The position numbers and the translations under genes were made by a program. The notes below the pieces were generated by a model. The model was not told the origin of the DNA and ran no database searches. It saw only the letters and a program-made list of their open reading frames with translations. From IMG/VR virus record IMGVR_UViG_3300026512_000002, positions 1 to 64,000 of that record: a DNA stretch of 64,000 nucleotides; one strand, written 5' to 3'. This document shows positions 1 to 64,000 of this stretch, one piece after another; position 1 is the stretch's first letter, and the number at the start of each line of letters is the position of its first letter.

Positions 1-862
1 ATTAAGTATACAATATAAAAAACCTGATGATTATTGGAAAAGGATAAAATACGATAATGGATTAAAGACATATTTTGAAAGCTCTAAGAAGTATTGGAAG
101 AAGTGGGAGTATGATGAAAATGGGTTAGAAACTTATTATGAAGACTCTAATGGTTATTGGGAAAGGATAAAATATGATGAAAATGGACTGGAAACATATC
201 ATGAAGACTCTAATGGTTATTGGGAAAAGACGGAGTATGAAAATGGGTTGAAAACATATTTTGAAAAATCTAATGGTTTTTGGGAAAAGTGGGAGTATGA
301 AAATGGGTTAGAAACTTATTATGAAGATTCTAATGGTTATTGGGAAAAGTGGGAGTATGAAAATGGGTTAGAAACATATTTTGAAGACTCTACTGGTTAT
401 TGGAAGAAGTTGAGGTATGATGAAAATGGATTGGAAACTTATTTTGAGGACTCTACTGGTTATTGGAAGAAGTGGGAGTATGAAAATGGGTTGAAAACAT
501 ATTTTGAAAAATCTAATGGTTTTTGGGAAAAGTGGGAGTATGAAAATGGGTTGAAAACATATTTTGAAAACTCTAATGGTTTTTGGAAGAAGTGGGAGTA
601 TGAAAATGGGTTAGAAACTTATTATGAAAGCTCTAATGGTTTTTGGAAGAAGTGGAGGTATAATGAGAATGGATTGAAAACTTATCACGAAGACTCTGAT
701 GGTTATTGGAAGAAGTGGAGGTATAATGAGAACGGGTTAATGACATATTATGAAAATTCTGATAATGAAAAAAGAAAGTGGGAGTATGATGAAAATGGTG
801 AATTGATATATTTTACCAATTTCACTAAAAGAGATATTAATATAGATATAGAGTACAAATAA
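1..862 (+). CDS. Trp/Tyr/Glu-rich 20-21-aa tandem-repeat protein (5'-truncated by window edge)
   Basis: Frame 2 is open from base 2 (LSIQYKKPDDYWKRIKYDNG...) into ORF 248..862. Repeats of the form YENGLxTYxExSxGxWxKWE. LSIQY and the C-terminal YFTNFxKRDIxIxIxYK match the downstream paralogue. Confidence 0.85.
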   Translation, partial: LSIQYKKPDDYWKRIKYDNGLKTYFESSKKYWKKWEYDENGLETYYEDSNGYWERIKYDENGLETYHEDSNGYWEKTEYENGLKTYFEKSNGFWEKWEYENGLETYYEDSNGYWEKWEYENGLETYFEDSTGYWKKLRYDENGLETYFEDSTGYWKKWEYENGLKTYFEKSNGFWEKWEYENGLKTYFENSNGFWKKWEYENGLETYYESSNGFWKKWRYNENGLKTYHEDSDGYWKKWRYNENGLMTYYENSDNEKRKWEYDENGELIYFTNFTKRDINIDIEYK

Positions 863-875
863 TAAAGGAGAAATT

Positions 876-1946
876 ATGAATAAAACAGAGATATTAGTAA
901 ATGCATGTAGAAGTGGTTTAAACGACTATTTTCAAAGTGGATTAGATAAAGTAGATCTAGAAAAAGTGAAAAAAATAACAGTGTATGATAGCAATGATTT
1001 TAGTAATCTAAAATGGTTAGTTGAAAAAATGAAACTGACATTAAGCATACAATATGAAGACTTTAATGGTTCTTGGGAACTGTTGGAATATGAAAATGGG
1101 TTGAAAACTTATTATGGTAAATCTGATGGTTCTTGGGAACTGTTGGAATATGAAAATGGGTTGAAAACTTATTATGGTAAATCTGACGGATATTGGGAAA
1201 AGTGGGGATATGAAAATGGGGTGGAAACTTATTATGAAAACTCTGATGGGTTTTGGAAGAAGATAGCATATGAAAATGGGTTGAAAACCCATCATGAGAA
1301 ATCCAATGGTTCTTGGCAAAAGTGGGGATATGAAAATGGGTTGAAAACTTATTATGAAAATTCTAATGGTTATTGGGAAAAGTGGGGATATGAAAATGGG
1401 TTGAAAACTTATTATGAAAATTCTAATGGTTATTGGGAAAAGTGGGGATATGAAAATGGGTTGAAAACTTATTATGAAAGCTCTAATGGTCATTGGCAAA
1501 AGTGGGGATATGAAAATGGGTTGAAAACTTATTATAAAAATTCTGATGGATATTGGGAAAAGTGGGGATATGAAAATGGGTTGAAAACTTATTATGAAAG
1601 CTCTGATGGTCATTGGGAAAAGTGGGGATATGAAAATGGGTTGAAAACTTATTATGGTAAATCTGACGGATATTGGGAAAAGTGGGGATATGAAAATGGG
1701 TTGAAAACTTATTATGAAAGCTCTGATGGATATTGGAAGAAGTGGGGATATGAAAATGGGTTGAAAACTCACCATGAGAAGTCCAATGGTTCTTGGCAAA
1801 AGTGGGGATATGAAAATGGGTTGAAAACTTATTACGAAGATTCTGATAATGAAAAAGGGAAGTGGGAATATGATAAAAAAGGCAACTTTATATATTTCAC
1901 CAATTTCATTAAAAGAGATATTGCGATAAATATAAAATATAAATAA
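876..1946 (+). CDS. Trp/Tyr-rich 20-aa tandem-repeat protein (paralogue of upstream gene)
   Basis: SD AAGGAG before ATG; about 13-14 in-frame 60-bp units encoding YENGLKTYYE(N/S)S(D/N)GYWEKWG. Confidence 0.9.
   Translation: MNKTEILVNACRSGLNDYFQSGLDKVDLEKVKKITVYDSNDFSNLKWLVEKMKLTLSIQYEDFNGSWELLEYENGLKTYYGKSDGSWELLEYENGLKTYYGKSDGYWEKWGYENGVETYYENSDGFWKKIAYENGLKTHHEKSNGSWQKWGYENGLKTYYENSNGYWEKWGYENGLKTYYENSNGYWEKWGYENGLKTYYESSNGHWQKWGYENGLKTYYKNSDGYWEKWGYENGLKTYYESSDGHWEKWGYENGLKTYYGKSDGYWEKWGYENGLKTYYESSDGYWKKWGYENGLKTHHEKSNGSWQKWGYENGLKTYYEDSDNEKGKWEYDKKGNFIYFTNFIKRDIAINIKYK
1050..1870 (+). repeat. Coding 60-bp tandem repeat array
   Basis: Successive 60-nt lines 1081-1860 are nearly identical (agtggggatatgaaaatgggttgaaaacttattat...). 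Confidence 0.95.
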
Positions 1947-1956
1947 TATTTATATT

Positions 1957-2000
1957 AAAATAACACATATTTATTAATAAATATGTGTTATTTTTTTTTT
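1957..2000. terminator. Bidirectional intrinsic terminator
   Basis: Perfect inverted repeat AAAATAACACATATTTATT/AATAAATATGTGTTATTTT plus T-tract, between convergent genes. Confidence 0.75.
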
Positions 2001-2009
2001 AATTTATTA

Positions 2010-3227
2010 CTATAATAATAACATGTTATTATATATTTTTTTTATAATATATATAATTATCATAATATTATACAATCCTTTATAATCATCATCAAATTCT
2101 AACATTTCTAATTCATCAATTATGTTGTTTTTATCAATATTATTATTTATATATTTAATAATAAAATCTTCAAACATATGTATATTATCAGCATATAATA
2201 TATTATTCTGAATATTATTTATTAAAGCACTGTCATATAAGACATATGGATTACTGCCTAGGTTACCATAATATGATGTAATCATATTATCTTCATGATC
2301 CCAATTTAATCTATTTTTTTTAGTATTAAATAAACTCATAAAGTTAACATATTGTATATTAGAACCATTTTTATTTTCTATTGCCCAATATAGTGTTTTA
2401 TCATATAGTTTGGTATAAAATAATCTATGATCCTCTTTACCGATATCTATTCTATCTAAGTAAATAGCATTATAAATATCTTTTATTTTTAATGGAATTA
2501 AAATGTTATTATTATTGGTAAATATGTTTAACATTGGGTCATATATCTTACGATTACTACTATCTGTAAAGTATATATAATTTAAGTCTTTATGATATAA
2601 GTAATCTGTTACAAATAGTAATAAATCCATATGAGTATTTACTAAACTATCTATTAAAATCCTATCATTCTCAGCAATAACTGGATTGTGTCCTGTGCCT
2701 ATATTATCATAATCTACTGTAAATTCTTTAGTAGATTTTCTATCTAATAATTCTTCAACTGTTCTATGATCTAATATAAAGCTTATACTGTAAAATTTAG
2801 CACCAGTTATTTTATCTGATTTAACATCAGTGACTTGGAATAAATGATGTTCATTATCATAATTTATTGTAAAAAAATCTTCTGGATAAGGATCTATTAA
2901 ATGTGGTATTATTATACCATTACCTTCTACAGAAGTGTCAGATCCAAAATCAGTATCTTCAACATTGACACTATCAATACCTTGAAATTGATATATTGGT
3001 AAATCATTAATTATATCAAATCTAATAGATGAATCTTTACCTAATAAACCAATTGTAGAATCTAATGAGCTTTCTATTGTCGATTGTTTAAAATTTTGAT
3101 GATAATATGTAACAAATGTTGGTTTATCTGTAAAATATATGGAATAATCCATAGTTGCCATATGTTGTCTTTTATTAATATTATCATTGAATATGGTCTG
3201 TTCTTTTTTAAGTGATATCTTAGCCAT
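2010..3227 (-). CDS. Jumbo-phage virion structural protein (AR9/phiKZ-like family)
   Basis: 405-aa ORF; pattern G-x-IIP..I.PYPEDFF.I....LFQVT is recalled from AR9-like virion proteins; late promoter motif upstream. Confidence 0.55.
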   Translation of the reverse strand: MAKISLKKEQTIFNDNINKRQHMATMDYSIYFTDKPTFVTYYHQNFKQSTIESSLDSTIGLLGKDSSIRFDIINDLPIYQFQGIDSVNVEDTDFGSDTSVEGNGIIIPHLIDPYPEDFFTINYDNEHHLFQVTDVKSDKITGAKFYSISFILDHRTVEELLDRKSTKEFTVDYDNIGTGHNPVIAENDRILIDSLVNTHMDLLLFVTDYLYHKDLNYIYFTDSSNRKIYDPMLNIFTNNNNILIPLKIKDIYNAIYLDRIDIGKEDHRLFYTKLYDKTLYWAIENKNGSNIQYVNFMSLFNTKKNRLNWDHEDNMITSYYGNLGSNPYVLYDSALINNIQNNILYADNIHMFEDFIIKYINNNIDKNNIIDELEMLEFDDDYKGLYNIMIIIYIIKKIYNNMLLL

Positions 3228-3247
3228 TATTATATCCTAATTAAGTT

Positions 3248-3259
3248 TATATAATTGTT
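3248..3259 (-). promoter_or_regulatory. Late (nvRNAP-type) promoter motif AACA-N6-TA
   Basis: AACA-ATTATA-TA 20 nt upstream of the start. The same motif occurs at 10693-10704(-), 11899-11910, 20245-20256, 22440-22451, 25585-25596, 36473-36484(-), 40584-40595(-), 40640-40651, 48691-48702(-), 48721-48732 and 55409-55420(-). Confidence 0.7.
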
Positions 3260-3534
3260 AAAAAGGAAATTTAATATACGTTTCAAATAGCTTTTAATTA
3301 TATAAAATATATATCTAGTACCGTTTAACGATTCGTTTCGGACTATCACGCCATTTTATGATGGCTAATAGCCTACACTACTCTTATAAACTAGATCAAA
3401 CTCATTGTAAATCATATGTAAATTGTTAACTGTCGTTAACTTCTTACATATAATTTATACATATTGCTAGTTTAAAAGTTTTTTTGTGATTATGGAATGT
3501 AGACGTAACAATATCCCCCTATTCACAATTTTTA

Positions 3535-3867
3535 ATAAAAAAAAAGTAAATAAGGAGATATGAGAAATACCAATTAAGAGTACCACAGGTTCTGCCTTGG
3601 AGTACCGGATAGTTTATGATCGTCAACTAACACATATTCAACATATCCTTCTATTATATAGAACAGGACGGGTATACACCAATTCAATTATTTTAAAAGA
3701 TAATCATCATGGTTCTGTTACTCAACTATATATGAACAGTTAACCTAGTAAAACTGTTTATTATCATATACCATGTCTTTTATGGTGAAGACATGTTAAT
3801 TAAAAACCTTTCCAAAGAAACTAGGTTCAAATTATTATCCAATATAAAAATATGGATAATGATCATT
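3535..3867 (-). ncRNA. Putative structured non-coding RNA (~330 nt)
   Basis: No ORF. Sigma70-like TTGACA(3903-3898)-18-TATGTT with TG extension fires into it; several hairpins; ends at a minus-strand U-tract. Strand is not certain. Confidence 0.4.
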
Positions 3868-3971
3868 ACTATAAACATATCATATGTTTAAAATATGTGT
3901 CAAGTTTTTTTTTATAATTCAAGATAATTAATATTTACATATTAATATTATAGCTATTAATATGTTTTTAC

Positions 3972-4000
3972 TTGACATAATATTTATACTAATATAGTAT
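3972..4000 (+). promoter_or_regulatory. Sigma70-like promoter for nrdJ
   Basis: TTGACA-17 nt-TAGTAT upstream of SD AGGAG and ATG 4035. Confidence 0.55.
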
Positions 4001-4034
4001 AAATATTGTTTTTATATGAATATAGGAGTTAATT

Positions 4035-7000
4035 ATGGTAAGAGAAAAAGTTCGTGGATTAAAAAGGCGTGAAATTCGAGATATTAAACTTTATATTTTA
4101 GCTAAAAAGATTAGTATTGATAAATTATCAAAACTGGTTAATATAAGCAAATATAGATTATCCAAATGTCTTAAATATGGAAACAACAAATTTACAATGT
4201 ATGAAATTTCCAATATTAAAAAAATTATTAATGATAATAACAATGAACAAATGAAAAGTGTGGAATTAAATAATAGTGATTTTTTTAAACAAAATATATC
4301 TGAAGAAATATGGAGAAGTAAATATAAAGCGGTTAAAGATAAAACAGTATTTGATACATTTGATAGGATTATCGGAACATTGTTTGACAATACTGATGAG
4401 TTTGATATAGTTATCGCATCAAAATTACGCAATATGATGCATGAGAACAGATTTTTACCTGCTGGCAGAATATTATCCAATACTGGTGATGACACTAAAC
4501 CTATTGCTAGTTTAATAAATTGTCTTGTTATGGAACAAATACCTGATTCTATGAATGGTATAATGAGTATTGCTAGAGAAGCTGCTTTAAGTCTTCAAAG
4601 AGGAAATGGTGTCGGTTATGACTTTTCATCGATAAGGCCTAAAGGTGCTTATGTAGCTGGTGTTGGTGCGGATACTAGTGGACCATTACCATTTATGGAA
4701 ATATTTAACACTATGGCTAAAACTATAATGTCTGCTGGTGGCAGAAGATCTGCTCAGATGGGAGTTATGGATATACATCATCCCGATATTGTAGATTTTA
4801 TTACATCTAAACAAAAAGAGGGTGTTCTGAAACAATTCAATTTATCTGTCAATATAACTAATGATTTTATGAACCAATTAAAATTATTCCAAAAAACTGG
4901 TGATAAAAAATATGAGTTATGGGAATTGTGGTTTTGGGTTAAATTATCACCAACAGATACTGTTCATAGAAGTAGAGTTAGTGTTATTAATAAAGGTGAA
5001 TTACCATATGATCTTAAACATAGAGATAATAATTATTTTGTATTTGATAAAACTCATATCGAAGTAAAATATGGTAATTGTTCTCATAATACTATTTATG
5101 AGAAAAAAGTTTTTAATATTATTAGAATTACAGAATTATGGGATATTATAATGCGTTCTACTTATGATTATGCTGAGCCTGGAGTATTGTTTTTAGATAG
5201 AGCAAATGAATATAATCTGCTAAAGAATTATGAAAATATTAGAGCTACAAATCCATGTGTTGTTGGGGATACGAAAGTTGCTGTTGTCAATAGAGGGGCT
5301 GTTACTATAAAAGAGCTTGCTGATAAAGGTGAGGATGTTATGGTATATGCATATGATAATGATCTTAACAGAAGAGTTGTTAAAAGAATGAGAAGGCCTA
5401 GATTAACTGGTGAAAATATTGGCGTGTATAAAATATTATTTAATTCTGGAGATAGTATAATAGTTACAGGTAATCATGAAATTTTAATGAGTAATGGTGG
5501 TTATGTTGAAGCTAAAGATTTAGAACGTGGTAGTAGCGTCCATGTGTCACAGATTAATTTTGATAAAACGTCTCATATCGAGTTTAATCCCAATGATTAT
5601 GATATTAAAGTCACTAGAGTTGATGATGAGGATGTTTCGTTTATAGAACGTACTTGTGAGCATTGTGGTAAAAGTTTCTGGGTGAGATATGACGAAAGAG
5701 AAAAAGCATTCTGTTCTGGTAAATGTTCCGATAGTTATACTGAAATTAAAAATGGTTGGAGGAACAATGTTAAATCTAGAGTAGATTATCAAAACATGGG
5801 TACCATGTTCGAATATTTGGTTGTTGATATAGAGTATGTTGGTACTAGAAATGTGTATAATGGTACTGTTGATGATGTTCATAATTTTTATGTTGTATTA
5901 GATGATAGTGATCCTAATAATGTTACTATGCTGAATAATATGCAGTGTGGTGAGCAAATATTACCATTTAATGGTGCTTGTTTATTGGGATCCATGAACC
6001 TTGTTAAGTATATTGATGGTGATAGTTTTAATTTTGCTAATTTTTATAATGATACTATTTTTGCTAATATTTTATTAGATAGGGTGGTTGAACGACATGG
6101 GTTAGCATTAACAGGACAAATTGCTGAAATAACTAGTAAACGAAGGCATGGTTTAGGTTTTACTGGATTAGGATCTATGTTCCATATACTAGGTATTGAT
6201 TATGGCAGTATTGAATCAATAGAAATGACTAGAAATATAAGTATGATTTTAGCATATGGTAGTTTAGTTGCTAATGCTAAGTTATCCAAGATTTCAGGAT
6301 CTTTTAAAATTGATAATATGAATAATTTTATTGAAGAATTTAATAATAGTAAATATTATACTCATCTTATAGATAATATTAAGAGTAGTGGGTTTGGTGA
6401 TCATATTATGAATGTTGATACGTTATTAAATATGGTCAATACATATGGTTTGAGATATTCACATGCTACATCAATAGCGCCTACTGGGACTATAAGTTTG
6501 GTTAGTAATAATGTTTCTAATGGTATAGAACCACCGTTTGCATCAGCATATAGTAGAAATGTTGTTGACGCAAACGATACTAGTATAAGTAAAACTGAAC
6601 GAATTATGGATTATGCATTTATGATGGCTTGGGAAAAATCCAACATGGATTATGATGAATTTCTTAAAGAATATAATATGAGTCATAAATTTGCTCAAGA
6701 TATATCACCTAGTGATCATATTGCTATTCAGGCTGCTGCTCAAGAATTTATTGATTCAAGTATTAGTAAGACTATAAACTGTCCCACTAATATGAAATTT
6801 GAGGATTTTAAAAATATATATTTGGAAGCATATGATAATAATTTGAAAGGTCTGACAACATTTAGGTTTAATCCTGAAGTTAGATCTGCTGTATTAATAA
6901 CAGATGACGATATGATGAATATGAATATAAAGATTATGTTTAAAGATGGTTCTAGTAAAATATATAAAGCTAGTGATCAAGTGGAATATAAAGGAAGAGT

Positions 7001-7037
7001 TGTGACAGCATATAATTTATACGATATGTATAAATAA
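4035..7037 (+). CDS. nrdJ: Adenosylcobalamin-dependent (class II) ribonucleotide reductase, intein-containing, with N-terminal HTH-like extension
   Basis: Motifs FLPAGRIL, SLINC, GxGVGYDFS, RRSAQM, FNLSV, AEPGVLF, ATNP[intein]CGEQ, ACLLGS, SIAPTGTISL, ISKTIN; followed by an NrdJb-type gene. Confidence 0.93.
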   Translation: MVREKVRGLKRREIRDIKLYILAKKISIDKLSKLVNISKYRLSKCLKYGNNKFTMYEISNIKKIINDNNNEQMKSVELNNSDFFKQNISEEIWRSKYKAVKDKTVFDTFDRIIGTLFDNTDEFDIVIASKLRNMMHENRFLPAGRILSNTGDDTKPIASLINCLVMEQIPDSMNGIMSIAREAALSLQRGNGVGYDFSSIRPKGAYVAGVGADTSGPLPFMEIFNTMAKTIMSAGGRRSAQMGVMDIHHPDIVDFITSKQKEGVLKQFNLSVNITNDFMNQLKLFQKTGDKKYELWELWFWVKLSPTDTVHRSRVSVINKGELPYDLKHRDNNYFVFDKTHIEVKYGNCSHNTIYEKKVFNIIRITELWDIIMRSTYDYAEPGVLFLDRANEYNLLKNYENIRATNPCVVGDTKVAVVNRGAVTIKELADKGEDVMVYAYDNDLNRRVVKRMRRPRLTGENIGVYKILFNSGDSIIVTGNHEILMSNGGYVEAKDLERGSSVHVSQINFDKTSHIEFNPNDYDIKVTRVDDEDVSFIERTCEHCGKSFWVRYDEREKAFCSGKCSDSYTEIKNGWRNNVKSRVDYQNMGTMFEYLVVDIEYVGTRNVYNGTVDDVHNFYVVLDDSDPNNVTMLNNMQCGEQILPFNGACLLGSMNLVKYIDGDSFNFANFYNDTIFANILLDRVVERHGLALTGQIAEITSKRRHGLGFTGLGSMFHILGIDYGSIESIEMTRNISMILAYGSLVANAKLSKISGSFKIDNMNNFIEEFNNSKYYTHLIDNIKSSGFGDHIMNVDTLLNMVNTYGLRYSHATSIAPTGTISLVSNNVSNGIEPPFASAYSRNVVDANDTSISKTERIMDYAFMMAWEKSNMDYDEFLKEYNMSHKFAQDISPSDHIAIQAAAQEFIDSSISKTINCPTNMKFEDFKNIYLEAYDNNLKGLTTFRFNPEVRSAVLITDDDMMNMNIKIMFKDGSSKIYKASDQVEYKGRVVTAYNLYDMYK
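5256..5945 (+). mobile_element. Mini-intein (230 aa) at the NP|CGE catalytic site of NrdJ
   Basis: Starts CVVGDT (block A), has VTGNH (block B) and VYNGTVDDVHNF (block F), ends ...NNMQ before Cys+1. No LAGLIDADG/HNH domain visible. Confidence 0.9.
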
Positions 7038-7139
7038 TGAAATTGATGATCCAATCATAGTGTATTAACATACGTTATGGTTGGATTACTTATAATGTTT
7101 AATATGGGGCAATATGTTTCATTTATTTATAGGAGACTT

Positions 7140-7784
7140 ATGGATAAGATAGAAAAAAGCATTGAAAGAGCTATTATGATTAAAACAACGGATGATGTTA
7201 TTAAAAATGTTGATAATGTAGCTAAGAAAAGACCTAGAGAATTGAATGGTATAACATATGCTGTTAAAACTAGGTTATTGAAACATACTTTATATGTAAC
7301 AATAAATAGTATTAGTGAAAATGGTATAACTAGACCATTTGAAATATTTATGAATAGTAAAGATAGTAGAAAGCATATTGATTTAACAATATTGTCTAAA
7401 TTATTATCATCATCTTTTAGACGTGAATTAAATATATGCTATTTAATAGACGATCTAATGTCTACCAATTCTAATAATCCTGATTCAGGATATTTTAGAC
7501 CGCCTAGAACTGAACTGGGTGAAACTAAAGGTATGCATGTTCCATCAATATATTATGAAATTGGTGAAATACTTAAAGAATTTTTAGATAAACATATTGG
7601 TGTTAAGTGTGATGGTAAGCGTATTGATAATACTATTATCATGCCTACTGAAACGGTTAATATTAAAATGAATGGTGATGACATTGTTAATAAATTTGAA
7701 TGTCCAGAATGTTTTTCTAAAAATATTTCTATGACAGGTGGTTGTAAAACATGTCTAGATTGTGGATGGAGTGCTTGTAGTTAA
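7140..7784 (+). CDS. NrdJb / TSCPD-domain RNR partner with C-terminal Zn ribbon
   Basis: KRPRELNGITY, LYVTIN, RPFEIFMNSK and terminal CPEC..GGCKTCLDCGWSAC; SD AGGAG before ATG 7140. Confidence 0.85.
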   Translation: MDKIEKSIERAIMIKTTDDVIKNVDNVAKKRPRELNGITYAVKTRLLKHTLYVTINSISENGITRPFEIFMNSKDSRKHIDLTILSKLLSSSFRRELNICYLIDDLMSTNSNNPDSGYFRPPRTELGETKGMHVPSIYYEIGEILKEFLDKHIGVKCDGKRIDNTIIMPTETVNIKMNGDDIVNKFECPECFSKNISMTGGCKTCLDCGWSACS

Positions 7785-7901
7785 ATATATCTAGTAATAA
7801 GGTTATTAAACATATTTTAATAACCTTATTTTAAAGATAGTTGTTGTATGATAAAAAAAATTGTGGTTAAATTGGAATATTGAATAATATTGGGAGTTTT
7901 T

Positions 7902-8528
7902 ATGAAAATAGATGAATTAACTTTTATTACAGAATTTACAAAATATGTTACTATTAATCATCCTACTATAAGTTTGGATGTTGGTGATTTAGAAAATTAT
8001 AGCGATGATCTTATATTAACGTGTAGTGATATAATAGATTATTTTTATGGTAAACATGATCGTATACTTAGAGAATGGTGTGGGTCGAAACATGTTGGTG
8101 TGGTGGAGATTGTTAAAGATAATCCTAATGTTAAAACACCTGTTATGGGTGCTGTTGGTTCTGCTGGTTATGACATATATGCTACAGACGACACATATAT
8201 ACCACCATTTGAAAGAGTGCTTCTTGATACTGGTATCAAGCTGTCTATACCAAAAGGTTTTGAAATACAAGTTAGGCCTAGAAGTGGTTTAGCTTATAAA
8301 AAAGGGATCACTGTTTTAAATACACCTGGTACTATAGATGCCTATTATAAAGATAATGTTAAAATATTGTTAATGAACACTACATCTGAGCCAGTTTCTA
8401 TAAGTGAAAATGAACGTATAGCACAACTTGTATTAAAACCAGTTTATGAAATATATTTTAAAACAGTTACATCGTTTACAGATAAGACAGATAGAGGTGG
8501 TGGTTTTGGTTCTACAGGTGCCATATAG
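7902..8528 (+). CDS. dut: Trimeric dUTPase with ~65-aa N-terminal extension
   Basis: Motifs AGYDI, RPRSGL, GTIDAYY, ERIAQL, RGGGFGSTG. Confidence 0.95.
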   Translation: MKIDELTFITEFTKYVTINHPTISLDVGDLENYSDDLILTCSDIIDYFYGKHDRILREWCGSKHVGVVEIVKDNPNVKTPVMGAVGSAGYDIYATDDTYIPPFERVLLDTGIKLSIPKGFEIQVRPRSGLAYKKGITVLNTPGTIDAYYKDNVKILLMNTTSEPVSISENERIAQLVLKPVYEIYFKTVTSFTDKTDRGGGFGSTGAI

Positions 8529-8538
8529 GTAATAATTT

Positions 8539-8562
8539 GGGCTCGAAAGAGCCCTTTATTTT
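8539..8562 (+). terminator. Intrinsic terminator
   Basis: GGGCTC-GAAA-GAGCCC followed by TTTATTTT. Confidence 0.8.
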
Positions 8563-8602
8563 AAAAACAACTATGATGTTATAATATGCTTTTAAAAAAA
8601 AC

Positions 8603-8631
8603 TTGACAAATACATTACAATGTCATATATT
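8603..8631 (+). promoter_or_regulatory. Sigma70-like promoter for HU gene
   Basis: TTGACA-17 nt-TATATT. Confidence 0.6.
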
Positions 8632-8678
8632 CATTATAGTTATTTATAAAATAACGTATTTTTTTATTAGGAGGAGAT

Positions 8679-8948
8679 ATGACAATTAAAGAAATTATTA
8701 AAGCAGTAGAAGAAAAAACAGAATTAACTGGAAATGAAGTGAGGCGTGTATTAGATGCATATCATGATGTTATTGTAGATACTGTTGTTTCTGAAGGAAA
8801 GTTAACGTTTCCTAAATTTGGAACATTCAAAATGACAACTAGATCAGCACGTGAGGGTATTAATCCTAGAACAAGGGAAATGATTCAAATTAAAGAATCT
8901 AAATCGATATCATTCAAACCATCTAGCGTTGTAAAAGATAGGTTGTAA
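8679..8948 (+). CDS. hup: HU/IHF-family DNA-binding protein
   Basis: FGTF...RSAREGINPRTRE.IQI...SFKPS signature; strong SD AGGAGG. Confidence 0.95.
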   Translation: MTIKEIIKAVEEKTELTGNEVRRVLDAYHDVIVDTVVSEGKLTFPKFGTFKMTTRSAREGINPRTREMIQIKESKSISFKPSSVVKDRL

Positions 8949-8959
8949 AAGGAGTTTAT

Positions 8960-9460
8960 ATGTCAAAAAATATTGATGATAATTTTGATACCAGAATTGA
9001 TGATAATACTAGTACCGAAATTAATGATGTTGTTGTAAAATCATTTGTTTTTACAGTTTCTAATGATATGTTAATAACATTGACAGATAGTGAATTATAC
9101 GCTATTAAAAACAATGTTAATAATTTTCTATTATTTTTAAATAGCATGTTTTTACCTTTATTTTATCAAGATAACAATGGATTTGTTTTTTATTTTGATG
9201 ATAATAATGGTGCTAAGTATAATGATAGAATTACTAATGGTGTTTTAGATACAGTGTTAGAAGGTGATTATGTGTCTTTTATAATAGATAATGTTAAAAA
9301 AACTGTGACTGTGAAAGGATTGATTGTTGATAGAAATTGTGTGTTAAATAATAATGTAACACAATATATCGATACATATATATCTAATATAGATGTTATT
9401 TTAGCAAGGAGAAAAACTTCAGCTGATATGAGTGAGTTTTTTCAAAATAATTTTAGTTAA
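8960..9460 (+). CDS. Hypothetical protein
   Basis: 166-aa ORF with SD AAGGAG, cotranscribed with hup. Confidence 0.75.
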   Translation: MSKNIDDNFDTRIDDNTSTEINDVVVKSFVFTVSNDMLITLTDSELYAIKNNVNNFLLFLNSMFLPLFYQDNNGFVFYFDDNNGAKYNDRITNGVLDTVLEGDYVSFIIDNVKKTVTVKGLIVDRNCVLNNNVTQYIDTYISNIDVILARRKTSADMSEFFQNNFS

Positions 9461-10125
9461 TTATTTTTTTTATTATAATCATTCATTGCTAATATAAAAT
9501 CGTCTACAGTTTTTTTCATCAAGTTTATTAAAGATTCATATAACACCTCTCTGCGTTTCCATGTAATTTTATCATTTCTTATAGATTCAATAATCGCATT
9601 CATAAAATCTTTTGTATTATTATCATGTACTTTATTGAAAATGTTTATAAAATCTTCAGACAAACCTGCATTTTTCATATCATTAACATATAACTCCACA
9701 GTTTGTATTGCTATGGTTTTAAGAGTAGCTACTTCAATTTCTTTATCATATTTACTGGTTCGTAAAAATTGCATACTTAATAAACTTTTTATAAAATACT
9801 GTTTAACTCGTATAAATTTAAATTTAAGAATTTCTTTTTTAGCTTCATCCATATCATAGTTGCTAAGATAACCTATTTCTATTTCGTATAAACCACCTAT
9901 TATTTTATCATAAAATGATGTAACGCTAGCACTAAATATATTTAGTACTGCATCCACTGATATATAATTCAGTATTGTGAAAAAAATAAATAATGTTAAT
10001 TTATCATTGGTTAATTCAAATATTGATAAAAATAACATTATTGTTGATATAAACATGGAAAATATTAATTTCATGAACATCATTTTAAAATCTAGTTTTA
10101 TTATAAAACTATGTAGTTTATTCAT
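9457..10125 (-). CDS. Membrane protein (two N-terminal TM segments)
   Basis: Hydrophobic N-terminal helices; SD AGGAG; in a late-promoter unit. Confidence 0.65.
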   Translation of the reverse strand: MNKLHSFIIKLDFKMMFMKLIFSMFISTIMLFLSIFELTNDKLTLFIFFTILNYISVDAVLNIFSASVTSFYDKIIGGLYEIEIGYLSNYDMDEAKKEILKFKFIRVKQYFIKSLLSMQFLRTSKYDKEIEVATLKTIAIQTVELYVNDMKNAGLSEDFINIFNKVHDNNTKDFMNAIIESIRNDKITWKRREVLYESLINLMKKTVDDFILAMNDYNKKNN

Positions 10126-10143
10126 TGGATACTCCTATTTATT

Positions 10144-10656
10144 TTAGATATCATCATATGGTTTAGTTATTATTTTTTTCTTATCGGTCTTATCATTATC
10201 ACATGTATCGTTTATTTCTATTTTAGTTTCTTTATTGAATAAACCTTTAGCATATAAGCCTATTTTTAATAATTTTCCGATACATATAAATATTTTATTG
10301 AATTTGACACGTGTTGTAGCTGATAGTGCTAGATCGCCTAATATTGGTAATATACTATAAAGAAACATTTCTATAAATACAGGACTATAAAATATAATAG
10401 TATTGTTTTTTTTAATTGTTTTCAAATTATATATGTTTAAGAATCCTGCAACATGGATAATTCCAACTAATAATATATTTAAAAATAATAGTCTTAACAT
10501 ATCGTGAAACGAATGTTTTATTTGCATTTTCATATCACCTGTAAAACGACTTTTATTGGTAACTATGTAATAAACTGTCTTGTAGATAAAAATAACTACA
10601 GGTAAAGAAATCATTATTAAACCATGTAAAAGTCTAGTAGACAAAATATACCTCAC
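10144..10656 (-). CDS. Multi-TM membrane protein (holin-like candidate)
   Basis: Three hydrophobic segments and a charged C-terminus; late promoter motif at 10693-10704. Confidence 0.5.
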   Translation of the reverse strand: MRYILSTRLLHGLIMISLPVVIFIYKTVYYIVTNKSRFTGDMKMQIKHSFHDMLRLLFLNILLVGIIHVAGFLNIYNLKTIKKNNTIIFYSPVFIEMFLYSILPILGDLALSATTRVKFNKIFICIGKLLKIGLYAKGLFNKETKIEINDTCDNDKTDKKKIITKPYDDI

Positions 10657-10763
10657 AATTGCTTATATTCTTGTTATATGTAAAACATAATATATTGCGT
10701 TGTTTGGTTAGTAGTAGTGGTGTTTATAGAAATGATAATTAAAAAAATAGGTTAAAAATGAGA

Positions 10764-11042
10764 TTATTCAAAATCGGTAACAATGCTTGTAACTGCTGCT
10801 AATTTAATAATAGCATCACCGATATTTCTATCTACTTCTGATGATCCTAACATTAATACTGTAAAATGCTTTTTCGTAGCGATGTTCGTAATATTAAGTC
10901 GACTCATTTTATTTGTGATGATATAGTCTAGAGTGTAAGTGTCACTTTTTAACGATATCGCATCCGTGTTGATGTCTGATATTATAAAGTGATCATTTTC
11001 TAACATTTCGAGTGTTTTGTCTTTTAGTTCAGAAATAGTCAT
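10764..11042 (-). CDS. Hypothetical protein
   Basis: 92-aa ORF with SD AAGGAG, downstream of tdk. Confidence 0.7.
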   Translation of the reverse strand: MTISELKDKTLEMLENDHFIISDINTDAISLKSDTYTLDYIITNKMSRLNITNIATKKHFTVLMLGSSEVDRNIGDAIIKLAAVTSIVTDFE

Positions 11043-11068
11043 ATGACTCCTTAAAAGTTATAGGTTAA

Positions 11069-11659
11069 TTAGTTAGTGGTTTTACCACTATTTTTTAAAT
11101 AAAAATGTTTATTGCATAATGGTATGTAGTTATAACCTATGGATATAATATCACCATCAGTTATAATATTACCATCAATATCTATTCTAGCATTTTGTTT
11201 AGCATTAACACCGCACCAACATTTAACAGGACCGATTTCAGATATTTCATCAGCTATTTCAAATATACGTTTAGTTCCTGAAAATAATTGTCCTTTAAAA
11301 TCTGTTTTTAGACCATATAGTAAAAATGTTATACTATCTACATTTGAGCTTATTTCATATATTTGATTAAGTTGATCGTTTGTTAAAAACTGTGCTTCAT
11401 CTATTATGACTAAATCATATTGTCTAGCTGGTATACCATCATCGATACTTTGTAATATGTTATAAATACCATCATTTTCGTTAATCATGTTACATTCAAC
11501 TTTCTGATCGCCAAATCTAGTATAAATATATTTACCATTTCTAGAATCTATAGATGGTTTTAATAAACATACTTTTAAAAAATCTTTATTTTTCCACCAT
11601 TTTAATAATACTTCTGCAGATTTTCCACTATTCGTAGTACCGTATTTAAATTTTATCAC
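11069..11659 (-). CDS. tdk: Thymidine kinase (type II)
   Basis: GTTNSGKS P-loop, KPSIDSR, IIDEAQF, YGLKTDF, Zn-lasso CWCG...YIPLCNKH; GTG start after GGAGG. Confidence 0.93.
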   Translation of the reverse strand: MIKFKYGTTNSGKSAEVLLKWWKNKDFLKVCLLKPSIDSRNGKYIYTRFGDQKVECNMINENDGIYNILQSIDDGIPARQYDLVIIDEAQFLTNDQLNQIYEISSNVDSITFLLYGLKTDFKGQLFSGTKRIFEIADEISEIGPVKCWCGVNAKQNARIDIDGNIITDGDIISIGYNYIPLCNKHFYLKNSGKTTN

Positions 11660-11930
11660 TTTAACCTCCACTATAAAGAAAATCAAATATATGTTTAATT
11701 AGAACATATATCTTAAAAATGTTATAAATATTTTTATCATAATATATAAGATGTGTCAAGTTTAATATATATGTATATGTGATAATAGTTTAGTATTATA
11801 GTATTTATATATATTATATGTATATATTACATAAATGTAATAGGTGTTCCGGAAATAGTATGGGTTTTATTTTTTTTTGAAAAAAAGGTGGAAATCACAA
11901 CATAGTATTAAATATGTTAGTGGGAATATT

Positions 11931-12692
11931 ATGAAAAATGGTGTAAAAGGTTTTAAAAGCAAATATACTGCTGAAGAAGTAGAGGCTATTTTAGATGGTG
12001 CTAGTGGTGGTTCATGTACACAACCATGGGACCCTAGTAAAGCTGGCGGTTATGCTGATCCGTGTTTAGCAATATATTCGCTATTTTATGTTGCTCCAAT
12101 AGTGTCGGTTAGTAACAATGTTAATGTTGTAGAAATTGGCTCTACCGTTAATAATGTAACTGTTAATTGGTCTATAAGTGGGTCCGGTGTTGTGATGTCA
12201 CAATCATTAACAGATGTTGGTTCTGTAGCTGTAGGCACATTATCACATGATTTCACAGGATTAGGTTTAACCAATAATAAAACATGGTCAGTTTCTATTA
12301 CTGACGATCACCCAACTTCTGCTAATGGATCAACTACAATTTATTTTAGACACATGCGTCATTGGGGTACAGATTCCAACGATTCAGCAACAGTAAATAC
12401 CATGACAGATGCACAAGCTACTACATTGGTGTTAGGTTTAGCTAATGAAGAGTTTGCTACTAGTAGGGGAAAAAATTGGACACAAAACGGTAATGGTGAA
12501 TATATAATATATTCATATCCAGTCAGTTGGGGTGAAAGTGATCCACCATCAAATGTAAATGGTTTACCAAATACTGCATGGACTAAAATTGTTAAAAATA
12601 TAACTAACTCTTCTGGACATATCGAACCGTATAATATTTGGATCAGTAACACTGTTCAAAATGGTACCGGCATAAATATCATATGGTTATAA
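11931..12692 (+). CDS. Virion-associated beta-rich (Ig-like) protein
   Basis: Late promoter motif at 11899; Thr/Ser/Asn-rich beta pattern (VEIGSTV..V.WS). Confidence 0.6.
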   Translation: MKNGVKGFKSKYTAEEVEAILDGASGGSCTQPWDPSKAGGYADPCLAIYSLFYVAPIVSVSNNVNVVEIGSTVNNVTVNWSISGSGVVMSQSLTDVGSVAVGTLSHDFTGLGLTNNKTWSVSITDDHPTSANGSTTIYFRHMRHWGTDSNDSATVNTMTDAQATTLVLGLANEEFATSRGKNWTQNGNGEYIIYSYPVSWGESDPPSNVNGLPNTAWTKIVKNITNSSGHIEPYNIWISNTVQNGTGINIIWL

Positions 12693-12822
12693 ATTAAAAA
12701 AAAAGAAAATAAAATATATTTTATTAAGGATTATTTAATAGTTAACTTATATTATGTGTACATATTATCATGTTGTATAATATGTACACATTTTATTAAA
12801 TAGAAATATTTGGAGGTTAATT

Positions 12823-13725
12823 ATGACTAATTTAAATCAAAACACATATTCTCGTAAATTAGATCTGTTAAGTATTTTCAACATATGGTACACCCATATA
12901 TTGAAAAACGAAGATGATGTTGATCGTAATTATAGCGTTGATACTTACTGGTCCGATGATTCGGAAGATCTGTTATATAATAAATATAAACATAATATGG
13001 TGTTTTTTATGGAAAGGATGTTAACTGATATTGATTTTGTTGAGATTATTGTTAATGTTTTTAAATTATATGATATAACGTTAAATAATGTAACATTCTA
13101 TTCACCTAATGAGTATAATTATAAAACAGATACTATTATAGTGTCTGTTGAAATGGAAAAAGATATTTATAATAAACCACTTGTGCTTAATGGCGATATG
13201 CGTGAATATGTGCAATATTATATTGATAATATACGTGTAGGTTCTAGGGATGGATATATATCAGTAGAACCATCTGTTGTATCGGATGTTGTTAGAGATG
13301 ATTATGTATATATGTATGCTATTGGTAAAGTTATTTATAACACTTATGGTGATAGGTTTAGAGCTTTAATGGATACTATATATGAACATATGTTATATAT
13401 TAGATCAATTTGCATGTGTTATTGTGAAGATGCGAAAACCGATATATTGTTATCTAATGACGAGTTATTAAGTTCTGATTATGATAAGGAGTATGTTGTT
13501 AGTATATTAAAAGATTGTTCTACTATCAACGACTTTAATGAAGATGGTGACATTATTACATACATAGATATATTTGATGTGAAAACCATGTCTGATGGTA
13601 TATTAGTAGAAGTAGAAGTACATGGTCATAGGATAGATGATGATTATATAACAATGCTTATAATGTCTAGCTTATCAACATTTTGTAAGACTGTTAACCT
13701 ACCTAGTAATCTATCAATAAGGTAA
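12823..13725 (+). CDS. Hypothetical phage protein (SPxEYNYxTD / SRDG motifs)
   Basis: SD GGAGG; early-type motif CATATTAT-N6-G upstream. Confidence 0.75.
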   Translation: MTNLNQNTYSRKLDLLSIFNIWYTHILKNEDDVDRNYSVDTYWSDDSEDLLYNKYKHNMVFFMERMLTDIDFVEIIVNVFKLYDITLNNVTFYSPNEYNYKTDTIIVSVEMEKDIYNKPLVLNGDMREYVQYYIDNIRVGSRDGYISVEPSVVSDVVRDDYVYMYAIGKVIYNTYGDRFRALMDTIYEHMLYIRSICMCYCEDAKTDILLSNDELLSSDYDKEYVVSILKDCSTINDFNEDGDIITYIDIFDVKTMSDGILVEVEVHGHRIDDDYITMLIMSSLSTFCKTVNLPSNLSIR

Positions 13726-13765
13726 AATCGTAATATTGATGATCATAAATATATATTATAATAAT

Positions 13766-14112
13766 AAGTTATTTAATAATGAATCGTGCATTGGCAAGTG
13801 TTTCCGGCGGTTCATAGCATAGAATGCTACTTATAGGAAACAACACACATTTGTGTGTTCCATTGTAAAGTTGTAGCTCTGGTAGGAAGGAGCAGTGAGC
13901 GGACATTGTGTGTCGAAACATGTCGCGGCTCTTGGTAGAAATACCAGCGGTAATCAATCCGTCAGAACACGTAAACATGGCTGACTACCATGATTGCTGG
14001 AGTTGCTATCCTAAAAGCAACTCTTGAGTAAATATATACAACCCTATCTGCGTTTGCGATAGGGTTGTATATCATTAAGAAAAGAGGTTGATCCCCTCTT
14101 TTCTTTTTTTTT
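13766..14112 (+). ncRNA. Putative structured early ncRNA (~350 nt)
   Basis: TATATTAT at 13752; GC-enriched; helices include a perfect 15-bp stem 14034-14048/14058-14072; terminator AAGAAAAGAGG/CCTCTTTTCTT plus T-tract. Confidence 0.65.
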
Positions 14113-14219
14113 GATTATGGACGACATATGTTGAAATCATTTTCAATTATATATTATAGTAATAGTTAATGTGTTTATCATACAATATGGTATGATATAA
14201 TATTTATATTGGAGGAAAT

Positions 14220-14924
14220 ATGCGACAAGAAGTAGAATTAACATTAGAAGATGGTACAGTATATGGTACCTTTTCGTATGAAAAAAAATTGGACATTAGC
14301 GATGATAATATGTTCAATAATGTGAAAATTGGATCAATAACCGTATTATACGGTTATGATTTAATACCAACGAAAATACCTACATATACAATACCTATAT
14401 GTAAGGCAAACTCCAAACATTTTAATGATGAACTATTGGGGTTTAGAGAACAACTTAAGAAAAAGTTGGAAACGTGTGTCTATTATTCAGCCAAATTTGT
14501 ATTTACAACATTTGAGGATCTACAAGTTGGATATATGTGTGGAACAGCCAGTTATGATGTTGATCATGCAAATCAAGTGTTATCGTATACAGAAAATTGG
14601 ACTCATGGTGAGTTTTTAGAAAAATGCGGCGATGACAGTATACAGATGTACGCGCCAAGATCAAATTGGGGTATGGTTATACGTTATCCATCAACATCTT
14701 GTGATAAATATAGTAGTAAAAGATATGTGTTATTTGAAGCTATTGGCTTTATAACAGGTCTAGATAAGAAAGACTATGAATTAAAATGGCATATCGCAAC
14801 TAATATATTTACACTATCATCACCTACCTCTAAAAAAGGTAGGTTGATAGGAAAACGTGGAAGAACGATTATGAAAATCGAACATGTTGCTAAATATCTA
14901 AATGTTAAAATAATACTTAGATAA
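14220..14924 (+). CDS. Protein with C-terminal KH (RNA-binding) domain
   Basis: KGRLIGKRGRTIMKI GxxG-loop KH signature; SD GGAGG; TATATTAT at 14150. Confidence 0.7.
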   Translation: MRQEVELTLEDGTVYGTFSYEKKLDISDDNMFNNVKIGSITVLYGYDLIPTKIPTYTIPICKANSKHFNDELLGFREQLKKKLETCVYYSAKFVFTTFEDLQVGYMCGTASYDVDHANQVLSYTENWTHGEFLEKCGDDSIQMYAPRSNWGMVIRYPSTSCDKYSSKRYVLFEAIGFITGLDKKDYELKWHIATNIFTLSSPTSKKGRLIGKRGRTIMKIEHVAKYLNVKIILR

Positions 14925-14931
14925 TTATAAC

Positions 14932-14958
14932 TATGGGATCGAAAGATCCCATTTTTTT
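14932..14958 (+). terminator. Intrinsic terminator, copy 1 of a 27-bp direct repeat
   Basis: TATGGGATC-GAAA-GATCCCATTTTTTT, identical to 17665-17691. Confidence 0.85.
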
Positions 14959-14970
14959 TAAAGAGGACAA

Positions 14971-16476
14971 ATGAAATTATACGAAGAATTACAACGAATA
15001 GAGAATCGGGTAAATTTTACAGAACACGATATAGACCCAGTATGGGTTAATTTTATTAGGAAGTCATTTGGTGACAAATATGAAATTAAAACTGATTATA
15101 AAAGTGATGGGTTTTTATTTGATGTTGAGCGTGATATGTATATTGTTATTATGGAATTTAAACGTGATAAATTATTAGGTAAAAATAATATTGATTTAAA
15201 CGAAGTAATAGTTCAAGTTATTTATTATTTAAAGAAAGTTGAGAAGGATGGTAAAATTTTACCGAAGGTTGTTTTAATTGGAGATGTTAACGAAGTTGTT
15301 ATTTTTCCAACATATACAATCGAAAAATATTTGAGAATGGAGAATGTTGATTGGAATATCGCAGCTAGTGAAGCATATAAAAGTAATCGCGATATGTTGG
15401 ATATGTTAAAGGACGATGTACATGTTAAGTTTAAAGTTGAAAACGTGGATGTTTCTTTTAACGAGGAAAAATTCATCAATAATTTAAAAAGAATGGTTTA
15501 TGATTCGTTTTCTAAAATAAAGATTACTAAAATTAATATTGGAGAAGTATTTGTGAATCATATTAAAGGGTTGTTTGTTGACGCGAATGACTCGACTATA
15601 TTCAATTTCTTGCAGATAATGAAAGGTAATTATGCTCTTGCGATTAAGAAAAGGAATAAAAGTAAATATGTATTATATATAGAAGATGGTAATGTTGTTC
15701 AAGTGAATAGGGATAAATATGCTATATTGGAGAATACGTTTGAGCTCAATATGAGTAATCGTGAGTTTAAAGAAATGTTGCGAAATAAGGACGAGTTCGA
15801 AGATAGTGTTAAAAGAGTGAAAGAAGGGATTTTCTATACACCGTTACCGTTTGTGGATTTAGCACATCAATATATTGAAAAGGAATTTGGTAAAAATTGG
15901 AAAAGCGAATATTCTGTATATGATCCTGCGTGGGGAATGGGGAACTTAACTAGGGATTATGTATTTGATGACTTATATTGTTCAACATTGGATGGGGACG
16001 ACTTAAAATTAGCGAAGAATTTCAACAAGGGATCTAGGAAATTCCAGATGGACTTTTTGAACGATGATTTGCCAGAATTTATGGTGGAAGCTTTTAAAGA
16101 TAAAAGTAAGAAGTGGATTGTGTTTATGAATCCGCCGTATAAAAATGGTCCGTCTGGAATAAATCATAATAATGGAGTTGGATTTAATGTTAGTAAAACT
16201 AGTAATAAATTAGATATGAAAAAAGATGGAGTTAATGGTAATGACTTATATGTTCAATTTATATATAAAGCTATTAAGTTAAGATCCGAATATGGTGCAG
16301 ATCTAACCATATGCGTTTTTAGTAAAGCAACATATTTGAATGGTAAAGAAGGGAAAGGTTTAAGAAAATATTTAAGAAATAACAATGTTGAGTTTAAATG
16401 TGGATTTTTAGTAACTGGAAAGGTATTCAAGGGACTTGATGCTAAATGGCCAGTTAGTTTTACAATTTTAAAATAA
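14971..16476 (+). CDS. Type IIG-like fused PD-(D/E)xK endonuclease / N6-adenine DNA methyltransferase
   Basis: N-terminal SDG..(x12)..EFK..QVIYY; GIFYTP (motif X), YDPAWGMGNL (motif I), DFL, NPPY (motif IV), DLYVQF. Confidence 0.85.
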   Translation: MKLYEELQRIENRVNFTEHDIDPVWVNFIRKSFGDKYEIKTDYKSDGFLFDVERDMYIVIMEFKRDKLLGKNNIDLNEVIVQVIYYLKKVEKDGKILPKVVLIGDVNEVVIFPTYTIEKYLRMENVDWNIAASEAYKSNRDMLDMLKDDVHVKFKVENVDVSFNEEKFINNLKRMVYDSFSKIKITKINIGEVFVNHIKGLFVDANDSTIFNFLQIMKGNYALAIKKRNKSKYVLYIEDGNVVQVNRDKYAILENTFELNMSNREFKEMLRNKDEFEDSVKRVKEGIFYTPLPFVDLAHQYIEKEFGKNWKSEYSVYDPAWGMGNLTRDYVFDDLYCSTLDGDDLKLAKNFNKGSRKFQMDFLNDDLPEFMVEAFKDKSKKWIVFMNPPYKNGPSGINHNNGVGFNVSKTSNKLDMKKDGVNGNDLYVQFIYKAIKLRSEYGADLTICVFSKATYLNGKEGKGLRKYLRNNNVEFKCGFLVTGKVFKGLDAKWPVSFTILK

Positions 16477-16636
16477 TAGGAGTGATAAAATGAACATACT
16501 AGTTGAGTAAATTAATATATGTAGCGATGATATTAAAATGGGTATATTTGTAAATAATGATAACTATACTGAATTGTTGACTAATAAACATTGTATAAGG
16601 TTAACAATACATCAGTGGTTAGTAATAGGAGAAATA

Positions 16637-17659
16637 ATGGATAATTTTAATAACTTTAAATTTGATGTTTATGATGTAGATGCAAAATTAATTGGGGATG
16701 TTATATTGTATAATATGGATGATGAAATCTCACTAACAGATTGGTTGAAAGATGTTAGAAGTGAAAACAAAACAACTAAAGGGTTATGTGTTAAATCACC
16801 ATTGAGAACATCATATAGTGAACGAGGAACCATGGTAGATAAAGCATTAGGATATTTATTAAATGCTGGAAATAACATGGAGAAATCAGCTAGAAGTGTT
16901 GGTTTGATGAGTATAGCATTTTCCAATGCACATGGAGAATCTATTGAATCTACTAACCTTAAGCGAGCATTTTTAACTATGGCTTTCCGTAGAAGCTATG
17001 CAAAACATCAATGGTTTGAAGAGAAGAAGGAATTTATCGCACCAACTTTCAAGTCCAAACAACATCAACAACAAGTTTATACCGATGCTATCATCTTTTC
17101 CATTTTCAACAACCAAAACCAAACAGGTTCGCTCCGCGACATCAAATACGACAATAAAACCTTTCAAGTGGAAAACCACTTCTTTCCTTTTAGCAAGAAA
17201 ATAGTTCAATCTTTAATAGATTTATATATTGATGAAGATGATAGGTTTGACCTAATAGAAGAAGATATGAATCGCTATGGTCGTAAAGATAGAATCATGA
17301 ATAGAATAATCGAAAGATATTTGCGTTCCGATTCATTTAGTGAAGAAGCGTTAGATGTTTACAATAAAGCATTGTCAATGTATAAGAATGCGTTTAAGTA
17401 TTTTGTAGATGAAGAATATCAAGAAAAGGATGTGAACGGAACATTATGTACAACTTATTTAAACGAAGTATGGGACACATCATGGTATCAGATGAAGATT
17501 GTTATAGAAAACCGATTTAAAGATGATTATAAGGAGTTTAAGAATCTCTATAATAAATTAGAGAAACGAATGAGGCAACATGTTATTGATTGTGGAGTTA
17601 TAATTCCTAATGAAGGTGAAAAATATTATGATTTTGAAACCAATATGGTGATTGAGTAA
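16637..17659 (+). CDS. Probable specificity/C-terminal half of the split Type IIG-like enzyme
   Basis: SD AGGAG before ATG 16637. Sequence continues the pattern expected after WPVSFTI (FDVYD..., DWL, NHFFPF, WD..WYQ). Confidence 0.6.
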   Translation: MDNFNNFKFDVYDVDAKLIGDVILYNMDDEISLTDWLKDVRSENKTTKGLCVKSPLRTSYSERGTMVDKALGYLLNAGNNMEKSARSVGLMSIAFSNAHGESIESTNLKRAFLTMAFRRSYAKHQWFEEKKEFIAPTFKSKQHQQQVYTDAIIFSIFNNQNQTGSLRDIKYDNKTFQVENHFFPFSKKIVQSLIDLYIDEDDRFDLIEEDMNRYGRKDRIMNRIIERYLRSDSFSEEALDVYNKALSMYKNAFKYFVDEEYQEKDVNGTLCTTYLNEVWDTSWYQMKIVIENRFKDDYKEFKNLYNKLEKRMRQHVIDCGVIIPNEGEKYYDFETNMVIE

Positions 17660-17664
17660 TTGAT

Positions 17665-17691
17665 TATGGGATCGAAAGATCCCATTTTTTT
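17665..17691 (+). terminator. Intrinsic terminator, copy 2 of the 27-bp direct repeat
   Basis: Identical to 14932-14958. Confidence 0.85.
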
Positions 17692-17911
17692 AAATAAGAT
17701 ATCACGTGTTATTGAGATACGAACATGTGATAAGAGTAAACATGTTCAATAGTACTATAAAATCTGATCATGGTTACGATGAAGTATCTTTTTATTAATA
17801 ATATGACTGGAAATAGTTTGAATAAAGATAAAATTGTTGAAGTAATAAAAACAGTTTTTTATTTATAGTTGTTTATATAGTATATGTTATAATAATTGTA
17901 ATTGGAGTTAT

Positions 17912-18235
17912 ATGATTAAAGAAGTCTACAGTAATGCAATTTTCTGTTCAAATATTGAAAATTGTGAAAACAGAGAGTGTGTGTTTAGGTTTAATGGTTA
18001 TAGAAAAGAAGTAGACCAAATACATGATATTGATAACTATGTGATAAAATTAGATAATTTAAAATCTAATGATTGTGGTTTTATAATGCCAAATCTTATG
18101 TGTGATATTAACCATGATGGTTCTATAACAGTATCTGATATTGTTGGCAATATGCGAGTTGTAGAAACGTATTATGGGTATGATAAACAAGAATGTATGA
18201 TTTTGTTTAGCAGAGAGCATTGTATGGGTGAGTAG
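17912..18235 (+). CDS. Cys-rich hypothetical protein
   Basis: SD GGAG; FC-x4-C-x4-C-x-R pattern. Confidence 0.7.
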   Translation: MIKEVYSNAIFCSNIENCENRECVFRFNGYRKEVDQIHDIDNYVIKLDNLKSNDCGFIMPNLMCDINHDGSITVSDIVGNMRVVETYYGYDKQECMILFSREHCMGE

Positions 18236-18328
18236 TGATTAATATATTTAATGTGGTAAAAATGAAAATTCTTTACTAGATGTTACAAAATAGTAGTAAA
18301 ATGATTAATGAATACATATTATAGTTGT

Positions 18329-18672
18329 GTCTGTAGGTTATAATACCATAACTTATGGATAATGGAACCGTTTGCGTGTTCCTCAGCTGTCAAGCTGTCT
18401 TCAATAGGAGGAGATATGAAGAATTTATAGATTAGCGATTCCGGTGGTGAATCGTTAATAAGCTTGAGGTTTGATAATACCTCGTAAAAAAAATATCCGT
18501 ACACTAGGGTGCGGTTCCCTAGAAATTGTTGGTTAAGTGTAAGCGCATACATTTGACCACTTTTCCAATCAGCCAATAGGCATGTGTGTTCTAATATACA
18601 CAGCCTAGCATCTTGCGGTTGATTGTAGAAAAAAGAGAGGTTCTGATGCTACCGTAGTTCTCTTTTTTTTTA
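18329..18672 (+). ncRNA. Putative structured early ncRNA (~345 nt)
   Basis: CATATTAT-N6-G (18315-18329); serial hairpins with G-U pairs on the + strand (TTAGCGATTC/GAATCGTTAA; TGGTTAAGTGTA/TACATTTGACCA); T-tract end; no long ORF. Confidence 0.65.
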
Positions 18673-18936
18673 TTAAATAACTAGTTATTTGCTGCAGATA
18701 ATGCTAAAATTGATATATTGTAACATATTATGTTGAAATATTAAGAATATTGCTGACGCGATAATATGATGATAATATAGTGGATTGTAAATCTGTTAAT
18801 CGTAGATTGCTGATAGTGAAAATTGAAGTAAAAATTAAATGTATATTATGAAGGTGTAGTTGTTATATAAACAAATAATGAATATTGTATATATTACTCT
18901 CTCATTATTTATGTTATTTTTTTATTAGGAGGAAAT

Positions 18937-19293
18937 ATGAAAATTTTAGAACTCAAAACTTTAGATACAGCAACAACACAAGATTTTGATAAAGTGAAAA
19001 ATAACTTATATCAGAGATATATGGTTATTGATTCAAAGTTAAATAGAATTTTAGATATTTATATTGGTTATCGAGGTAGTTATACAATGGTTGTTTTGCA
19101 AGGATCAACTTCAACAGAGTCATTTTCAGGAGTATCAGTTAGTAGGAATGGTTATTTATCATATTGTTTACTAAGTGCCTTTAAAAAGGCTGGTTTTAAA
19201 TTCGATAACTATGATTATGGGGAAGAAACGCGTAGTATTATAGAACTTGTAGCCAAAAAAATAACTAGAAAAAAATTCAAAATATTTTGTTAA
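18937..19293 (+). CDS. Hypothetical early protein
   Basis: SD AGGAGG; TATATTAT-N6-G at 18842. Confidence 0.75.
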   Translation: MKILELKTLDTATTQDFDKVKNNLYQRYMVIDSKLNRILDIYIGYRGSYTMVVLQGSTSTESFSGVSVSRNGYLSYCLLSAFKKAGFKFDNYDYGEETRSIIELVAKKITRKKFKIFC

Positions 19294-19342
19294 GGAGCTA
19301 ATAGTCAGGTTCCTATAATCGTATATATATGTATTACATATA

Positions 19343-19357
19343 TATATTATACTATTG
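19343..19357 (+). promoter_or_regulatory. Early (virion-RNAP-type) promoter YATATTAN-N6-G
   Basis: TATATTAT-actatt-G. The same motif with G at +7 occurs at 18315, 18842, 22395(-), 28699, 29516, ~43317, 51179 and ~62530. Confidence 0.65.
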
Positions 19358-20237
19358 TATGGCGGAAATATTTTACGAAACGTCAATACTATGGGAAAGC
19401 GTATCCCTAAAAAAAACAGGCCGCACTGGCGTACCAGGAACACCAAGTAGAGATCTTGGTCAACAAAAAAATCCGTTTGGCCAACGAAAATGATCCATGT
19501 TGTCTGGGAGTATTAGTATGCTCCATTGAAGGACAGTCTCTGGTGATAATGGCAAAAGGTCGAAAGGCCTGGAAAGAAGACGAAATTCGTAACAATGTCT
19601 AAGATAATGGCATTGGGGTATAAAGGGCGGTGGCCTGGAAGTCCTACGATATAAGTCTTTTTTACATAGGTGTATCTTTGATATATTTATGTAACGCTTT
19701 TTCCGTTCAAATGATGAGAAAAGCTATGCTTAATGGCGAAAGCCAAAAAGTAAGCTTTAAGATCATCAATATTGATCGGGTGAAGCAACTCCTACATAAT
19801 AATGATTGGACAAGTGCCATTGGGCACGAAGATGTCGCAATCATTGTTTCTAAAGAATTGGGAATGGAGGTTAAACATAACCGAATTTCCCATTCTTTAG
19901 AAAAGGAGGATGTCTTGATTTTAAGGCAGTATTTCGGAGGGCGTTTGCCCGAAGGAACTACTACCTTAAATGAAGATCAGCTCAAGTTATTGAGCTGGGT
20001 AGAAATTACTCTTAGCAAGTAATTTCTATTTATCCTTCTAAGCTAACAGTTTAATTCGGTTTGACTAACCGAAGTATATTGTTAGTAGGAGTGGAAACAA
20101 AAAAACCTAATAGGTCGGCCAGGTAGGAATGGCCGTTGACTAGACATAGTCTTAAAGAGAGTTAGTCACTCTCAATATTCCGATCCATCAAAAAAAAACA
20201 CCACCCGTTCTGGGTGGTGTTACTAATCCTTTTTTTT
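19357..20237 (+). other. Highly structured early transcript enclosing acrIII-1 (~320-nt 5' and ~200-nt 3' folded regions)
   Basis: Early promoter, continuous helices, 5'/3' end pairing (19359-19372 with 20174-20188), terminator AACACCACCC/GGGTGGTGTT. Confidence 0.7.
19678..20022 (+). CDS. acrIII-1: AcrIII-1 viral ring nuclease (DUF1874; degrades cA4, anti-type III CRISPR)
   Basis: MIYLCNAFSVQM, SAIGH (catalytic His), NRI, LEKED and GGRLPEG match the SIRV1 gp29/STIV B116 family; TTG start after AGGTG. Confidence 0.9.
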   Translation: MIYLCNAFSVQMMRKAMLNGESQKVSFKIINIDRVKQLLHNNDWTSAIGHEDVAIIVSKELGMEVKHNRISHSLEKEDVLILRQYFGGRLPEGTTTLNEDQLKLLSWVEITLSK

Positions 20238-20276
20238 ATCATTAAACAATCTATTAATACATTATATAGGATTAAT

Positions 20277-21398
20277 ATGGAATTTGTAAAAGGCAATATA
20301 GAAATAAGTGATTTACCTACAGGTTTATCAGATGAGATATTGAGTAAAATAGATACTATTATTAAAATAAATGATAGTATTAAAGGTTTTATATGCTCCA
20401 CTGAACCAATACCTATCTTTGTGGGGTATAAGAATTTTGGTTTACCATCAGGTTGTTTTGAAGAATATTGTAAAAAACTTAATTTAAAAACAATGGTTAT
20501 TGAGTATAATGGTGAGCGTATATTTATAGATATTAGATCAAAATTATTTGTAGATACAGTAAATGGTGATTCTATACAACCATATGTTGATTATGATCTA
20601 AATCCTGATATAATAAATATATCTACAAATACTGTTGGTAACATCACCATTTATGGTGAATGTTTTGATAGTAATATGGGTGTTATTATTGATGATGTGT
20701 TAGATGTGGTTAATATAGTATGTGATAAACCAAATGAAATAATATTGACATATAATACATATGACGATGTTGGTGAAACGGTGATAGAACTTGTACGGGG
20801 AAGTACTAGATCTTTTGGTAAAAAAATAAAAGTAAAAATATCGGATATTGTCAAAGGTAGTGGCCAACCTGGTGTTTTTTTAACAAATTTTGAAAATTGT
20901 AAAAATGGTGAGAATTTATGGGGTGTTGAATGGGATACAAAAGTATTTGGTAAAATATCTTCAGTTGAATCATTTTTTAAATCATCAAAAGCTGGTACGC
21001 CTAGTGTTGGTACAGGTCCTAATGATGTAAATGTTTTTACTAACAGTAAATGTTATATGTACACTGAGCGTAGTGGTGAAAATTATAATAGTGGTCAATA
21101 TGCTACTGTTACTACTAATAATTTTGCTATATTAGATGAGGTAACCTTTGAATACCATCTAGCTACTAATAATACCAATGTTGAAGTGTTTTTAAGAGCA
21201 TATAATGTCAAAACCATGAATTGGGACATTTTATGGTCACATTCTGGACCTGGTGTTCATAAACAAAATGATAAAGCAAGTTTGATAGAAATAAAAAATA
21301 TAAATAATAATTATAATATGCTTCAATTTTATTTTGGAGAGACTAATAATTGGGGTGGTGATCTAGCATTAAGTAATATTAAAATAGTGTCTAAATAA
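20277..21398 (+). CDS. Virion protein with IPT-like and C-terminal MAM-like domain
   Basis: TPSVGTGP...YMYTERS and GDLALSNI MAM-like motifs; late promoter at 20245; paralogue of 24397..25527. Confidence 0.65.
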   Translation: MEFVKGNIEISDLPTGLSDEILSKIDTIIKINDSIKGFICSTEPIPIFVGYKNFGLPSGCFEEYCKKLNLKTMVIEYNGERIFIDIRSKLFVDTVNGDSIQPYVDYDLNPDIINISTNTVGNITIYGECFDSNMGVIIDDVLDVVNIVCDKPNEIILTYNTYDDVGETVIELVRGSTRSFGKKIKVKISDIVKGSGQPGVFLTNFENCKNGENLWGVEWDTKVFGKISSVESFFKSSKAGTPSVGTGPNDVNVFTNSKCYMYTERSGENYNSGQYATVTTNNFAILDEVTFEYHLATNNTNVEVFLRAYNVKTMNWDILWSHSGPGVHKQNDKASLIEIKNINNNYNMLQFYFGETNNWGGDLALSNIKIVSK

Positions 21399-21525
21399 GA
21401 GATTTTTTTGTAATAGTTTTGGTTAAACATATTGATGATAAATATGTTGTTTGGATAGATGAGAACGTATAATCTTTAATCGTTCCAATATCTGATTTAG
21501 ATGTGTTAGTAAAAGAAGAAATGTT

Positions 21526-21800
21526 GTAAATATACAAAATAAAGAGGGTAAAATTCCTTTACATACAGTTATTCAAGATAGTCGATCTGAAATGGTAAAA
21601 CTGCTTATTAGAAATGGAGTAGACTTAAATACTCAAGATAATGAAGGTAAAATTCTTTTATATTTAGTTATAAAGGAAAGATAGTTTGAAGTAGTTAAAG
21701 TGCTTATTAAAAATGGTGTAGATATAGTTATACAAGATGATGAAGACAAAACCTTTTTGCATATGGATATAAGAGAAATGTAATTCAAAATGGTAATTTT
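21526..21800 (+). pseudogene. Ankyrin-repeat gene remnant
   Basis: VNIQNKEGKIPLHTVI...MVKLLIRNGVDLNTQDNEGKILLY...R*FEVVKVLIKNGVDIVIQDDEDKTFLH...* ; in-frame TAG and TAA, no start codon. Confidence 0.85.
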
Positions 21801-22071
21801 TTTTTAATCAAAAAGGTGTAATCATAAAGAAAAGAAATAAAAAGAAAATATTTTTTAAGAGCGTCTTCGATTAATAAATATCACACATATTATAAAGAAA
21901 CATACATTATTAAAATAATTATACTTTTACTGGTAAATCTTTATAAGAGTTTGAATATTCTTTAGAATCTTTGCTTTTTTTATTAATAAATCTATTTTAT
22001 TATGATTTAAACAATTTCTATTTTTAGTAAATTCTTGTCTGATAATATACTTATTAATTAACTATGATCCT

Positions 22072-22381
22072 AAAAAAAACATCTTACCATATCACATTAT
22101 GTCTAGGTGACATAACATGACTTAGGTTTTTTAGAATAAGAGATTGCTCTCTCGCGGATGATCGATGTTTAGCATCCGTCATGGTTCCTACACCATATTC
22201 TTACATGTTCGACAATTTAAAGGATCATTATGTCAGATGATCCTACCTTTATTGGTTTGCCTTAAGTTGGTTAGACTCAACGTGACTCTAGCTACAATGC
22301 TTATTTCACCCTTTCGGGTAGATATCACGATTAACCCATTACCAATGGGTTTATATTATAGGATAAATAATATACCCTATC
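22072..22381 (-). ncRNA. Putative structured early ncRNA (~310 nt)
   Basis: Minus-strand TATATTAT-N6-G (G at 22381); hairpins ACCCATT/AATGGGT, ACCC-GAAA-GGGT, GGATCAT/ATGATCC, GAGA-GCAA-TCTC; U-tract end. Confidence 0.7.
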
Positions 22382-22473
22382 AATGATATAATATATGTTT
22401 GAATGTATTATATATACGATTTTTTTATTTACTATATTAAACAATTTATTAATGAAACTATGAGGTGTATGAA

Positions 22474-23454
22474 ATGGAAAAGTATAAAGGTTTGGTAATA
22501 GAAGGCGGTGGTGCCAGAGGTATTGTTTATGGTGGAGCATTACAGGCTATGGGAAAAAAAGGTGTATTGGGAAATATAATACATTATATGGGGACATCTG
22601 TAGGATCGATAACCGCATTGATGTTGGTATTGGGATATACTCCTCAAGAAATTGTTATTAAAACGGTTAATTTGCGAAGTGATGATATATTGAAAAAAGA
22701 TTTTTTTTTCTATATAAACGATGCTAAGAACTCGGAAAATGTTTTTAGTATTGCTAAATATATCATGTTAGGGTTAACCATAGGTTTATTTAGGGTTCCT
22801 GTGAATTTAATACATTTATTTTTTTTTGAAAATGGTTATTATGATAATGCTCCGTTGCGAAAATGGATTGAGAAATTGTTAGTCGATAAAGGTTTCGATA
22901 AAGATACTTCATTTAAAACAATATGGGAAAAAACTGGAAAAAAATTATATATTACAACAACTAATTGGGACCGAGAATATGTTAGAGTTTTTAGTGTTGA
23001 TGATGACAATGTCTCTGTATTAGATGCTGTTATGATCAGTGTATCTATACCCTATTTTTTTAGATCTGTAAATATAGGCGGTGAAAGATATGTTGACGGT
23101 GGTTTAGTGGCTAATTATAATATAGATTATTTATCTGATAATAATATTATAAATGCTAAGGATATAATAGGTTTACGTGTTGATGATAAATCTGAAATAG
23201 CTGGATTCAATGAAGGAAAATTATTTAAAGTTAAAAAGAAAAAAAAGAATTTTTTACAAAGTTTAATTAATACTATAGATATCATGTATGCTGGTGCCAA
23301 TACTCCTACATTGAGAGGAAAACATGAGCAAACAACAATACGATTATCTGATCACGGTATAGGGGTTGTTGATTTTTCAATGAATAAAGAAAAAAAACTA
23401 TATTATAGTGATTTGGGATATATTGATTTTTCAAACAAATATAAACATCAATAA
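22474..23454 (+). CDS. Patatin-like phospholipase
   Basis: GGGARG oxyanion loop, GTSVG nucleophile elbow, SVSIP, DGG catalytic Asp. Confidence 0.92.
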   Translation: MEKYKGLVIEGGGARGIVYGGALQAMGKKGVLGNIIHYMGTSVGSITALMLVLGYTPQEIVIKTVNLRSDDILKKDFFFYINDAKNSENVFSIAKYIMLGLTIGLFRVPVNLIHLFFFENGYYDNAPLRKWIEKLLVDKGFDKDTSFKTIWEKTGKKLYITTTNWDREYVRVFSVDDDNVSVLDAVMISVSIPYFFRSVNIGGERYVDGGLVANYNIDYLSDNNIINAKDIIGLRVDDKSEIAGFNEGKLFKVKKKKKNFLQSLINTIDIMYAGANTPTLRGKHEQTTIRLSDHGIGVVDFSMNKEKKLYYSDLGYIDFSNKYKHQ

Positions 23455-23467
23455 ATAGAGGACAAAT

Positions 23468-24388
23468 ATGAATGAATTACAGAAAGATGAGCTTAAAGTA
23501 TTGGAAACTAGTTTTAGAGAATTAAAAGAGTCCGTATTGGACAATATAAACCCAACATTACTATCTCGTGAATTAGGTTTTATGAATCCAATTGCAATAA
23601 ATATAAAACAGTGGTCTATGGATCTATATCTATATTATATTAATAAGAAAAAAGATATTTTAGATAATCCTGATAGTGAAATAGATATAAATTTTGATGA
23701 AGTTGGGATGTTGCAATATGATAATGATGATTTAGTTAAAAGTATAAGTTCGGTATCTATGTATAAAATTGCTAATTATATTGATAAACCTTTTACTGAT
23801 ATTAAAATAAATCAAGTTGATTTTAAAAGAGATTTGAAAGCTGATATTGTTTTAAACAAAAAAGTGACAAGGAGTGCTAATGGTAGACCTATTAAATCAG
23901 AATATTTTCTTGTTGATGAATTAATGGCAGTAATATACTTTGATTTTAAAACAGATTCGTCTAATCTAATAGTTGAGAGAACAGAAACATTATATTATAT
24001 TAAAAAGGATAATACTAAAGGAACTCCTATCATAATTAAACAAAAAAAATATGATCTAACCAATCCGACTGATGCAGCATTAGCTATTAAGGAACGTGTT
24101 AATAGTAGAAAATTTATTACAGAAGCTATAATGGTTTTTATAAATGGGGTACTACAGCAATATCATCCTGACAAAACACAGTACCAAATAATTTTAATGA
24201 CGCTATCATATTGGAATTATTCTGAAAAAACTAGATTAGATTTTATAAATTTAGGATTAGAATATTGGGAAGATGATTTGAGAAATATGGTGTCGCCAGC
24301 ACCAGATGACTATGCATGGTTAGATTATACTATAGATGATAACGGTACTAGTGTTAAAGATTATATGATAGCAATGTTGTCATATTAA
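23468..24388 (+). CDS. Hypothetical late (probably tail-associated) protein
   Basis: 306-aa ORF with SD GAGG in the late operon. Confidence 0.7.
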   Translation: MNELQKDELKVLETSFRELKESVLDNINPTLLSRELGFMNPIAINIKQWSMDLYLYYINKKKDILDNPDSEIDINFDEVGMLQYDNDDLVKSISSVSMYKIANYIDKPFTDIKINQVDFKRDLKADIVLNKKVTRSANGRPIKSEYFLVDELMAVIYFDFKTDSSNLIVERTETLYYIKKDNTKGTPIIIKQKKYDLTNPTDAALAIKERVNSRKFITEAIMVFINGVLQQYHPDKTQYQIILMTLSYWNYSEKTRLDFINLGLEYWEDDLRNMVSPAPDDYAWLDYTIDDNGTSVKDYMIAMLSY

Positions 24389-24396
24389 GGGGGTTT

Positions 24397-25527
24397 ATGA
24401 AATTTATTGATTTTACATTAAATGATGATAGTTTATTAGAAATAAATGATAAGCACTATTATGCTGATGTTAATGTTAAGGTGACTGATGATTTTGATAA
24501 TACATTATGCTATATAATTGTCAATACTATACCTATTGTATTAAATGATATTAATGTTGGTGATGTAAACGTTTACAATATTATAAATGAATATTTATAC
24601 GCTTATAATATTAACGTTGTCGGTATATATATTGTATACAAAGATGTTAGTAAATATGTGTTGAATAATAATATGATAAATGTTAATGGTGCTGATAAAT
24701 ATCGTTTACAATATATTAAACCATTCATATATAATGATACTAATATTAAATTACCAAAAAAAACAACTGCTGATATAACTATAACTGGTGGTAATTTTGA
24801 TGATAGTATGATTTTTAAAATAGATGATGTTATTATTAATAGTTTTAATATAATATCAGATTCAACCATTATTATAAATGTAACAACTCCAGATACTGCA
24901 ATTGGTGTTAGAGAGCTTACTATAAGTAGAGCTGGTATGGTAGCTTTTGGCGGATCTATTAATTTGGAAATAATTGATAATGTTATTGGTGATGGTCCTA
25001 GTGGTGAGTTTTTAACTGATTTTAATATGAATACAAGTGGTGGTGATCTATGGGGAAGTTCTTGGGTGTTGGAGACTTTTGGAGGTGCTAGTAATATCGA
25101 TGGGTTTTTTAAATCATCTAATGTTGGAACACCATCTGGTAAGACTGGTCCTAATAGTAAAAATGTATTCAGTTATTATAATGATAGATATATGTTTACT
25201 GAACGTTCGTCTGAAAATTTTGGAACTGGTAAATATGCTATCGCAACTACTAATTACTTTAGTGACTTAACTAAAATTGAATTAGAGTATCATCGGTATG
25301 GTAGTAGTATGGCTGATTTTATTATAGAGTGTCGCGATAGTTTTGGATCCTGGATTGAGAAATATAGATTATCTGGACAACAACAGAGTAAAAATAATGA
25401 TGTTGGAACATATGTGTCTATCGATACTACATTATGGGATTGTGATATGGTTAGATTTGTTTTCGGTGAAGCTAGTAATTATGATTCGGATATGGCTATT
25501 AGTTTTATTAAATTAACATCCGTCTAA
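24397..25527 (+). CDS. Virion protein with IPT/TIG and MAM-like domains
   Basis: ITITGGNF IPT pattern; TPSGKTGP...YMFTERS; FEYHRYG-like LEYHRYG; SDMAISFI. Confidence 0.65.
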   Translation: MKFIDFTLNDDSLLEINDKHYYADVNVKVTDDFDNTLCYIIVNTIPIVLNDINVGDVNVYNIINEYLYAYNINVVGIYIVYKDVSKYVLNNNMINVNGADKYRLQYIKPFIYNDTNIKLPKKTTADITITGGNFDDSMIFKIDDVIINSFNIISDSTIIINVTTPDTAIGVRELTISRAGMVAFGGSINLEIIDNVIGDGPSGEFLTDFNMNTSGGDLWGSSWVLETFGGASNIDGFFKSSNVGTPSGKTGPNSKNVFSYYNDRYMFTERSSENFGTGKYAIATTNYFSDLTKIELEYHRYGSSMADFIIECRDSFGSWIEKYRLSGQQQSKNNDVGTYVSIDTTLWDCDMVRFVFGEASNYDSDMAISFIKLTSV

Positions 25528-25617
25528 ATAATTTATAACTAATATTGTTTGAATATTAAATTAATAATGACCCATTATTTTAGCAACAACTAAATAAGCA
25601 ATATAGTAGAGTGAGAT

Positions 25618-25824
25618 ATGAATGAAGTTGAGATAAAAAGTTTAAGTTTAGCAGCATACATTATGACTAGTGGAGTCAAACTTATTAAGATTAATGATAA
25701 TAGAACATATATTCTTAATACAGACAGAAGTGAAGATGAGTGGATGTTGGAATATGTTTCTTCTAAATGTAGTGAATTTGATAGAAACATTATGAATCTA
25801 AAATGGTTCATGAAAAAAAAATAA
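25618..25824 (+). CDS. Small DUF5659-like protein
   Basis: SLSLAAYIMTSGVKL pattern; late promoter at 25585. Confidence 0.55.
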   Translation: MNEVEIKSLSLAAYIMTSGVKLIKINDNRTYILNTDRSEDEWMLEYVSSKCSEFDRNIMNLKWFMKKK

Positions 25825-25846
25825 TATTAATTTTTAGAGGTAAATT

Positions 25847-27625
25847 ATGGCAATTACACAATTAAGAGGAAATACCCAAATAATGGACAATACGATTATA
25901 TTGGGGAAAATGCAATCAGATTTTTTATCTGGGCAAACATGGAATTTATCATCTGCTAACGATGCTGTTTTAACAGGATTGGGATCACCTACTTCAAACA
26001 ACGATGCTGCTAATAAAGCATATGTTGATGGTTTAGTTGATACTAGTATGAAAGCACCTGATGGATATAGTACTAATGCTGCAGGAGATTACCCAACAGA
26101 TTATAAGGGTACAGGTTTAGTTTCTGAAGGCGACACTTTTTACATTACAAATGTATCTAATGGTACAACTGTTGGTGCAAAAACTGTTAATGTTGGCGAT
26201 TTATTAGTAGCATTAGTTGATACACCGGGCAATACTGATAATAATTGGGTTATCATGGAAACCAATAGAGATCAGGCTACTGAAACAATTAAAGGTGTTG
26301 CTGAAATAGCAACACAAACTGAAGCAGATACTGGTACAAATGATACTAATATAATAACACCTTTGAAATTAGCAACATATTTATCAAATGCTAATATAAG
26401 TTCTATTACAGCATCCAATGGTTTAACTAAAACTGGTAATGATATACAATTAGGTGGTACATTAACTGGTAATGTTAGTGTAGACACACAAGATCATGAT
26501 ATAACTATTGCTAATACGGTTACTGATAATACCGGTACAATAACTTTAGGCGATGATGCTAAAACCAATACTACTGTTATTGATGCTAATACGGCTATAA
26601 ATATAGGTATTGGAACAAGTAGTGGTAATATTTCATTAGCAACTGGTATGAGTGGTAATAATGTTACTATAGGCTCTGCTAGTTCAAGTGGTACTCTTAG
26701 TGTTGAGATGGGTGTTGTGAATGTAGCATCTAGTAACAATTTAGTGCTTAATTCACTTAGTGGGCAAGTTGTACTAGGTAGTGGTAGTAGTACTGCTGTT
26801 ACATTCAACGATAGTGAGGTTGGTGCTGCTGCAACAACTACAGCTATACCTTTTGCAATTACAGATAGTGCTAGTGGGACAGCTGGGAAAATTATAGATG
26901 ATTTTAGAGCAGCATTTACAGATGAAGGTGTTGTAAATGCAATTGTTGCTAACTACAATGCAATTGCATCAAGTTCTACTACAGCATCCAATGGTTTAAC
27001 TAAAACTGGTAATGATATACAATTAGGTGGTACGTTAACTGGCGACACTACAATTGATGTTGTTGGTAACGCTTTTACTATTAATGATGGTTATGGTTTA
27101 GGAACATTTAATGTTGGTGATAACACCAATCCTATGAGATCTACTTTTATAGGTCAATTTAGAGTTCTTAATGATGGTGATAATATTATCTTAAAATCTG
27201 GTGATACTGGTGGTTTAAATAGTGCTGGTGATATCACTTTAAGTGCTATAGGTGCATCAGGTGGTGATGGTAATGTTTTACTAGAAACAGGTGGTGGTAA
27301 TACTATTAAGTTTACAGCTAATTCAAACGATGTTGTATTAGACGCACAACCAGATGGTACTGTTGCATTAGCAGTCGCTACAACACAATATGTTGACACA
27401 GCTGTAGGTGGAACTAAAGTTTTTAATGAGTTACCTACTGTTACAAATGCTTCTACTGATGTAACACTAGCTAATGCTCCAGCAACTAACACACAAGTAG
27501 TATATCTTAATGGTATTGTACAAGCACCTGGTGCTAGTAACGATTATACTGTTTCTGGTACAACTATTACATTTAGTTCAGCTCTTCAAACTGGTGATGT
27601 TGTATTAGTTAATTATTTATATTAA
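25847..27625 (+). CDS. Tail fibre protein
   Basis: DAANKAYVD and ATETIKGVAEIATQTEAD...ITPLKL fibre repeats; duplicated TASNGLTKTGNDIQLGGTLTG; C-terminal VYLNG...DYTVSG domain. Confidence 0.8.
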   Translation: MAITQLRGNTQIMDNTIILGKMQSDFLSGQTWNLSSANDAVLTGLGSPTSNNDAANKAYVDGLVDTSMKAPDGYSTNAAGDYPTDYKGTGLVSEGDTFYITNVSNGTTVGAKTVNVGDLLVALVDTPGNTDNNWVIMETNRDQATETIKGVAEIATQTEADTGTNDTNIITPLKLATYLSNANISSITASNGLTKTGNDIQLGGTLTGNVSVDTQDHDITIANTVTDNTGTITLGDDAKTNTTVIDANTAINIGIGTSSGNISLATGMSGNNVTIGSASSSGTLSVEMGVVNVASSNNLVLNSLSGQVVLGSGSSTAVTFNDSEVGAAATTTAIPFAITDSASGTAGKIIDDFRAAFTDEGVVNAIVANYNAIASSSTTASNGLTKTGNDIQLGGTLTGDTTIDVVGNAFTINDGYGLGTFNVGDNTNPMRSTFIGQFRVLNDGDNIILKSGDTGGLNSAGDITLSAIGASGGDGNVLLETGGGNTIKFTANSNDVVLDAQPDGTVALAVATTQYVDTAVGGTKVFNELPTVTNASTDVTLANAPATNTQVVYLNGIVQAPGASNDYTVSGTTITFSSALQTGDVVLVNYLY

Positions 27626-27657
27626 TAAACAGTCTAAAGTAATACATATATAGAATT

Positions 27658-27687
27658 AAGGGTGGTGTTATATCACCCTTTTTTTTA
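27658..27687 (+). terminator. Intrinsic terminator
   Basis: AAGGGTGGT/ATCACCCTT plus T-tract. Confidence 0.75.
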
Positions 27688-27858
27688 CAACTCCTTATAA
27701 TGATTGATTATAGTTCACTAATCATATTTATTATTAATATTATTTAAATTAATATAACTCATCTTCATATTATATATAATATGTTGTAAAAAAAAGGAAT
27801 TTAAATATGTTAAATTCCTTTAATGTGCAACATATATCACATCCTATCATTTTATAAA

Positions 27859-28131
27859 TTAACCATAATAAATAGTTTCAATATTATAGCTAATGCATGG
27901 CACATCAATCACCATGTTAATCCAATTATTTTTTAGTATGTTATTATATTTAAAATATATAAAATTAAGATGTTTTTCTGTTTTAAAAATAATATTGTCG
28001 TATCGATCCAATATTGTATATTGGGATATTTCATCTAGTATTGTTGTTTTACGGCTTGGTACTTTGACCAATTTTAAGAACTCTGTTTTTTTAATAATGT
28101 ACATAGATTTCCTATTTCTGATTTGGAACAT
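27859..28131 (-). CDS. Hypothetical protein
   Basis: 90-aa ORF overlapping the end of the upstream gene. Confidence 0.5.
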   Translation of the reverse strand: MFQIRNRKSMYIIKKTEFLKLVKVPSRKTTILDEISQYTILDRYDNIIFKTEKHLNFIYFKYNNILKNNWINMVIDVPCISYNIETIYYG

Positions 28132-28441
28132 AGTATTCTATGTAATCGGCACCATCTGTGATAGCAGTGTTTGCAATATCTAATATGGTAGATATATCGT
28201 CATCATTATCATAAACCTTAAACAGCGTAGATTCATGTGATAATAATCTGAATATACCGATTTGGTATCCAGTGTCTCCATATATTGAAACTCTAACTAA
28301 TTCGCCATCTTTATCACTATATCTAAATTCTAATATATTTGAATATTCGAGTGTGAATTTATCAAATAACATTGCTAATTCTTCATCGTTTATATATGCG
28401 ATAGACATCATTTCCATTGTATTGATTATTTCATTTCTCAT
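28112..28441 (-). CDS. Hypothetical acidic protein
   Basis: SD GGAGG; 109 aa. Confidence 0.75.
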   Translation of the reverse strand: MRNEIINTMEMMSIAYINDEELAMLFDKFTLEYSNILEFRYSDKDGELVRVSIYGDTGYQIGIFRLLSHESTLFKVYDNDDDISTILDIANTAITDGADYIEYYVPNQK

Positions 28442-28706
28442 TTTCCCTCCGTTAAAAAAGATTTATTTGTAACTATATGTTATCAATCATATTAATTAGT
28501 CACATATATGTAACTTGGCAAGTTTACATTGTCATACTAAATGTCTCCCACAATATATGTAGAGGTTATCAGTTTGTAAAAATTTATTATAGTTTGTTAA
28601 TGAATATGATACATGATTATAGAAATAATATGTAATTAATTAATATATAAAATTATACTATCATTAGTCTATAATAGCATAATAGCTATATTTAAACATA
28701 TATTAA

Positions 28707-29373
28707 GGTGTTGTAGTAGGACATATATACGAGGTGATCGTTTTATATGATCCGTAAATGTTTGAGCATGATAGTCAACGATCATGTTAATTTACAACTA
28801 CAAACATCTATCTAAAGCCAGCATAGATGTAAAACTTAATGCTGGGTAGACGTAATAGTTCCATTGGGGAGTGATTTACGCTAAGTTCGGATAGAAGGTT
28901 GGATTATGAGTTGTGTGTTACGCAATGAATATGAAAACTAGGAATATGAACTTAAGGCACCTCATGAGTATAACTTCTCATAATTGGTGTTTGAATATAC
29001 TGGATACTAGAGAAAAGTGTCCAGTATGTGGTGAAACCACCACTTGTTTAGCCGTAATGGTTACTCAAGAAGGTGGTCTAACCACTTCACTTAAAGAGGA
29101 GTGCCCTAGTTGTTTTAAAAAAAGAACTGGGTCTTCTTTAAGCGAAGTTATAACACTAGACTATTGGGATATAGTCTAGTATCACCAATATGACCAACAG
29201 TCTATAATGGTCATAGAACGCTTAATTCCGGCAACTAATAGGGATTCGCAGTAATAGGCGTTAGTGGTAACACCACAAAGGAGCTATAAGAAATAGCTGA
29301 TGATGAGTCTACTTGTCTGTAGTGGATAATTCAAAGGGAAGCAGTTGATCAACTATTCCCATTTCTTTTTTTT
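28707..29373 (+). ncRNA. Large structured early RNA (~660 nt), possibly carrying a Zn-ribbon ORF
   Basis: TATATTAA-N6-G (28699-28713); many helices (28997-29008/29016-29027; ACTAGACTAT/ATAGTCTAGT; CTTAAAGAGGA/TCTTCTTTAAG); terminator GGGAA..TTCCC plus T-tract. Confidence 0.7.
28946..29179 (+). CDS. Possible small Zn-ribbon protein embedded in structured RNA
   Basis: KCPVCGE...ECPSCFKK paired CxxC motifs; start codon uncertain. Confidence 0.45.
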   Translation: MNLRHLMSITSHNWCLNILDTREKCPVCGETTTCLAVMVTQEGGLTTSLKEECPSCFKKRTGSSLSEVITLDYWDIV

Positions 29374-29591
29374 TATTATATATAATAAAAATTGTATGGT
29401 AAAATATTTTATAATAGCATGGAATTAGATAAAAAACATACAAATCTCTAAAGTACAAATATTAGGATTGTGTAAAGAATATTGTTGAAAATCGTAATAG
29501 TTTAATGTTCGATTACATATTAGTTATATGATTGTAATTGTGCAATCAACGTGCGAGCGTTACTCGTTGAATTTTTTTTAAAGGAGGAATT

Positions 29592-29714
29592 ATGAAATAT
29601 TCTGATTTTAAAAAAAGACTGGCAGAAATGTCAGCCTTAGAGAAATCCATTTACTTAACTGCGTCACTGCAGTCAAGTAAATGGATTTCTATTCATCTAA
29701 AATATTTTAGATGA
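29592..29714 (+). CDS. 40-aa small protein (MKYSDFKKRLAEMSALEKSIYLTASLQSSKWISIHLKYFR), absent from the ORF track
   Basis: Strong SD AAGGAGG; own early motif (29516) and terminator (29720-29744). Confidence 0.6.
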   Translation: MKYSDFKKRLAEMSALEKSIYLTASLQSSKWISIHLKYFR

Positions 29715-29814
29715 ATAGAGGGGGGTAACCCCCATTTTTTTTTTCGCATTCACTATATAATAATTGTGTTTTCATAGAAAGTTATTAACCAATTAATTAA
29801 AAAAAAATCTTTTA

Positions 29815-31290
29815 CTATAATGCTTCTTTTATAGTTATCCATGTCTTACTATTACCAATAACCGGTGATTGTATATCATCATCTTTAATAACAAATAGCT
29901 CTATATAGTCTCCACTAGATAAGTTAACATATATTCCAGATGCATTAGCAACACCTTCTTTGTCATAGTTATATCCTCTAGTATAAGTTGCACCATTTGA
30001 ATAATCCAAAACAACCCCATTTTTTTTTATGTATGTAACTATTGTATTTCTAGCATTATCACCAGAATCCAATAACATATGTACACTATAATCGATCCAT
30101 ACATTCATATTCCTATTAGCAGTTATTCTACCAGCACCACTTCTAGTGAAATCGGCATGTGATTTTATATCAGTATTGAATACAACAACGGCTTCTGTTC
30201 CAGATGGTGTTTGAGTATTGTTTTTACCATAACTAACGGATATTGGTTTAGTAGGTATAATTACACTTATATCAACCACACCGCTGCCCGCATCTGTAAC
30301 TATTATATCATTTACAAAATTCAATGTTCCGTGTGGTGTGTTTGGTATATTAGAACCTTCTTGTTGAACAGTTATCGTTGCTCCAGCACCATCCGAACCT
30401 TTCTTAGACATCAAGTTCCAACCTGTACCAGGACTTGATGGTGATCCAGGATTATTAGTATTATTGTTTATGATTGAAACAAATGATGAACCTTGATATT
30501 CTACAGCCATATTTTCATCATAACCGTTTCCCGAATTAAAATTGGAGTCCCATGTACCTTCCCATGTCACATCGCCATCAGCACCAGTATCTCCTTTAGG
30601 TCCTTGTGGCCCAATATCACCTTTACTACCCTTACCACCTACATTGATTACAATTAAATTATATGTGTCGGTTTCAAGTGTTGCGCTGCCAATATATCGG
30701 ATTGTTTGTATTTTTAATTTATACCCTATATTCAAACTTAATATTGCAAAATTGGAACCAGTGTTCTCGTCACTATTGTCCTGTCGATGGTATAAACCTA
30801 TTTTGAAATTATCGACATCAACATAACCACTACCATCATCTATTTGTAAGTATACTTCTGAACCACTTCTAGATGTTGATGATCCATTTATCTGATTAGA
30901 TGCTGAAAGCATAACAACATAGTTACCGTTTTCATTACATGTTACTTCGCCAGTACTGGTGTTTAGTGTAAATTTATCACTTGTTGTACGTTCAGTATCT
31001 AATAAAATATCGATTCTGGTGTTTGTGAATGTTTGTATCGTGGATGGATATACATTATACATGACAAATGATTCGGATTTCCAATTAGCCGATAAATGTG
31101 GAGCATTAGATAGATCACCTTCAACTCCACCACTTATATTAGCTTGAGCTATAAATATTTTATTTTGCCAAGCAACTTTATCACCTGTATTATAATTAAC
31201 AGTTTCATCATAAAATCCAAGATCTTGAACAAAAGACGCTCCTGTTAAATTACCGTTTAATAATTGCTCTTTTCTTATTTGCATAACCAT
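29815..31290 (-). CDS. Fibre protein with CBM-like, collagen-like and C1q/TNF-like domains
   Basis: YDETVNYNTGDKVAW; GxKGD/GPQGPKGD collagen triplets; two C1q-like beta domains (LSSGDYIELF). Confidence 0.75.
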   Translation of the reverse strand: MVMQIRKEQLLNGNLTGASFVQDLGFYDETVNYNTGDKVAWQNKIFIAQANISGGVEGDLSNAPHLSANWKSESFVMYNVYPSTIQTFTNTRIDILLDTERTTSDKFTLNTSTGEVTCNENGNYVVMLSASNQINGSSTSRSGSEVYLQIDDGSGYVDVDNFKIGLYHRQDNSDENTGSNFAILSLNIGYKLKIQTIRYIGSATLETDTYNLIVINVGGKGSKGDIGPQGPKGDTGADGDVTWEGTWDSNFNSGNGYDENMAVEYQGSSFVSIINNNTNNPGSPSSPGTGWNLMSKKGSDGAGATITVQQEGSNIPNTPHGTLNFVNDIIVTDAGSGVVDISVIIPTKPISVSYGKNNTQTPSGTEAVVVFNTDIKSHADFTRSGAGRITANRNMNVWIDYSVHMLLDSGDNARNTIVTYIKKNGVVLDYSNGATYTRGYNYDKEGVANASGIYVNLSSGDYIELFVIKDDDIQSPVIGNSKTWITIKEAL

Positions 31291-31365
31291 ATTACAATCC
31301 TTATAGTAATCATAAAAAAAATCAATGTATGATACACATACATATTAATATGTAGACTTATTAGT

Positions 31366-32148
31366 CTAGTTTAAACTAGTACCGTTTAACATTTTAGAAT
31401 TCAATATGTTTAATTGTACTGGAACGGCAGGTGCTAAACCAGTGTCTTCGACACAAGTTATAAAGATAGCCCAAGTACCACTTATTGGAGTAATAGATCC
31501 TAAGTCTAATTCAATCATATTGGTATTAATGTCTTTTACATTATCTATACCAATATGGTTACCAGCATTATCTCTGATAGAAACGCTTGTGATATTATTA
31601 AGAGCTTTAAGATTGTGTTGTATTGTTAATTTACCACTATTTAAATCAGTATTGCTAAATGTTGTCGTATAACTAACACTACCAGCCCCTGAACCATAGC
31701 CTTTTTTACCAATATATTTGTAAAAAGTTATCTTAGGTGGCATGTTACCTGGATTGCCTGAATAAAAATATAATAACCCAGTAGCGTTGTCGACAACCCA
31801 ATCGCCTTGACCAAAAAAAATCTGATTATTAGAATTATCTCTTAACGTATAATTATATGATCCATCACCAAAATTGAAAGGTATTGAGTCTACTAAATCA
31901 GCTAGGTAAAATGCATCAGTTGTACCTGGTACAGATATCATTGTTTTATTCTCAAAGTATTGAACAATACCTAGTGTCTCACCGTCATTCAATATGGGTG
32001 CTGTTGTAGGTATTAAATCTTTTTGAACCCATTCTAGTGGACGGTAACCATATGGTTCTTCAAAAAAAGCTCTATTTATATCTGTTTCACCAACACCCAT
32101 TAATTTTTTAAATAAATTACTAGCTCTTTGATTTGTAGTTAATGCCAT
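31366..32148 (-). CDS. Virion structural protein
   Basis: DWVVDNATGLLYF...ITFYKYIGKKG pattern; upstream of fibre gene; SD GGAG. Confidence 0.6.
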   Translation of the reverse strand: MALTTNQRASNLFKKLMGVGETDINRAFFEEPYGYRPLEWVQKDLIPTTAPILNDGETLGIVQYFENKTMISVPGTTDAFYLADLVDSIPFNFGDGSYNYTLRDNSNNQIFFGQGDWVVDNATGLLYFYSGNPGNMPPKITFYKYIGKKGYGSGAGSVSYTTTFSNTDLNSGKLTIQHNLKALNNITSVSIRDNAGNHIGIDNVKDINTNMIELDLGSITPISGTWAIFITCVEDTGLAPAVPVQLNILNSKMLNGTSLN

Positions 32149-32287
32149 TTGTAACTCCAATATTAATTATGAATTGTTTCTTTAATAAATTGTTATCGTA
32201 TAACATCAAGGAATATGTTAAACTATTAATAATGTCTGTAACAATATGTTATTGTCATTCAACCATATCGTTTTAAAGGAGTTTGTT

Positions 32288-32608
32288 ATGGAAAAAGAAA
32301 ATGTTGAAAAAAATAAAACCATTATAACTGTTTGTAAGGATACTGATACTAAAGAGTATTTAGTAAAAAATAAACATGTTAACAATATTGTAAAAACACC
32401 ATATATTGCAATAGTTGGAACACTACATCATATATGGTCACATATAGGTGGAAACACCAATCATGCTAAAACTCATATTGCTGTTAATATTTTTTCAAAA
32501 ATAGTGCTCAACTTATATAATAATACACATGTTAATATTGATATTGATGAGGCTATTAATGGTTTTAAAAAAGATATTAGAAAAATGCTAGATAACAAAT
32601 CTAAGTAG
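32288..32608 (+). CDS. Hypothetical protein
   Basis: SD AAGGAG before ATG 32288. Confidence 0.7.
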   Translation: MEKENVEKNKTIITVCKDTDTKEYLVKNKHVNNIVKTPYIAIVGTLHHIWSHIGGNTNHAKTHIAVNIFSKIVLNLYNNTHVNIDIDEAINGFKKDIRKMLDNKSK

Positions 32609-32631
32609 ATTGAAATATAAAGTGGGAATAT

Positions 32632-33090
32632 ATGAAAATATTAAAAATATTAAAAATCAGAAATATGTTACCTAGAGTTATGGATTATTATAACAATAAT
32701 AACATAGAATATGATAAAGATAGCGTTATTAACATATTTAATACGCTTAAACGTAAGAAATATAAAAACATTAATATACCAGCAACTATTGTATGTGATA
32801 ATATGATCCATTATATTGATTCGGATAAAACATCTTTATATGAGGTATCCGTTATTATGAATGATAATATTGGTGATAAATATTCAATAGTATTGATACC
32901 ATATAGTGTTTTAGTAAATCTTGACATTAAAGAAGATATCGTATATGTTGAAAATCTTGTTACTATTATAGCATCAATTATATATGAAATACTTAATTAT
33001 AATATGAGTGAAAACAAAATATTAAAATATAATATTAAGATGTATGGATTGTTTAAAACATTTAAACGATACCATGGAAATATATTATAA
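32632..33090 (+). CDS. Hypothetical protein
   Basis: 152-aa ORF in operon. Confidence 0.65.
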   Translation: MKILKILKIRNMLPRVMDYYNNNNIEYDKDSVINIFNTLKRKKYKNINIPATIVCDNMIHYIDSDKTSLYEVSVIMNDNIGDKYSIVLIPYSVLVNLDIKEDIVYVENLVTIIASIIYEILNYNMSENKILKYNIKMYGLFKTFKRYHGNIL

Positions 33091-33299
33091 CATGTTGGAT
33101 GTAATAAACTGTCCGTAGAGGATGAATATAACATGGTTATTCACGGAGATATAAGTGTTTTGTATCATAAAATATTGATCAGTGTAAGTAACAAGGCAGT
33201 ATGATAATGCGTTAAAATAAAAGAATTGATGTTGATTAAAATCAAATGTGTTTTATTAATTTGATTAACTTATATGTTGATCATTATTTAAAAGGATCT

Positions 33300-34061
33300 A
33301 TGATGAAGGATAATGGAATAGTTGCTGGAACTCAAAACCAGAAAGAAGTTGTGAAAGTATTAATGGGTGAAGAAACTAATATGTTAACATTTGACGATGT
33401 TCATAATTGTCTTGAAAATGGTACATTTAAATGGAGTACTATGAGACCGATTGAAAATAAGAGAGATAGTTTCAATACATTAGTATTATCTGAAAAAAAA
33501 TTTAATGATGAGCATATTGTGATTCCATTTACTGATATGCGATTAAAGGATGCGAAAGAATGGAAAGCGAAAAATATAGAATTGCTAAAAACTAGGAAAA
33601 ATATAAAACTATCAGATCTTGATAAATTGCAAGAAATGGTGTCTACAATATATGATAATCCGATAGTTCCTAATATGACGAAGAATCCGATTAAAATTGA
33701 AAAATTGGTAATCGGTAAAGTGGTATTTACACAACCTATGATGGTCGTTGACAATGTAATCTACATTATAGTTCCAGCATCTAAGATTACAAAAAATCAT
33801 ATTAAATATTTAATTGATAACAAGTTGATGTATCAGGCAACATACTCTCAAGTGGTACTAAATGATACTAATATTAATGAGGTTGTAGTTATATTGATAG
33901 AGGATTCTGATCCATATCAAATAGTTAACATTAAATTCAATATATCTGATAATACTGAAATGGTAAATTATTTAACCAGTTTATCAAATTCTATAGTATC
34001 CGGAAACATGAATCCATTATACCCTAATGATAAAATTATCAATTATTCAGATATTGTATAA
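33300..34061 (+). CDS. Exonuclease VIII/RecE-like (DUF3799) fold protein, apparently catalytically degenerate
   Basis: LVLSEKKF...P..DMRLKDAKEW, MYQATY and IEDSDPY match the scaffold, but the PD...DxK residues are absent. Confidence 0.5.
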   Translation: MMKDNGIVAGTQNQKEVVKVLMGEETNMLTFDDVHNCLENGTFKWSTMRPIENKRDSFNTLVLSEKKFNDEHIVIPFTDMRLKDAKEWKAKNIELLKTRKNIKLSDLDKLQEMVSTIYDNPIVPNMTKNPIKIEKLVIGKVVFTQPMMVVDNVIYIIVPASKITKNHIKYLIDNKLMYQATYSQVVLNDTNINEVVVILIEDSDPYQIVNIKFNISDNTEMVNYLTSLSNSIVSGNMNPLYPNDKIINYSDIV

Positions 34062-34185
34062 TTGATAACTATGAGTTTAATAAGAACTTAATGAATTATG
34101 AAATATCATGGGGTTAGGGTGAAAAAAAAGATGGTTTATAAAACAACCATCTTTTTTTTTATTAAAGATATATAATTGTGCAATA

Positions 34186-36450
34186 TTAGTTAACTTCCAT
34201 TGCAATTTTCTTAAGATCTTCTTCAGTAAATCCTAACTTTGCACCTAAAACCTTAGTTATATTATATAGTTGAGTTATAGATCCAAAAACTAGTGCCGAG
34301 TGTTGTTGCATGTCAACATGTCCATTATTGCTAATAATATTAAGATCTTTAACACGTTTAATATGCTTGTTAGATATTTTTTTATTTTTAAAGTTTTTAG
34401 GTGTTTGATATTTATTAGGATCTAATACTAATTTAGTTACATTGTTTTCAATATAATCTACTTCCTCACCCATCATAAATTTAGTAGCTTCTACTAATGA
34501 TAAATCGTCTTCTACATCAAGAGTTGAGACTGTAGTATACGCTGCATGGATATGACCGTCACCTGTTATATAAAATTTACTAGAACCATTGTTTCTAACT
34601 CTAAATATAACATCTGAATTACTCAAAGAACCTTTAGTATTGGAACCGTTATGTTTTGAACCATCTACAACTACAGCGGCATATTGATCACCATCAGTCC
34701 TTTCTTTAGGTATACCATGTATCATCACGCCAGGAACATTACTAGTACCATCCCCATAATCAGTTATACCAATTATATCTAAACCACCATAATCATTATT
34801 AGTTTTTTTAAAACCACCATATGTATAAGTGTCTATTGAACCTAGATTTGAACTGGATGTTAAACCGTGATCTATATCAAAACTAGAAAATAGTACAATA
34901 GGTTTATCTTCAGAACTCTGATATAGTGACAGACCACCTGGCGAAATGTTAGTTTGATTATGTACAGTCCCATTAGGAGTTGTCATAATGGAACCATTTC
35001 CTTGCAACATATATCTCACACTACCATTATTTCTAATATCTAATACAATCTTATTAACCGGAACATTACTAACACTATCATTGGAACCATCATGAATATG
35101 TGCATCCATATTTATAACACCCATTGTAGACATACCTTTGCTATAACCATTTAATCTAATAGCATGTGAAGTACCTTCATTCAAACCAACAATGTCTAGC
35201 GATCCATAATCTTCGTCAATTTTTCTAAAACCACCATATGTTGAACCATCAATATCTCCTAAACTTGATGCTGATGTTAATGGGTGAACAACATCTGAAC
35301 TTGAAAATAACATAATAGGAGTGTCGGCATCATCCTGATTCAGAGCCACACCTCCTGGTGAAATATTGGACTTATTCAAATTAGAAACTGTTAATATAGC
35401 ACCATTACCTAGCACCATTAATTTTGTATCATTCAAGTTATTGACGCTCATAAGCGTTCTGGTATCAGGGACAGTATTATTATTATAGATTGATTTTAGA
35501 CATATTATACCATCGGTAGCCAATCCAGTTCCGGTATTATTATATCCTACTAATTCCAAACCGCTAGAAAAATCTTCGCTTATACCCATGATTCTCATAC
35601 CACCAGACGATGTATCTGCCATGGATAATGTGCCATAAGTCGATGTGTCTATGGTACCAGCTAGTGTATTAGTCGTACCATGATCTACTACCGAATTCAC
35701 TAACATTGTAATTGGTTTTGTATCATCACCTTGATTCAACACTAATCCGCCTGATGATATATTAGTATCATTTACAAAAGCCCCATCGGTACTAGTTAAT
35801 ACTGATCCGTTTCCTTGTATCTTAAATCTAATACTATCATTATTCAATATACCTAGTACCGTATCATCATCTGGTAGTGATAACGTATTATCATTGGTAC
35901 CATCGTGTGCGTGAGCGTTCATATAAATATGAGAATCTCCGTTTTGACTATAACTGTCAATACTGACACCTAAGCCTAAATCAGATCGTATACCCACAAT
36001 TGATAAACCGCCATTGGCAGAGGTTTCCATTATCCCACCATATGTTATATTAGATATAGTTTTCAACACACTATTGCTTACTAAAGGATGTGTGTGTTTA
36101 GTACTAGACATCAATATTGATGGTGCATCATTTGCAGCTAAGTTTAATGTTAGTCCACCATCAGATATATTACTAGCATTAGGGAAAATACCGTTGTGTG
36201 ATACATCTAAATGCGATCCTAGAGTAATACTACTATACCAATCAGAAGATACATTAGGGGCGTTACTCATGTCACCTTTTGCTGACGGAGTAACAGCTGC
36301 TTTTGCAACATACACATCCCCATTCCATATTACTTTATCATCAATATTGTATGAGTTGGTTTCATCATATATACCAATATTATCATTAAGAGAACCACCA
36401 GTTATTGTGTCTTCCCTAATTTGATCATTACGTGTTGTAGTTGTACCCAT
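34186..36450 (-). CDS. Tail fibre/spike protein with four internal ~125-aa repeats
   Basis: N-terminal YDETNSYNIDDKVIW; repeated NISxGG.xLxx..D.P...H....TYG..GG..I.G units; late promoter at 36473. Confidence 0.75.
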   Translation of the reverse strand: MGTTTTRNDQIREDTITGGSLNDNIGIYDETNSYNIDDKVIWNGDVYVAKAAVTPSAKGDMSNAPNVSSDWYSSITLGSHLDVSHNGIFPNASNISDGGLTLNLAANDAPSILMSSTKHTHPLVSNSVLKTISNITYGGIMETSANGGLSIVGIRSDLGLGVSIDSYSQNGDSHIYMNAHAHDGTNDNTLSLPDDDTVLGILNNDSIRFKIQGNGSVLTSTDGAFVNDTNISSGGLVLNQGDDTKPITMLVNSVVDHGTTNTLAGTIDTSTYGTLSMADTSSGGMRIMGISEDFSSGLELVGYNNTGTGLATDGIICLKSIYNNNTVPDTRTLMSVNNLNDTKLMVLGNGAILTVSNLNKSNISPGGVALNQDDADTPIMLFSSSDVVHPLTSASSLGDIDGSTYGGFRKIDEDYGSLDIVGLNEGTSHAIRLNGYSKGMSTMGVINMDAHIHDGSNDSVSNVPVNKIVLDIRNNGSVRYMLQGNGSIMTTPNGTVHNQTNISPGGLSLYQSSEDKPIVLFSSFDIDHGLTSSSNLGSIDTYTYGGFKKTNNDYGGLDIIGITDYGDGTSNVPGVMIHGIPKERTDGDQYAAVVVDGSKHNGSNTKGSLSNSDVIFRVRNNGSSKFYITGDGHIHAAYTTVSTLDVEDDLSLVEATKFMMGEEVDYIENNVTKLVLDPNKYQTPKNFKNKKISNKHIKRVKDLNIISNNGHVDMQQHSALVFGSITQLYNITKVLGAKLGFTEEDLKKIAMEVN

Positions 36451-36640
36451 TATATTATCTCACTGTATTGTTTAATTTATTGTTGTAACGATAATTATGA
36501 TTGGTGGATAGTTATAATATGATAACAGATGTGATATGTGAAACAAAAGTATTTATTATCATTTAGTTTTTAATAACATATGAGCACTAATGTTGGTAGT
36601 AAAAACGTAGTTGTATGAGAATCATATTAAACATGTTATT

Positions 36641-38365
36641 TTAAACAATATTACTTATGATTATGTTTCCAAATTTTTTATCAGAATTATTGGGTAGTCC
36701 TATACGTATATATAGTTCTCCACTTCTCACAGTTGAACCAAATGTACATTTTTTAATATTTGTAGTTGATTCGGAATATACCATACCTTTATCACCATCA
36801 TTGACTGGTGACCCTACACCAGGATATGAAGAGTTGCCATTTAACCACCCTGTAACACCTTCAACTTTATAGTATATTTCAATCCCATTGGTTTCAACAC
36901 CTGACCATGTACCAATGGGATTTGGCAATGTTAATGTGAACGCACTGTTATTGTTCAATGTTACTGGTTTAAATGTAACCCATCTAGTACCACTGCCCAT
37001 ACCGGTACTATAGTCTGGTCCAGCAGTAGGGTTGTTTGTACTATAATCTCCATTAGGTGTACCGTATCTATTATCTAACATTTGTAATTCATCAACATAT
37101 GTTGATCGTAATGAAACAGTTGAATCAAATGAACCACCGTAGCCATTGGTAGGATATTGACCTGTTCCACTTATCACTCTAGGAGTTTCATCGCTAATAG
37201 TATCTATTCTAGCATTAGTATTAGTAGCTAACGGTGTTCCAAGTATAGATTTAGAATTACGACCCATTATATTTATAATTATATTTTCAACATAAATATT
37301 ATTGATAGTTGTTGTAGTAATATTATTCATAGTAACAGATGTGTAGGCTGTCGGTATAATAGATAGTGACACATCTATATTGTTTATTGCTAATGATTCG
37401 ATTCTAGACAAAGCGTTAATATAATGGCTACGAACAGCATCATCTATAGTATATGTACAATCTAATGTATCACCAACATCTAAACTAGGTACACCTGAAA
37501 CATATCTGGTGCATGATGCTGGTAAACCTATACTTGGCGAACTGATATTTGCATTGTCAGGATCATCAATATGCACATGTTTATCTGGAGTATTACCTGT
37601 AATACTATGTTTCATCACAAAAATATGTTCATCTACACTCAATGGTGTAACTGGTAAAATATATGCTTCTAGTTGAGAATATAACCCTTCACCAGCAACA
37701 CCTACATATGGATCAGTGTCAGATGTTATGAATAGATCATTATCTGAACCAACATCGTTATTGGTTGTTAACGTTATCGACCCCATATTCGTACTATCTA
37801 TTTCAGCATCTAAAACACCGTTAGCACCATCACCGAAAGCTTGAGACACATATGCTCTAGGCGTATTGTCATCAATACAATCAGCATGTGTTGTTCCTGT
37901 ACCAGATTCTAATGCTGTATAAAGATTATCTATTATCAATACTAATGTTGATAGATCTGGTGGTGGTGGTGGTGCTAATTTTTTCAACATTGTGTTTAAA
38001 TCATCTATAGCATCATCTTTTTTATAAGTGTTGTCGGCTGGCCATTGAAAAAATCCATCAGTATAGGTACCATCTGTAGGTGACCCTAATGTATCACTAC
38101 CACTACCACTAGAAAATTCAACCCACCCAGTATTATCTAATGTATTTAGCAGTTGATATGTTTTAGCTGAACCTGTACCATCATCTTCAACTGTACAAAA
38201 CATACCAATATATCTTCGTTCTGGTATTATACTGTCTCTATCAACAATATCTAGTTTATGGTGAACACCTCCCAATATTTCATTAGAATGTGCTGATGGT
38301 ATTGGATCATTGGGATCTTGAGGTCTAATAGGTGCTGTGATTAAGGTTCCGATATTATTAGGCAT
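36641..38365 (-). CDS. Virion structural protein
   Basis: DRDSIIPERRYIGMFC head motif; LGSPTDGTYTDG; beta-rich body. Confidence 0.65.
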   Translation of the reverse strand: MPNNIGTLITAPIRPQDPNDPIPSAHSNEILGGVHHKLDIVDRDSIIPERRYIGMFCTVEDDGTGSAKTYQLLNTLDNTGWVEFSSGSGSDTLGSPTDGTYTDGFFQWPADNTYKKDDAIDDLNTMLKKLAPPPPPDLSTLVLIIDNLYTALESGTGTTHADCIDDNTPRAYVSQAFGDGANGVLDAEIDSTNMGSITLTTNNDVGSDNDLFITSDTDPYVGVAGEGLYSQLEAYILPVTPLSVDEHIFVMKHSITGNTPDKHVHIDDPDNANISSPSIGLPASCTRYVSGVPSLDVGDTLDCTYTIDDAVRSHYINALSRIESLAINNIDVSLSIIPTAYTSVTMNNITTTTINNIYVENIIINIMGRNSKSILGTPLATNTNARIDTISDETPRVISGTGQYPTNGYGGSFDSTVSLRSTYVDELQMLDNRYGTPNGDYSTNNPTAGPDYSTGMGSGTRWVTFKPVTLNNNSAFTLTLPNPIGTWSGVETNGIEIYYKVEGVTGWLNGNSSYPGVGSPVNDGDKGMVYSESTTNIKKCTFGSTVRSGELYIRIGLPNNSDKKFGNIIISNIV

Positions 38366-38461
38366 ATTATCTCCTAAAAAAATAAAAAAAAAGGAGGATA
38401 GTTATTAAAACTATCCTCTTATATAATAATATTTAAATAATAAGAAGTACTAAAAAAAACT

Positions 38462-38555
38462 CATTCCATTGCTTATGGTATTTTAATCATAACACATTCC
38501 ATTGCTTATGGTATTTTAATCATAACACATTCCATTGCTTATGGTATTTTAATCA
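38462..38555. repeat. 33-bp tandem repeat x2.8
   Basis: CATTCCATTGCTTATGGTATTTTAATCATAACA repeated exactly, with no spacers. Confidence 0.95.
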
Positions 38556-38607
38556 CATTTTCAATACTTCTTATTAAAAAATTGAAAACACATTATTTAT
38601 TATATTG

Positions 38608-40161
38608 TTATATAAAACTCTTTATTGTTGAAACTCTAAACATCCTATGTCGTCTTCTTTCAGTAACTATGCCACTATAGCTTAATTCACCTACTTTACC
38701 TGTACTTTTATCACGTAATCTGAATCTTACAGTATGTGGTTTTCTTTCAGGAGACCACTTAGTTGCCATATTATCGTTACAAGTACAAAGCCATTTGTTT
38801 GAAGTTATTCTTAGCCTAGAAGTAGCTGTATCCATATCAGTATTACTATCGAAATCACTAGATGTTAATCTTTTAATATATACATAGTTTTGCATATCAC
38901 TATTACTATATACAATTTCTAAATCATATTTAGACCAATCGAATAAATTTGTTACAATTGTATCAATACCCATAGGTCTGACTACAATAGCTTTTTTTTT
39001 ATTATCAGATTCATCTTCAACACCAATTATTGCTAGAACACTAGCACCGTTATTCATGTCTTCATTTATACTTTTTCTATCATTAATCAGATCATCTAAA
39101 ACATAATATGATGATGGTGTGTTAAAAACTAGATATTGTGGTAGGGTAGATTTAATGTATCTACCAGCACCACCTCCCCAACCATCATTAGCTGAAACAT
39201 ATGCTTTATCAGTATCGTTATATGCATACCTACTGTTCCCAGTACCATATGGGAAATATATTGAATATGAGTCAAATATTTTATCAAATCCAAAATAACC
39301 ATATTTATTTTTTTTAGCATTACCAACCCAAATAGTACCAAGTAAATTTGAACCATCTGTACTTGCAACAGGTGTTGCTGGACCATGTACATTATTATAC
39401 ATGTCGGCACAAGCATCCAACATTTGATCATTAGCATGAATAGCTGAACCTGTACCAGCTACAGTGTATCTAAGTTTACCTTTGAGAGCATAGAAACTTC
39501 TGTTAAACCCATTCATTTTTGTGATATGTGGAATACTATTATCTATTTCATCATATGGTAACAAGATCATATTATGTGCAGATACTCCGCCTGGTGTATT
39601 ATCATTCAACCATGTTATAATATCGTTTAATGTTGTGAATTTTAAACCATCGTATTCGTCATCTGTGGTCGTGTTTAAAATTTTACATTTAACACTAGGT
39701 CCCCAAATAGCATCCCATTGATCTAATAATAATGGTGCAAATTTTTGATTACGGGATCTAAGTTCTGATGTTGATGTCGGATAAGCTTGTCCAGACATAG
39801 CTAAAATAACTTCATCAAGATATATTCTTTTATCAGTTTTTTTATTCAAATCAACTAATGTTGAGTTAGTTAATCTCATTTCAATGATATCTCCTATTGT
39901 TGCGGAAATAGCACTTGTACCATCAACACCTCGTTCAACAGTTAAGGTATCTCCACTCACTGCTGTTACTTTCATGATTTCAAGAACTTCTGGATATATT
40001 CCTAATGAATTTTTTTCTACAACTGTGATATAAAACCAGTCTGATGGACCTAATACTGGGAAATCTGATCCTGTACCAGTATCAACACTTATACTTGTAT
40101 CTGTTGTATTAATATCTGCTGCTAATTTAGTTCTTATGTTGTTTTTTAATAATACACTCAT
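38608..40161 (-). CDS. Tail protein
   Basis: N-terminal NN..TKLAADI...FP...EIMKVTAVSGDTLTVERG.DGT phage tail module. Confidence 0.75.
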   Translation of the reverse strand: MSVLLKNNIRTKLAADINTTDTSISVDTGTGSDFPVLGPSDWFYITVVEKNSLGIYPEVLEIMKVTAVSGDTLTVERGVDGTSAISATIGDIIEMRLTNSTLVDLNKKTDKRIYLDEVILAMSGQAYPTSTSELRSRNQKFAPLLLDQWDAIWGPSVKCKILNTTTDDEYDGLKFTTLNDIITWLNDNTPGGVSAHNMILLPYDEIDNSIPHITKMNGFNRSFYALKGKLRYTVAGTGSAIHANDQMLDACADMYNNVHGPATPVASTDGSNLLGTIWVGNAKKNKYGYFGFDKIFDSYSIYFPYGTGNSRYAYNDTDKAYVSANDGWGGGAGRYIKSTLPQYLVFNTPSSYYVLDDLINDRKSINEDMNNGASVLAIIGVEDESDNKKKAIVVRPMGIDTIVTNLFDWSKYDLEIVYSNSDMQNYVYIKRLTSSDFDSNTDMDTATSRLRITSNKWLCTCNDNMATKWSPERKPHTVRFRLRDKSTGKVGELSYSGIVTERRRHRMFRVSTIKSFI

Positions 40162-40179
40162 ATTTTTTCACCTCATTTA

Positions 40180-40554
40180 TTAGTATTTATATTTTACTAT
40201 TATTTTATCATTAATTGTTAATGTAAATGTTGCATCAAACGTGATTCTCGTCCCACTTATACTATAATCGTTTCCAGTACCATCATCTAATATTATACCG
40301 TTGTATATGACATTTAAATGTTCATTAGTTTTTGGAGTTTGTGATAAATCAATATATGTGTTAGTTATTATTGTACTGTTTACAATATATTTATCTGTTA
40401 CAACTATACCATTGGTTGATGCCGTGTTAACATATAATCCACTACTATCAGATTCGATACCACCATTTGGTTTTAGCAATAATGCTAAAACCTTTTTACT
40501 GGTTTCATTAAAATGTTGAGTATTTTTTGCAATAAATCCTGAAAAGATTTTCAT
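40180..40554 (-). CDS. Small tail-fibre-associated protein
   Basis: VIYNG...GNDYSISG domain shared with the C-terminus of 25847..27625; late promoter at 40584. Confidence 0.7.
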   Translation of the reverse strand: MKIFSGFIAKNTQHFNETSKKVLALLLKPNGGIESDSSGLYVNTASTNGIVVTDKYIVNSTIITNTYIDLSQTPKTNEHLNVIYNGIILDDGTGNDYSISGTRITFDATFTLTINDKIIVKYKY

Positions 40555-40671
40555 ATAGTCACCTGTAATGTAAGTTATATAATTAATAATTTGTTATTTA
40601 ACATATTGTTGATTCATATATGTAATGTTACAAGCAATAAACATATTATTAAATAAAGCGGGGTCGTATAT

Positions 40672-43149
40672 ATGAAAAAATACAAATGTCCTTTTGATGG
40701 TCGCAAATACGTTACTAAAGAAAGTTTATATGAACATTTGGAATATAAACATAAAAAAGAATTGAATGGTTTATATCCAGCCCAATTAATGTTTAATATT
40801 AGAAATCATAAAACTGGTGGTAAATGTATAGTATGTGGTGCTCCAACTAAATGGAATCCAGTAACAGAAAAATATAGTCGTTTGTGTGGTAAAGAATCAT
40901 GTCGTAAAGAATTAGCTAATATTGCTAAAAAAAATATGATTAAAAAATATAATAAACCTCATTTGTTAGGAGATCCTGAACAACAGAAAAAAATGCTTAA
41001 AAATCGAAAAATATCCGGAACATATCAATGGAAAAATGGGTATAAGCACGATTATGTTGGTAATTATGAAAAAGATTTTTTATTATTCACAGAATTTGTA
41101 TTGAATTGGACAAATCCTGAAGATATAGTTATGCCGGCACCAATTAGTTTCAAATATTATTTGAATGGTGAAGAACATTTTTATATACCTGATGTATACA
41201 TTACAAGTGTTGATCTATATGTTGAAATAAAAGGTTCGAATAATCATTATCAAAAACGTGATCACGAAATGGAAGTAGCTAAAGATGAGATGATGATCAA
41301 TAATAAAGATATTAATTACATTAAAATATTGGATAAATCATATGCTGGCTTTGTCGAATATTTACATAAGCGTATTAATGGTACATCAAAATATGTGTTA
41401 AAAGAAGAGTTGTATAGATATAATGTTAACTTAAGTGTTTTAAATGATAGTGAGGTACACGATATTGGCGATACTGATGATGTTGTAAATGAATGGCCAC
41501 TGTATTTTGAAGAATCAAATCACGAGTATTTTTTAGGACAGATGTTAGCATTTGGTTATACTGATAATGCCCCAACATTTGCATATAGGACTTTGTATGG
41601 AAAAAATCCAACTGAACGATTAAATGGTATGACTAATGCTCCTAAAAAAAAATGGAATAATTTAAAGGTAGATGCTTGTTTGAAAGATAAATGGTTGGAT
41701 AGAATAAATAATTTGCCAGTAGAAATACGAAGTACAGATTGTGGTAAAAGTTCCGAACGACCAGCATTCGTAATATTTAGGATGAAATCTGGTGAAGATA
41801 TATTAGCTACTAAGTTAAGTGATGAATTAAATAAATTAAAAAATATTAGTAGTTTAGCTGAAAAAGGTCGTGCTGGCAAATATAGGGTTAGTGTTGTCGG
41901 TAATACATGGGAAGGTCAATCTGATTGGAAAAAATGGTGGGATAACGTACATATAGCAATATTGAATAGTTATAATAAAGTGGTTAAACGTGAGGGGTTA
42001 TCAGAAAATCAATACGACTATTATGATAACAGTAGTGGTGAAAACATGCTTTTAACGGAAGATAAACATAATCCCTATAAGAAAAATGTTGCCAATAATA
42101 GTTTATATTACCATGCTAGTCCTTATCAAAATATAGATAAGTTAAAAATAAATAAGAGTAAGGTCAAACATACTAAAGATGGTAAACCTAAAATATATGC
42201 TAGTGATGATATGTCATATGCTGCTGGGTTTTGCTTTAAATGGGATGGCGATATTAAATATTATAGTAAAAAAAACGGAACATGGGTGTTAGAAATACCT
42301 AAATCTGCCAAGGTTACACTTAATGAGCCAGCTAGTATGTATTTAGTTGAACCTGATAGTTTTAGAAAAGCATCAACTCCAACACCTGAAGTTATATCAT
42401 TTAAAGATGTGAATATTGTTCGTGAAATAAAATTTAAAACTGCTAGAGATTGTTTGAAAAATTATGGTGTTGATGTTATCTTTGTAGATAATAAGAATGT
42501 GAAGAAGGGTAATATTGATGCGTTATTGGAGGTGTTAAAACATAATGCTAGGACCAAAGATAATGGTTTAGGTAAAATATACTTAGCAACTCATAATGAG
42601 TTTAAAATAAACGATTTTCAGAAATATAATGATGGAGCATTTTTTGTGTTAAAAGATATACCAGATATCGATGAAGTTGATTCTAAAAACGTGATCGATA
42701 TAGCTAAATATAAAGCATTGGATATGTATAAAATAGTGAAAGATCAAATACCTCCAAAAGCATCAATTGCAATTGAAGACACTTCATTAGATGTTAACGG
42801 TGAAGATGTTGGTGGTAATATTAGGTGGCTAATAAATGAGTTGGATAAATTTGTGGGTAAAAAAGCTACCGTAACTATATGTGTTGGCGTATGCGATGGT
42901 AAATATGTTAAGGTATATAAAGCTGATTTAAAAGGAAAAATGATCTCGCCAACAGTTAATGGTTATGGTTTTGACCCATATGTTGAAATAGATGGAATAC
43001 CTCTATCATATATAGCTAAAAACAAAAGATTGTCTGATAAATATTCATTGCGTAAGAGAATTGTTGCTAAAATGAAAAAAGATGATTATGTAGAAATCTT
43101 CGATGTTGACAATATTAAACCTTGGACAGGTAAATATCAACAACATTAG
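40672..43149 (+). CDS. Multidomain effector: Zn fingers + TnsA-like PD-(D/E)xK nuclease, unknown domain, ADP-ribosyltransferase-like domain, Ham1/ITPase domain
   Basis: YIPDVYI...VEIKG; YYHAS...IYAS...EVIS (H-Y-E ART pattern); IYLATHNEFK...IEDTSL...GYGFDP (Ham1). Confidence 0.8.
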   Translation: MKKYKCPFDGRKYVTKESLYEHLEYKHKKELNGLYPAQLMFNIRNHKTGGKCIVCGAPTKWNPVTEKYSRLCGKESCRKELANIAKKNMIKKYNKPHLLGDPEQQKKMLKNRKISGTYQWKNGYKHDYVGNYEKDFLLFTEFVLNWTNPEDIVMPAPISFKYYLNGEEHFYIPDVYITSVDLYVEIKGSNNHYQKRDHEMEVAKDEMMINNKDINYIKILDKSYAGFVEYLHKRINGTSKYVLKEELYRYNVNLSVLNDSEVHDIGDTDDVVNEWPLYFEESNHEYFLGQMLAFGYTDNAPTFAYRTLYGKNPTERLNGMTNAPKKKWNNLKVDACLKDKWLDRINNLPVEIRSTDCGKSSERPAFVIFRMKSGEDILATKLSDELNKLKNISSLAEKGRAGKYRVSVVGNTWEGQSDWKKWWDNVHIAILNSYNKVVKREGLSENQYDYYDNSSGENMLLTEDKHNPYKKNVANNSLYYHASPYQNIDKLKINKSKVKHTKDGKPKIYASDDMSYAAGFCFKWDGDIKYYSKKNGTWVLEIPKSAKVTLNEPASMYLVEPDSFRKASTPTPEVISFKDVNIVREIKFKTARDCLKNYGVDVIFVDNKNVKKGNIDALLEVLKHNARTKDNGLGKIYLATHNEFKINDFQKYNDGAFFVLKDIPDIDEVDSKNVIDIAKYKALDMYKIVKDQIPPKASIAIEDTSLDVNGEDVGGNIRWLINELDKFVGKKATVTICVGVCDGKYVKVYKADLKGKMISPTVNGYGFDPYVEIDGIPLSYIAKNKRLSDKYSLRKRIVAKMKKDDYVEIFDVDNIKPWTGKYQQH

Positions 43150-43360
43150 TATAATGTTAATAATAGGATATTGTGGATATGTTTGAAATAATAAATGTTA
43201 TAATAAAAAAACCTGTTTCAGGTAACACTTTGTCAGAGGCACTACAAAACGGTGTTGACAATATAAAGGAAAAGTAAATAACCTCGTTCTTCGTAATCTA
43301 AATACCATATCGAGTATATATTATATTTAGGTATGCTAGTATTATTTATAGGAGAAGAAT

Positions 43361-43981
43361 ATGGGCAAGAAAAAAAACAGTACGAAAAAAACAATTGAAG
43401 AAATTTTCGCAGAACTTAAAGAACTCAGTTTCAATGAAAAAATTAAAATAACTATTACCGAAATGGGACAAGAAAAACCTTTAAAAGAATTAATATCTTT
43501 GCTACCGAATATATTCGGTAGCAAAATAGTTAAAGGTGGTTTATTCACTATAAAAAATAGAGTGAACAAATTAAAAATAAATACATTGGTACCAATATTA
43601 AGTGAACAGTTAAATCCTGGTGGTACAATTTTTGTATATTATTTAAAATCTACAAATAAACTTATGTTATTTGCTAATGGCCTAGATGCAGAACTATCTA
43701 AAGATAATGCAATATATAAATATTATGATATTACGAGCGATTTAAATATACCCGAATATATTATATTTATGGGTTTATTCGGAGACACTTTTAATGAAAA
43801 CGAAATATTGAGTTTACAACACAAATATAGCAATTATTTAAATTTGACTAAATCAGGTAATTCTCATATGCTTAAAATGACACCAGTAAAATATAAAGAA
43901 TTTATTACCGAGTTAGGTAGAAGTTTAAGTAGTCCAAAATATATAAAAATAATAGTAAGAGAAAAGAACGCTTTTGAATAA
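43361..43981 (+). CDS. Hypothetical early protein
   Basis: SD AGGAG; TATATTAT-N6-G upstream. Confidence 0.75.
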   Translation: MGKKKNSTKKTIEEIFAELKELSFNEKIKITITEMGQEKPLKELISLLPNIFGSKIVKGGLFTIKNRVNKLKINTLVPILSEQLNPGGTIFVYYLKSTNKLMLFANGLDAELSKDNAIYKYYDITSDLNIPEYIIFMGLFGDTFNENEILSLQHKYSNYLNLTKSGNSHMLKMTPVKYKEFITELGRSLSSPKYIKIIVREKNAFE

Positions 43982-44056
43982 CAGACATGTTTTATAAATA
44001 AATAGTAGCATATGTATATGGGTATTGATAGTATGTCAATACCCATTTTTTTTTCT

Positions 44057-47000
44057 TTATACATAATATGTTATGTTCACATCAATGGTATCAAATATTT
44101 CACCATCTAAACGCAAACCATTCCATGTTACTCTAGTATTATCACCACTATCTATTTCGTAATCAACACCATTGATTTGACTAGGAGCGCCTTCCACTTC
44201 AAATGATTTTATTTTTTTAATAGGTTCTCCGACACCAATATACTTGTTAGCGATGTCTGTAGACGTTAAAGTTGTAGAGTATACTTTTTCTACAATACTA
44301 TGTAGTCGACCAGTATCAGTATCCACTATAACTTTAGCATTATTGTTTGGTAAACTATTTGTTGTTTTAAGAGCATTTATAATCATACCGTTTGTATCTA
44401 TAATAGCTTCGGTGATTATTGATCCATATGAATCACCCACAATAAAAGTTAACTGTTTAGTATTATCAACAGTACCTATTAAAATATTTTGATCGGTCAA
44501 TAATGCACCGTTTCCAGCTAATTCAGATATATAGAAATTATCACTATATATTCCAAAATATACATTGTCCTTATAAGCTATTGTTGATTTGTGTAATTCT
44601 ATAACACTGCCAGCACTATTACCAGTATTAGTATTTTGCATTGTTAACCAAGTATATCCATTATGGTTATTTATGATTTCAATACCTTCAACACTGTTAT
44701 TTATCGGAGTCAACCTATCTCCATTGGTAAACTGCCATTGGATATTAGCCATTGAATATGTTTGAACAACATTTAAATCATCTACATTGACAACATCGTT
44801 TACATTATTATTGCTAATCATCCAACTTGTATTAGTATTAGACGACCCTTCCAGTACTTCAAAAGTGACACCAGCAGATTTATAACCAACAGGCATATCA
44901 GCTGTTCTTACCCAGTTACCAGAATCGTTTACAGTGTAAAAACCATCTTCACTTGTAGTTGTTTGAGCAAAAACACCAACTCTATCTCCATCTGTAGTCG
45001 TCACACCATCTATAGTTCGATTCCCATTTAATGTAACATTATTTGTTATATCAATTAATCTGATTGGTTTTTTAGTTAATTGATTTAAATCAGAATATGC
45101 TCTTGTGATTAATTCCTTATGTGCATCACTCATAGGAGTATTTGAACTATCAATACTTTTATTATCATCATCTATTATATGGTCAATCTCTTTTATTTTA
45201 ATAATATCTTTAACAGGATATTTATTTAATTTTACAAGCTCAAACCATGGGCTGTCAGCAATAGGGAGAGTGTTACTCTGGACAAGAATACGAAAACCAG
45301 CAAATTGATATCCACGACCTTTTGGGAACAAATATCTATATAAATAACTTCCATCGGGCAACAATGTAGTTTCTTCAGGTCCCATATATGCGCCGTTATG
45401 ACCATATACACATAGACATGTTTGTGTTATACTAGGATCCATGTTTGTTATCAAGTAACCATTCCAGTTCGTAGGATTGTCATTATAATCTGTGCCACGT
45501 AAAACATCTTTGTTATATGTTTCACAGTAACCACTACCATCATCAGCAAGATTTAAAGATATACGACCATTGACAAGTGTTGCAGGCGAAGTACTTGTAT
45601 CAAATGTAAAACCAGTAGTTGCTATATCATGTTTCCATGCGTCATTGACTAATAAGTTATAATCATTTTCAGTAGATCTATAGATCATGCTATTTGAAAT
45701 GGCTTCGATTGTCACATTGTCTACATTATTTTTTGTTACATCTACATATTGTCTAGTAACGAGTTCTTTATATGATACTTCATCATTTGCATTAGTAATG
45801 AAACTATCTATACTGAATTTATCAGCACCAATGATTTTATCAATACTAACTATTGATATCTCGCTTCCAGTAGTAGGATACGCACCTTTTTTAATGAATT
45901 GTAGGAATGTTGCTTGGGGTGGAGCTGATTCAAGTCTCATATCTGCAAATCTAAAATCACCATATGTTACTGTAAATTTATGCAAATATCTACCTTTTTC
46001 TAAAACAGATGTTGCATAAATAGTTCTAGGGTTTGAATATGCTACTGATTCCATTATTTTTAAATTATATGGAACTAAATCATAATTACTATATAGGTAG
46101 TATGTTCCGTTTCCTAATATAGGGGTATTGTTATTCGTAGGAGGAGGAGAAACAGGATCAGTATGAATGGAAAAATATGTGGTTTGATTTCTAGGAGCGA
46201 ATAAAACACCATTACTTGCACTTGTTCCCGTGTTCAACCCAACATAATTGGAAAATGTTGTATCAATGTACCATGTCTCTAACAGGATGTTTTTTATATA
46301 ATCATTGGTAGACACATCTGCTTTAGCATCAACATATTCTATTGTATCATAGTCTACTTTAGTAGGATCTAATTGTACTACAGTTTCTTGAATTATAGTC
46401 CAACCACCTATATTAGAATACCTGATTCTTAATATACCGTAGTTAGTATCAATTATAGTGCTTATATCACCATTTAATGTGTTAACCACACCACTACCAG
46501 GTGAAGTAGAGACAGTAACAGTAATATTATTTATTGCAGCATTTCCTTTAATGTCTATAAATGTGTATTCTAGAGCATCATATGGTTCTGGTGGTAGTTC
46601 CAATGATATAACATTAGAAGAAGTGTCACATTCCACATTTAGGTTTAGAGGAGGTACTATAAAACCACTGTTATGACTTATTGTATTATTATTAATCACC
46701 ATTCCTGAAAAGGCATCTTCTACCATCGTACCTTTTATATCACTATTTGTCACAACAGGAAAGTATACTTCATTACCAGTACCTTGTGATCCTTCCATGT
46801 GCCCAGACCATTCCACATTCTCAATCGTTATATCTTTAAAATATACATATCTTGTCATATCACTAGATTTGGTATAAAATGATGAATTTATTATTTGAAC
46901 ATTGTCAAACATGATATCGGATACTGACCCTACACCATTCATCTTAAAGCCTTGTAACAATGAACCGTTCTGGATAATACAGTCGTTTAATTGTAAATGA

Positions 47001-48640
47001 GAACCACTAATATTAGCGTTATCGTACATTGCAAATACACTAAAATATCCATTAGTATTCGTAATACGTGTAGAATCATTCATATGAAGATGCCAAATAT
47101 TGGAAACATTGACATTGCTTAATATATTTATTAAAGATCTATCGATTCTTCCTATTTCGCATCCAGTTATACCATTTTTTTGAATAATTGATGTCATCTC
47201 CTTTATATGACTATCTACCAACTGAGAACCTGGTAAAAATATAGAACCTACAACATAATCGATTTTTGTATTTCTAGCATATGTGTTTAGGAAATACACG
47301 CCATCAGCATTATATATTTCAAAATTATTCATGTTTACATTTTCAAATATAATAAATCGACTATTTTTTATCTTTATATTTTTCAAGTCACAACTTCCAC
47401 TCAACATCGTTTTAACAATGTAGTCATTAGTTCTAACATCATGTAAAATTTCTCGATGGGGGTTGCTTGAAGGATAATCTATTCTAGGACTAGACATCGT
47501 AATGCTGTATTTAGTTGGAGAACAGTACCATAAATTATCACTATTATAAAAATCTATTCGAGCGTTATATAAACCGAAAGAATAATTTCTAAAATCAAAA
47601 TCAACATCAATATTATTTCGTAAATCATGTCTTTGTAATATACATCCTTTTCTAAACTCCGGAGAAGCAAACATACCACCTAATTGAACAAAATATCTGT
47701 CAGTGGATAATTTAAAAGTATATCCGTTTAGTAGTGTCAGTATGTTTGTTGTCTGATCCCAAGTAGCATCTACGCCTATTTGTAAATAAGCATATGAACC
47801 ATCATCTCCAACGGTTACATATTGATCGCTCTCTAAAACAGTGTCCTCTCCTAAATATAATTCAGTATCGCTAAGAAAATTTATTGTAAAGTAAGGGGTG
47901 TTGTTAAAATCCCATACATAACCATTACTGAAACCATAGTCGCTATCATATATTGAATTATCACTTCGATACACGTCAACATAGAACCAACCTTCTTTTG
48001 TCATACTTGGTGTATATATGACCAAATCATCAGGATGATCCAAATCAGTTACAGATGCTTCTAACATATTATTACTAATTGCTTGTGCTAATAAGGTGAT
48101 ATCATTAGATTGATGTGTTATACCACTATTTTTTAAAATTTCATTATTTGTTTGAATATCAGATATCTTATAAAGGTTTCCTGGTATCAATGATTGGTTT
48201 CTTATCAATAATCTTAATTCATCATATGTAACATTAATTATAGTTTGACTGGCTGTTATATTGCTCCACTGGCTACCATTGAAAGTATATATTTGGTTTT
48301 CTGCTTTAACATATACTCCCCATCCTTGTTCAGGTGTAGTGAACTCCCATACGTTATCTACTGGGTTCCATGTTCCGATCTCTTGTTCATGACCAGTCCA
48401 ACTTCCAACTGCTCCTGTTGGAATAATATACCTGCCCCAATTCACTAATGTTAGTGTGGCCGGATCTGTTGTATTAACTGTTTCAGCTGGTATTTCCCAA
48501 GTATGCGTGATAGTACGTTTTCTACCATCAGAATATATTACTTGTAAACTATTATCTAAACCTGTTTTAAGTCTTACATAATTCGATTCGGGAGATATAT
48601 TGTTTTTACTAGTTTTAATATCTATAATACTATTTTTCAT
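44057..48640 (-). CDS. Large mosaic tail fibre (DUF2793-like N-terminal module, beta-helix, fibre modules)
   Basis: RYIIPTGAVGSWTG...W.F..P..GW; TIDGVTTTDGDRV...DGFY; late promoter at 48691. Confidence 0.8.
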   Translation of the reverse strand: MKNSIIDIKTSKNNISPESNYVRLKTGLDNSLQVIYSDGRKRTITHTWEIPAETVNTTDPATLTLVNWGRYIIPTGAVGSWTGHEQEIGTWNPVDNVWEFTTPEQGWGVYVKAENQIYTFNGSQWSNITASQTIINVTYDELRLLIRNQSLIPGNLYKISDIQTNNEILKNSGITHQSNDITLLAQAISNNMLEASVTDLDHPDDLVIYTPSMTKEGWFYVDVYRSDNSIYDSDYGFSNGYVWDFNNTPYFTINFLSDTELYLGEDTVLESDQYVTVGDDGSYAYLQIGVDATWDQTTNILTLLNGYTFKLSTDRYFVQLGGMFASPEFRKGCILQRHDLRNNIDVDFDFRNYSFGLYNARIDFYNSDNLWYCSPTKYSITMSSPRIDYPSSNPHREILHDVRTNDYIVKTMLSGSCDLKNIKIKNSRFIIFENVNMNNFEIYNADGVYFLNTYARNTKIDYVVGSIFLPGSQLVDSHIKEMTSIIQKNGITGCEIGRIDRSLINILSNVNVSNIWHLHMNDSTRITNTNGYFSVFAMYDNANISGSHLQLNDCIIQNGSLLQGFKMNGVGSVSDIMFDNVQIINSSFYTKSSDMTRYVYFKDITIENVEWSGHMEGSQGTGNEVYFPVVTNSDIKGTMVEDAFSGMVINNNTISHNSGFIVPPLNLNVECDTSSNVISLELPPEPYDALEYTFIDIKGNAAINNITVTVSTSPGSGVVNTLNGDISTIIDTNYGILRIRYSNIGGWTIIQETVVQLDPTKVDYDTIEYVDAKADVSTNDYIKNILLETWYIDTTFSNYVGLNTGTSASNGVLFAPRNQTTYFSIHTDPVSPPPTNNNTPILGNGTYYLYSNYDLVPYNLKIMESVAYSNPRTIYATSVLEKGRYLHKFTVTYGDFRFADMRLESAPPQATFLQFIKKGAYPTTGSEISIVSIDKIIGADKFSIDSFITNANDEVSYKELVTRQYVDVTKNNVDNVTIEAISNSMIYRSTENDYNLLVNDAWKHDIATTGFTFDTSTSPATLVNGRISLNLADDGSGYCETYNKDVLRGTDYNDNPTNWNGYLITNMDPSITQTCLCVYGHNGAYMGPEETTLLPDGSYLYRYLFPKGRGYQFAGFRILVQSNTLPIADSPWFELVKLNKYPVKDIIKIKEIDHIIDDDNKSIDSSNTPMSDAHKELITRAYSDLNQLTKKPIRLIDITNNVTLNGNRTIDGVTTTDGDRVGVFAQTTTSEDGFYTVNDSGNWVRTADMPVGYKSAGVTFEVLEGSSNTNTSWMISNNNVNDVVNVDDLNVVQTYSMANIQWQFTNGDRLTPINNSVEGIEIINNHNGYTWLTMQNTNTGNSAGSVIELHKSTIAYKDNVYFGIYSDNFYISELAGNGALLTDQNILIGTVDNTKQLTFIVGDSYGSIITEAIIDTNGMIINALKTTNSLPNNNAKVIVDTDTGRLHSIVEKVYSTTLTSTDIANKYIGVGEPIKKIKSFEVEGAPSQINGVDYEIDSGDNTRVTWNGLRLDGEIFDTIDVNITYYV

Positions 48641-48778
48641 GGGTAGTTCCTTTAAATATGTGAAATAAAATTAATTAATGAAACATTATTTAATGTTATG
48701 TTAAATGGTTTATTTTTTTTAACACAATTTTATCAATTGACATGAGATAATGGTTGTGGTAACATTATCCATTCATTT

Positions 48779-49570
48779 ATGGGGTTTACTATGGATAACG
48801 AGATATTGCAGTTACAGAAAAATATTAATACTATAAATTTTACAACAACTTTAGTCGAAGACGGTATTGATGGGTACAATACCCAAGAAGCATTAGAAGC
48901 ATATTATACATATTTTAAAAAATTAGATATAGCTGCATTAAGTCGAGTTGTTAAAGATAATCGTAACAGAATAAAATATATAACTCAACGAGGACCATAC
49001 AAATATTCATATAGAATGTGTTCAATTGCTAGTACCTTAATGTTACTCAACTTATATTCTGATGTGGATATGAGTATACCTATATTAGATAACTTAATAG
49101 ACAATGATAATGAATTGATAAAATGGGCTGCAAAATATGGTTTAGAGCATTTTATTAAATCACATAAATTAGAACAGGTTTCAACAGTAATAGCCAAAGT
49201 GTTGACAAAATTAACTCCTAGTGAATATAGTTTCTCACTTAAATATTTATCACGTTCAGAGATTTCAAAATACTTGGAAAATGGTCACCCACTGATAACA
49301 TCTACCAGATTTCCAGGTCGTAAAACAAATAATATGAAATCAGGACACTATATTGTAATAACAGCTGAATTGTTATCTGGGGTATACACTATACAAGATC
49401 CATGGGGTATGTGGGAAAATTATTATAAACATACTGCTGATGTTAATATTAAAGGTAAAGATGTGACTATTTCTGGTGACATATTATTTGGTAAATGGGG
49501 TTCTAAAACGGAATATTCTGATAATGGTGGTTGTTTGAATAAATTTAGAACGATTGGAATTGATTTATAA
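48779..49570 (+). CDS. Peptidase C39-like (papain-fold) protein, endolysin candidate
   Basis: TQ...CSIASTLM (Cys), GHYIVI (His), IQDPWG (Asp); late promoter at 48721. Confidence 0.8.
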   Translation: MGFTMDNEILQLQKNINTINFTTTLVEDGIDGYNTQEALEAYYTYFKKLDIAALSRVVKDNRNRIKYITQRGPYKYSYRMCSIASTLMLLNLYSDVDMSIPILDNLIDNDNELIKWAAKYGLEHFIKSHKLEQVSTVIAKVLTKLTPSEYSFSLKYLSRSEISKYLENGHPLITSTRFPGRKTNNMKSGHYIVITAELLSGVYTIQDPWGMWENYYKHTADVNIKGKDVTISGDILFGKWGSKTEYSDNGGCLNKFRTIGIDL

Positions 49571-49594
49571 TGTTTATTATTTTAAGGAGTATAT

Positions 49595-50095
49595 ATGAAA
49601 GATGAAAGACGTTGTTTTACTAATAAAGAACTTGGAACCATTAAAGCTTTTATGGAAAAATATGAACTATCATGGACCAATTTTGGGGATATTTTAGGTA
49701 TATCACCACAAGTTATTAGTAGGTATGTTAAACTTAAACAACACATCCCAGCCAGTGTTGTAGAACGAATATTTAATAGTATCGAAATATACGACATAAC
49801 TATGTCATATTCTGAACAGGATAATAGTGTGGTTGCCAATAAACAAAGTTATATTATTAGTAATAATATTGCCAAGGAAATTGATGGTTATTTTAAGAAC
49901 CAACTTTATAAAAAAAAGAAAAATCCCTACCAAGATATTGATAACGATTATCCAATCAATAGTGGTTATGATGATATTGACATAATCCTTAAAGATATGT
50001 TTTGTTTAAAAAAGAAAATGTCACATATGATAAAAGAATGTGGTGATAAATATGATAAATTGATAGATTTGTATGAAGGTATATTTGAAAGTTGA
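49595..50095 (+). CDS. XRE-type HTH protein
   Basis: LSWTNFGDILGISPQVISRY...P helix-turn-helix. Confidence 0.7.
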   Translation: MKDERRCFTNKELGTIKAFMEKYELSWTNFGDILGISPQVISRYVKLKQHIPASVVERIFNSIEIYDITMSYSEQDNSVVANKQSYIISNNIAKEIDGYFKNQLYKKKKNPYQDIDNDYPINSGYDDIDIILKDMFCLKKKMSHMIKECGDKYDKLIDLYEGIFES

Positions 50096-50195
50096 TCTGA
50101 TGATTAAAATCAGTATACTTTATTATAACTATATTTATATTCTGTTTCATAAATTAAAATATAATTTAAATACATATTATGTTGGTAACAATCAT

Positions 50196-50606
50196 CTATT
50201 GCGTTTTATAATACTTGGTTGTTTTTGAATTATTACGTTCATTATAGTATTTATTGTAATTTTCAATACTTTTAGAAATAGTTTTGAATTTAGCTAGTAC
50301 ACTTATAATATCAAAACCTATATCAGTAAATCTATCATAATCACACAATATGTATATTTTTTTCAGATCATTGCATTTAACATGGTATTTTTTAGCTATA
50401 CCACATTTCATACTACCTACAATAGTTTTAGTGAGTTCTGTTATTATTTTTTTTTCATCATCAGTTAATTTGGGCAATCTAGTTAAATTAGGTATATCTT
50501 CTTTAAGATATATGTTTTTATAAACAGTTTTTTCAACAATTTTTGGTTTGCAACATGCTGAAGACATTAACAATATACCTGTAATAGTTACGAATATTTT
50601 AAACAT
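50196..50606 (-). CDS. Lipoprotein, o-spanin candidate
   Basis: MFKIFVTITGILLMSSA|C lipobox; start overlaps the stop of the upstream gene (TAATG). Confidence 0.6.
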   Translation of the reverse strand: MFKIFVTITGILLMSSACCKPKIVEKTVYKNIYLKEDIPNLTRLPKLTDDEKKIITELTKTIVGSMKCGIAKKYHVKCNDLKKIYILCDYDRFTDIGFDIISVLAKFKTISKSIENYNKYYNERNNSKTTKYYKTQ

Positions 50607-50959
50607 TAACAATCTCCTTTTTCACAATCTTCTATTCGTTTACTCATAGCTTCTGAAAAACGATATCTAGCTTCAACAACGCTATCGTCACCAGTATCAA
50701 TATTGTCAGATATTGTTCTATTCACAGCAGCAACTTTAGTGTTCTGATGTATTAGAAGTAGTGTTGTTTTAATATTTTCGTTATTAACACTCATTAAGCG
50801 TTTATTTGAATCAACTAATTGTATTATACGGTTTTCTAATTTAGCTATTTCCTTATTTTTTTTCTTATATTTTAAATATAAACGCACTAATCCTAACAGT
50901 GTTATTAATGCAACAATATATTTTCCCCAAGTGTATATTTTTCTTATCATATTAAACAT
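50606..50959 (-). CDS. i-spanin candidate
   Basis: Single N-terminal TM helix, coiled coil, C-terminal Cys; directly upstream of the lipoprotein. Confidence 0.6.
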   Translation of the reverse strand: MFNMIRKIYTWGKYIVALITLLGLVRLYLKYKKKNKEIAKLENRIIQLVDSNKRLMSVNNENIKTTLLLIHQNTKVAAVNRTISDNIDTGDDSVVEARYRFSEAMSKRIEDCEKGDC

Positions 50960-50971
50960 GTTGTCTCCTAT

Positions 50972-51109
50972 TTATCCATTTAAAATAGCTTTATCTGTTT
51001 TTTTGTTTTTCTTATCCTCTTCAGAACATTCTTTAAGATAATCTTCTAATATTAAATTGTTATCGTGTAAAACTTTAATATCTTGGTTATTCTTTTTTTG
51101 ATTACTCAT
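50972..51109 (-). CDS. 45-aa charged protein, absent from the ORF track
   Basis: SD AAGGAG; MSNQKKNNQDIKVLHDNNLILEDYLKECSEEDKKTKKTDKAILNG. Confidence 0.65.
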   Translation of the reverse strand: MSNQKKNNQDIKVLHDNNLILEDYLKECSEEDKKNKKTDKAILNG

Positions 51110-51192
51110 AATATACTCCTTTATGAAATTTATAATATTGTCATTGTTATTGTTAAGTATATAGAATTATTTTAAATATATATTAATTAAAT

Positions 51193-52259
51193 GTTGGATA
51201 TTAGTAATGTTCATAGATTTCTCTATGAAGCATTATCTAGGCGATGTATGCTGCAGAGGGTGAAACCTCTTACGCTATCAATGTCGTTGAACATGATGTG
51301 GATAAGGAATTTATCATAACACAAAGTATCTGACCGTCAAGGAAATGACGTTAACACCCGCTAGGATAGCGTAAAGCCTATGGCTGTAAACGGTAACTGC
51401 CGCAGCAAGTCAGACCTAGTTGGTTATTGGCGTAACATATTCATCGAATATATTTGAATATGTTTATAGTTAGACACACATGAAGTGTGTATTATTGATA
51501 TGAAGACATCCCCATGTTTCCACAAATGGTGAGGTGTGTATACTTGAGATAATATGTATGGAATGGAATATGTTGAGTTATGTTTTGCTTGATATGTTCA
51601 TGTGTTAAACTATGAATATGTTCGTATATAGTATGAATATTGTTATTAGAAGGACAACTATAAACCCGTTCACGGTTGTAACGTGTAATCGTTCTACTTA
51701 TGTTTTGGTAGATACGAAGGTGTGAGAAAAGTAGGATATAAACTACTTCACCAACTCCAGATAATAATGGGGGGACATGCGGTCTTAAAACGTATCGGTT
51801 ATTTCAAATAACCGGGTTGGTAACCTAAAACCTGGCTAGCCGAAGCCAATGTATAAATGAAACTATCATATATTGTGTTATGATAGTGGATTATGGTAGG
51901 ATTGGGCACCCTTGAGTATTTTCGGATACTCTTAATTGTCTATGGTCATAAAAACAGGTCGAACATGCGACATGACCATGATGCTCTAACAAAGCATCAA
52001 GGCGGTTTTCATAACGCCATGTTTTATCCTCAGAAAATCGAGGGGACGGTGGTCCTTAAACATTTGACCAAGTCATTGGTCAAAGTATAAGTGAAGTTGT
52101 TGCTGGCGAGTAATGATTGATCAAATGGCAGGATTGGACATCCTTGAGTATTTTCGGATACTCTTAATTGTCTATGGTATGGGGTGCTAGTCAGGAGTAT
52201 TTGACTAACCATGGTGTTTCGCAAAACATCAAGACAATATGTCGAGCCCCCTTTTTTTT
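51193..52259 (+). ncRNA. Very large structured early ncRNA (~1.07 kb) with a duplicated 54-nt module
   Basis: TATATTAA-N6-G (51179-51193); no convincing ORF; GAAA and UUCG hairpins; repeat 51893-51946 vs 52125-52178; GGGG..CCCC plus T-tract end. Confidence 0.75.
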
Positions 52260-52272
52260 GTATTTACTACTA

Positions 52273-53487
52273 TTAATCTACAAAATCATTAATATTGACA
52301 TCAGTAACATTAACACTTAAATCATGAAAAGACTTCATCGATTTCAACATAATAACATTAGCTGGTTTAACAAAAATTAACCCAATATTCACAATACCTA
52401 ATTTATAATAAAGGTCGCCGGAACATACGTTACAATAACTCTCATTTCTACAATATAATGGTGATCGCATTTTTACAGTCTTATTTAAATATTTGTGTAT
52501 AATATCAGGGTCTAATCTAACTAATTTATTATTCTCCATAATATATCTGTATGTGTATTTATTTTGTTTTATATCAATTTCTGATATCATAACATCCATA
52601 TATGCTTTACTACCACAATCACTTTTTTTTTCACCTAAAACAGTTGATTGAAACGCTCCAGCATATAATTTTGCTAAATAACCACCAATAGCTGTATCCT
52701 TAGCTCTACCAAAACTACCAGCAACCATTAGATTAGCATGCTCGTGTATTTCATCTTTAGGTATCCCTTGTGATAAACTTTTCTTAGATATGAAAAATTT
52801 ATTTTTATCTTCTGGATCTATTATAATACCTCTCATTATATTAGTTACTTTATAATTGTTTTTAAAACTACCTCTGGCTCCTGATTCATAAATATCCATT
52901 GTCGGATTATCTTTAAATTTTTTTTTAGCCATATTTATTAGTTCTGTTTCAATCATATCGACTGTTTCGACAGGTCTGGTTTTTATCTCCTCAGAATATT
53001 TATCAAACAATTCTTTTTTTCTTTTTTCTATTTCTGGGTCATTTTTAGTCATATCGCTGGTCATTGGTGACGCTAATAAAATTACAATATTATAAGCTAA
53101 CCAATCTCTAGCATTGATATATTTCATATTGTCATCAAAACTTATTACATCATTAAGAAATGCTGTTGCCATATTATTATCAATTTTATATATAGCATCT
53201 TCATCAAGTATATTGTTAACATATCCATTAACTTTATAAAAACCTATGTCTCCAAATACCTCACTTATAAACATATTATATATGTACGAACCAACTGTAG
53301 TGGTTACTACACCCTTATCATTCTTATCAAACCTACTAAGTGGTATTGTCATCACTTGATCGGTATCAAATTTAGGAGGAACACCGTCTACTTCATTGAA
53401 CAAACTACTTAAAATTTCAAGCGTTATATCACTACCTTTTAAATTTAATAAATAATCAATACCCTCTTTATCAACTGTTTTATACAT
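52273..53487 (-). CDS. rpoC: Phage multisubunit RNA polymerase beta'-like subunit (C-terminal part), probably virion RNAP
   Basis: ESGARGS, bridge helix DTAIGGYL, DCG, RSPLYC...CNVC Zn site, trigger-loop SMKSFH; located in a late structural operon. Confidence 0.9.
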   Translation of the reverse strand: MYKTVDKEGIDYLLNLKGSDITLEILSSLFNEVDGVPPKFDTDQVMTIPLSRFDKNDKGVVTTTVGSYIYNMFISEVFGDIGFYKVNGYVNNILDEDAIYKIDNNMATAFLNDVISFDDNMKYINARDWLAYNIVILLASPMTSDMTKNDPEIEKRKKELFDKYSEEIKTRPVETVDMIETELINMAKKKFKDNPTMDIYESGARGSFKNNYKVTNIMRGIIIDPEDKNKFFISKKSLSQGIPKDEIHEHANLMVAGSFGRAKDTAIGGYLAKLYAGAFQSTVLGEKKSDCGSKAYMDVMISEIDIKQNKYTYRYIMENNKLVRLDPDIIHKYLNKTVKMRSPLYCRNESYCNVCSGDLYYKLGIVNIGLIFVKPANVIMLKSMKSFHDLSVNVTDVNINDFVD

Positions 53488-53731
53488 GAAGTACCTCAAG
53501 ATTGTTGTTGATAGATATTACACTATTTGATATATCATTATTTTTAGCAATATCGCTAAAAAATTTGTTAATCATATCTTTATCAAACACTTTATTTTTA
53601 AGAGTTTTTATTACAAACTCTTCTTTATCTATTAACGTATAAATATATGTGTTTACACCATCACATGTTACATTAATATAAGACAATTTATTTTGATTGA
53701 TTAAATAATTATTAGAACGGATCCATGCCAT
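53480..53731 (-). CDS. Hypothetical protein
   Basis: SD GAGG before MAWIRS; coupled to the RNAP gene. Confidence 0.65.
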   Translation of the reverse strand: MAWIRSNNYLINQNKLSYINVTCDGVNTYIYTLIDKEEFVIKTLKNKVFDKDMINKFFSDIAKNNDISNSVISINNNLEVLHV

Positions 53732-53741
53732 AATGTACCTC

Positions 53742-55382
53742 TTATGCAAAAATGTAATATTCAAACTTAACTGCTTCAGTATCTTCTAAATTTTTGGAAC
53801 TAAAGGTAATTTTGCTAAAAACCTCATCAGTGCCTAAAACAGTATGATTATTATTGTCCAATTCTGCAAAACATAATGCTAATTCACTAAAAGTAGCAGC
53901 ATACTGATAAAATAAATTCATATTAGCTGAACCTATAAATGATCCAGTAGTGTTATTATAGAATCTTAACAAGTTACCATTACTAACATCCTTCAAAGAT
54001 GTTGTATTTGATTTAACTTCAAAACCATTTTCTGTTATAGTTGTAGATGATATTTCGAAAATGTTATCCACGCCCATAACATCCTTATAGTAAACTGTGC
54101 TACCTGTAGTTAATCCAATGACATCGAGATTACGGACAACATTCACTGTTGCATTAGCACCAGTATTATCTAATACAGTATTATAGGTATTACCATTATC
54201 ATTAGAATGTTCTATTGTAACAGCCGATGTATAATCTGTAAAAGTAAAATCAGTAACATTTTTTTCAATTATGATAAAATCTGCTGGTGAAGGTATTGTA
54301 TTAGGATAATCATTAGTTGATATTTTATATACTTCAGCAATACCTGTTGTAGGATTAGTAAATCTAATTAAATCACCAGAGGACATGATAGATGTTACTA
54401 TATGGTTAACATTATTAATTTTTAATATCGCTTTTACACCATCTGGTGTAATCTGTCCTCTACGTTCAACATTATTTCTATGTGTAACAGTTGTTCCAGA
54501 TATAACATCTCGCAAATCTTCAACACCTACGGTAAATTCTAATTTCTTAGCAATTTTATTTCGTACAGTATCAACAACCCATATAGGATCTTTCACATCA
54601 AAATATTTCCCAAAATAACTATCTATGTTACCATTGGTTTGTTTTAAACAATATGTGTCACTATAATCACTATTATCTACTGTGGTGTCTATATTTCTAA
54701 AAGCAATTTGTTGATTTAAATCAACTTCTGTTGGACTCACAACTAACGGTTCCAGTGGGTTACCTGTTGTGCCTCCAGTACCTACTTTAAAAAAAGCTAT
54801 TTCATAGTTACCAAAATTATTATTTGTAATAAATGTATATATATCATGTTGCTCTGGAGATGTTTCATTTAAAACATCGGTACGCAATGGATCTTTAGTA
54901 TATACAGTATATACAAATGTCCCATCTGGATTCACAGATGTTAAACCATCGTGTCTTGTAGGAGTTGTTGTATTATCCAATAAATCATAGGTAGACATAC
55001 CACTATTATATATATAGATATCAGTTGTATCACCATCATATCCAACTCTATCACCATCCATTACATATGAATAAGTATCATTATCTGTGAGTAAATGATA
55101 ACCACCATTAATTATAATATAAACATCTCCTACTATGGTAGATCTGTCACCAGTGTTATCATCAAATAACCTGTAATATTTAACATTAAATTTTGATATA
55201 GCCTCATCACCAGCATTATAAAAATCGTTAAATATCTTTTCTAGTGTAAATAAACGACCTCTATGTAAAACCATATTTTCTCTTTCAAACAAAACCTTAC
55301 CAGTTTTAGGATTAATGGCTCTTATAAAATTTTTATAACTATCTTGTAATGAGATTTGTTCATATATTTTTTTTTTTTTCAT
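53742..55382 (-). CDS. Baseplate/structural protein
   Basis: ENMVLHRGR.FTLEKIF, FKVGTGG, FSELALC...FSKITF, terminal FEYYIFA; late promoter at 55409. Confidence 0.65.
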   Translation of the reverse strand: MKKKKIYEQISLQDSYKNFIRAINPKTGKVLFERENMVLHRGRLFTLEKIFNDFYNAGDEAISKFNVKYYRLFDDNTGDRSTIVGDVYIIINGGYHLLTDNDTYSYVMDGDRVGYDGDTTDIYIYNSGMSTYDLLDNTTTPTRHDGLTSVNPDGTFVYTVYTKDPLRTDVLNETSPEQHDIYTFITNNNFGNYEIAFFKVGTGGTTGNPLEPLVVSPTEVDLNQQIAFRNIDTTVDNSDYSDTYCLKQTNGNIDSYFGKYFDVKDPIWVVDTVRNKIAKKLEFTVGVEDLRDVISGTTVTHRNNVERRGQITPDGVKAILKINNVNHIVTSIMSSGDLIRFTNPTTGIAEVYKISTNDYPNTIPSPADFIIIEKNVTDFTFTDYTSAVTIEHSNDNGNTYNTVLDNTGANATVNVVRNLDVIGLTTGSTVYYKDVMGVDNIFEISSTTITENGFEVKSNTTSLKDVSNGNLLRFYNNTTGSFIGSANMNLFYQYAATFSELALCFAELDNNNHTVLGTDEVFSKITFSSKNLEDTEAVKFEYYIFA

Positions 55383-55439
55383 ATACTGTACTCCATCATA
55401 TTTTTAATTATAGTATTGTTAAAATCTCTAATTTATGGT

Positions 55440-58400
55440 TTATGGTGCTGTGAGCGTTGTTGATGATAATGCAACTTCTCTGTTCACAACACTTTGAAGT
55501 TTGGTATCAAATTCAGGTGTTCTTAATATAGATGATATCATTTCGCTCATATTAGATTTGCTAACAAAATTATCATTCATAGTATTTATAGCATCTGTTG
55601 TCGAATCTATTTGATTCTGTAAACCACTCACACTTGTCGCTACAGTACTTATACTATCTGTTAAATTTTGTTGATCTAATGATAATTGTCCTTGTATTGA
55701 TAATAGACTTAAATTAACTTTATCCTCAATTAATGAGTTTATGGAGTTGTTGCTAGTTCCGTCATGAGTGTATTTAAAACTAACAGTTTCGCTCCAATTA
55801 GATTGTAACATGTTTTCAGATATAGCTGCCACTGCTATACGATAATTAACATTAGCAACAATCGGTATTTCAATCTTATTAATTTGAAAATCCATGTCAT
55901 AACCAATTTGTCTTGTTTTAGGGTTGAATATTTTAACCGGTCGTTTAGGACCATATATGATTTTTTTACTAATATTTGGATTAATGTTATTACTATTAAC
56001 AATCTCATACATCACCATATATTGAACAATCATATTGTTACTGTTAACATTTGATTCATCAAATTCTATGATTGCATTATACTGGGCATCTGTACCAGAT
56101 GTATTACTAGTCATACTTTCTCTAAGATTAACATTATCCATAAGTAGTCGTGTTAGCGATTTTTTAGTAATACCGTTCTCTATAAAAGTACCATCATCAT
56201 TGTTTCCAATCCTATACATTGTTATTAGTCTAGTTATTCTGTTTTTTTCAACAATACATGTGTTATTACAATTATCTGTTGATAAGCTACTTAATTCTTC
56301 TTGAAGAGAACTTATTTTACTATTCAACGCATCTATCTTAAGCATATTGCTTTCTATCATAGCAATTGTTGCATTTAAATCTATGTTTGAATTTATACCA
56401 ACTTCATTAACATTGTATACGAAAATATTAGAAGCGTCCAATGTTGGTGGATTAGGTTCCATTTCGTCCAATAACGTGTAATCGGTGGATATGTCTAGCA
56501 CCTCATTTAAATATGCTAAAAATAATCTATTAGAATCCTTATACTTAATATTAACTGGACTTATTTTAACAAACTTAGACCAATCGCCATACACACCTAG
56601 TTCTGTCAACGGTCTAATACTAATTAACAAATGTTCATCTAGATCAACATTATTTAATGTCAACATAGTTGGATATGTCGCATCTTCAGAATATTTGGCA
56701 GATCTGTCCCTAATAAACATAGGTATGCTCGTGTCGCTACCACCAACATATGGTTTATCTAATACAACCATATTAGAACCAATCCATTCTTTAACATAAA
56801 ATCTGTCGTTATGATTATTATTTATTACAATATATCTTCGATAGTATACGTCATTACTATTGAATATTGCTCTATCAACAGTTATGGTTGTTCTATTATT
56901 AGTTAATGATATTATGTTAGCTGTTACTTTTCTTATATTTTTCTCTCTAACCACAACATCATAATTTTCATCATATGATACTAGTCCAGCATGATTATCG
57001 TTTATGTATTGTATTAAACCACCTGATAAATTATCATAGTTAGCAGGTTGTATGTTTTTGACAATCGATGTTAGGGTGCCAACATTACTACTAGTTGTAT
57101 GTTTAACATTAACCTGATATCCAACTATTTTCTCATTTTCAATAAATGCTGGTTCATTCCAAACTAATTCCATTTTCGTAACATTGCGTAATTCGTCTAA
57201 AGTCATATAGTTTTTATTATCATATTTTCGATATGACGAAATATCGTTATTAACATTATTTAATTCCATGTTAACACCATTTGTTATATCTTCACAAGCG
57301 TTGTAAGTTTTTTGTGGTGTTAATTGTAATATTGCTTCCTTATTAGAGATAATACCATCGTCAACAAGTGTTGTAACACTATAGTATATGTCTGAAATAA
57401 CTGATGGGGCTTTAAATACATTAGGTTGACCAACATCACTGCTATTATAACCAACAGGTATATTGGTTAATAATGAATCTAATTTTAACTCATCAATGCC
57501 TGTGCTAATCACTATCTTACCATAATATCTGGAATCACCATTTATGGCTTTAATTAAAATATTATCACGTTCACTATTTAAAATTGGTTTGAGAGTAATA
57601 TATGTATATGTGGTTGGGTCATAATACTCATCAATATACAACGTAATAGATTCGTTCACATTACCTATTTTATATGAATAATATTCGTTGGTTGGTACGG
57701 TAACAGTATTATTATTTGATTTAACTTTATAGAATTTATTATTAAGATATACAATATTTGTAACTATCCCACCTGAGATATAATCTCCAACACCAGTATG
57801 TGCTTTCAAGATGTCAGTATTAGGTTCACCTGTGAACACTATAGGTGTAGTGTTATCGGATTTGTAATATATTTCAGTATCATCTGACCACTCGGTGTTA
57901 TTTAACATATATGTCTGTATTTTTTGCTGAATATCTTTTACTGCTTTTTTAGCATTTATGAGTTTATTTTTTCGCATCATTAAAGCTGCTTTATTATCAA
58001 ACTCCTTATTTTCTGGTATATTAGCTGTAGGTATATATGCTGTAGCTTTTAAAGTTTCGCTAACAACAGTGTTAGGTATGTTTGGTACTTTATCTATTTT
58101 TATTTCAAAATCACCTTCACCATCATCAAAATTGAAAAAGAGTTTGTGATTAGCAACATCCATTTTAATACCTTTATTAATTTGATACATATAATCTAAC
58201 TCATCATAATCTATTAACACAACATTCTGAAAATTAGATCTCTCATATACATCTACAACCGTTCCACTAATATCTGTTTGACCCATAAAGAGTCTAACTA
58301 GTTTAGCTGGTCCACCAGTAAAATTATATCTTAATTTATACACCCCTTGTCCAATTTCTTCAGGATTATCACCAGTTATAAGATTTAATTTATATAATTC

Positions 58401-58676
58401 AGGATACTTGTATCCTATAGCTGGTGCTACGTTCATTAGTGTAAGTGCGTCTGAACGTGTTGGTATTGTAGATTTATTAAGATGTATATATTCACCATCT
58501 TTTATAATAAACACTGGTTGATATAACGTGTTTAACATATTCCTTTCACTATCAACAATCTTAATGTAATCAGCATCGACTAAGAACATTTCTTTAATAC
58601 CCGTTACAGGTTCTCCATTATAGTTGATAATCTTAACTATTTTAGTATTCATTGTATCTTTTTTGGATATACTCAT
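55440..58676 (-). CDS. Large structural protein with FN3-like modules and coiled coils
   Basis: LVWNEP...GYQV, IRPLTELGVYGDWS, YRIAVAAIS...SNWS. Confidence 0.65.
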   Translation of the reverse strand: MSISKKDTMNTKIVKIINYNGEPVTGIKEMFLVDADYIKIVDSERNMLNTLYQPVFIIKDGEYIHLNKSTIPTRSDALTLMNVAPAIGYKYPELYKLNLITGDNPEEIGQGVYKLRYNFTGGPAKLVRLFMGQTDISGTVVDVYERSNFQNVVLIDYDELDYMYQINKGIKMDVANHKLFFNFDDGEGDFEIKIDKVPNIPNTVVSETLKATAYIPTANIPENKEFDNKAALMMRKNKLINAKKAVKDIQQKIQTYMLNNTEWSDDTEIYYKSDNTTPIVFTGEPNTDILKAHTGVGDYISGGIVTNIVYLNNKFYKVKSNNNTVTVPTNEYYSYKIGNVNESITLYIDEYYDPTTYTYITLKPILNSERDNILIKAINGDSRYYGKIVISTGIDELKLDSLLTNIPVGYNSSDVGQPNVFKAPSVISDIYYSVTTLVDDGIISNKEAILQLTPQKTYNACEDITNGVNMELNNVNNDISSYRKYDNKNYMTLDELRNVTKMELVWNEPAFIENEKIVGYQVNVKHTTSSNVGTLTSIVKNIQPANYDNLSGGLIQYINDNHAGLVSYDENYDVVVREKNIRKVTANIISLTNNRTTITVDRAIFNSNDVYYRRYIVINNNHNDRFYVKEWIGSNMVVLDKPYVGGSDTSIPMFIRDRSAKYSEDATYPTMLTLNNVDLDEHLLISIRPLTELGVYGDWSKFVKISPVNIKYKDSNRLFLAYLNEVLDISTDYTLLDEMEPNPPTLDASNIFVYNVNEVGINSNIDLNATIAMIESNMLKIDALNSKISSLQEELSSLSTDNCNNTCIVEKNRITRLITMYRIGNNDDGTFIENGITKKSLTRLLMDNVNLRESMTSNTSGTDAQYNAIIEFDESNVNSNNMIVQYMVMYEIVNSNNINPNISKKIIYGPKRPVKIFNPKTRQIGYDMDFQINKIEIPIVANVNYRIAVAAISENMLQSNWSETVSFKYTHDGTSNNSINSLIEDKVNLSLLSIQGQLSLDQQNLTDSISTVATSVSGLQNQIDSTTDAINTMNDNFVSKSNMSEMISSILRTPEFDTKLQSVVNREVALSSTTLTAP

Positions 58677-58679
58677 ATT

Positions 58680-61600
58680 TTAAGCTCCTAAATTATAGAA
58701 ATTAGATAATGTTAGTTTTTCACTCATATTAACATCATCTAGCACATCAACATTACGTGTAATTATATGGTCATCGTAAACCTTTATATTATTGTCGGAA
58801 AACTCATTAAGCTTAAATATAGATCTATTTAACATTATATCTATGGTATATGATTTAAAGAATAATAACACTGTTCTTATATGTTCCTTCATATAGTGTG
58901 AATAATTACTATTATTTAAAAATGTCTTAACTTCTGTATTATCTATAAAACTTATCATACTTTCTATAAGTTCAATCAATCTATTTTTATATTCAGTATT
59001 TCGTTCTTTAAAAGAAGCATTGTCAAAATCATCAACATCGACACAATTAATCCAATCAACAAATGTTGATAATCCTTTATCTAATAAATATTCTGAATAT
59101 GTTTCATAAAATATTCCTGGTTGACCCGGTTTTTCAAAAAACATTCTACTATATTTAATTTTATATTGCATATCCATAAAGCTTCTAACCTTGTTGTATT
59201 CTTCAATATCAGATACATTAGACATTATATCATCATGTGAGCGTTTAGCGTGTAGCAGTGATGTTAGGTTATCAAAAACGTAATTCTGTGTCAATGCGTA
59301 ATCACCATATAGTGTGTTATAATTATCTATAATATATTTCACAGTATCCAACCTATCTATATGGTTAACATATTGCATGATGTTATTATTATTATTATTA
59401 TTAATAATGACATCTAATCCTAGTAGTTGCATGTGAACATAGGTATTAGCAGCATCATATGTAAAAACATGTCTATCACCAGATAATGATTCAACTTTTA
59501 CAATACTATTAGAAATATTTTCATGATCTATTATTAAATCATAAACAGCTACTTCAGAATATGAGCCTACGGTACCCAATAAATAATCTATTTTTAAATG
59601 CTGTCCAACATATATATTTGTACAATCACCCCTCAATGTATCAGACATATCACCACTAGGTGTCACCAATTTAGTAAAAGATGCAACATTTCCATTATGT
59701 GCTTTAATATCATATACATTATCATATGTATTGTTAAAACCATATATGTATTTTATATCAGAGTCGTCCATAATAGTTACATCTTGTACACCCATAGTCT
59801 TATTAACTAAAATTGCCATACCGATTAAACCATCCATTATGGATATAGGAATATTCGATATATCTATATTGGTGAATTTTATTTTATCATCTATTAACGG
59901 ATTTATATTCATATAGAGCGATTTTAGGTAACTAAACATATATACTAGTTGGTTTATAGTAATGCTATTACCCACCACATTTTCAACAGAATAATATTTA
60001 GTATTTATAAAATTGAATTCTTTTTCTTTAATTTCGGTCTCACTAGCTTTCCAACTACTATCAGCATCTACTATTTCATGATAATCATAAATGTTATCAG
60101 CATCAGCTGTTATTGCTGCTGCTTGTATGTCATATTCATCATATGGTATTCTTATAAATTTTAAATCAGTCATTGTCTCCATACTTGGATTTGTCTCAAC
60201 AATTCTTTTCTTTAGAAGACCCAACCATTCAACATCACTATACCAAATATTTAACACTTGAGATAGTTTAACAGTTTTGGTATATTCTGTACCGTTTATC
60301 GAGTTGGTACCACAATTATTGATCATTATATAATTAGATAGGGTATTGATATGTATGTCTATATTGTTCAATGCTATTAATTTCAAACTATCGTATATGT
60401 TTTCACATATCATAATAGTTTCATCAATACCAATCATGTCACCATCAACGTTTTCTATTTCACGTATAAAACTATTTATAAGTTCATTTATATAATCATA
60501 GTTGCAACTTACATCACCATTAGTATCTATAGATATATAGTCATCAGATATAATATGGTCACGCAAGATATCTTTGAAAGTTTGTTTAAGAAGACTATCG
60601 ATACGGGATTTATAACTTATATTAGACATATCTAATAATTTTTTAATGGAACTAGTATTTAATTTCAACACATTTGGTCTTATTATATCTTTGAGAATAT
60701 TTTTATTAAACTCAACATATTTAGAGTTCCATGAATCAATGTTTAACATATTGTCGTTTATATAAGACATCATATTACTAATACTGTCATCTTTTAACGA
60801 ATTTATATCTACAATAGGTTCGCTTGTAGTGGTTAATTCATATGCTGGGTTATAGTATAAAACTAATGTGTTTTCTGTCGATATCATAACATCTTCATAT
60901 TCATCATACGTTCCCATTTTTATAACATTTACAACTTCACCATTTTTCTCAATAGCCTCTTTTCTACTTAAGATAGGCGTATTATATAGTTTAAAATATT
61001 CAACATATTCATTATTATCACCATATTCAACTTTCATATATAATTCTTTTTCTATCACATATGGTGAACCATCCAATTCATATGGTCTACTGGTTTGATT
61101 TTTTATATCTTCTAATAGTCTTGTTGGTAACTCAATTTTATTTTCATCAACAATCGTCATATTGTGATCGCTTAAATTGAATTTAGTATACGGTATCGAT
61201 TTAAATATAGTAACACCATTTAAAACATCATATTTAGATGGTAAACTATATGTAACTCTATTCCTGTCCAATAATTCGATAAAATTATGTTCGATATTAT
61301 CATATATGAATAATTTATTATATTTATCTAATGTTGTTTTATCAACACCACCATCCAGTTGTAAAAATCCGGATGTTTTAATTTTTTTTTCATTATAAAA
61401 TTCAAAATTGATTTTTTTTTTAGTCTGAATTAGATTGTTTAATCTATATTCTAAACGTTTTTGTTTCTTTTCAATTTTCTTAATAAAAGAAAAGAAATAT
61501 TTAGTAGACTTTTCCAATCTTTTAATTTTATCAAACATTACACCATCTTCGGTTTCACCATTTGAATTGGTAGTTGCACGTTGTCTACTCAATTCTGATA

Positions 61601-62459
61601 ATTTAGCATTAAGTTTATCAAATATACTTATACCATCACCATCACTACCGAAAGATAGTGATAGATACTTCCATGACTCTGCTAAACCATAAATGTATTC
61701 AGTGTTACCTGAAAAATCAATATTGGCCATACTTGTTGATCCATATGCGTTACTATAATTATTAATAGTTTCTTCGTCTACATTAAAAATTTTTGATATT
61801 TCCAACAACACATCATCCCAATTATTATTATTTTTATTATATTCTAATACAACTTTAATTCTATCAGTATTATTAGCATCATCCATTCTATCTTTCCACA
61901 TTTGGATTTGTGGAGAATATGCTGCTAGTTTTAAAAAACTAGTATTGCCATCATTTTGTAAACCTGATATATAATCAGTAACATTGTTTAAATGTTTTTT
62001 CAATTCATCTGTTTCATTAAAAAAGGTATCATCGTAAACTAATTTCTTGATTTCTAATAGATAAGTATTTATCATACTCAATAATCCATATATATCCTGT
62101 TGTGTTGAACGCATGTTTTGGTCATCAATATCAACCCAGTAGTCAACCAAACTAGTATTAGGTATTGGATCACCGTTTTCATCAACCCAACCAACACTAC
62201 TGGCTTCATCAGGATCCATATCAACAGGATCAACACATGTTTTATTATCATCAGTATTAGTGTTATCATTGTCAGCGTTTTTAGTAATATCTGGTAAATT
62301 AATAATGCTAGTAGCACCATTTGAATTATTATGAGATATTTCTTCAATAATTCTCATTCTTTCAATAGTTGTTAGATTGGCTTTATCAAATTGTTCTGAT
62401 AGTCTACTATCATCAATAATACCGTTTATCGTAAACATATCTTCATATATGTTGCTCAT
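58680..62459 (-). CDS. Baseplate wedge-like protein
   Basis: 1259 aa; C-terminal FNFINTKY and VLLFFKSYT patterns recalled from AR9-like baseplate proteins. Confidence 0.55.
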   Translation of the reverse strand: MSNIYEDMFTINGIIDDSRLSEQFDKANLTTIERMRIIEEISHNNSNGATSIINLPDITKNADNDNTNTDDNKTCVDPVDMDPDEASSVGWVDENGDPIPNTSLVDYWVDIDDQNMRSTQQDIYGLLSMINTYLLEIKKLVYDDTFFNETDELKKHLNNVTDYISGLQNDGNTSFLKLAAYSPQIQMWKDRMDDANNTDRIKVVLEYNKNNNNWDDVLLEISKIFNVDEETINNYSNAYGSTSMANIDFSGNTEYIYGLAESWKYLSLSFGSDGDGISIFDKLNAKLSELSRQRATTNSNGETEDGVMFDKIKRLEKSTKYFFSFIKKIEKKQKRLEYRLNNLIQTKKKINFEFYNEKKIKTSGFLQLDGGVDKTTLDKYNKLFIYDNIEHNFIELLDRNRVTYSLPSKYDVLNGVTIFKSIPYTKFNLSDHNMTIVDENKIELPTRLLEDIKNQTSRPYELDGSPYVIEKELYMKVEYGDNNEYVEYFKLYNTPILSRKEAIEKNGEVVNVIKMGTYDEYEDVMISTENTLVLYYNPAYELTTTSEPIVDINSLKDDSISNMMSYINDNMLNIDSWNSKYVEFNKNILKDIIRPNVLKLNTSSIKKLLDMSNISYKSRIDSLLKQTFKDILRDHIISDDYISIDTNGDVSCNYDYINELINSFIREIENVDGDMIGIDETIMICENIYDSLKLIALNNIDIHINTLSNYIMINNCGTNSINGTEYTKTVKLSQVLNIWYSDVEWLGLLKKRIVETNPSMETMTDLKFIRIPYDEYDIQAAAITADADNIYDYHEIVDADSSWKASETEIKEKEFNFINTKYYSVENVVGNSITINQLVYMFSYLKSLYMNINPLIDDKIKFTNIDISNIPISIMDGLIGMAILVNKTMGVQDVTIMDDSDIKYIYGFNNTYDNVYDIKAHNGNVASFTKLVTPSGDMSDTLRGDCTNIYVGQHLKIDYLLGTVGSYSEVAVYDLIIDHENISNSIVKVESLSGDRHVFTYDAANTYVHMQLLGLDVIINNNNNNNIMQYVNHIDRLDTVKYIIDNYNTLYGDYALTQNYVFDNLTSLLHAKRSHDDIMSNVSDIEEYNKVRSFMDMQYKIKYSRMFFEKPGQPGIFYETYSEYLLDKGLSTFVDWINCVDVDDFDNASFKERNTEYKNRLIELIESMISFIDNTEVKTFLNNSNYSHYMKEHIRTVLLFFKSYTIDIMLNRSIFKLNEFSDNNIKVYDDHIITRNVDVLDDVNMSEKLTLSNFYNLGA

Positions 62460-62625
62460 ATTATGACTCCACTTGTACTGAAATTAATGTTGGTTAAAAA
62501 AATATGTAAACTGAAATATCTTTTAGTAACATATTAATGTAGTGTTTATGGCTACTTGTTAATTTAATCTAAGAGGATTGAATAAGTAGGTGAAAGTAAT
62601 GGTTAGTAAATTTGAGACATGTATT

Positions 62626-62652
62626 AATATATATATATATATATATATATAT
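62626..62652. repeat. (AT)n microsatellite
   Basis: About 13 AT units within a palindromic context upstream of 62683. Confidence 0.85.
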
Positions 62653-62682
62653 TAATACACTTATTCAGTTAAAGGAGTTAAA

Positions 62683-63078
62683 ATGAAGAAAAGTGAAACA
62701 GTAAAAACAAGTGTAGATGATCTACGTTTTATCAGATTAAACCTCAGTATTGATATTTTAGATAAAGATATTGATAGAGTTAATCTTGAAGTTGTATCAA
62801 AAACTATTAACGATTTAAAAAGTTTTATTAATAAATATGACAATATTGTAACGTTTAGTAAAAGAAATAGTTATAATATCAAGGTAAATGATCCATATAT
62901 TACGGATGCTATTGATGTAAAGATATATCATACACTTAAATTGCTTGAGATAAATACATCTGAAAAAGATATATCTAAAGCTGTTAAGTTATTAATTGCT
63001 AAATATGTTAAACGTATGAAATTTTTGCAAAAAGATGTGGGAATAACTACAGATGAGTATGAGATATTAGGTAGATAA
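62683..63078 (+). CDS. Hypothetical early protein
   Basis: SD AAGGAG; CATATTAA-N6-G at ~62530. Confidence 0.75.
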   Translation: MKKSETVKTSVDDLRFIRLNLSIDILDKDIDRVNLEVVSKTINDLKSFINKYDNIVTFSKRNSYNIKVNDPYITDAIDVKIYHTLKLLEINTSEKDISKAVKLLIAKYVKRMKFLQKDVGITTDEYEILGR

Positions 63079-63316
63079 ACGTTGATTATGTGTGGGGATT
63101 ATATGTTTCCACACATAATCACATTGATTAATTATAATAGTTAAAAGAACTTTAGAATAGAAAGATTATCGAGAAATTAGCCCACCAATTAGAAATACAA
63201 TATAATAAAGGCAAATATTCATATTGTAATAATACTGATAATAGTGATGTTGAATTAGTTGTCATATCATCTGAGTGGAGCGGTTATGTGTATATGATCG
63301 ATAATATAAAATTAGT

Positions 63317-63538
63317 ATGGGAGATAGTATGAATAAAATTGATTTTAGAAAAAAATCACAATATATTGGTAATATGTATATATGGATAGGTAAACATCTT
63401 GTCCGATATGGTGTAAATGGAACATCTTTTCACGATTCTATATCTAGAGATGAGTTTTCAAATGAAGACATTATGTATATGATTTATAAAAAAATTAATA
63501 ATGATCATAAGACAATTGTTTTTGAAAATAAATTTTAA
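63317..63538 (+). CDS. Hypothetical protein
   Basis: 73-aa ORF; start may be at 63329. Confidence 0.55.
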   Translation: MGDSMNKIDFRKKSQYIGNMYIWIGKHLVRYGVNGTSFHDSISRDEFSNEDIMYMIYKKINNDHKTIVFENKF

Positions 63539-63555
63539 TTTAACGGAGAAATAAA

Positions 63556-63981
63556 ATGAGCAGATATTATAACGGAGATATAAGTGGTAAGTTTATGTTT
63601 GGAATTCAAGATTCTGATGCCGCAGATCAATTTGGAGTAGAAGGTGTGAGACCAAATATATTAGAATATTATTACGATATTGATGATTTACCAAAAGTAG
63701 AAAAAAGATTAGATGAGCTTAATAATATATTAAAAGGTGATGGTAATAAAGTTGAAGATTATATAAATAAAAAAAGAGTAAATGAGCTTAATGATATATT
63801 AAAAGGTGGTGATAATAGAATAAATAATTCATATACCACTACTGATATAGCATCTGCTCTTAATATGAGCGAGAAACATGTTAATGAGCTTTTGTTATAT
63901 ATTGCTGATAAAAGATTGGGAAAAGAAATATATGATGCTCTTATTGAGCTTAAACAATGTTATTTTGAAGCGGAATTATAA
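63556..63981 (+). CDS. Conserved-type phage hypothetical protein with internal 21-aa duplication
   Basis: MSRYYNGDISGKFMFGIQDS...CYFEAEL; KKRxxELNxILKG occurs twice. Confidence 0.75.
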   Translation: MSRYYNGDISGKFMFGIQDSDAADQFGVEGVRPNILEYYYDIDDLPKVEKRLDELNNILKGDGNKVEDYINKKRVNELNDILKGGDNRINNSYTTTDIASALNMSEKHVNELLLYIADKRLGKEIYDALIELKQCYFEAEL

Positions 63982-64000
63982 TTAAGTAGAAGTGTGGTTA

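What the first reader, a model, noticed from the sequence alone, without database searches (positions are those of the whole stretch)
51193..52259. ~1.07-kb non-coding RNA in the GOLLD/ROOL size class with no recognisable family
Seen: the largest ORF-poor interval in the window, with early promoter and terminator, convergent on the RNAP gene. Hairpins include TTCATAGA/TCTATGAA, AGAGG-GTGAAA-CCTCT, AACATATTCA/TGAATATGTT, CGGTTATT/AATAACCG, ACTATCATA/TATGATAGT and TTTGACCAA/TTGGTCAAA. Known: very large phage ncRNAs (GOLLD, ROOL) exist and their functions are unresolved. Inference: a new large structured RNA class.
Basis: partly seen in the sequence, partly recalled or inferred. Interest (0 to 1): 0.8.

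Follow-up and report, generated by a model that had tools for sequence, protein, structure and literature searches.

The report
Orphan one-kilobase structured phage RNA
An uncultivated hydrothermal-vent jumbo phage carries a 1,067-base stretch that cannot encode a protein and looks like a separately transcribed, heavily folded RNA of no known family, but it occurs in only one genome, so its fold and function remain unproven.

Summary
Window 51193-52259 lies in the largest ORF-free gap of the window. All six frames carry 20-36 stops of all three kinds. GC is 0.33-0.42 against 0.19-0.29 in the flanks, with G>C on the + strand. A 12/13 match to the AR9 early-promoter consensus puts G(+1) at 51193. 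The unit ends in C5U8, 14 nt before the convergent RNA polymerase beta-prime gene. Both halves fold better than shuffles (z about -5.6). A roughly 155-nt module is duplicated: a 40-nt core with a UUCG hairpin is identical in both copies, while the flanking hairpins differ in sequence but still pair, partly through G-U pairs that only the + RNA strand can form.

No Rfam family matches, even at E<=10. GOLLD, ROOL and group I and II introns are excluded as families.

No homologue was found in phage records, IMG/VR, metagenome or genome pattern scans, or in 1.3 Mb around the same gene in 82 related phages. No RNA run was listed.

The most likely reading is a stand-alone early non-coding RNA, probably a bivalent binding or assembly scaffold. 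Calling it a "class" is premature, because covariation across genomes cannot be tested and no transcript has been shown.

The parts
51174..51192 (+). Early-promoter-like element: a 13-mer matching the AR9 virion-RNAP consensus at 12/13 positions, followed by a 6-nt spacer. The predicted start G is 51193.
   Evidence: Consensus AAATATATATTAT-(6N)-G(+1) from PMC5312081. Match. Matches of this quality are enriched in ORF-free DNA: 8 of 13 lie in 14% of the window.
51193..52259 (+). Candidate non-coding RNA, 1,067 nt
   Evidence: No ORF over 65 aa. 20-36 stops in each frame. GC 0.33-0.42 with positive GC skew. MFE -328.6 kcal/mol. No Rfam family.
51193..51430 (+). 5' domain: a GC-rich (0.38-0.40) multi-branch. 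It is closed by 51250-51253/51403-51406 and 51271-51278/51366-51373, and includes hairpins 51212/51223 and 51256/51266 (loop GUGAAA).
   Evidence: Helices with pair probability >=0.9. z -5.61 for 51193-51764.
51433..51645 (+). AU-rich, long Y-shaped arm built from four copies of the wobble-self-complementary 9-mer GAAUAUGUU. Its helices are 15, 13, 8 and 7 bp long; the 13-bp helix has 5 G-U pairs.
   Evidence: for the helices; 4 of the 12 window copies lie here, against 2.2 copies expected in the whole window.
51693..51747 (+). Two short hairpins. The first carries the loop UAUGUUUU, the same loop as hairpin 51566-51599.
   Evidence: repeat D2.
51769..52251 (+). 3' domain, enclosed by predicted long-range helices G5/C5, GACAUG/UAUGUC and GUCUU/AAGAC. 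It holds the two repeated modules.
   Evidence: z -5.64. The long-range pairs are single-sequence predictions.
51848..52001 (+). Module A: hairpins H1 (51862/51879), H2 (outer 51903/51937, inner UUCG hairpin 51914/51925), H3 (51942/51972 with inner 51958/51968) and H4 (51980/51993), followed by AAG.
   Evidence: Self-alignment 51847-52001 against 52081-52233: 70% identity over 157 nt, E 3.8e-18. Hairpin table.
52082..52233 (+). Module B: the same four hairpins at 52095/52109, 52135/52169 with 52146/52157, 52174/52208 with 52188/52202, and 52213/52224, followed by AAG.
   Evidence: H1 of module B has 4 G-U pairs among its 10 pairs.
51893..51946 (+). 54-nt repeat core, copy 1. The last 40 nt are identical to copy 2 and contain a 7-bp stem capped by UUCG.
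   Evidence: The 18-mer hairpin occurs only at these two places in the window, even with 3 mismatches allowed.
52125..52178 (+). 54-nt repeat core, copy 2 (94% identical to copy 1). One of the 3 differences turns a G-U pair of the outer H2 helix into A-U.
52247..52259 (+). C5U8 tail, the terminator-like 3' end, 14 nt before the stop codon of the convergent gene.
   Evidence: Sequence and pairing of the C-run with upstream G-runs. Not flagged by the consensus terminator scan.
52273..53499 (-). Flank: RNA polymerase beta-prime C-terminal piece, convergent with the RNA. It is complete at its C-terminus.
   Evidence: PF05000 and phrog_2962 (2.2e-66, profile positions 75-429 of 433). 35-38% identity to AR9/PBS1, Staphylococcus and Listeria jumbo phages.
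50972..51109 (-). Flank: 45-aa ORF, divergent from the RNA, with AAGGAG a few bases upstream of its ATG. It is the first of three overlapping or abutting - strand ORFs (50196-51109).
   Evidence: GC skew is negative here, as in other - strand genes.

Best explanation
The stretch is a stand-alone gene for a large, highly structured non-coding RNA on the + strand.

Proposed working:
- Right after infection, the injected virion RNA polymerase transcribes it from an AR9-type early promoter, starting at G 51193.
- Transcription stops at the C5U8 tail, just short of the convergent late polymerase gene.
- The RNA folds into a GC-rich 5' multi-branch, a long AU-rich arm, and a 3' domain holding two paralogous four-hairpin modules.
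- Each module presents the same 40-nt motif: an internal loop plus a UUCG-capped stem.
- The proposed mechanism is action in trans as a bivalent scaffold or decoy. The two identical motifs would bind two copies, or a dimer, of a protein or RNA partner. Alternatively they would act as equivalent contact sites for self-assembly.

What is shown: non-coding status, composition, the promoter match, the U-tract, fold stability, the internal duplication, and hairpins that are kept while their sequences differ.

What is inferred: that it is transcribed, that it is one transcript, the long-range helices, and the whole mode of action.

Rough split of belief: a functional structured RNA on the + strand, about 0.65. 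The scaffold or decoy mechanism specifically, about 0.3.
For: Non-coding:
- Stops of all three kinds in every frame.
- No Pfam hit for any small ORF.
- No convincing Shine-Dalgarno-led ORF.

Composition:
- GC is about 10 points above the genome. G>C on the + strand, the same sense-strand bias as the phage's genes show, while the flanking genes lie on the - strand.

Transcription signals:
- 12/13 match to the AR9 early consensus with correct spacing to G(+1).
- C5U8 at the end.
- No second early-promoter match inside the element.

Structure:
- z -5.6 for each half against a background mean of -1.0.
- 34% of bases sit in pairs with probability >=0.9.

Selection on pairing:
- The duplicated modules are 70% identical.
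- The 40-nt core is invariant.
- H1 differs at 8 of 9 aligned pairs, yet all stay paired. Four pairs changed on both sides. Four are A-U to G-U swaps.
- H4 has one two-sided and one one-sided change.
- The 4 G-U pairs of H1B and the 5 G-U pairs of helix 51566/51587 would be C-A mismatches on the - strand.

Assembly:
- The source run's contigs cover the stretch with no differing letters. They break only at the repeat core, which has about double depth.
Against: - There is only one genome, so no cross-species covariation and no R-scape-type test is possible.
- With two paralogues, the pair-count shuffles are uninformative (235/500), and the hairpin register is partly my own alignment.
- No RNA run was listed, so transcription, the ends and the strand are unproven.
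- Fold energies do not separate the strands once composition is allowed for: z is -7.3 and -4.2 on the - strand.
- The terminator is non-canonical.
- Other pieces of the window fold as well or better.
- The promoter rule is borrowed from a phage whose polymerase is only about 35% identical.
- Nothing identifies a binding partner.
Confidence: 0.5

Rival explanations
1. It is a DNA-level element rather than an RNA gene, for example a replication origin, possibly primed by a transcript from the early promoter as at T4 origins. Alternatively it is a set of protein-binding sites. The two identical 40-bp cores each hold an inverted repeat (6-bp half-sites, 6-bp spacer) that a dimeric helix-turn-helix protein could bind. 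The GAATATGTT repeats would act as iterons.
For: - Repeats: four GAATATGTT copies within 190 bp and two identical palindrome-bearing cores.
- A very AT-rich flank (GC 0.185 at 51000-51199).
- An HTH_3 protein is encoded 1.1 kb away at 49595-50095 (below the Pfam cut-off).
Against: - Origins are usually AT-rich, whereas this is the GC-richest ORF-free gap of the window.
- Homology between the two copies extends over about 155 nt, far beyond the palindrome.
- The hairpins flanking the core are kept through compensating changes and G-U pairs, which makes sense for RNA and not for duplex DNA.
- UUCG loops, strand-asymmetric G>C skew and a U-tract end all point to a transcript.
Confidence: 0.1
2. 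It is not one large RNA with its own function. Instead it is a regulatory transcription unit. Early transcription runs towards the late polymerase and virion operon and dampens it early in infection, by antisense RNA or polymerase collision. Alternatively it is a string of several shorter RNAs.
For: - The geometry is convergent, with only 14 nt between the U-tract and the stop codon of the - strand gene.
- The terminator is weak by consensus rules.
- Antisense transcripts are documented in AR9 (PMC5312081).
- The domains are separable in the fold.
Against: - Interference needs no 1 kb of GC-enriched, hairpin-dense sequence with conserved paralogous modules.
- There is no internal early-promoter match.
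- The only internal terminator-like site on the + strand is weak.
- No complementarity beyond chance to other parts of the window.
Confidence: 0.12
3. It is a decaying remnant of a mobile element or gene, such as an old intron, a homing-endonuclease cassette or a foreign pseudogene, with no present function.
For: - It is an orphan with no homologue anywhere searched.
- Related phages have other genes directly downstream of the same polymerase gene, so this stretch is an insertion or replacement relative to them.
- AR9-like phages are rich in group I introns: relatives' islands score 38.5 and 82.3 bits to RF00028.
Against: - No trace of a group I or II intron, even at E<=10, although the same search mode detects a relative's (L084) sub-threshold intron.
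- It does not interrupt a gene. The beta-prime piece is complete, and there is no + strand exon on either side.
- Frames are saturated with stops, yet the hairpins are intact and a precise promoter match is kept.
- Phage genomes rarely keep 1 kb of junk.
Confidence: 0.08
4. It encodes small peptides. Both repeat cores begin with ATG in the same frame, giving 65-aa and 21-aa ORFs with a shared hydrophobic N-terminus.
For: ORF 51893-52090 (65 aa) and the 21-aa ORF at 52125 share an 18-residue start. Small hydrophobic peptides occur in type I toxin systems (own knowledge).
Against: - All three differences between the two copies fall on second codon positions and change the amino acid, read directly from the repeat.
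- There is no Shine-Dalgarno motif before either ATG, while several of the phage's genes have one.
- No family match.
- Together they cover under a quarter of the element.
Confidence: 0.05

Closest known systems
GOLLD RNA (Rfam RF01998)
   Same: - Large (many members exceed 800 nt), hairpin-rich and non-coding.
- Encoded by phages and prophages, with function unknown (bioRxiv 10.1101/2024.12.08.627333).
- Built of a more and a less conserved half.
   Different: - No match to the covariance model, even at E<=10.
- No tRNA genes anywhere in the 64-kb window, whereas GOLLD is often near tRNA islands.
- The host phage is a lytic-type AR9-like jumbo phage from a vent, not a Lactobacillales prophage or lake sample.
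- GOLLD's multimeric cage is documented, whereas nothing is known here.
ROOL RNA (Rfam RF03087)
   Same: A phage- or prophage-encoded ornate RNA of unknown function, thought to act without a protein partner. It forms a homo-octamer.
   Different: No model match. No tRNA neighbourhood. This candidate is 1,067 nt. The secondary structure is unrelated.
Group I introns of AR9-like jumbo phages (Rfam RF00028)
   Same: They are also GC-enriched, ORF-free, strongly folded islands next to RNA polymerase genes in the same phage group. Some carry their own early promoter in AR9. I found such islands in relatives L034, L054, L084, L086 and L021.
   Different: - Those islands interrupt a gene. Two of them (L054, L084) sit at or just before the beta-prime D-F/Y-D-G-D motif.
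- Two of them match RF00028: L034 at 82.3 bits and L084 at 38.5 bits.
- This element lies between genes, on the strand opposite its neighbours, and gives no RF00028 hit at E<=10.
- nhmmer finds no similarity to them.
Multivalent decoy RNAs such as CsrB/RsmZ or 6S RNA (comparison of mode of action only; own knowledge)
   Same: These are stand-alone RNAs that present repeated or mimic binding sites and titrate a protein. Here, two identical 40-nt motifs sit in paralogous modules.
   Different: - No Rfam match to 6S or the CsrB/Rsm families.
- There are only two repeat units, and they are much larger.
- The partner is unknown.

Membership tests
GOLLD (RF01998) | Match to the family covariance model (conserved 3' region) | tested here: not met
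   No hit at gathering score in the window, nor at E<=10 on 50900-52500.
GOLLD (RF01998) | Frequent location next to tRNA genes in phages or prophages | tested here: not met
   ARAGORN finds no tRNA in the 64-kb window. Phage origin itself is met.
ROOL (RF03087) | Match to the family covariance model | tested here: not met
GOLLD/ROOL-like nanocage RNAs | RNA-only homo-oligomer held by kissing loops and A-minor contacts | not testable with these tools
   Needs SEC-MALS, native gels or cryo-EM of the transcript. Palindromic stretches exist (for example at 51835-51842, 52117-52124 and 52208-52215), but these are only leads.
Group I intron (RF00028) | Catalytic core recognised by the model | tested here: not met
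   No hit at E<=10. The same mode gives 38.5 bits (E 4.5e-8) for a relative's intron, and gathering mode gives 82.3 bits for L034.
Group I intron (RF00028) | Interrupts a host gene, with flanking exons on the same strand | tested here: not met
   The neighbours are on the opposite strand. The beta-prime piece aligns to the end of its profile.
Group II intron | Domain V/VI and D1-D4 models; often a reverse-transcriptase ORF | tested here: not met
   No Rfam hit. No ORF over 65 aa. No reverse transcriptase among the window's Pfam hits.
Type III antitoxin or CRISPR-repeat mimic RNAs | Tandem array of short (about 30-45 nt) repeats; a CRISPR-DR-like repeat | tested here: not met
   TRF finds no array. 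The two cores are 232 nt apart. No CRISPR-DR model hit. No toxin gene follows.
AR9-type early transcription unit | Promoter AAATATATATTAT-(6N)-G(+1) | tested here: met
   12/13 match with exact spacing and G at 51193. Whether this phage's virion polymerase uses the same rule is inferred from enrichment of the motif in ORF-free DNA.
AR9-type early transcription unit | Defined 3' end (intrinsic terminator) | tested here: inconclusive
   A C5U8 tail is present, but no compact stem precedes it. The scan did not flag it, and the stem partner is 60 or 473 nt upstream.
Structured non-coding RNA in general | Base pairs supported by covariation among independent homologues | tested here: inconclusive
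   No homologue exists to test. The only comparison is between the two internal modules: 100% of 40 cells are paired, against 30-52% when the partners are slid. The structure was derived from these same sequences, and the shuffles are uninformative.

The most novel reading that the evidence does not exclude
This is the first seen member of a new family of giant (over 1 kb) ornate phage RNAs. It would be made in the first minutes of infection by the injected virion polymerase of an AR9-like jumbo phage. Its pseudo-symmetric, internally duplicated architecture would let it either self-assemble into a higher-order RNA particle, as GOLLD and ROOL do, or trap a dimeric host factor, such as a defence or RNA-metabolism protein. 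It would be longer than the roughly 830-nt GOLLD RNA solved in the cited study.
Probability: 0.3. Interest if true: 0.8.

Novelty: new variant of a known kind. Interest (0 to 1): 0.58.

Why it matters
Very large structured RNAs that are neither ribosomal nor introns are rare. The few known ones (OLE, GOLLD, ROOL) turned out to form unexpected RNA-only assemblies, and their functions are still open.

A 1.07-kb candidate with a precise early promoter would give a new and differently timed example. [quoted passage not shown] It would come from a phage group, the AR9/PBS1-like jumbo phages, that runs its own transcription, which points to a role in host take-over.

The internal duplication is useful in practice. 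It gives two natural variants of the same module, which helps design probing, mutational and binding experiments even without homologues.

If it proves to be only a singleton with no stable transcript, it is a curiosity of one uncultivated genome.

Tried and rejected
1. Recoded or read-through gene: rejected. All three stop codons occur many times in all six frames.
2. Known RNA family: rejected. Rfam gave nothing at gathering score and nothing credible at E<=10. ARAGORN found nothing.
3. Group I intron: considered seriously, because GC-rich ORF-free islands near the polymerase genes of relatives turned out to be group I introns. Rejected here for lack of any core match, lack of exons, and no nhmmer similarity.
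4. Homologue searches that found nothing useful:
   - blastn of the whole element and of one module against 50,697 phage records.
   - An exact 27-mer and a stem-degenerate 24-base pattern in IMG/VR, which returned only this contig.
   - A degenerate pattern in metagenome contigs, which returned this contig plus a chance hit inside a collagen-like repeat of a coding gene (L009).
   - A 22-mer in GTDB genomes, which gave one hit inside a coding region of a Robiginitomaculum MAG with no surrounding similarity.
   - nhmmer and a covariance model of the module over 82 related loci, 1.3 Mb, and over the window.
5. Synteny: the closest relatives (44, 42 and 38% identical beta-prime) have ordinary genes where this element sits.
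6. Transcript evidence: no RNA run was listed. The two DNA runs hold the same phage with identical sequence, so they gave no variation to exploit.
7. Antisense target search within the window: chance-level matches only.
8. Strand call from folding energy: rejected as uninformative. The 57 kcal/mol advantage of the + strand equals the difference between the shuffled means.
Full report
**Source and setting**

The window is part of IMGVR_UViG_3300026512_000002, a 227.7-kb viral contig. The run that holds 99% of the element's sampled words is labelled a hydrothermal vent metagenome.

The gene to the right of the finding, 52273-53499(-), is the C-terminal piece of a split multisubunit RNA polymerase beta-prime (PF05000; phrog_2962 at 2.2e-66, aligned to the end of the profile). 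Its best database relatives are jumbo phages of Staphylococcus, Bacillus (AR9, PBS1) and Listeria, at 35-38% identity. Further right lie large virion proteins on the same strand.

To the left lie three small - strand ORFs (50196-51109), an HTH_3-like protein, an endolysin-like peptidase and a tail-fibre-like giant protein. So this is an AR9-like jumbo phage with no close relative. The nearest beta-prime in 5.8 billion proteins is 44% identical.

**Checking the observation**

- The interval 50960-52272 is the longest stretch of the window without an ORF of 70 aa or more. It also has the highest GC of all such gaps: 0.346 including the AT-rich promoter region, against 0.291 for the window.
- Inside 51193-52259 the longest ORFs are 65 and 64 aa. 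Each of the six frames of 51100-52300 has 20-36 stops, with TAA, TAG and TGA all present, so stop-codon reassignment cannot rescue a gene.
- The small ORFs have no Pfam match, and none has a convincing ribosome-binding site.
- GC is 0.33-0.42 inside and 0.19-0.29 outside. GC skew is positive on the + strand, whereas the flanking - strand genes give negative skew. The G-rich strand is therefore the + strand, as it is for the sense strand of the phage's genes.

**Transcription signals**

The AR9 early (virion polymerase) promoter consensus is AAATATATATTAT-(6N)-G(+1) (PMC5312081). Window 51174-51186 matches 12 of 13 positions.

The rule seems to apply to this phage. Of 13 sites with at most one mismatch in the 13-mer, 8 lie in the 14% of the window that is ORF-free. 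No second such site lies inside the element.

The 3' end is C5U8 at 52247-52259, 14 nt before the stop codon of the convergent gene. It is not a textbook terminator. The consensus scan did not flag it, and the C-run's partner is a G-run either 60 nt upstream (52181) or 473 nt upstream (51769). I therefore count the promoter as confirmed by analogy and the terminator as plausible but non-canonical.

**Fold**

The + strand MFE is -328.6 kcal/mol. The two halves give z = -5.61 (51193-51764) and -5.64 (51765-52259), with 0 of 100 shuffles as good. For 300-nt pieces spread over the window, the background is mean -1.0, sd 1.8 and 5th percentile -4.1. Pieces of the element score -4.2, -2.0, -5.2 and -3.1 on the + strand.

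The - strand also scores well (-7.3, -4.2). The + strand's 57 kcal/mol advantage is matched by the shuffles, so folding energy does not call the strand. In the partition function, 34% of bases sit in pairs with probability >=0.9.

The picture is:
- a GC-rich 5' multi-branch (51193-51430);
- a long AU-rich Y-shaped arm (51433-51645) made from four copies of GAAUAUGUU, a 9-mer that pairs with itself through wobble pairs. There are 12 copies in the window against 2.2 expected, and four of them are here;
- two small hairpins;
- a 3' domain (51769-52251) that the prediction closes with G5/C5 and two further helices.

**Internal duplication, the strongest internal evidence**

51847-52001 aligns with 52081-52233 at 70% identity over 157 nt (E 3.8e-18). 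Within it, a 54-nt core is 94% identical, and its last 40 nt are identical. The core holds a 7-bp stem capped by UUCG, which occurs nowhere else in the window even with three mismatches allowed.

Around the core, each copy has the same series of hairpins:
- **H1** is ACUAUCAUA/UAUGAUAGU in copy A and AGUUGUUGCU/AGUAAUGAUU in copy B. In the register set by the conserved flanks, 8 of 9 pairs differ and all stay paired. Four changed on both sides. Four are A-U to G-U swaps.
- **H2 outer helix** has one G-U to A-U change.
- **H3** keeps AUGGU/ACCAU and encloses a different inner hairpin in each copy.
- **H4** (GAUGCU/AGCAUC against GGUGUUU/AAACAUC) has one two-sided and one one-sided change.
- Both copies then continue with AAG.

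Four of the ten H1B pairs, and five of the thirteen pairs in helix 51566/51587, are G-U. On the - strand these would be C-A mismatches. This is the pattern expected if pairing in a + strand RNA is under selection.

The limits are plain. There are only two sequences. Part of the register is mine, since MAFFT gaps H1. The formal count is 100% of 40 cells paired, against 30-52% with slid partners, and its shuffle control is uninformative. The structure was also derived from these same sequences.

**Known families**

Rfam 15 gives no hit at gathering scores in the whole window. At E<=10 on 50900-52500 the only hit is a snoRNA model at E 6.5. GOLLD, ROOL, OLE, 6S, RNase P, tmRNA, group I and II introns and CRISPR repeats are thus not detected. 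There is no tRNA gene in the window. GOLLD and ROOL, by contrast, are often near tRNA islands (10.1101/2024.12.08.627333).

The intron possibility needed care. In 82 loci around the same polymerase gene in related phages, I found several GC-enriched ORF-free islands. They are similar to each other. In at least two loci (L054, L084) they sit at or just before the beta-prime D-F/Y-D-G-D motif. Two of them are group I introns by RF00028: 82.3 bits in L034 at gathering and 38.5 bits (E 4.5e-8) in L084 in E-value mode.

The same E-value mode finds nothing of the kind in the present element, and nhmmer sees no similarity to any of those loci. The element also interrupts no gene. It is therefore not an intron of the type common in this phage group.

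**Search for homologues**

None was found:
- blastn against phage records, for the whole element and for one module, the module at E up to 10;
- pattern scans of IMG/VR, which returned only this contig;
- a degenerate pattern in metagenome contigs, which returned this contig and a chance hit within a collagen-like coding repeat;
- a 22-mer in GTDB genomes, which hit once, inside a coding region of an alphaproteobacterial MAG with no further similarity;
- a covariance model of the module (R1), which found only the two copies in the window and nothing at E below 0.2 in 1.3 Mb of relatives.

The three closest relatives carry ordinary genes directly downstream of the polymerase gene. A second DNA run, from 2025, holds fragments of the same phage that are identical over the element. 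This shows persistence but gives no variation. No RNA run was listed.

**Interpretation**

The best reading is a stand-alone early non-coding RNA on the + strand. Because two paralogous modules keep an identical 40-nt motif while everything around it drifts, that motif is most likely a specific contact site present in two copies.

This suggests a bivalent scaffold or decoy for a protein or RNA partner, or two equivalent contacts for self-assembly. That last step is inference only.

The rivals are:
- a DNA-level element, either an origin or operator sites for the nearby HTH protein;
- a convergent regulatory transcription unit, or several shorter RNAs;
- a decayed mobile element;
- small peptides starting in the repeat cores. 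Here the three differences between the cores all fall on second codon positions and change the residue (read), and no ribosome-binding site precedes either ATG.

Each rival explains part of the picture. None explains the GC enrichment, the strand-specific wobble pairs and the maintained hairpins together.

**Verdict**

It is not a member of GOLLD, ROOL or any Rfam family. It is at present a singleton, so 'new class' is a hypothesis, not a finding.

Noticed in passing
window 13747-14115 (+): A second ORF-free, GC-rich unit (up to 0.43 GC). It has a perfect 13/13 AR9-type early-promoter 13-mer at 13747-13759, although +1 is A rather than G, then about 350 nt that fold strongly (z -5.4 on +, -9.5 on -), then a canonical stem plus T9 terminator near 14078-14115. 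There is no Rfam family at E<=10 beyond chance-level hits, and no similarity to the 1-kb element. It is probably another early small RNA.
   Followed up: partly
window 19338-20245 (+): A third GC-enriched early-promoter unit. The promoter match has G(+1) at 19357. A roughly 270-nt structured leader follows, with GAAA-capped hairpins (z -6.6). Then comes an ORF (19630-20022, phrog_5063, function unknown), a further structured tail, and a hairpin plus T-run at about 20200-20245. No Rfam intron or leader match of note.
   Followed up: partly
window 43501-43800 (-): An AT-rich piece (GC 0.257) inside or next to ORF 43361-43981 folds unusually well on the - strand (z -8.2, the strongest background outlier). 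An early-promoter-like site lies at 43312-43331.
   Followed up: no
L054:10947-11901, L084:12088-12704, L086:5468-6065, L021:11572-11980, L034:12058-12323: Related jumbo phages carry group I introns in their RNA polymerase genes. In L054 and L084 they sit at or just before the beta-prime D-F/Y-D-G-D motif, and L054 has two related copies. L084's intron scores below Rfam's gathering cut-off (38.5 bits), L054, L086 and L021 gave no hit at gathering score, and only L034 passes (82.3 bits). Routine Rfam annotation would therefore miss most of them.
   Followed up: partly
window 4035-7037 (+): Ribonucleotide reductase (barrel domain, 1.1e-100) with an intein-splicing-domain hit at residues 422-619. 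The hit is just below the Pfam cut-off. This is a likely intein-containing RNR.
   Followed up: no
window 7890-8528 (+) and 11069-11686 (-): A dUTPase / dCTP-deaminase-like protein and a thymidine kinase. AR9 and PBS1 have uracil-containing DNA. A dUTPase would be unexpected in such a phage (own knowledge), so this relative may not use uracil DNA, or the enzyme may have another role.
   Followed up: no
window 50168-50187 (+): An early-promoter-like 13-mer (1 mismatch, +1 = A) in the gap after the HTH gene. It points into the three - strand ORFs 50196-51109, so it would give antisense transcription if active.
   Followed up: no
window 51917-52178: In the source run, the Logan contigs break exactly at the two copies of the 54-nt repeat core. 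The 37-nt shared piece has about double depth (29 against 18), as expected for a true two-copy repeat rather than an assembly artefact.
   Followed up: yes
window 22465-23454 (+): A patatin-like phospholipase (5.9e-37) encoded by the phage.
   Followed up: no
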